A stretch of 24,000 nucleotides of DNA from an uncultured Alphaproteobacteria bacterium (lineage in GTDB: Bacteria > Pseudomonadota > Alphaproteobacteria > ATCC43930 > CGMCC-115725), in assembly GCA_963789255.1 (NCBI GenBank), contig CAWBJW010000001.1, positions 459,157-483,156 on the forward strand, given 5' to 3'. Under the pieces are notes generated by a model. That model saw only the letters and a program-made list of their open reading frames with translations, did no database searches and had not been told where the DNA came from. Shown here in pieces: positions 1-24,000 of the stretch (its first letter is position 1; the number at the start of each line of letters is the position of its first letter). The position numbers and the translations under genes were made by a program.

Positions 1-2
1 CG

Positions 3-651
3 CGCAGCGAGGGGGTCCCGCTGATCCGCGCCGATCAGCACCCGGACAAGGTCCGGCCGGAGCAGCCGGGCGGCCTGAAGATCCCCGATCAAAACGTCTC
101 GATCTTCAACGAGACGCCGGGCGGGCCGCCGGTCGAAAAACTGCTGCCCGCGCCGGAACAGCCGATGCCGCGTCCCGCGCCGGAACAAGCGACGCCGCGT
201 CCGGCGCCGGCCGCGTCCGCCGCCATATCATCGCCGCCGCCGTCGGCCAACCCGCCGGTCGCCGCGCCTGCCTCACCGCAGGCGTCGCCGATCGCCAAGC
301 CGGCGGCGGTCTCCGCAACGGCCCGCCAGCGCCGGCCGTCCAGGGAGGCGCCGCACGCCAAAGCGGCGGCGATCACGGCATCAGCCGCCCGAGCCGGCAG
401 GGGAACGCCGGTTCGCGTTCGAGCTCGGCGCGGTGCGCAGCCCCGAAGCGGCCCGCGCGGAATGGGCCCGGCTGAAGCGCGAGCACCCCGATCTCTTGGG
501 CAGGCTCACCGCGGTGGCGGTCCGTGCCGATCTCGGCGACAAGGGCATCTTCTATCGCATCGAGGCCGGGGCGTTCAGCGACGCCGCTGCCGCCGATCGG
601 CTGTGCGGCGCGTTGAAGCGGCGCAATCTCGGGTGCGCCGTTGCGCGATGA
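3..651 (+). pseudogene. SPOR domain-containing protein. The 5' end lies outside the window, and the reading frame switches from frame 3 to frame 1 near 400-403.
   Basis: Frame 3 from base 3 reads GVPLIRADQHPDKVRPEQPGGLKIPDQNVSIFNE followed by a Pro/Ala-rich linker. Frame 1 from about 400 reads GERRFAFELGAVRSPEAARAEWARLKREHPDLL...GIFYRIEAGAFSDAAAADRLCGALKRRNLGCAVAR, a typical SPOR fold signature. GC3 bias favours frame 3 up to about 395. Confidence 0.7.
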
Positions 652-1702
652 GGCGGCCGAACCCTCCGAAAGGCGGCCGCGCGCGGTGGTCCTGGGCTGC
701 GCCGGCGAGCGGTTGACCCCGGAGGAAGGTCGCTTCTTTGCCGCCGCGGACCCGCTCGGCTTCATCCTGTTTCGGCGCAATTGCCGGACGCGCGATCAGC
801 TGCGCGCGCTGGTTGCCGAATTGCGCCGCTGTGTCGCGCGCGCCGATGCGCCGGTGCTGGTCGATCAGGAGGGCGGCCGGGTCGCCCGATTAACGCCGCC
901 GGAATGGCGCGCCTATCCGGCCGCCGCGCAGATCGCTTCATTGCCGGACCCGCTCGCCGCGGAAGCGGCACGGCTCGGCGCCCGGCTGATCGCCGACGAC
1001 CTCGCCGCGCTCGGCATCACCGTCGATTGCGCGCCGGTGCTCGACCTGCCGGCGCGCGACGCCAACCCGGTGATCGGCGACCGCGCCTTCGGCACCGAGC
1101 CGGCGCGGGTGGTGCGGCTCGGCCGGGCGTTCTGCGAGGGTCTGCTTGCCGGCGGCGTGCTGCCGGTCATCAAGCATATCCCCGGGCATGGCCGCGCGCG
1201 GGTCGACAGCCATCATGCCTGCCCGCGGGTCGAGGCGAACCGCGCGGTCCTTGCGCACAGCGATTTTGCGCCGTTCCGCGCGCTCTCGGCGATGCCGTGG
1301 GCGATGACCGCGCATATCGTCTTCGCGGCGATCGACGATACCGCGCCGGCGACGTTTTCGCGGCGGGTGATAGACACGATCGTCCGCGGCGACATCGGGT
1401 TCGGCGGCGTCTTGCTGTCCGACGACATTTCGATGGGAGCACTCGATGGCGGGTATGGCGAACGCACCCTGCGGGCTCTCGATGCCGGCTGCGATCTGGT
1501 GTTGCACTGCAGCGGGGTCATCGCCGAAATGGCCGAAATCGTGACCGTCGCCCCGCCGATCTCGCCGGCGGCCCAGGCTCGGATCGCCCGCGCCGAAGCG
1601 CTGCGCCGGCGCTGGCGCGAGGACATCGACCGCCGCGCCGCGGGGCTGCGCTTTGCCGAACTGATGGCAAGAGCGCCGAGAGCGGGGCAGTTGCGCCAAT
1701 GA
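641..1702 (+). CDS. nagZ: beta-N-acetylhexosaminidase (glycoside hydrolase family 3, NagZ)
   Basis: 353-aa ORF with the GH3/NagZ hallmarks VLVDQEGGRVARL and IKHIPGHGRARVDSHHACP. The start is a TTG at 641 and is uncertain. It overlaps the SPOR stop by 11 nt. Confidence 0.9.
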   Translation: MRDEAAEPSERRPRAVVLGCAGERLTPEEGRFFAAADPLGFILFRRNCRTRDQLRALVAELRRCVARADAPVLVDQEGGRVARLTPPEWRAYPAAAQIASLPDPLAAEAARLGARLIADDLAALGITVDCAPVLDLPARDANPVIGDRAFGTEPARVVRLGRAFCEGLLAGGVLPVIKHIPGHGRARVDSHHACPRVEANRAVLAHSDFAPFRALSAMPWAMTAHIVFAAIDDTAPATFSRRVIDTIVRGDIGFGGVLLSDDISMGALDGGYGERTLRALDAGCDLVLHCSGVIAEMAEIVTVAPPISPAAQARIARAEALRRRWREDIDRRAAGLRFAELMARAPRAGQLRQ

Positions 1703-2394
1703 TCGCATCGGGCAATTTGATGGCGAGCTTGCGCGAGGCGACCACCTGGGTCTTGCCGGTCATCTTTGCCGTGACATTTCACGAGGCGGCGCACGGCTTT
1801 GTCGCCTACCGGTTTGGCGACGACACGGCATATCGGGCCGGGCGCATGACCTTGAACCCGCTGGCGCATGTCGATCCTTTCGGCACCGTGCTGCTGCCCG
1901 CGCTGCTCTTCGTGAGTTCGGGCTTTCTGTTCGGCTACGCGAAGCCGGTTCCGGTCAATTTCGGCCGGTTGCATCATCCGCGGCGCGATACGGTCCTGGT
2001 CGCGCTGGCCGGGCCGGCGATGAACATCCTGCTGGCGATCATCTCCTCGCTGTTGTTTTACGGGGTCGACTGGATACCGTCGGGCGCAGCGCAGTGGGCG
2101 GCGGCAAATCTGGTCCATTCGATCCAGCTCAACGCCGTGCTGTGCGTCTTCAACATGCTGCCGTTTCCTCCGCTTGACGGCGGCCGGGTTGCGGTCGGCA
2201 TCCTGCCGCGCTTCCTGGCGGTTCCGCTTGCCCGGGTCGAGCCCTACGGCATGCTTATCCTGCTGGCGCTTTTTATCGTTTCCTATGCCGGCGCGCGCAG
2301 CGGGTTCCATTTCAACCTGCTCGGATGGCTGATCGGGGTGCCGGCCGATGCGCTGATCCAATTCGTGCTGAAGCTGACGGGGCAGGGCGGTTGA
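1699..2394 (+). CDS. site-2 protease family (M50) membrane metalloprotease
   Basis: The ATG at 1699 overlaps the nagZ stop (ATGA). It has the HExxH motif (FHEAAHGF), several hydrophobic helices and the downstream NMLPFPPLDGG motif typical of M50. The 781-1698 part of the tracked ORF is an out-of-frame shadow of nagZ. Confidence 0.85.
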   Translation: MIASGNLMASLREATTWVLPVIFAVTFHEAAHGFVAYRFGDDTAYRAGRMTLNPLAHVDPFGTVLLPALLFVSSGFLFGYAKPVPVNFGRLHHPRRDTVLVALAGPAMNILLAIISSLLFYGVDWIPSGAAQWAAANLVHSIQLNAVLCVFNMLPFPPLDGGRVAVGILPRFLAVPLARVEPYGMLILLALFIVSYAGARSGFHFNLLGWLIGVPADALIQFVLKLTGQGG

Positions 2395-3195
2395 GCGCGG
2401 CGGACCGTTCTCGCGCCGGGCCGGCTTGCGCGAATCCGGGCGAGGAGCCGGCGCTCTTCCTCGATCTCGACGGCTATGAGGGGCCGATCGACCTCTTGCT
2501 CGCCCTGGCGCGCGAGCAGAAGGTCGATCTCGCCAAGCTGTCGATCCTGGCCTTGGCCGACCAGTATCTCGCCTTCATCGCCGCGCAACACCGCCTGCGT
2601 CTCGAGATCGCCGCCGATTATCTGGTCATGGCGGCATGGCTCGCCTACCTCAAATCCCGCCTGCTGCTGCCCGAGCCGCCGGTCGACGATGACGGCCCGA
2701 GCGGGGAGGAACTGGCCGCGGCATTGAGCCATCGCCTGCAGCCTGCTCGCCGCGATGCAGCGTGCCGGCGCCGCGCTGATGGCAGGCCCGCAACTCGGCC
2801 GCGACGTGTTCCTGCGCGGCATGCCGGAGGGGCTCGCGAGGGTCGACCGCCCGGTCTACCAACTGAGCCTCTATGAGCTGCTGGCCGCGTATGGCGAGGG
2901 CCATCGGCGCAGCCGCGCCCGCGTGCTGACGATCGAGGCGCCGGCGTTTCACTCGCTCGACGAGGCGTTGCGCCACCTCGGCCAATTCGTCGGCCAGGTT
3001 CGCGAATGGCGCGAGCTGGCGGCCTTTCTGCCGGCGGAACTGCGCGGTGCGGTGTTTCGCCGTTCGGCGCTCGCCGCGACCTTCGCCGCGACGTTGGAGC
3101 TGACCCGCACCGGGCAGATCGAACTGCGCCAGGACCGCCCGTTCGGGCCGATCTATCTGCGCAGCCCGGCAGCGCGCCGGGGCGACGCGGCATGA
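2391..3195 (+). pseudogene. scpA: segregation and condensation protein A (ScpA), split by an apparent 1-nt insertion at about 2742
   Basis: Frame 3 reads LFLDLDGYEGPIDLLLALAREQKVDLAKLSILALADQYLAFI...EELAAALSHRLQ. Frame 1 continues LLAAMQRAGAALMAGPQLGRDVF...LELTRTGQIELRQDRPFGPIYLR. Removing one C of CC 2742-2743 gives a continuous ScpA of about 267 aa. The putative TTG start at 2391 overlaps the M50 stop (TTGA), so the start is uncertain. Confidence 0.85.
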
Positions 3196-3785
3196 GCGGG
3201 CATCAGCAGCAGCTGCGCTTGCTCGAAGCGCTGCTCTTTGCCGCACCCGAGCCGCTGGCCGAGGACGATCTTGCGCAGCGGCTTGACGCCGCCGCGGATG
3301 TTGCCGCGCTGCTGCGCGAGCTTGCCGCATGCTATGCCGGGCGCGGGGTGAACCTGGTTCGCCTTGCCGGCGGCTGGACCTTTCGCACCGCGCCGGATCT
3401 CGCCGCGCAGCTGAAGAGCGAGCGGATCGTGTCGCGCAAATTGTCGCGCGCCGCGGTCGAGACCCTGGCGATCATCGCCTATCACCAGCCGGTCACCCGT
3501 GCCGAGATCGAGGCGATCCGCGGGGTCGCGCTGGCGCGCGGCAGCCTCGACAGGCTGATGGAGGCAGGCTGGGTGCGACCCCAGGGACGGCGCGACACAC
3601 CGGGCCGGCCGCTCAATTGGGTGACGACCCCGGGCTTTCTCGCCCATTTCGGGCTCGACGGCCTTAACGAATTGCCCGGGATCGCCGAGCTGCGCGCGGC
3701 GGGGCTGCTCGACATCGGGCCGGCGGTGCTCGGCGAGGCGGCGGAGCCGGTCGCCGAAGAGGCCGAGCCGGGCGAATTCGATTGA
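3192..3785 (+). CDS. scpB: segregation and condensation protein B (ScpB)
   Basis: The ATG at 3192 overlaps the scpA stop (ATGA). LLEALLFAAPEPL, LSRAAVETLAIIAYHQPVTRAEIEAIRGV and GRRDTPGRPLNWVTTPGFLAHFGL are classic ScpB winged-helix motifs. Confidence 0.9.
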   Translation: MSGHQQQLRLLEALLFAAPEPLAEDDLAQRLDAAADVAALLRELAACYAGRGVNLVRLAGGWTFRTAPDLAAQLKSERIVSRKLSRAAVETLAIIAYHQPVTRAEIEAIRGVALARGSLDRLMEAGWVRPQGRRDTPGRPLNWVTTPGFLAHFGLDGLNELPGIAELRAAGLLDIGPAVLGEAAEPVAEEAEPGEFD

Positions 3786-3843
3786 GGCGCGCATCGAAGG
3801 GTAGCGGCATGGTGTCGTTGCGGAGCCGGATGACCATCCCCGC

Positions 3844-3950
3844 GTCCGTCGAGACGCCCGCGTTGCGGGCTCCTCAGGATGACGCTCTTGCTTAATGCCA
3901 TCATAGACTTACGTCATCCTGAGGAGCGCCGAAGGCGCGTCTCGAAGGAC
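3844..3950. repeat. REP/RIME-like composite palindromic intergenic element
   Basis: The left arm gtccgtcgagacgc...ctcctcaggatgacg (3844-3884) is the reverse complement of the right arm cgtcatcctgaggag...gcgtctcgaaggac (3912-3950). The core is a perfect 15 bp and the outer 14 bp has 1 mismatch. Each arm carries its own small hairpin (gcccgc-gtt-gcgggc; gcgcc-gaa-ggcgc). Confidence 0.8.
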
Positions 3951-4083
3951 GCAAGGTGGCGACGCAGCCCCGCAGCGAGACAGGAGTGCAAAGCGCCCGC
4001 GATTGCCGCTGCCGCGGCTTTCTGAGATAAATCGCGCGCATTGCGGAGCAATCTGATGCTGTCCCCACGTTGCCGATCTCGCG

Positions 4084-4608
4084 ATGCTGCTTGATATCGG
4101 CTGGCCGGAACTGATGCTGATCGGGGTCATCGCGCTCGTTGTGATCGGGCCGAAGGACCTGCCGCGGGCCATGCGGGTTGCGGGTTTCTGGGTGCGCAAG
4201 GCGCGCACCCTGTCGCGCGAGTTCCAGAGCAGCATCGACCAGATGATCCGCGAGGCCGAACTCGATGAAGTGCGCGAGGAACTGAAGAAGGCGAGCGAGT
4301 TCGACATCCAAAAGGAGGTCCACAACACGATCGACCCGACCGGCAGTCTGGCCGACAGCATCAGGCCGCCGGATCTGCCGGATTATTTCGAGCAGCCGCC
4401 GGGAGCGGCCGAGCCCGCCGCAGCAGAACCGGTGCCGGCGCTTCCGGCGCCCGCTGAAACCGCTTTGCCCGACCCGACGGCTTCTATCGAGAGCACGCCG
4501 GAACCGTCGATGACCCAGCCTCCCGGCGCGCCCGAGCATTCCTCCGCTGCGGCGCCGGCGCCGGCCCCCGAGCCGACGCCCGAGCCGCCAAAGCCGCCAA
4601 AGCCGTAA
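4084..4608 (+). CDS. tatB: Sec-independent (twin-arginine) translocase subunit TatB
   Basis: The N-terminus MLLDIGWPELMLIGVIALVVIGPKDLPRAMRVAGFWVRKARTLSREFQ matches the TatB pattern: a TM helix, the GP hinge and an amphipathic helix. The tail is Pro/Ala/Glu-rich and low-complexity. Confidence 0.85.
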   Translation: MLLDIGWPELMLIGVIALVVIGPKDLPRAMRVAGFWVRKARTLSREFQSSIDQMIREAELDEVREELKKASEFDIQKEVHNTIDPTGSLADSIRPPDLPDYFEQPPGAAEPAAAEPVPALPAPAETALPDPTASIESTPEPSMTQPPGAPEHSSAAAPAPAPEPTPEPPKPPKP

Positions 4609-4642
4609 CCCTCGCGATGAAGCACTCTTCCGTCAAAAATTA

Positions 4643-4737
4643 TCGTCACCCCCGCGCAAGCGGGGGTCCAGGGCGGCCGGCGGTGTCCTGGCCCATTGGA
4701 TTCCCGCTTGCGCGCCGGGCTGTGCGGGAAAACCTTG
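4643..4737. repeat. REP-like element pair (cccccgcg-caa-gcggggg hairpin arm plus ggattcccgcttgcgcg... arm)
   Basis: tcgtcacccccgcgcaagcgggggtccaggg (4643-4673) and ttggattcccgcttgcgcgccgggctgtgcgggaaaa (4697-4737) resemble the 'gtcat(t/c)cccgcgcaggcggg(g/a)atccag' palindromic units common in alphaproteobacterial intergenic DNA. That family assignment is from memory. Confidence 0.6.
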
Positions 4738-4795
4738 GCGCTGCCGTTTCGATGCGCGGAGATGGGCCTGGCGACAAAAAAGCCCCCGTGCGCGG

Positions 4796-4870
4796 GCTTG
4801 ACCCGGCCATCCACGTCTTCCGGCCGCAGCGACTTGATTGTGAACAAAGACGTGGATGGCCGGGTCAAGC
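4796..4870. repeat. perfect 24-bp inverted repeat (REP/MITE-like hairpin)
   Basis: gcttgacccggccatccacgtctt (4796-4819) is the exact reverse complement of aagacgtggatggccgggtcaagc (4847-4870), with a 27-nt spacer. When translated, the arms give the 'LDPAIHVF / DVDGRVKPG' pseudo-peptides often seen for this repeat family. Confidence 0.85.
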
Positions 4871-4973
4871 CCGGCCAAGGGGCATCTTGGGTTGCTGCAC
4901 GTTTCCGGGTACGGCCGAATTCGGTTTACCGGATAGCCTTGCGCTTTCGCGGGAATGACGCGAGGGGTTGGCG

Positions 4974-5811
4974 ATGGCCGAGGACGACGACAAAGACGAC
5001 GAACTCGAAGGCGGCCGGATGCCGCTTCTCGATCATCTGACCGAGCTGCGCAACCGGCTGATCTGGTCGTTTGGGGCGATCGCCGTCACGTTTCTCGTCT
5101 GCTACCAGTTCAAGACGTACATCTACGAGTTTCTGGCGCACCCGCTCTTCGCGATCCTTGGCGCCGAGCCCGGGCGCAAGATGATCTTCACCGGTCTGAC
5201 CGAGGCCTTCTTCACCTACATCAAGGTGTCGTTCTGGGCGGCGATCTGCCTGTCTTTTCCGATCATCGCCTGGCAGGTGTGGAAATTTGTTGCACCCGGT
5301 CTTTACAAGACCGAGCGGGGCGCCTTTCTGCCCTACCTGTTCGCGACCCCGGTTCTGTTCATCCTGGGCGCCTCGCTCGCCTATTTCGTCGTGATCCCGT
5401 TCGCGTTCCGGTTTTTCCTCAGCTTCGAGACGCCGGGCGGACCGGGCCAGCTGCCGATCGTCTCGGAGCCCAAGGTCAACGAGTATTTGTCGCTGGTGAT
5501 GACCCTGCTGTTCGCCTTTGGGGTCGCCTTTCAGACTGCCGGTGCTGCTGACCCTGATGGCGCGGGTCGGGCTGGTCACATCAGCCGGCCTTGCCTCCAA
5601 GCGGCGCTATGCGATTGTCGGCATGTTCGCTATCGCCGCCGTCCTGACCCCGCCCGACATCGTCAGCCAGACCTGCCTCGCGGTGCCGCTGGTCCTCCTG
5701 TACGAGGTGTCGATCATCGCCTGCCGCATGGTCGAGAAGGCGCGGGCCAAGCGCGAGGCCGAGGAAGAGGCCGAGCTTGCCGGCGGCGGCAAGCCCGCCG
5801 CGGGAGAGTAG
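4974..5811 (+). pseudogene. tatC: twin-arginine translocase subunit TatC, split by an apparent 1-nt insertion at 5535
   Basis: Frame 3 reads MPLLDHLTELRNRLIWS...LSLVMTLLFAFGVAFQ. Frame 1 continues LPVLLTLMARVGLVTSAGLASKRRYAIVGMFAIAAVLTPPDIVSQ. Deleting a5535 (cag-a-ctg) restores the conserved FGVAFQLPV junction. An ATG lies at 4974, and the tracked start at 4968 is a TTG. Confidence 0.9.
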
Positions 5812-5865
5812 CTCCTGTGGTGCAGGATGGGTTTCGCGTTGCTGATCCCAACCTGCGGCCCTGCG

Positions 5866-6696
5866 TCAATCGTTGAAGAACACCAGGGTCCGCACCTCGA
5901 TGCTTTCGCGCGGCGGCGCATCATCGGGCGATTGCGGGTCGTCGAAGGCGCCGTGCGCGGAAAACCGCGCCGCCCCCGAACGCGCCGAGTCGAAGCAGCG
6001 GATCAGCACAAACTCGTCGGCCTGCATCTTCGGGAAATAATACCAGCGCTGCCCCGGATTGTAGGTCACCGAATAGGTCTCGCCGACCCGGTCTGGATAG
6101 CGCAGGTCGGAGGCGACGAGGTTTTCCTCGGCAAGGGTCTGCGCGTCGCACAGCGCCAGCGGCGATCGCAACAGCGGGCCGCGGATCGGCCGCCACAGAT
6201 TGATCTCGGCGTAGCGATGCTTCAGGAGTTCCTCGGCGTCCGCGCCCATCAGGTCGCGCACCCGCTGCGGCGCCGATTTCGCCGTATAGTCGTTGTGCAC
6301 CCGGCTCGCCGGCAGCTTGATCGTGTTGCCCTTGGCGGAGAGGGCGGCGTTGCGCGCGATGTGGTCGAAGGCGACGACCCGTCTGGCGCCGGTCGCCTCG
6401 CGGATCACCCGCTCGCATTCGGCGTAGTAGAGCGAGGTGACCTCTGCGTCGTCATACAGATCGGTCGCCGCGGTCGGCCGGTGCAGCAGGATGAAACCCT
6501 CGCGGTCGAGCGACAGCCGATCGGCCACGGCGCGCGCGTCAAGAATCTTCACCTGGCGGGTTTCCTGGCGCGTGTTGCGTACCGGAACGCCCGGCGGCGG
6601 CTCGTAATTGTACGAGTACGGCTTTTCCGCCATCGGCTCGGTAAAGTTGAGCGGTGCGACGACGCCCTTTGCGTCCGCCATTGCCAAGCCGTCCAT
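5866..6696 (-). CDS. CmcJ/NvfI-family oxidoreductase-like protein
   Basis: The ATG at 6696 is preceded by ggaggg. The protein (KPYSYNYEPPPGVP...ILDAR...LDREGF...YYAECERVIREATGARRVVAFDHIARN...SRVHNDYTAKSAPQRVRDLM) matches my recollection of the CmcJ/NvfI (AsaB-like) family. No HMM run was possible. Confidence 0.65.
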   Translation of the reverse strand: MDGLAMADAKGVVAPLNFTEPMAEKPYSYNYEPPPGVPVRNTRQETRQVKILDARAVADRLSLDREGFILLHRPTAATDLYDDAEVTSLYYAECERVIREATGARRVVAFDHIARNAALSAKGNTIKLPASRVHNDYTAKSAPQRVRDLMGADAEELLKHRYAEINLWRPIRGPLLRSPLALCDAQTLAEENLVASDLRYPDRVGETYSVTYNPGQRWYYFPKMQADEFVLIRCFDSARSGAARFSAHGAFDDPQSPDDAPPRESIEVRTLVFFND

Positions 6697-6830
6697 GGAA
6701 CCCTCCGCTTGTTTATTGCGCGCAACGATAACGCATCTTCGCCGCAAATCAGATAGGCATCCGCTAGACTCCCGGCTAGACCTGCATGAGCGCCATGCGT
6801 GGCGGCAAACCGGATCAGGAGGATCGAGAA

Positions 6831-7589
6831 ATGGCAACGCCGCAAAAAATCGCGGTTATCACCGGCGCCGGCAGCGGCATCGGCCGCGCTACCGCGCATG
6901 CCCTGCTCGAAGACGGCTGGACCGTCGTGCTCGCCGGCCGCCGCCGCAACATGCTCGAAGAGACAGCCACCCTGGCCAACGCACCGCCGCCTCGCACCTT
7001 GCCGGTGCCGACCGACGTCTCCGACCCCGCCTCGATCGCCGCGCTGTTCGCTGCGGTGAAACAGACCTACGGCCGCATCGACCTATTGTTCAACAACGCC
7101 GGGACCAGCACCCGCGGCATCCCGTTCGAGGATTTGACCTACGAGCAGTGGATGAGCGTCGTGCAGACCAACCTGACCGGCTCGTTCCTGTGCGCCCAGC
7201 ACGCCTTCCGCATGATGAAGGAGCAGGACCCGCGCGGCGGCCGCATCATCAACAACGGCTCGGTGTCGGCCCATGTGCCGCGGCGCAACTCGACGCCCTA
7301 TGTCGCAACCAAGCACGCGCTGACCGGCCTCACCCGCTCTCTGTCGCTCGACGGCCGCGGGCTCGACATCGCCTGCGGCCAGATCGACATCGGCAACGCC
7401 GCGACCGAGCGCAACACCGACACCTCGGTCGGCCGCCTCCAGGCCACCGGCAAGGTCGAGGCCGAGGCGCGCATCGATGTGCGCCACGTCGCCAACGGGG
7501 TGCGCTACATGGCGAGCCTGCCGCTCGACGCCAACGTGCAGTTCATGACCGTAATGGCGACCAAGATGCCCTATATCGGCCGCGGGTGA
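6831..7589 (+). CDS. SDR family oxidoreductase
   Basis: aggagga lies 8 nt upstream of the ATG. It has the Rossmann motif [16 protein letters not shown], and the catalytic Y-x3-K (YVATKHAL). Confidence 0.85.
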
Positions 7590-7592
7590 CGC

Positions 7593-8372
7593 CTACACCC
7601 CGTACCGCTTGCGCCAGGCGAGCCCCTCGACGGTATCGCCCTGCGGGGTGTATTCGCAGCCGATCCAGCCGGCATAGCCGAGTTCGTCGATGCGGCGGAA
7701 CACGAACTCCCAGCCGATCTCGCCGGTGCCCGGCTCGTGGCGGCCGGGAACATCGGCCAATTGCATGTGGTCGATGACCGGCATCAGCTGGGCGAGCCGC
7801 GTCGTCACGTCGCCCTGCGCGGTCTGGCAGTGGTAGAGGTCGAATTGCAGGCCGAGCCGGTCATGCCCGATCGCCGCGACGATCGCCGCGCCCTGCTCCT
7901 GGGTGCGCAACAGATAGCCCGGCGCGTCGCGTGGGTTGAGCGGCTCGATCACCAGCTTGACCCCGGCGGCGAGCCCCTTTTCGCCGGCCCAGGCGAGGTT
8001 GGCGGCGTAGAGCGCCAGCGCGGTGTCGAGCGCCAGGTCCTTGGGCGGCATCCCGGCCATCACATGGACGCACGGGCAGCCGAGCGCGACGGCATAGTCG
8101 AGCGCCTGCCCGATGCTGTCGCGGAAAATGCCCTCGCGCCCGGGCACGCAGGCAAAACCGCGCTCGCCCGCCGCGCGGTTGCCGGCCGGGCTGTTGATCA
8201 GCACCTGCCTCAGGCCGTTGGCGCCGAGCCGGGCGCGCAATTCGGCGGCCGGATACTCATAGGGCGAGGCGAATTCGACCGCGGTGAAGCCGGCGCGCGC
8301 CGCCGCCTCGAACCGATCGAGGAACGGCAGCTCGGGAAACAGAAAGCCAAGATTGGCGGAGAAGCGCGGCAT
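7593..8372 (-). CDS. hydroxypyruvate isomerase-family TIM-barrel protein (Hyi/OtnI-like)
   Basis: MPRFSANLGFLFPELPFLDRFEAAARAGFTAVEF... is the canonical Hyi-family N-terminus. The gene starts 5 nt after the stop of the upstream CMD gene. Confidence 0.8.
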   Translation of the reverse strand: MPRFSANLGFLFPELPFLDRFEAAARAGFTAVEFASPYEYPAAELRARLGANGLRQVLINSPAGNRAAGERGFACVPGREGIFRDSIGQALDYAVALGCPCVHVMAGMPPKDLALDTALALYAANLAWAGEKGLAAGVKLVIEPLNPRDAPGYLLRTQEQGAAIVAAIGHDRLGLQFDLYHCQTAQGDVTTRLAQLMPVIDHMQLADVPGRHEPGTGEIGWEFVFRRIDELGYAGWIGCEYTPQGDTVEGLAWRKRYGV

Positions 8373-8377
8373 GGCCG

Positions 8378-8923
8378 TCAGACCTTCAACACTTCGGCGC
8401 CGGGCGCGGCGTCGAGCTCGGCGGCATTCACCGTCATGCACAGCAGGCTGTAATATCCGATCGCAGTGGTCAGCTGGATCAGCTCGTCATTGCCGAGGCG
8501 GTTCTGTATCGCCTTGAACGTCGCGTCGTCGGCCCGGTGCTTGCGCAACAACTGCCGGGTGAACTCGACGATCAGCGCGTCCTCAGGCGGAATGCCGCGG
8601 ACGTGGTTTTCGCGGATCGCGGTGATCGTCGTCTCGGGGACGCCGAGCCGGCGCGCGCCGCCGCTCTGCGCACCCCAGACGTACATCGCCTCGAATTCGC
8701 GCGCGACGGTCATCGCCGCCAGCACCCGCACGCGCATGTCGAGCGAACCCTCGAAGCGCACATAGGCGCCGAGATGGGCGACCCGCCCTGCCACCTCGGG
8801 ACTGTGCATGAATGCGACGAACGGGCCCTGCACGGCGCCGCGGCTCGCAACGATGCTGTCGAAGGTCGCGTGGTCCTTGGCCGGCACCTGGTGCTTGGCG
8901 GTGATCGGGGGGAGCCTTGCCAT
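8378..8923 (-). CDS. carboxymuconolactone decarboxylase (AhpD-like) family protein
   Basis: 181-aa ORF with a good RBS (aggagag). It is helical with a CMD-like repeat pattern (...EFEAMYVWGAQSGGARRLGV...ELIQLTTAIGYYSLLCMTVNA). The family call is from memory. Confidence 0.7.
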   Translation of the reverse strand: MARLPPITAKHQVPAKDHATFDSIVASRGAVQGPFVAFMHSPEVAGRVAHLGAYVRFEGSLDMRVRVLAAMTVAREFEAMYVWGAQSGGARRLGVPETTITAIRENHVRGIPPEDALIVEFTRQLLRKHRADDATFKAIQNRLGNDELIQLTTAIGYYSLLCMTVNAAELDAAPGAEVLKV

Positions 8924-9175
8924 TTGTCGCTCTCCTGTTGCGGTCGCTGCTCAACAAGCGAGCAGGATAAACACTTTGCCGCAAAGGGCGCAAAGGATGC
9001 GCGATGGTCGCGATGCGATCCGGGCGCGGCCCGTCAGGCCGCCGGCGCGGGCGCGTCATGGATGATCCCGGTCAGCACGATCCCCGCCGGCTGACAAAGC
9101 GGGCGAATGCCGCGTCCCGGCCTTGGCGCGGAGGCTTCAATCAGCCACATAAGACCGGGCACAGAAGCGGAGCGG

Positions 9176-10894
9176 ATGCGGATGAGCGCGGTCGAGGCGG
9201 CAGCGAGAGTGGAGGCCGGGCGCGATTTCATTCGCGACATTATCGCGGCCGACCTGGCCGCCGGGCATTGCAACGAGGTCGTCACCCGCTTTCCGCCGGA
9301 GCCCAATGGCTATCTCCATATCGGCCATGCCAAGTCGATCTGCCTCAATTTCGGGGTGGCGGAGGAGTTCGGCGGGCGCTGCCATCTGCGCTTCGACGAC
9401 ACCAATCCGACGAAGGAGGAGCAGGAATACATCGACGCGATCGAAGCTGACGTGCGCTGGCTCGGTTTCGACTGGGGCACCCACCTCCATCACGCCTCGG
9501 ACTATTTCGAGCAGCTCTATTTGTGGGCCGAGCACCTGGTCCGAGAGGGTCTCGCCTATATCGACGACCAGCCGGCCGAGGCGATGCGCGCCGCCCGCGG
9601 CACGCTGACCGAGCCCGGCCATAACAGCCCCTATCGCGACCGCGGCGCGCCCGAAAACCTCGATTTGTTTCGCCGCATGCGGGCCGGCGAATTCCCCAAC
9701 GGGGCACGGGTGTTGCGCGCCCGGATCGACATGGCGTCGGGCAACATCAACCTGCGCGATCCGGTGCTCTACCGCATCCTGCATGCGCCGCACCCGCGCA
9801 CCGGCACGGCCTGGTGCATCTACCCGACCTATGATTTCGCGCATGGCCAGTCGGATGCGATCGAGGGCGTCACCCATTCGATCTGCACCCTCGAATTCGA
9901 GGACCACCGCCCGCTTTACGACTGGCTGATCGAGCACCTGCCGGTACCGTCGCGGCCCAGGCAATACGAGTTCGCCCGGCTCAATCTCGCCTACACCGTG
10001 CTGTCGAAGCGGTTTCTGACCCGCCTCGTGCAGGAGGGCCATGTCGCCGGCTGGGACGACCCGCGCATGCCGACCCTGGCGGGCCTGCGCCGGCGCGGCG
10101 TGCCGCCCGAGGCGATCCGCGAATTTGTCCGCCGCATCGGCGTCGCGCGCGCCAACAGCCTGGTCAACGTCGCGATCTTCGAAAGCGCGGTGCGCGACAC
10201 CTTGAACCGCGCCGCATCGCGGCGCCTGGCGGTGCTGCGCCCGCTGAAGCTCGTCATCGAGAATTATCCGGAGGGCCGGAGCGAAGAGATCGAGGCGGCC
10301 AACAACCCCGAAGACCCGGGCGCCGGCACGCGGGCGATCCCGTTCGGGCGCGAGCTTTATGTCGAGCGCGACGATTTTCTGGAGGACCCGCCGAAGAATT
10401 TCTACCGGCTCGCGCCGGGGCGCGAGGTGCGGCTGCGTTACGCCTATTTCGTCACCTGCCGTGAGATCGTGAAGAACGCCGCGGGCGATGTCGTGGAGCT
10501 CCGCGTCAGCTACGATCCGGCAACACGAGGCGGCAACGCGCCGGACGGCCGCAAGGTGCGCGGCACGATCCATTGGGTGTCGGCCGGGCACGCCGTGCCG
10601 GCCGAGATCCGGCTCTACCACCCGCTCTTCACCCGCCCCGATCCGGGCGCCGACGGCGACTTCTCGGCCGACCTCAACCCGCATTCGCTCGAAGTGCTGA
10701 AGGGCGCCATGGTCGAACCGGGCCTCGCCGGCGCCAATTCGGCGGAGCCGGTCCAGTTCGAACGCCAGGGCTATTTTGTTCGCGACCCCGACGGGGGCCC
10801 GGGCCATCTCGTCTACAACCGCACGATCGGACTGCGCGACAGCTGGGCCAGGCTCGCCCCGGCACGGGCCGGGGGTGGGACCGGCGGGTGCTAG
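9176..10894 (+). CDS. glnS: glutamine--tRNA ligase
   Basis: Class I aaRS HIGH motif ([15 protein letters not shown]), VLSKR (KMSKS-like), and the GlnRS-specific blocks [28 protein letters not shown] and [10 protein letters not shown]. The start may be M at 9176 or at 9182. Confidence 0.95.
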
Positions 10895-10976
10895 CGGTGG
10901 AAATAACACACTATTTGGTGCGGTGCCTGAGCGGCGTCATGTAACCTGCAAGCGAAGCCTCGACGGGAGGGCCGGA

Positions 10977-11339
10977 ATGCTGAGATGGCTGGGACTGGGC
11001 CTCCTGCTCGGTGCCGGGTTTGGGAGCGTCGCGTGGGCGCAGGGCTCGGTCAAGTTCGATGGCCAGTACATGGGAGCGCTTACCCTCGCGAGGGTAATCC
11101 ATGGCGACTGCACCCCGCCGCCTCTGGGGGCGATTTACCCTCTAACAATATCCGGGGGTGAAGTTCGCTTTGCATATGTCCCGCAATTCGACACCACATT
11201 AAACGGTACGGTTGACAAGAATGGAAATTTCAAAGCTTCAGCCCGCTTAAAAAGGGGATTTGTACAGATGAAAGGGCGCGTCCAAGGAAATGATGTCACC
11301 GCTTATATCGCATCCCCCAGTCTGCGACTATGCCTTTAG
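10977..11339 (+). CDS. small secreted hypothetical protein (Sec signal peptide); the 3' end may be frameshifted
   Basis: gggagg RBS. MLRWLGLGLLLGAGFGSVAWA|QG is a signal peptide. GC is lower than in the surrounding DNA. The last 7 codons use rare cga/cta codons. Confidence 0.55.
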   Translation: MLRWLGLGLLLGAGFGSVAWAQGSVKFDGQYMGALTLARVIHGDCTPPPLGAIYPLTISGGEVRFAYVPQFDTTLNGTVDKNGNFKASARLKRGFVQMKGRVQGNDVTAYIASPSLRLCL

Positions 11340-11493
11340 TACAAAGAACTAGAGCAGGTTTCGGCGATGTCGAACCGGCGCGGCTACAAGGGCGCCTTAG
11401 GGTCGAACCTGTCGGTCCGATCGCGGTCGGGCGGATGGCCGCTTTGTCCGCAAGCGGAAAGCAAGAATTTCGCGACTGCGGCCGCTCCTTCGG

Positions 11494-12798
11494 TCACTGC
11501 ACCGTCGGGACCCCCGTGACGGGAACGCCGGAAGCACCCGGTCGCCGCGCGCTGAGCAAATGCCGTGCTTCCTCCAGCCGGCCGGCGTTGAGATAGGCCT
11601 TCAGCAACGTGAACTCGGTCAGGTCGTGCTGCGCGCGGCTGCCGCCAATGCGTTCGCTTTCCCCGGCGAGCGGGGCGAGCGCCTCGATCGCCGCGGAAAA
11701 ATCCCCGCGTTCGAACGCCACAAAGCCGCGCGACAGCGCCGGCAGGTAAGAGCCGGACGGGTAACGCCCCTCGCGTGCCAGATCCTCCATCTGGCGGGCA
11801 CGGGCATCGATCCCGGCCTCATCGCCCATGACGGCCTGAGCCAGGATGACGTGCAGGTCGGCGAGCCCGCTGCCCGGCGACGGTAGCGCGCTGTTCGCAT
11901 AGTCGTGCATCGCGCGCCAGGCCGCGGCATCGCGGGGATGGCCGGCGAGTTCGGAACGCCACAGAAACGCTGTCGCATCCGACATTCTCTGCTGCGGCCC
12001 GCCGCTGTGCCGGTCGAGCGTGAGGGCGTCCTGATACAGCCGCAACGCCGCCGCCCAATCGCCGGCCTGGAGTTCGCAGAGCGCGAGATGCCAGCTCAGA
12101 TGGCCGTAGAAAAACCCGTCGCGCGGATAGGTGGCGAGCCACGCGGAAAGATAGGCGCGGGCCGTGTCCGGCTCGCCACTCTCGTAACAAACATGGGCGA
12201 AGCCGTGCGCGCCATGCGCGTTGTTCGGGTTGGCCGCCACGGATCGCTCGATCTTCGGCCGGGCGGCGGCAAGCTGCCCATCCTCGGACAACGCCATGGC
12301 ATGATGCGAGAGGAACCAAAAATCATCGCCGTAATGCGGGGCGAGGCTGTCCATCATCACCGCGATCTGGTGCTTCTGCCCGATGCGGCCGGAAGCGCCG
12401 ATCAGGCCATTGGGGTTCGCTGCACTGGCGAGCACCATCGCGTCGCGGGGCCACGCCGTCAGATGCGCGCGCAAAACGGCGATCGCGGCGTCGGTCCGGC
12501 CCGCGAACACGAGGTCGAAGAACTCGATGTGACTGGCCTCGCGAGCCGGCAGACCGGCGGCCACATCCTTTGCCGCTGCCAGGGCCGCCCGCGCCGGCGC
12601 CACGTTGCCTTCGCGCATCAGTACCTGGGCCTTGCCGGCATGGGCCAGGGCGAAACCGGGATCGGCGGCGATGGCGCGGTCAAAGGCCTCGATCGCGCCA
12701 GGATAGAAGGTCAGCGCCAGATCGCAGCCCTGAACGTAGGCGTCCCGCGCGGCGGTGTAGGCAGTGGACAAAGGAAGGTCGTATCGGTCTGCCAGCAT
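11494..12798 (-). CDS. tetratricopeptide-repeat protein
   Basis: 434-aa ORF with an aggagga RBS. It contains repeated A/L/Y-rich helical pairs (e.g. ALAHAGKAQVLMREGNVAPARAALAAA, AAALRLYQDALTL, ARHLLSA). It lies downstream of, and co-directional with, the dioxygenase genes. Confidence 0.7.
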   Translation of the reverse strand: MLADRYDLPLSTAYTAARDAYVQGCDLALTFYPGAIEAFDRAIAADPGFALAHAGKAQVLMREGNVAPARAALAAAKDVAAGLPAREASHIEFFDLVFAGRTDAAIAVLRAHLTAWPRDAMVLASAANPNGLIGASGRIGQKHQIAVMMDSLAPHYGDDFWFLSHHAMALSEDGQLAAARPKIERSVAANPNNAHGAHGFAHVCYESGEPDTARAYLSAWLATYPRDGFFYGHLSWHLALCELQAGDWAAALRLYQDALTLDRHSGGPQQRMSDATAFLWRSELAGHPRDAAAWRAMHDYANSALPSPGSGLADLHVILAQAVMGDEAGIDARARQMEDLAREGRYPSGSYLPALSRGFVAFERGDFSAAIEALAPLAGESERIGGSRAQHDLTEFTLLKAYLNAGRLEEARHLLSARRPGASGVPVTGVPTVQ

Positions 12799-12923
12799 CG
12801 TGGATCTCCTCCTGGCCGATTTCGTTGAAAATCTGCCGCCCTCTCAGGCCCTCACGAAAGGGGCGCGAACGGCCGGCAGCGGCGCCGAGCCGTCATCATC
12901 GGATCTCGGATAATCGCGCTCGC

Positions 12924-13391
12924 TCACAGCGGCGTCGCGAGGAGGCTCGGCACCGCGAAGGTGTCGAGCAGGATCAGCTTGTCGCGGATCTTCAGGCCGC
13001 CTGGCCCGGCCGCGAGAAGGTCGCGGTAGAGACCGGTGGCGAAGAGCCGCGTCTCGCCCTCCTGATCGGTCTGATAGACGGCGAACGGCGCCTCGACCTC
13101 GATCCCGTCCGCCCGCGACCCGGCGATGCGCGGCAAGCCGATCAGGTGGCGGTCGGTGTGGATGTTGAATTTGTTCGCCTCGCGCAAGGCGCGGATGCGG
13201 TCTTCCAGCACGGCGCGGCTGTCGCAGAAAATCAGCGCCGCCGGCAATCCGCGGTCGTAATTCTCGCGCGGCACGACATTGTAGCGGCACTCGCCGGCAA
13301 AGAGGTCGAGCCACTCGTCGTATTTCGCGGCGTCGAGCAATGCGCCGTATTCGGCGAGCAAATCGAGGACGGCGTCGCGAGTGATTGTCAT
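12924..13391 (-). CDS. aromatic-ring-hydroxylating dioxygenase beta subunit (NTF2/SnoaL-like)
   Basis: 155 aa. The start overlaps the alpha-subunit stop (ATGA). The pattern ...YDEWLDLFAGECRYNVVPREN...LEDRIRALRE...HLIG is typical of RHO small subunits. Confidence 0.8.
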   Translation of the reverse strand: MTITRDAVLDLLAEYGALLDAAKYDEWLDLFAGECRYNVVPRENYDRGLPAALIFCDSRAVLEDRIRALREANKFNIHTDRHLIGLPRIAGSRADGIEVEAPFAVYQTDQEGETRLFATGLYRDLLAAGPGGLKIRDKLILLDTFAVPSLLATPL

Positions 13392-14641
13392 CGCACCGCG
13401 CCGGCCGGCTCGATGCCGAGCAACTCCGCGTAATACGACCAGAAGCCGCGCAACGGCACATCGGTGACGCGATAGTCGCGGTCGGAGATGACACCGCCGC
13501 CGCCCAGTTCGATCACGGTGGCGCAGTCGGGGTCGGGCCGCGAGGCGCGGTGGACGAGTTCGATGGCTTCGCCGTCCTCCATCGATACGAGCCCGGCCGG
13601 GCCGACGAGGTTGGCCTGGCGCAGACGGTGCAGGGTCATCTCGGGCGGGTCGTCCTCGTAGCCGAAGACCGTCTGGAACACCTCGAATTCATCGACGCCG
13701 CGCGGCCGGATCTGCCGGACCGCCAGGCTGTTGCTGATCTGCACGAAGACGCCGGAGGGAAAGACCGAGGTGATCGCGATGTTCAGCCGATCGCCGTGCT
13801 CGGGGTGGAAGGCGACCAAGGCCGGCTCTTGCAGCGACAGATAGTCGTTGCGCACCCCGGCATTGCCGTAGGCTTGCCGGGCGATCTCGTCGCTGTCGCT
13901 GCCGGCCTCGGCCCAGGTGATGTTGTGGCGATGGCGCGAATCCATGCGGACGCCGCCGACTTGCGTTGACCGGTCGAGCCCAAAGGTCACGAGAAACTCG
14001 TGCAACAGGCTGGCATGGTAGTTGTCGCGGGTGTTCTCGGCGTAGAGCTTCCAATTGCCGCGAATCCGCTGGCGATTGTAGCCAAGCACCCGGACCTTCC
14101 GGTCGAACAGGCGCCGCAGTTGCGCGAGGACCGGCGCACCGAGATAGTCCTCGAGCGGCTCGGCATCCTCGGCGAGGGTGCCGAACACGACGCCATTGAC
14201 CGCGCCGACCTGCAACGGGCATAGCGCGTGCGCGCGCATGTCGAAGCTCGGGGCGAGCCCGCCCTTGCCCCTGATGCCGCGGCGGAACGGGATCGACTTC
14301 AAGCCGCCGTCGAGCCCGTAGCACCACTGGTGATAGATGCAGGTGTGGCTTGCGGCGTTGCCGAACAGCTCGCGCCGGACCAGCGCGCCGCGATGGGCGC
14401 AGCGATTGACGAAGGCCCGCAGCGCGCCCTGTTCGTCGCGGTTGACGACGACCGGCGTGTCGCCGACCCAGGTGGTCAGGAAATCGCCGGGGTTGGCGAT
14501 CTCGGCTTCCAGGCCGAGAAAGCTCCACACCGGCCCGCGGAAGATCCGCTCCTGCTCGCGCTCGTAGATCTCGGCATCGTGATAGAGGCGATAGGGCACC
14601 CGGCTGTAGTCGAGCGCCGGCCAGATCGCTGCATTCACCAT
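13388..14641 (-). CDS. Rieske non-heme iron aromatic-ring-hydroxylating oxygenase alpha subunit
   Basis: Canonical Rieske motif C-x-H-x17-C-x2-H (CAHRGALVRRELFGNAASHTCIYH) and the mononuclear-iron motif D-x2-H-x4-H (DNYHASLLH). Confidence 0.9.
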   Translation of the reverse strand: MVNAAIWPALDYSRVPYRLYHDAEIYEREQERIFRGPVWSFLGLEAEIANPGDFLTTWVGDTPVVVNRDEQGALRAFVNRCAHRGALVRRELFGNAASHTCIYHQWCYGLDGGLKSIPFRRGIRGKGGLAPSFDMRAHALCPLQVGAVNGVVFGTLAEDAEPLEDYLGAPVLAQLRRLFDRKVRVLGYNRQRIRGNWKLYAENTRDNYHASLLHEFLVTFGLDRSTQVGGVRMDSRHRHNITWAEAGSDSDEIARQAYGNAGVRNDYLSLQEPALVAFHPEHGDRLNIAITSVFPSGVFVQISNSLAVRQIRPRGVDEFEVFQTVFGYEDDPPEMTLHRLRQANLVGPAGLVSMEDGEAIELVHRASRPDPDCATVIELGGGGVISDRDYRVTDVPLRGFWSYYAELLGIEPAGAVR

Positions 14642-14839
14642 CGCACTTCTCGCACAAGGAGGCGGCGCCCGATCCTAGTTTAGGAACGCATGGCCGACAA
14701 CATCGAGACCGCGCCGGCGCCGCCAGGCGCGGAGCGAAGGAGGCGAGCGCCGCACCCCGGCCGTCCGCCGCAACAGGGTTCGCCGGGTCACCGCCTCGCC
14801 GCCCGCCTGCATCGCCGCTCCGTTCAGAAGGGTGTCGCG

Positions 14840-14945
14840 CCTGCCGCAGCGTTTGCTCGTAAGCGTCGAGCCGGGGCTGATCTTCGGGGGCGATCAGATC
14901 ACCCGAGCGCGCGCTGCGGCCGATCTGCGGATCGTTGACGAGGGG
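14840..14945 (-). pseudogene. possible 3' remnant of a resident gene truncated at the island border
   Basis: The minus-strand frame opens directly after an in-frame TGA (14946-14948) and reads PLVNDPQIGRSARSGDLIAPEDQPRLDAYEQTLRQ. About 83% of third positions are G/C and there is no usable start codon. I did not recognise its identity. Confidence 0.3.
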
Positions 14946-14957
14946 TCATGCCCTGTC

Positions 14958-15395
14958 TCAGGCGGGATACGCGACCACGGTGGGGTTACCCGGAGCCCTT
15001 ACGGCAATGCCGATGACCTCCGCTGCACGATCCGTGCCTGCCCGAATCTCATGCTCCCACAGCCGAATCACCCGCCACCCTACCGCGGCAAGGGCGAGAT
15101 TGACGGCGGCGTCGCGCTCCCTGGTTCGGGCAATTTTCTTTGCCCAGAACTCCGCATTATTCTTTGGCATCGTGGCATGTTGGGGACAACCGTGCCAAAA
15201 GCACCCGTTCACGAACACCGCGACCCTGGCGCGCGGAAAAACCAAATCTGGGCGGCCCGGCAGCCCGGCCCCAAGCCGATATCTCAGCCCGCGCTTCCAC
15301 AGCATCCGCCTGAGACGGACCTCGGGACCGGTGTTCCGGCCCGTGTTCCTCGACATGCAGAAGCTGCGCTGCGCCGGCGTAAGAACATCTGTCAT
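14958..15395 (-). CDS. vsr: very short patch repair endonuclease (Vsr, T:G mismatch endonuclease)
   Basis: MSRNTGRNTGPEVRLRRMLWKRGLRYR...PGRPDLVFPRARVAVFVNGCFWHGCP...NAEFWAKKI..N..RD...L...GWRVIRLWEHE matches Vsr almost motif for motif. Confidence 0.9.
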   Translation of the reverse strand: MTDVLTPAQRSFCMSRNTGRNTGPEVRLRRMLWKRGLRYRLGAGLPGRPDLVFPRARVAVFVNGCFWHGCPQHATMPKNNAEFWAKKIARTRERDAAVNLALAAVGWRVIRLWEHEIRAGTDRAAEVIGIAVRAPGNPTVVAYPA

Positions 15396-15405
15396 CGGTC
15401 AGGCT

Positions 15406-16125
15406 TCAGGCCTCCTCGTCATCATCGATCGCAGTTAACGCGACCTCGTTTCCAAAAACCAGCCCGCCGGGGTTGACCGAGACGGCATCCACAACCACGC
15501 CCACCGGCAACCCGCCAAGAGAAGCGAGAACGGCTCGGGCAAACTCCTTCATATCGTCCGAAATCCGGAGTTTCGCACCGCGCATGCTTAACTCGAAGAC
15601 CCGGTAAATACGGTAGGGACCGCTACCGTCGGCGGCCATCTCCTTCAGTTCAGGCAGCGAGACATGAAATTCGCGTTCAAAGGTCATTGATGTCGTCTTT
15701 ACATCAACCCTCTCCGCCGCACCCGCAACCGGCGTGAGCCTAAAGTCCATTGGTGCCACGGCGTTAACGTCGGAAATCCATTCAAATGCGGTTATGGCGC
15801 CGTCAGCCGTTTGGCGTTCCAGGTACGCGGCAACCAGTTCCTCGCCGGCACGGCCGGTTTCGTCCGCCTGCGCACGCGCCCGGCGCAGCGCTTCAATTGA
15901 AACCGTCGGCGCCCGGCCACGGCGTAGCAGTCTCTCCGTCGCCGCCGCTCCTCCGAGCGCGATTTCCTGAAGGTCGCCGGAGAGCGTAAAGTTGAAAAGA
16001 GGATGGTCCTCGGCCAGCCCGGCAATCGCCGCTATTTCTGCGATTTGCGCTTCATCCAAAACCCGCATCGTGTCTCGTGGTCCGGATAGCCCGAGCCCAT
16101 CAAGGGCGGAATGGAGTTCGAGCAT
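15406..16125 (-). CDS. DUF3883-type (PD-(D/E)xK-like) nuclease domain protein. It is the probable catalytic part of the restriction endonuclease.
   Basis: GRAGEELVAAYLE...WISDVNAVAPMDFRL...ERVDVKTTSMTFEREFHVSLPELKEMAA...YRIYRVFEL follows the E...D...(D/E)xK...RV pattern of DUF3883/restriction-endonuclease-like domains (from memory). The ggagg abuts the ATG with no spacer, so independent initiation is doubtful. Confidence 0.65.
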   Translation of the reverse strand: MLELHSALDGLGLSGPRDTMRVLDEAQIAEIAAIAGLAEDHPLFNFTLSGDLQEIALGGAAATERLLRRGRAPTVSIEALRRARAQADETGRAGEELVAAYLERQTADGAITAFEWISDVNAVAPMDFRLTPVAGAAERVDVKTTSMTFEREFHVSLPELKEMAADGSGPYRIYRVFELSMRGAKLRISDDMKEFARAVLASLGGLPVGVVVDAVSVNPGGLVFGNEVALTAIDDDEEA

Positions 16126-16540
16126 CCTCCGGAAGCGATCGGGCGACGAACAGGGCGGTCGCCGCAGAGGGGACTATGTCACCCTCAAAGGAAAATATGA
16201 CGTAGTCGTCGGGCAAGAGCGGATTGAAGCGATCGGGTTCGTCCAGTGGATTTGCGATGAACTCGCCATCTAACCGCCAGTTTTTATAGGTCCCACCTTT
16301 AATTATTTTGCGTTGTAAATTAATTGGCGCTCGATTTCCCGGGCCGAATATCCACAGGTCTAATGGAATCCTTCCGCTCCCCCTGGTGGCCTCCCCAATA
16401 GTCGGAAATAGCTGATCAACGAAGACATTTGCATTCAGGTTTATCGATTTCTGACCGCCAACATCGAGCTGCCTGAACTGCCACTCGAATAGCGTCAGGT
16501 CGGAGGCTGTCAGCTTCTTCAATGCAAGCTTGGACGTCAT
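16100..16540 (-). CDS. EcoRII-N-like (B3-type) DNA-binding domain protein. It is the probable N-terminal part of the restriction endonuclease.
   Basis: The ATG at 16540 overlaps the methyltransferase stop (ATGA). LKKLTASDLTLF...VGGQKSINLNANVFVDQLFPTI parallels the EcoRII N-domain IKRLSANDTGATGGHQVGLYIPSGIVEKLFPSI (recalled, not aligned by software). The tracked ORF upstream of 16540 is a shadow of the methyltransferase gene. Confidence 0.55.
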   Translation of the reverse strand: MTSKLALKKLTASDLTLFEWQFRQLDVGGQKSINLNANVFVDQLFPTIGEATRGSGRIPLDLWIFGPGNRAPINLQRKIIKGGTYKNWRLDGEFIANPLDEPDRFNPLLPDDYVIFSFEGDIVPSAATALFVARSLPEDARTPFRP

Positions 16541-18084
16541 CCTTTGCCAAATAGCGCCTTCCGCACCACCTCGGCAACCGCCTTGGCCATCAAAGGCGGG
16601 ACCGCGTTGCCTATCTGTCGGAATGCCGGGTTCATCGTTCCACGAAAGCGAAAGCCGTCCGGAAAGGATTGGAGTCGGGCCGCCTCTCGCACGCTTATCG
16701 TTCGTGCCTGACTGCTGTCGTAGTGGATGTGGGAGTAACCATCCTTGCCGAGATGCGCCATCAGCGTTCGCGCCGGTGCGTCCGATTCCATTTTCCTCCA
16801 TTTGTTCGGGAATTTGGTATCGTCGTAGGGGGGAACAATGCTTGCCCGAAGTCTCTTCCGCAACGTCGCCCTCTGCGCAGATGACGCGGCGGGATCAAGC
16901 TCGCGCTCGACGGCTTCTGCCAGCATTCGGAGGGCTAGTTGATAGGCCTCTGGATATTGGTCGCCGGGCTGCATGCGCCCAAAAATGGCGTAATCACGCG
17001 GCAGATAACGGATTACGTGGTCGTATACGCCCTCCTCGCTGTCAAAGCCGGGCCATCTCCGCATTAGCTTCGCATAATCATTTAGCGGCAGGTTGGCGGT
17101 GTAGGCCGTCAGCTCCGTGAAGCGGCGAGCGCCCCGACGCAATTTACCCTCAAGGTGCAGCGTGATCCGCGGAAGATCGGACAAGGCGTCCCGTGCCGTT
17201 ACCGCAGCAGGCAGGTCCGGCGCCGGCTCAGGCGTAGCGCATAGTCGCGCGCCGGTTTTGAATAGATCGGCGACATTCTTGAAAGCTACTTGTCTTGTTC
17301 CCTCGTATCCGCGAGGCAGCTCGTGCCAGTGCGTAGGCTCAGGAAAGTTCGGGACAATCCCCAATTCTGTTGCATACGCGACGAGGAACATCCGCTCGCG
17401 CATTTGCGGCACCCCATAGCGCACAGAATTAAGCAGCGCGTAGCGCGCCACATACCTTTTGGCCTCTAGGGCTTCACACATCTCCTCGGCTATATTGTGC
17501 CCTCCGAAATTCATGACATCAGGGACGTTTTCCATTATTACCGCAAGAGGCTGGAATTCCTCCACATATTCCATGAAGCTGACGTAGAGGTTTGCCCGTT
17601 TGTCATGCTTGAAGGCCTGCGGATGCTCCGCGATCTCGCGTAATTTCGCGCGACCAACCCTGGCAAACGCCTGACAAGGGGGACCGCCAATGAGCAGGTC
17701 GATGCAGTCGGCGGTATTACCGAGGCCGAGCTCGCGCGCAAGGACAGCCGGTGGCGTATCGATTATATCCCTGGGAGTCGAATGGCTGGTTCGTTGTTGC
17801 CAAGTCGCCTGCCGATGAAAGTTTAATGCGTGCGACTCCGCGGCAAGCGGATCATGCTCGACAGCTCCGGAAAGTGAGAATCCCGCCGAGACAAATCCGA
17901 GAGACATTCCCCCACAGCCGGCAAACAGATCCAGGACCCGAGGGGAACCGCCGAGCCGAAGCCGATCAAGCTTCCTGCCCCGCGGGCGGTCATCTCCCCC
18001 AATCGCGGAGAATGCATCCGTGCCCGTGTAAGGCGCAATCGGCGACCACAGTTCCAACATCTGCCCTGGGATTATATCCAACAT
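16537..18084 (-). CDS. DNA (cytosine-5-)-methyltransferase
   Basis: All the key C5-MTase motifs are in order: I LDLFAGCGGMSLGF, IV GGPPCQAFARVG, VI VIMENVPDV, VIII QMRERMFLVAY, a long variable TRD, IX RLQSFPDGFRF, and X RQIGNAVPPLMA. Confidence 0.95.
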   Translation of the reverse strand: MLDIIPGQMLELWSPIAPYTGTDAFSAIGGDDRPRGRKLDRLRLGGSPRVLDLFAGCGGMSLGFVSAGFSLSGAVEHDPLAAESHALNFHRQATWQQRTSHSTPRDIIDTPPAVLARELGLGNTADCIDLLIGGPPCQAFARVGRAKLREIAEHPQAFKHDKRANLYVSFMEYVEEFQPLAVIMENVPDVMNFGGHNIAEEMCEALEAKRYVARYALLNSVRYGVPQMRERMFLVAYATELGIVPNFPEPTHWHELPRGYEGTRQVAFKNVADLFKTGARLCATPEPAPDLPAAVTARDALSDLPRITLHLEGKLRRGARRFTELTAYTANLPLNDYAKLMRRWPGFDSEEGVYDHVIRYLPRDYAIFGRMQPGDQYPEAYQLALRMLAEAVERELDPAASSAQRATLRKRLRASIVPPYDDTKFPNKWRKMESDAPARTLMAHLGKDGYSHIHYDSSQARTISVREAARLQSFPDGFRFRGTMNPAFRQIGNAVPPLMAKAVAEVVRKALFGKG

Positions 18085-18253
18085 TTAGACCCCACACCCA
18101 ATTTACCCCCAAATCTAGCGGCAACTCAACCCCTCGGTCGCACAAGAAGCGCTGAAAATCCACCTCGATCCCTTGGAACAAAAAAAGAACTAAGTCAACG
18201 GTTAATAGCGTCCGGACTCGCACCCGCAGGAAGTTCTGTTTCCTTGGAAATCT

Positions 18254-18394
18254 CTACCTCCCCGTCGCCCAATCGGTGCCGGCGAGCGGCACGCCGGGCA
18301 TCGCCGCGGCCTCGGCGGACAGCGCGGCGAGACCCTCGGGATCGAGATTGTGCAGGTGCGGCTTGCCGCAGGCCCGGCCGATGATCCCGCACAT
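18254..18394 (-). other. 46-codon ORF with strong codon bias at the right island border (small protein or 5' gene remnant)
   Basis: MCGIIGRACGKPHLHNLDPEGLAALSAEAAAMPGVPLAGTDWATGR. 43 of 46 third positions are G/C, and ggag lies about 9 nt upstream. An N-terminal MCGI(I/V)G is typical of Ntn (class II) amidotransferases, but 46 aa is too short to assign. Confidence 0.35.
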
Positions 18395-18522
18395 GTTCCG
18401 CCGCTCCGGCGCCTTCGGTCCATCTCCAGTTTGAAGGCTTCGGCCCGGCGCCGTCAAACTCAGGCATCGGCCATTGCCGCCGTGGTGCTATAACCGGCGC
18501 GCCCGGCCTGTGGGAGGATCGA

Positions 18523-19773
18523 TTGCCTGAATTTGATTGGACCGGCGGCGATCTGCCGACCTTCGTCACTCACCTGGAATGCAGCCTGACCGGCGAGCGC
18601 TATCCGGCCGATCGGCTGCACGGCCTGTCGCGCGCCGGACGGCCGCTCCTGGTGCGCTACGACCTCGACGGCGTGCGCCGGGCGCTCCCGCGGGAGGCGC
18701 TCGATGCCCGCCCGCAGAGCCTGTGGCGCTACCGCGAATTGCTGCCGGTGCGCCATCCGGAAAACGTCCTCTCGCTCGGCGAGGTGGTGACCCCACTGGT
18801 GTCGCTGCCGCGCCTTGCGAAAGGCGGCGAGCTCTTGGTCAAGGACGAGGGGCGGCTGCCGACCGGCTCGTTCAAGGCACGCGGCCTGGTGCTCGCGGTG
18901 TCGATGGCGAAGGAGCTTGGCGTCACCGCCATGGCGATGCCGAGCAACGGCAATGCCGGCGCGGCAATGGCGGCCTATTGCGCGCGCGCCGGGATCGCCG
19001 CGACGGTGTTCGTCCCCGACGACACGCCCGATGTGAACGTCCGCGAGATCGCGATGCAGGGCGCCCGGGTGTTCCTCGTCGACGGCCTCATTGACGATTG
19101 CGGCCGGCTCGTCGCCGAGGGCGAGAAGGCCGTCGGCTGGTTCAATTGCTCGACGCTGCGCGAGCCCTATCGCATCGAGGGCAAGAAGACGATGGGCATC
19201 GAATTGGCCGAGCAGCTCGGCTGGGAGGTGCCCGACGTCATTTTCTACCCGACCGGCGGCGGCACCGGCATCATCGGCATGTGGAAGGCGTTCGACGAAT
19301 TGGAGGCGATCGGCTGGATCGGCAACAAGCGGCCGCGCATGGTCGTCGTCCAGGCAGCGGGCTGCGCGCCGATGGTCAAGGCCTGGGAGGACGGCGTCGA
19401 GCATGCGCCGCGCTGGGCCGACGCGCGCACCTTCGCCGCCGGTATAAGGGTGCCGCAAGCCGTCGGCGATTTCCTGATCCTGCGCGCGGTGCGCGACAGC
19501 GGCGGGTTTGCGATTGCCGTCGATGACGCGGCGATCGCGCGGGCGTGGCGCGAGGTCGCAGTCGAGGAAGGGCTGTTGCTGTGCCCGGAGGGCGCGGCGA
19601 CCTATGCCGCCTATCGGGCGGCGGTGGCGGACGGGCGGGTCCGCCCGGGCGAGCGCGCCGTGCTGTTCAACTGCGCGACCGGGCTCAAATATCCGATGCC
19701 CGAGGCGGGAACCCGGCTGAAGCTCGGCAGCCCGGTTGACTGGGGGCAGATGCAGCGGCCGGCTTCGGGCTGA
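18523..19773 (+). CDS. threonine synthase-family PLP-dependent enzyme
   Basis: LWRYRELLPV, SLGEVVTPLV, the PLP-lysine motif KDEGRLPTGSFKARG, SNGNAG and YPTGGGTGIIG. The tracked start is a TTG at 18523, so the start is uncertain. Confidence 0.85.
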   Translation: MPEFDWTGGDLPTFVTHLECSLTGERYPADRLHGLSRAGRPLLVRYDLDGVRRALPREALDARPQSLWRYRELLPVRHPENVLSLGEVVTPLVSLPRLAKGGELLVKDEGRLPTGSFKARGLVLAVSMAKELGVTAMAMPSNGNAGAAMAAYCARAGIAATVFVPDDTPDVNVREIAMQGARVFLVDGLIDDCGRLVAEGEKAVGWFNCSTLREPYRIEGKKTMGIELAEQLGWEVPDVIFYPTGGGTGIIGMWKAFDELEAIGWIGNKRPRMVVVQAAGCAPMVKAWEDGVEHAPRWADARTFAAGIRVPQAVGDFLILRAVRDSGGFAIAVDDAAIARAWREVAVEEGLLLCPEGAATYAAYRAAVADGRVRPGERAVLFNCATGLKYPMPEAGTRLKLGSPVDWGQMQRPASG

Positions 19774-19962
19774 AACCTGAAGCATCCGCCCGCGGCCTGA
19801 CCATCCGGCGGCTTAACCATAACGGGTCCCATCGCCCGCGCGGTTGTGGTAAGAGGGCGCAACTCAACGTGCTGCGCGCGACCGGCGCGGCGCAACGGCG
19901 GTCTGGAATTGCCAAAACAACGTGTTATGGTGCGCCCTTGGTCGCGGTAACGGAGAACGCAG

Positions 19963-21618
19963 ATGCCTGAAGCGGTGTGGAATGGGTTTCTGCGGCTGTC
20001 ACTGGTTTCGTGTCCGGTCCACCTCGCGCCGGCGACCAGCGACGCCCATATCATCCACCTCGACCAGCTCAATTCGCGGACCGGCAACCCGGTCTCCCGG
20101 CAATTCGTCGATTCGCGGACCGGCGACGTCGTCAGTCCCAATGCCGTCGTCAGGGGGTATCAGCGCGCCGGATCGGGCTATGTCACCCTTGCCGACAGCG
20201 AGCTCGCGGCGCTCGCCAGCGAGCCACCCAACATCGTCGAGGTGACGCATTTCATCCCGCGCAACCAGGTTGACCGGGCGCGTCTCGAATCCAGCTATTA
20301 CATCTACCCGGACGGCCAGCTCGCGGCAGACACGCTCGAAGCCCTGCGCCTGGCGATGCAGCGCAACGAGCGCGACGCGATCGCCCATGTCCACCTCGGC
20401 GAGCGCGAGTGCATGGTGATGATCCAGCTGCATGGCGCCGGACTGCTGCTGTCGACGTTGCGCCCGCCGCGGGTGCTCGAACCGGCCGAATTCGTCGAGC
20501 GGCCCGAGAGCGCAATCCCGGGGGAGATGGTCGAGGTCGCCGAGGGGATCATCGCGCGCCGCACTCTCGGTTCCGATGCAAACATGCTCTACGACCGATA
20601 CGAGGAGCGGCTGCGCTCGTTGATCGAGCAGAAATCGGGGGGTGCCCCGGCCCTGCCACCGCGGCCGGCCCCGCCCGCCGCGGTGGTAGCTCCGCCTCCG
20701 CCTCCACCCCCGGCAGCTCCCGCGCCGGAGCCCGAACCGCCGGCCGCCGCCGCGCCGCCGCCGCCCGAACCCGAACCGGCCGCCGCCGAGCCGCCGCCGC
20801 CCGAACCCGAACCGCCGGCCGCCGCCGCGCCGCCGCCGCCCGAACCCGAGCCGGCCGCCGCCGCGCCGCCGCCGCCCGAACCCGAGCCGGCCGCCGCCGA
20901 GCCGCCGCCGCCCGAACCCGAACCGCCGGCCGCCGCCGAGCCGCCGCCGCCAGAACCCGAACCGCCGGCCGCCGCCGAGCCGCCGCCGCCCGAACCCGAA
21001 CCCGCCGCCGCCGCTCCGCCACCTCCGCCCGAGCCGGCAGCGGCCGCTCCTGTTCCAGAGCCCCCGCCTGCGCGTGCAACGCCGCGGCCCGAGGCGGCAT
21101 CGCCGGCGGACGCCGACGCGGCGCGGGCGCGGGCCGAGAGAGAGATCTTCGGGTCGCCGCCCGTCCCGTCCGGGGAACAGTCGGGACGCGAGCTTGGCAC
21201 CGAGATTCTGCTGCACATCATGGGACTTGGCGATCGCCGTTTCGTCGAGCCCGGCTGGGCCGGCCATCCAGGCAGCCGCCGCCAGATCGAGGCGATGAGC
21301 ATCCGGCCGCGCGAGGAGCTCGAGCCGAGCGCGCTCGAGTTCCGCGTCTTCGCGCAGGAGGGCCGCGCGACCGCCTGGGTCAGCAACGGCAATTACGCCG
21401 GAACCCGCGGCCGGCAATTGCCGCTGACCGGCTTTGCGGTGCGCCCGGCGACCGAGCTGCGCGACCGGTTCGACGTCGTTTACGAAGGCTGCTTCTTCGA
21501 TGGCGGGGTGGTCGGGCCAAAACAGAATGGCGAGATCTGCACCTCGCCGGTCGCGAACGACCCGCTCGAAGCGGTCCGCATCAGCATTGTCGAGCGCTCG
21601 GGCGGTCGCGCGGCGTGA
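19963..21618 (+). CDS. ku: Ku (NHEJ DNA-end-binding) protein with a long Pro/Ala/Glu repeat linker and an extra C-terminal repeat domain
   Basis: ggagaa RBS. The N-terminal approx. 225 aa read WNGFLRLSLVSCPVHLAPATS...LDQLNSRTGNPVSRQFVDSRTGDVV...GYVTLADSELAAL...VEVTHFIPRNQVDRARLESSYYIYPDG...MVMIQLHGAGLLLSTLRPP, as in bacterial Ku. The single open frame continues to 551 aa. Confidence 0.85.
   Translation: MPEAVWNGFLRLSLVSCPVHLAPATSDAHIIHLDQLNSRTGNPVSRQFVDSRTGDVVSPNAVVRGYQRAGSGYVTLADSELAALASEPPNIVEVTHFIPRNQVDRARLESSYYIYPDGQLAADTLEALRLAMQRNERDAIAHVHLGERECMVMIQLHGAGLLLSTLRPPRVLEPAEFVERPESAIPGEMVEVAEGIIARRTLGSDANMLYDRYEERLRSLIEQKSGGAPALPPRPAPPAAVVAPPPPPPPAAPAPEPEPPAAAAPPPPEPEPAAAEPPPPEPEPPAAAAPPPPEPEPAAAAPPPPEPEPAAAEPPPPEPEPPAAAEPPPPEPEPPAAAEPPPPEPEPAAAAPPPPPEPAAAAPVPEPPPARATPRPEAASPADADAARARAEREIFGSPPVPSGEQSGRELGTEILLHIMGLGDRRFVEPGWAGHPGSRRQIEAMSIRPREELEPSALEFRVFAQEGRATAWVSNGNYAGTRGRQLPLTGFAVRPATELRDRFDVVYEGCFFDGGVVGPKQNGEICTSPVANDPLEAVRISIVERSGGRAA
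20728..21048 (+). repeat. in-frame tandem repeat, 36/39-bp units encoding PPPPEPEP(P)AAA(A/E), 7 full copies plus degenerate ends
   Basis: Unit boundaries read from the sequence are 20755, 20791, 20830, 20866, 20902, 20941 and 20980, with unit lengths 36, 39, 36, 36, 39, 39 and 36. The copies are near-identical (ccgccgccgcccgaacccga(a/g)ccg(ccg)gccgccgcc(gcg/gag)). Confidence 0.9.
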
Positions 21619-21655
21619 GCGGCCGCCCGTCGTGACCGGTCCCGCCGCGGCAACG

Positions 21656-23290
21656 TCATAATCGTAGTTGTCGTTCGAGGATGTCGGGCAGATCGTTTTC
21701 GATCAGCACGACGTCGTGCCCGGCGAGATGGCGGTCGAGCCAAGTCTGCGCTTCGGCAAAGGTCGGGCACGACACGATTTCGCGCTCGGGCGCGGCCTGC
21801 GAAAAGGCGGCGACGAGCGGCGCCACCCGGTGCGGCGCGACGGCGACCAGAACATCGACGTGGCTCGCGGCGAGCCGGCCGATCCGCGCGTGCTCCGCCT
21901 CGTGCTCGCTGCCCAGTTCGGCCATGCCGGGGGTGACGAGAATGCGGCGTCCGCCCGGTTGCCGCAGCGAATCGAGCAGCGCGAGCGCCGAGGCGAAGCC
22001 GACCGGGTTCGAATTGTAGGCGTCGTCGATCACGATCGTGCCGTCGCCCGGGCGCTTGACTTCGAGGCGATGGGCGACCTGCGGCGTGCTCTTGAGGCTG
22101 GCGACGACGTCCTCGGGCATCAGCCCGAGCGTGCATGCGGCGGCGAAGGCGAGCGCAACGTTGCGGCCTTGATGCAGTCCGAAGAGCGGCGCGCGCAGCT
22201 CATAGCCCTGGCCATGCCAGCCGATCTGCGCGACGATCCCATCGCTCTCCTGGCGCAGCGCCGCGATCACCAGGTCGGCGGTATCCTCGCCCCCGACGGT
22301 CACCACCCGGTCGCGGTGCCGCTCGACGAATTCCCGCGGCCAGGCAAGGTCCAGGATTTCGGCGGCGACGATGATCGTGCCGCCATTGTCGCGCACCGCC
22401 TCGGCCAGCTCGAATTTGGCATGGGCCACCGCATCGAGCGACTTGAAACGCTCGTAATGCGCCTTGCCGACCGCGCTGATAATGCCGATCCGCGGCGGGG
22501 TCAGCGCGCACAGGCGGCGAATCGAGCCGATGCCGTAGGCACCCATTTCGACGACGAAATAGCGGTGATGCGGTTGCAGGCGTTCGCGGATCACCCGGGC
22601 GATGCCCATTGCCGTGTTGACGCTGCCCGGCGTGATCAGAACAGGCCCGGCGGTTTCGAGCACGTGCCCGAGGATGTGCTTGACCGACGTTTTGCCGTAG
22701 GAGCCGGTCACCGCAATGACGATCGGATCCACCCGATGCAACACCGCGCGCGCTTCGCGCCAGTAGCGGGCTTGCACCCGCGCCTCGAACGGCGCCAGTA
22801 GCAGATTGGCGCCGACCAGCGTCAGCGGCAGAAGCTGCACCAGCACGATCCACACAAGTACCAGGAAGCTGAGCTTGGCCGCCGCAAGCCCTGCTGCGGC
22901 GCTCAATGTCAGTGCGATCGCGTAGATGCGCTTGGCGCGGGCGGTCATCGCCAGTGGCTTCTTCGCGGTCCTGAGCGGGTTGCGTTCGAAGACTGCGGCA
23001 CCGACGAAGGCGATCCCGACGGGCACCACAAACGACAAAGCCAGATACGGCGTCATCCCCGGCCCAACCAGGGCCGCCAGCTGCGTCACGAACAGAACCA
23101 GCAACACCAGCGACAGACGCCGGTCAAATCCGCGCTCGCGCCACAACCAATCCAAGAAGCGGCGGTTGTCGTATTCCTCCTGCTGAAACAGGTGCAGGTA
23201 GGTCAGCAGCCGGCGCGCCGCGAACGGCAGGAAGCCGATCAGCGTGATAAGTAGCGGGACCAGACCGATCAGATCAAAAAGCGCGCGCAC
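21656..23290 (-). CDS. Mur ligase family protein (MurF-like) with an N-terminal multi-pass membrane domain
   Basis: The first approx. 185 aa contain about 5 hydrophobic helices (LIGLVPLLITLIGFLPF, LSLVLLVLFVTQLAALVG, LALSFVVPVGIAFVGAAVF, IYAIALTLSAAAGLAAA, FLVLVWIVLVQLLPLTLVGANLLL). After that come Mur ligase motifs: the P-loop VTGSYGKTS, MurF-like IDDAYNSNP and TPGMAELG. The start is a GTG at 23290. Confidence 0.8.
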   Translation of the reverse strand: MRALFDLIGLVPLLITLIGFLPFAARRLLTYLHLFQQEEYDNRRFLDWLWRERGFDRRLSLVLLVLFVTQLAALVGPGMTPYLALSFVVPVGIAFVGAAVFERNPLRTAKKPLAMTARAKRIYAIALTLSAAAGLAAAKLSFLVLVWIVLVQLLPLTLVGANLLLAPFEARVQARYWREARAVLHRVDPIVIAVTGSYGKTSVKHILGHVLETAGPVLITPGSVNTAMGIARVIRERLQPHHRYFVVEMGAYGIGSIRRLCALTPPRIGIISAVGKAHYERFKSLDAVAHAKFELAEAVRDNGGTIIVAAEILDLAWPREFVERHRDRVVTVGGEDTADLVIAALRQESDGIVAQIGWHGQGYELRAPLFGLHQGRNVALAFAAACTLGLMPEDVVASLKSTPQVAHRLEVKRPGDGTIVIDDAYNSNPVGFASALALLDSLRQPGGRRILVTPGMAELGSEHEAEHARIGRLAASHVDVLVAVAPHRVAPLVAAFSQAAPEREIVSCPTFAEAQTWLDRHLAGHDVVLIENDLPDILERQLRL

Positions 23291-24000
23291 CCACTTGCTC
23301 CAGGAATTCGCCGAGGCGCTGGACGAGCTGGTGATGGCCGTCGGTCAGGATGTCGAGATGGCCGAAGCCGCGCAGCACCACGAGCCGTGATTGCGGGATC
23401 AGGTTTTCGAGGCGCCGGCCGATGTCGAGCGGGGCGTCGCGGTCCATGTCGCCATAGACCAGCATCACCGGCACGCGGATCGCACGCGCCGCCTCGCTTA
23501 GATCCTCGTTAACCGCCTTGACCAGCACCTGCCGCAGCAGCGGGCTGGCCTGCAAGTAATCCGAGCTGCCGAAGCGACGGCGCAGCCGGTCGCGCGCGGG
23601 GCCTTCGGGGGTGAATTGCCGCGCCAGTCGGAACGTCCAGCGCCGCACCGCGACCCGACCCCGCGCCCATGGCGAGCGCTGCGGCGGCAGACCGGGCGCG
23701 GCGATCAGGAACAGCCCGGCGAGCGTCTCGGGGTGGCGCGCCGCAAGCTGCAACCCGACCCGGCAGCCGAACGAATGGGCGACCCAGATGCGGCGCGCCG
23801 GCGGGCACAGGGCGAGCCATTCCGCCATCGCATCGGCATAATCCGCGGTGCTCCACGGCCCTGGCGGCGCCGGCGAGGCGCCGAAGCCGGGAAAATCGAT
23901 GAGGATCGATCGGGCGGAGCGCCGCATCGCCTGCGCCAGCGGGAGCAGCGCCGCGTGCGTCTGGCCCCAGCCAGGCGCCCAGATCAGCTCTGCCGACCCC
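23274..24000 (-). CDS. alpha/beta hydrolase fold protein (5' end outside the window)
   Basis: The frame stays open to the window edge (...ELIWAPGWGQTHAALLPLAQAMRR...DFPGFGASP). It has the nucleophile elbow VAHSFGCRVG and a C-terminal GFGHLD histidine motif. Its stop overlaps the Mur-ligase start by 17 nt. Confidence 0.75.
   Translation of the reverse strand, partial: GSAELIWAPGWGQTHAALLPLAQAMRRSARSILIDFPGFGASPAPPGPWSTADYADAMAEWLALCPPARRIWVAHSFGCRVGLQLAARHPETLAGLFLIAAPGLPPQRSPWARGRVAVRRWTFRLARQFTPEGPARDRLRRRFGSSDYLQASPLLRQVLVKAVNEDLSEAARAIRVPVMLVYGDMDRDAPLDIGRRLENLIPQSRLVVLRGFGHLDILTDGHHQLVQRLGEFLEQVGARAF

Follow-up and report, generated by a model that had tools for sequence, protein, structure and literature searches.

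Bacterial NHEJ is usually regarded as a minimal system of two proteins, one of them Ku, a ring of a single domain that bears a short basic tail. According to a survey, prokaryotic Ku consists of the core domain only (PMC11936186); the extended C-terminus of bacterial Ku ranges from 1 to 155 aa and is basic (PMC9638933), and LigD is encoded within 10 kb of Ku in 75% of the genomes with conventional NHEJ (PMC7719229). Non-standard C-terminal additions are present in Streptomyces coelicolor Ku (an HEH extension; PMC11936186) and in mycobacterial Ku (Lys-rich low-complexity tails; PMC9638933), and these are short, basic, and DNA-binding. In the eukaryotic proteins Ku70 (linker and SAP) and Ku80 (linker and DNA-PKcs-binding domain), the ring carries a globular domain on a flexible C-terminal tether (PMC11936186).

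The window analysed here, i.e., the whole stretch of 24 kb, contains the gene of an enlarged Ku protein, Ku-ChW. The β-barrel/ring core and the minimal C-terminal helix are common to Ku-ChW and the canonical bacterial Ku (TIGR02772; B. subtilis YkoV and M. tuberculosis Rv0937c; structures 9vnq, 9i91, and 8v53), whereas the extension of Ku-ChW measures about 325 aa, and in relatives as many as about 480 aa, compared with 1–155 aa, is acidic instead of basic, and terminates in a folded domain; its gene also lies away from ligD, apparently as a second paralogue beside a ku–ligD pair. Unlike the additions of S. coelicolor and mycobacterial Ku, this one is a long acidic tail whose terminal fold is apparently not DNA-binding. 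The combination of a ring with a tethered globular domain is the same design as in Ku70 and Ku80, but the core of Ku-ChW is of the homodimeric bacterial type without vWA, and the appended domain is unrelated and of independent origin; the resemblance of the tethered ChW module to the SAP domain of Ku70 or the C-terminal domain of Ku80 would be one of analogous design, not of ancestry. No description of a bacterial Ku fused to ChW was found in the searchable literature, in agreement with an earlier note on this DNA, whose author knew of none.

Three-part architecture and distribution

The complete coding sequence of Ku-ChW (551 aa plus stop codon) occupies positions 19963..21618 on the + strand, as supported by the ORF list, an identical protein on record, and single-ORF orthologues. 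The recorded 551-aa protein (P0121) is encoded on a 1.35-Mb MAG contig. The product is composed of three parts, the Ku core (aa 1–228), a linker (aa 229–411), and an all-β module of 134 aa (aa 412–545). The earlier note had read here a 551-aa ORF in a single frame, with a Ku core, a hypervariable-looking Pro/Ala linker, and a C-terminal ChW-type module of three repeats; the ORF was found exactly so, and each of its parts was borne out by the searches and comparisons described below. We regard the identity and the Ku-linker-ChW architecture of the protein as almost certain.

Core, linker, and module are encoded in one uninterrupted ORF (386–703 aa) in 26 of 29 species-representative genomes of the Stellaceae (Allostellaceae), a family of soil bacteria. 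Since the homologous ends share one frame here and in these 26 of 29 related genomes, their fusion is far beyond chance. It is well supported that the gene is a Ku paralogue specific to one lineage, the Stellaceae/Allostellaceae (Alphaproteobacteria, Rhodospirillales). The earlier note had considered that the architecture might belong to a widespread, already annotated subfamily. This applies in part: the fusion is present in at least 29 species-level genomes, and the more than 100 full-length proteins in the databases are automatically annotated with Pfam Ku and ChW, but they are labelled just "Ku protein" and the subfamily is uncharacterised.

Neither a signal peptide nor a hydrophobic segment was detected in Ku-ChW, the N-terminus of which is that of Ku itself (maximum KD19, 1.11). 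Together with the lack of secretion genes nearby and the presence of its own promoter-like element and Shine-Dalgarno sequence, this suggests that the protein is most likely cytoplasmic.

Ku core and linker

Positions 19963..20646 (+) encode the Ku core together with its conserved minimal C-terminal helix, as delineated by Pfam, NCBIfam, phmmer, and AF2. Both Pfam Ku (PF02735; aa 12–167; E, 1.5e-27; 97 bits against a cut-off of 25 bits) and the NCBIfam equivalog Ku_bact (TIGR02772; aa 4–229; 171 bits against a cut-off of 150 bits) scored above their cut-offs, and a PHROG Ku-like match was obtained with an E-value of 2e-20. The solved bacterial Ku structures 8v53, 9i91, and 9vnq were matched by phmmer (E, about 1e-17 over aa 2–235). 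The AF2 monomer model, which bears on the single subunit and not on closure of the ring, gave a probability of 1.0 and a TM score (target) of about 0.55 with these three structures, and its fold matches the Ku–DNA structures of B. subtilis and M. tuberculosis with a probability of 1.0. In the phmmer alignment to 8v53, which reaches aa 235, DRYEERLRSLIEQK pairs with DTYQEQLQELIDTK. On this alignment and the AF2 helix at aa 212–224 (20596–20634, +), the minimal C-terminal region of bacterial Ku, i.e., the LigD-interacting helix, is present. Dimerisation, DNA-end binding, and stimulation of ligation would be expected of Ku-ChW from homology.

The linker (20647..21195, +) is rich in Pro, Ala, and Glu, disordered, and acidic, as judged from its charge, AF2, and orthologue comparison; aa 231–405 have a net charge of -22 and a pI of 4.05. 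Much of it is encoded by an in-frame tandem DNA repeat at 20723..21032 (+), consisting of 8.2 copies of a 39-nt unit (Tandem Repeats Finder; 90% matches; score, 464) that specifies 13-aa units of PPPPEPEP(P)AAA(A/E). AF2 shows no secondary structure over aa 228–380 (pLDDT, 48–64). A short helix, PADADAARARAEREIF, is predicted at aa 381–396 (21103..21150, +) in both AF2 models with a pLDDT of about 65–76, and bears the motif AE[RQ]x[LIVA]F, which 14 of 139 family proteins possess, each of them a member of the subclade of the window. The orthologue linkers vary from 31 to 337 aa and are Pro-rich in every case, yet cannot be aligned between relatives; in most species they are strongly acidic (net charge, -11 to -41), and those of a few lineages (L025, L026, and L028) are mildly basic. 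From the predicted disorder, the hypervariable length and sequence, and the Pro-rich composition throughout, the linker is taken to be a spacer, in which selection would act on length and composition rather than on sequence.

ChW module

The β module (21196..21597, +) was identified by Pfam ChW, AF2, Foldseek, and profile matches. Pfam ChW (PF07538) matched a single stretch, aa 471–493, scoring 27 bits when the whole protein was searched and 32 bits with the C-terminal 187 aa alone (cut-off, 22 bits). The middle repeat (aa 458–495; 21334–21447, +) is significant by itself, scoring 24 bits with Pfam ChW and an i-E of 8e-7 with a custom profile built from 45 classical ChW units. Repeat 1 (aa 415–449; 21205–21309, +) and repeat 3 (aa 503–543; 21469–21591, +) are weak with the same profile (i-E, 0.17 and 0.11, respectively), yet lie in the expected register. 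This profile was used because the three-fold repeat signal obtained by hhalign between the repeats of the module was weak (E, 0.02, 0.17, and 0.86), and with it 29 of 39 family members exhibit three in-register repeats, each at an i-E of less than 1. The invariant Trp is found in repeat 1 (Gly431–Trp432) and repeat 2 (Trp472), and repeat 3 has no Trp.

AF2 predicted the module with a pLDDT above 93 as three β-β-β units. In a Foldseek search of BFVD, it matched five phage lysin or lysozyme structures (E, 5e-7 to 9e-5; probability, 1.0; TMq, 0.56–0.61), all of them predicted models whose aligned parts are not confirmed as annotated ChW. No match to the fold was obtained among solved structures, in which ChW appears to be unrepresented, and none to the module in PHROGs. 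With the Pfam hit, the reciprocal profile matches, and the phage-lysin fold match, the module is a true relative of ChW. Its putative three-repeat unit would be like the proposed ChW triplets (PMC5817068). It differs from classical ChW in being a single apparent triplet with degenerate repeats 1 and 3, in residing in a Gram-negative alphaproteobacterial host, and in being joined to a DNA-binding protein without a signal peptide, lytic domain, or surface domain.

The module is far better conserved than the Ku core. Mean identity is 80% for the module and 57% for the core, and the module exceeds the core in 350 of 351 pairs. Invariant columns among 27 orthologues amount to 40% in the module and 5% in the core. 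The pI of the module ranges from 4.6 to 6.9 across species, i.e., from acidic to neutral.

Module relatives and origin

A family profile of 263 positions retrieved classical ChW proteins, namely P0360 (14 ChW and a GH25 lysozyme domain; E, 3.5e-47) and P0370 (13 ChW; E, 1.3e-46), as well as P0278 (E, 1.5e-60); as the N-domain of paralogues was pulled into this profile by sequence weighting, its match list is enriched in two-domain cassettes beyond what was intended. Cassettes of this kind are found in stand-alone Stellaceae ChW proteins of about 280 aa and in TPR-GT2-GT4 proteins; both have an additional N-terminal domain (about 120 aa) missing from Ku-ChW. Their modules share 43–59% identity and about 30 invariant residues with the Ku-fused ones. 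The stand-alone paralogues are encoded in clusters of the order module-methyltransferase-GT4-ABC(C39)-HlyD, and elsewhere flank GT4 beside CysNC. The same cassette is found at the C-terminus of TPR-GT2-GT4 proteins of about 1,300 aa and of WcbI proteins, which are soluble and contain no hydrophobic segments. The stand-alone and TPR-GT2-GT4 proteins thus carry a module homologous to that of Ku-ChW in the same genomes, but lack Ku and occur in secretion, methyltransferase, glycosyltransferase, or sulfation contexts. The earlier statement that ChW is normally found on extracytoplasmic proteins accordingly stands for classical ChW, but not in a strict sense, since these soluble glycosyltransferases carry the same module family.

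The Ku-fused modules are monophyletic. It is well supported that Ku acquired the module once, from a ChW-type family also encoded as stand-alone proteins in the same genomes; these paralogues are the probable donor family, because they have a homologous module and share the genomes. Obligate co-occurrence of the fusion with a stand-alone paralogue or a type I secretion cluster was not seen: 14 genomes have both, 33 the paralogue only, and 15 the fusion only, no stand-alone paralogue being detected in the latter, one of which is a complete chromosome.

Gene neighbourhood and upstream region

The statement in the earlier note that LigD is missing nearby agrees with our scan, in which none of the ORFs scanned in the 24-kb window had a LigD-type domain. 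Its assignment of the neighbours likewise holds: upstream lies a gene of the PALP type (threonine-synthase-like), and downstream, in convergent orientation, one for a Mur-ligase-like protein. LigD was not found in any fusion locus; a scan of the loci for the ligase adenylation motif gave a single match, in L083. The gene had also been called an orphan, which is correct for the locus, but not beyond it: canonical divergent ku–ligD pairs, separate from the fusion, are present in Stellaceae MAGs, and in one MAG (L081 and L005) the fusion occurs together with a canonical Ku. The canonical Ku is 335 aa long, and P0399 is one of the Stellaceae LigD proteins. From these separate pairs and this co-occurrence, Ku-ChW is probably an additional, specialised Ku paralogue beside the canonical pair.

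Across the fusion loci, neither secretion genes nor a conserved repair gene adjoining the fusion were found, and a PADLOC search for defence systems returned nothing for Ku-ChW, the PALP gene, or the Mur-ligase-like gene. The block of Mur-ligase-like, hydrolase, and Ddl-like genes is restricted to the subclade of the window (8 loci); downstream of the remaining fusions lie LysR and TrxR-like genes. Functional coupling with this block was therefore rejected, and its presence is ascribed to synteny, not to a conserved partnership.

Upstream of the gene, a conserved block contains a candidate extended -10 promoter element, TGTTATGGT (19923..19931, +), about 40 nt before the ATG. The consensus C.TG.TAT is conserved in 80% or more of 28 aligned upstream regions of fusion genes, and 21 of the 28 have a TGnTA(T/A)-type match about 37–48 nt 5' of the ATG; the block may act as a promoter. 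A Shine-Dalgarno sequence, GGAG (19952..19955, +), lies 7 nt before the ATG and is conserved in 80% or more of the same regions. Regulation by DNA damage or stress was considered and rejected, because neither an SOS box (GTTC-N7-GTTC or E. coli-type) nor an EcfG/RpoE2-type GGAAC-N-GTT motif was found upstream in the 28 loci.

Possible function and alternatives

In the mechanism that we propose, a Ku-ChW homodimer would thread onto DNA ends like any Ku. The usual short basic tail is replaced by a long, disordered, mostly acidic Pro-rich spacer with one triple-ChW module at its end; every subunit would extend a flexible arm of 31–337 aa, depending on the species, and two tethered modules would be carried per ring. 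The terminal module may serve as a ligand-binding anchor and not as a DNA binder, with a ligand that would most probably contain saccharide, such as a glycan, a glycoconjugate, or a muropeptide-like molecule. Contact with the ligand would localise or hold Ku-bound ends at a cellular structure, or bring in a partner, and Ku-ChW would probably work alongside the canonical ku–ligD pair, not in its place. The link to saccharides is drawn from the ChW binding domains of Lactobacillus lysins, the only ones known to attach to peptidoglycan (PMC10610939), from the occurrence of the paralogues in glycosyltransferase or CysNC contexts, and from the presence of the cassette on soluble TPR-GT2-GT4 and WcbI proteins. 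We put forward this tethered anchor with a saccharide-type ligand tentatively, as a reading that is plausible but falls a little short of probable. A more specific form appears unlikely, in which the ChW arms bind a carbohydrate-containing structure (a storage or envelope-associated glycan, a glycoconjugate, or a muropeptide-type ligand) and thereby tie chromosome ends at breaks, or other linear DNA, to it; in the extreme version, an exported Ku would catch extracellular DNA ends at the surface.

Alternatively, the ChW module might recruit proteins without any carbohydrate, capturing LigD, canonical Ku, another repair enzyme, or a second Ku-ChW for end synapsis. The C-terminus of characterised bacterial Ku is a LigD-binding, synapsis-stabilising arm (PMC9638933; PMC4889933, PMC7969030), eukaryotic Ku70/80 contact partners or DNA via tethered C-terminal domains, and the very strong constraint on the module is expected of a specific interface; moreover, ChW was first proposed to function in surface anchoring or protein–protein interaction (PMC5817068). 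However, the LigD-binding minimal C-terminal helix is already kept upstream of the linker, the conserved residues of the module are common to paralogues in glycan and secretion contexts with no link to repair, and no repair gene is conserved beside the fusion. Recruitment of this kind is conceivable but doubtful.

Secretion of Ku-ChW, for example by the type I system associated with the paralogues, would place the module on a surface glycan and the ring on extracellular DNA ends. Such a route is suggested by the closest non-Ku relatives of the module, which are encoded next to ABC(C39)-HlyD exporters; type I substrates have no N-terminal signal peptides. Long Pro-rich spacers like that of Ku-ChW are typical of envelope-spanning proteins such as TonB, and DNA binding by Ku requires no cofactors. 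The location of the soluble glycosyltransferases that bear the same cassette points the other way, as they use cytoplasmic nucleotide sugars, and so do the lack of secretion genes near any fusion locus, the lack of a detected stand-alone paralogue in 15 of the 29 fusion genomes (including the complete chromosome), and the lack of a recognisable C-terminal secretion tail after the folded module; the stand-alone paralogues themselves are only putative cargo of the exporter. Although classical ChW proteins are extracellular (PMC5817068), export of Ku-ChW is thus quite improbable.

It is likewise quite improbable that the C-terminal part binds or bridges DNA, as a functional equivalent of the extended basic tail that other bacterial Ku proteins have. 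Extended Ku C-termini in B. subtilis and mycobacteria do bind DNA, restrict threading, and aid bridging (PMC9638933), and the few lineages with mildly basic linkers (L025, L026, and L028) would fit this. Since the known extended tails are basic (PMC9638933), whereas the linker here has a net charge of -22, is strongly acidic in most species, and is followed by a module of pI 4.6–6.9, the C-terminal part does not resemble a DNA-binding tail; furthermore, the module is related to the binding domains of lysins and to appendages of glycosyltransferases, and not to proteins that bind nucleic acids.

Finally, a mis-assembly or frameshift over the GC-rich repeat, by which an ordinary ku and an independent ChW gene downstream of it would have been joined, has a negligible chance of being the explanation. 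It is rejected by the 26 of 29 single-ORF orthologues, found in independent assemblies from short-read and long-read data alike, and by the frame analysis of L001, in which a single open frame runs through the C-terminal part of Ku, the linker, and the module, the indel errors being confined to the Ku core. One JGI contig does have separate genes for Ku (325 aa) and the module (169 aa) in different frames with a 13-nt overlap, the frame also changes between core and module in L006, and many database entries of the module are short ChW-only fragments; these fragments, however, come from contigs of about 1 kb or from contig ends. The period of the tandem repeat is divisible by three, and the databases contain more than 100 fusions of full length.

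Implications

The subfamily shows that bacteria have independently given Ku a tethered globular accessory domain, as eukaryotes did, and that this accessory ChW domain is constrained more strongly than the Ku core. Here ChW resides on soluble proteins without an export signal (Ku and large glycosyltransferases), outside the classical extracellular Gram-positive setting. Once found, the ligand of the module would offer a tractable handle on this widespread domain, and could show how soil bacteria that grow slowly position or handle their DNA ends. If the tethering to carbohydrate is true, it would represent a bacterial spatial anchoring of double-strand breaks; in this or the exported version, a protein that binds DNA ends would for the first time be linked directly, at the molecular level, to the recognition of glycans.

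Domain architecture of Ku-ChW

The open reading frame (ORF) at 19963–21618 on the forward strand of the window encodes, in a single frame as the earlier note had read it, the 551-aa protein Ku-ChW. Its Ku core, also proposed there, is recognized by the Pfam Ku β-barrel (aa 12–167; E, 1.5e-27) and the NCBIfam Ku_bact equivalog (aa 4–229; 171 bits, cut-off 150). In phmmer, aa 2–235 align to solved bacterial Ku structures (8v53, 9i91, and 9vnq; E, ~1e-17), with the helix DRYEERLRSLIEQK pairing with the conserved minimal C-terminal region, and the top PDB matches of the full-length AF2 model are the Ku–DNA complexes of B. subtilis and M. tuberculosis (probability, 1.0).

The linker (aa 229–411; net charge, −22; pI, 4.05) is predicted to be coil (AF2; pLDDT, 48–64), and its PPPPEPEPAAA units, already noticed by eye, are encoded by a 39-nt tandem repeat at 20723–21032 (8.2 copies, 90% matches; Tandem Repeats Finder), whose in-frame period suggests that the linker grows and shrinks by slippage. 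Its supposed hypervariability is evident among the orthologues, in which the linkers span 31–337 aa with 15–54% Pro in all, are not alignable, and are mostly acidic (net −11 to −41), that of L019 being Ser-rich and those of L025, L026, and L028 mildly basic; the conserved trait is thus a long proline-rich spacer, not a sequence. About 15 aa ahead of the module, AF2 places a short helix, PADADAARARAEREIF (aa 381–396; 21103–21150, forward strand), whose motif AE[RQ]x[LIVA]F occurs in 14 of 139 proteins, exclusively in the subclade of the window protein, and bears what we take to be a superficial likeness to QxxLF-type clamp-binding peptides.

The neighbours are those previously named, a PALP/threonine-synthase-like gene upstream (18523–19773, forward strand) and a convergent Mur-ligase-family gene with a hydrophobic N-terminal region downstream (21656–23290, reverse strand). 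The other annotated ORFs of the window are housekeeping-like (GH3 hydrolase, ScpB, TatC, TatA/B-family protein, SDR, Gln/Glu-tRNA synthetase, TPR protein, and Rieske oxygenase), and no LigD domains were found among the annotated ORFs. A low-GC islet on the reverse strand (15406–18084; GC, 0.565–0.617 versus ~0.68 elsewhere) contains a C5 cytosine DNA methylase (16537–18084; type II MTase models; E, 6.5e-74), an adjacent ORF with weak NOV_C and PADLOC PDC-S36 matches (15406–16125), and a third without a match (16100–16801). The islet may have arrived by horizontal transfer, as a restriction-modification or defence unit, and is not kept beside the fusion at other loci.

Identity of the C-terminal module

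The module (aa 412–545) was modelled by AF2 as three β-β-β units (pLDDT, >93). The ChW resemblance pointed out in the earlier note was confirmed by Pfam, in which PF07538 matches aa 471–493, within repeat 2, with 27 bits (gathering score, 22). When the family profile was run exhaustively with HMMER against 1.84 billion representatives (E ≤ 1e-3), it matched 4,799 proteins, among them the classical multi-repeat ChW proteins P0360 (14 repeats and a GH25 lysozyme; E, 3.5e-47), P0370 (13 repeats), and P0278. A custom ChW profile built from 45 repeat units of these three proteins finds all three module segments in register, scoring repeat 2 of the family at ~1e-7, repeat 1 at 1e-5 to 0.08, and repeat 3 only via its last strand; 29 of 39 family members have all three repeats at i-E < 1. 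For the window protein, the i-E values are 0.17, 8e-7, and 0.11 for repeats 1, 2, and 3, and the claim of a triple ChW repeat accordingly stands in full for repeat 2, the other two being degenerate. Since direct hhalign comparison between the repeats also gave weak matches, the module is best described as one canonical ChW repeat flanked by two degenerate ones. In Foldseek, five predicted phage lysins/lysozymes share the fold (probability, 1.0; TMq, 0.56–0.61), and no similar solved structure was retrieved. Taken together, the case for placing the module in the ChW family is solid. ChW repeats are thought to work in triplets, mostly in endolysins, with an undefined ligand (PMC5817068), and the ChW binding domains of Lactobacillus lysins bind peptidoglycan (PMC10610939).

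Reality and spread of the fusion

A search with the C-terminal 172 aa gave only proteins of ≤301 aa having ChW without Ku, and a JGI contig carries separate, overlapping gene calls in different frames for Ku (325 aa) and the module (169 aa). These results raised the possibility, also considered in the earlier note, that an assembly or frame error had joined two genes. The module alignment, run against one genome of each GTDB species, matched 80 loci, almost all of them from Stellaceae (Allostellaceae in current NCBI naming; order Rhodospirillales) or uncultured Alphaproteobacteria MAGs, with no cultured Stella/Allostella genome among the matches. A close module (66–96% identity) is present at 29 loci, 27 of which have a Ku core directly upstream, and in 26 the core, linker, and module form one unbroken ORF of 386–703 aa; the remaining three comprise one long-read MAG whose frame changes just past the core and two loci truncated by contig ends. 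Even on the error-prone contig of L001, the C-terminal part of Ku, a ~190-aa linker, and the module share one open frame, the stop codons falling within the Ku core. Furthermore, a full-length search retrieved an identical protein on a 1.35-Mb contig and >100 proteins of 400–600 aa with precomputed Pfam Ku and ChW domains, which bear no other name than 'Ku protein' or 'DNA end-binding protein Ku'; several are assigned to 'Stellaceae bacterium'. An artefact is therefore scarcely credible, and Ku-ChW is a true fusion.

In the P0012 contig (JGI 3300050821) and at L006:8782–10483, the Ku core and module lie in different frames, the shift falling where the Pro-rich linker starts or just past it. 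The probable cause is an indel error within GC-rich repeats; a genuine frameshift, or slippage-driven on/off switching of the module, is a less likely one. In P0009 (283 aa, on a 1,581-nt contig), the N-terminal region is unrelated and non-Ku, and the module behind it is of the Ku-fused type (79% identity, AETRLF motif present); the cause could be domain swapping, rearrangement, or chimerism of the short contig.

Constraint and candidate expression signals

Among 27 fusions, the mean pairwise identity is 80% for the module versus 57% for the Ku core (module higher in 350 of 351 pairs), and invariant columns amount to 40% and 5%, respectively, so that constraint within the protein is strongest on the appended domain. 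The 30 modules fused to Ku group together in an NJ tree, to the exclusion of every other module, which indicates a single fusion event. Across orthologues L003–L031, the Ku core (mean identity, 57%) evolves unusually fast relative to the module (80%) and to the upstream PALP gene, the sole conserved neighbour (25/29 loci; 80–90% identity to the window copy), a sign that constraint on the DNA-binding part may be relaxed or shifting.

Two elements are conserved upstream of 28 fusions: a GGAG ribosome-binding site and a block of consensus C.TG.TAT. In 21 of these regions there is a TGnTA(T/A)-type extended −10-like match ~37–48 nt ahead of the ATG (TGTTATGGT at 19923–19931, forward strand, in the window), implying a candidate promoter of its own for the fusion gene. 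Neither an alphaproteobacterial SOS box nor an EcfG/RpoE2-type motif was found upstream of the 28 fusions, and a simple promoter and terminator scan added no information.

Relation to canonical Ku and LigD

No LigD is encoded at any fusion locus, and in this respect the gene is the orphan it was taken for, in the window as elsewhere; the lineage, however, does possess canonical ku–ligD pairs. At L083, a canonical Ku, 41% identical to the Ku core of the window protein, is back-to-back with a LigD that, as query, retrieves full three-domain 'DNA ligase D [Stellaceae bacterium]' proteins. Five contexts share a divergent ku–ligD arrangement, with ku of 332–338 aa in four and 236 aa in L093, and ligD of ~855 aa; such pairs lie at L086:3894–7556, L088:1–3682, L091:2875–6598, L092:2859–6580, L093:2882–6574, and L083:2–2604. 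An Abhydrolase_11 gene is often found beside the canonical ku of Stellaceae-type MAGs. One MAG, JAFAYW, carries the fusion (L005) together with a canonical Ku of 343 aa (L081). Ku-ChW is thus most simply seen, judging from related MAGs, as an additional, specialised paralogue. Elsewhere, ku and ligD are >10 kb apart in 25% of conventional-NHEJ genomes, and 16% of NHEJ-carrying bacteria have 2–8 Ku copies (PMC7719229).

The downstream block, convergent with Ku-ChW, is restricted in that position to the window's subclade (L003, L004, L006–L009, and L023). As seen at 21656–23927 (reverse strand) and at L084:11680–15365, it consists of a Mur-ligase-family protein whose N-terminus has several hydrophobic segments, then an α/β-hydrolase, with a D-Ala-D-Ala-ligase-like ATP-grasp gene in L084/L085. 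The block may constitute a peptide-ligating pathway; a tie to a peptidoglycan-type ChW ligand is pure speculation.

Other carriers of the module

The same genomes encode ~280-aa stand-alone proteins, composed of a distinct ~120-aa N-domain, a short linker, and a module 43–59% identical to that of the window, whose genes recur in two types of neighbourhood. The first has the order module–methyltransferase–GT4–OmpR-type regulator–ABC transporter with a C39 peptidase domain–HlyD (L032:999–8669 and L036:9569–16935, each on one strand; also L033, L044, L046, L064, and L078); the transporter and HlyD are a type I secretion pair, and the cluster may be a secretion or glycosylation system of an uncharacterised kind. 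The second has a luciferase-like monooxygenase, a module gene, GT4, a second module gene, and CysNC (L068, L073, L075, L077, L080, and L081; e.g. L077:9383–14574). CysNC, a sulfate adenylyltransferase/APS kinase, makes PAPS, and this cluster may belong to a pathway leading to a sulfated glycan or glycoconjugate. Of 62 genomes (five weaker loci being left out), 14 have both forms, 15 the fusion only, including the complete chromosome OY970069.1, and 33 the stand-alone form only; the two are not obligatorily co-inherited.

The N-domain–module cassette also forms the C-terminus of large TPR, GT2, and GT4/GT1 proteins (P0281, P0290, P0287, and P0300; ~1,260–1,400 aa) and of the WcbI-TPR protein P0249 (1,045 aa), none of these five having hydrophobic segments; the best 150 of the 4,799 profile matches include dozens of long proteins of this kind. 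ChW-type modules thus occur time and again in association with the synthesis or export of glycans, and those fused to glycosyltransferases sit, unexpectedly, on soluble, presumably cytoplasmic enzymes. The premise that ChW is strictly extracytoplasmic is weakened by these soluble fusions, making a cytoplasmic Ku-ChW less paradoxical.

Possible role of the ChW arm

The architecture itself, a Ku core with the minimal C-terminus, a disordered spacer, and a constrained ChW module without export signals, is nearly certain. As a mechanism, we tentatively propose that a Ku-ChW homodimer would bind DNA ends, each subunit extending a flexible arm with the ChW module at its tip binding a non-DNA ligand, most probably a saccharide-containing one because lysin ChW binds peptidoglycan and all paralogues occur in glycan contexts; the Ku-bound ends would thereby be localised or anchored, or a partner recruited. 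That the module instead serves protein recruitment or synapsis appears rather unlikely. Export of Ku-ChW to act on extracellular DNA is improbable, and slightly more so is a DNA-binding tail: the known extended bacterial Ku tails (1–155 residues) do bind DNA and are basic (PMC9638933), whereas the charge of this arm (linker net −22; pI, 4.05) argues against it.

The tethered-domain design proposed for Ku-ChW is shared with Ku70 (tethered SAP domain) and Ku80 (C-terminal domain). According to a 2025 survey, prokaryotic Ku consists of the core domain only, save for the HEH extension in S. coelicolor (PMC11936186). The architecture already sits in sequence databases, lineage-wide and auto-annotated as Ku; no description of it was found in the searchable literature, in agreement with the earlier note. 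New here is therefore a subfamily of Ku, spread across a lineage of uncultured hosts, that carries a ChW domain on a tether; it should interest specialists in NHEJ and in ChW, the role of the arm being a proposed one.
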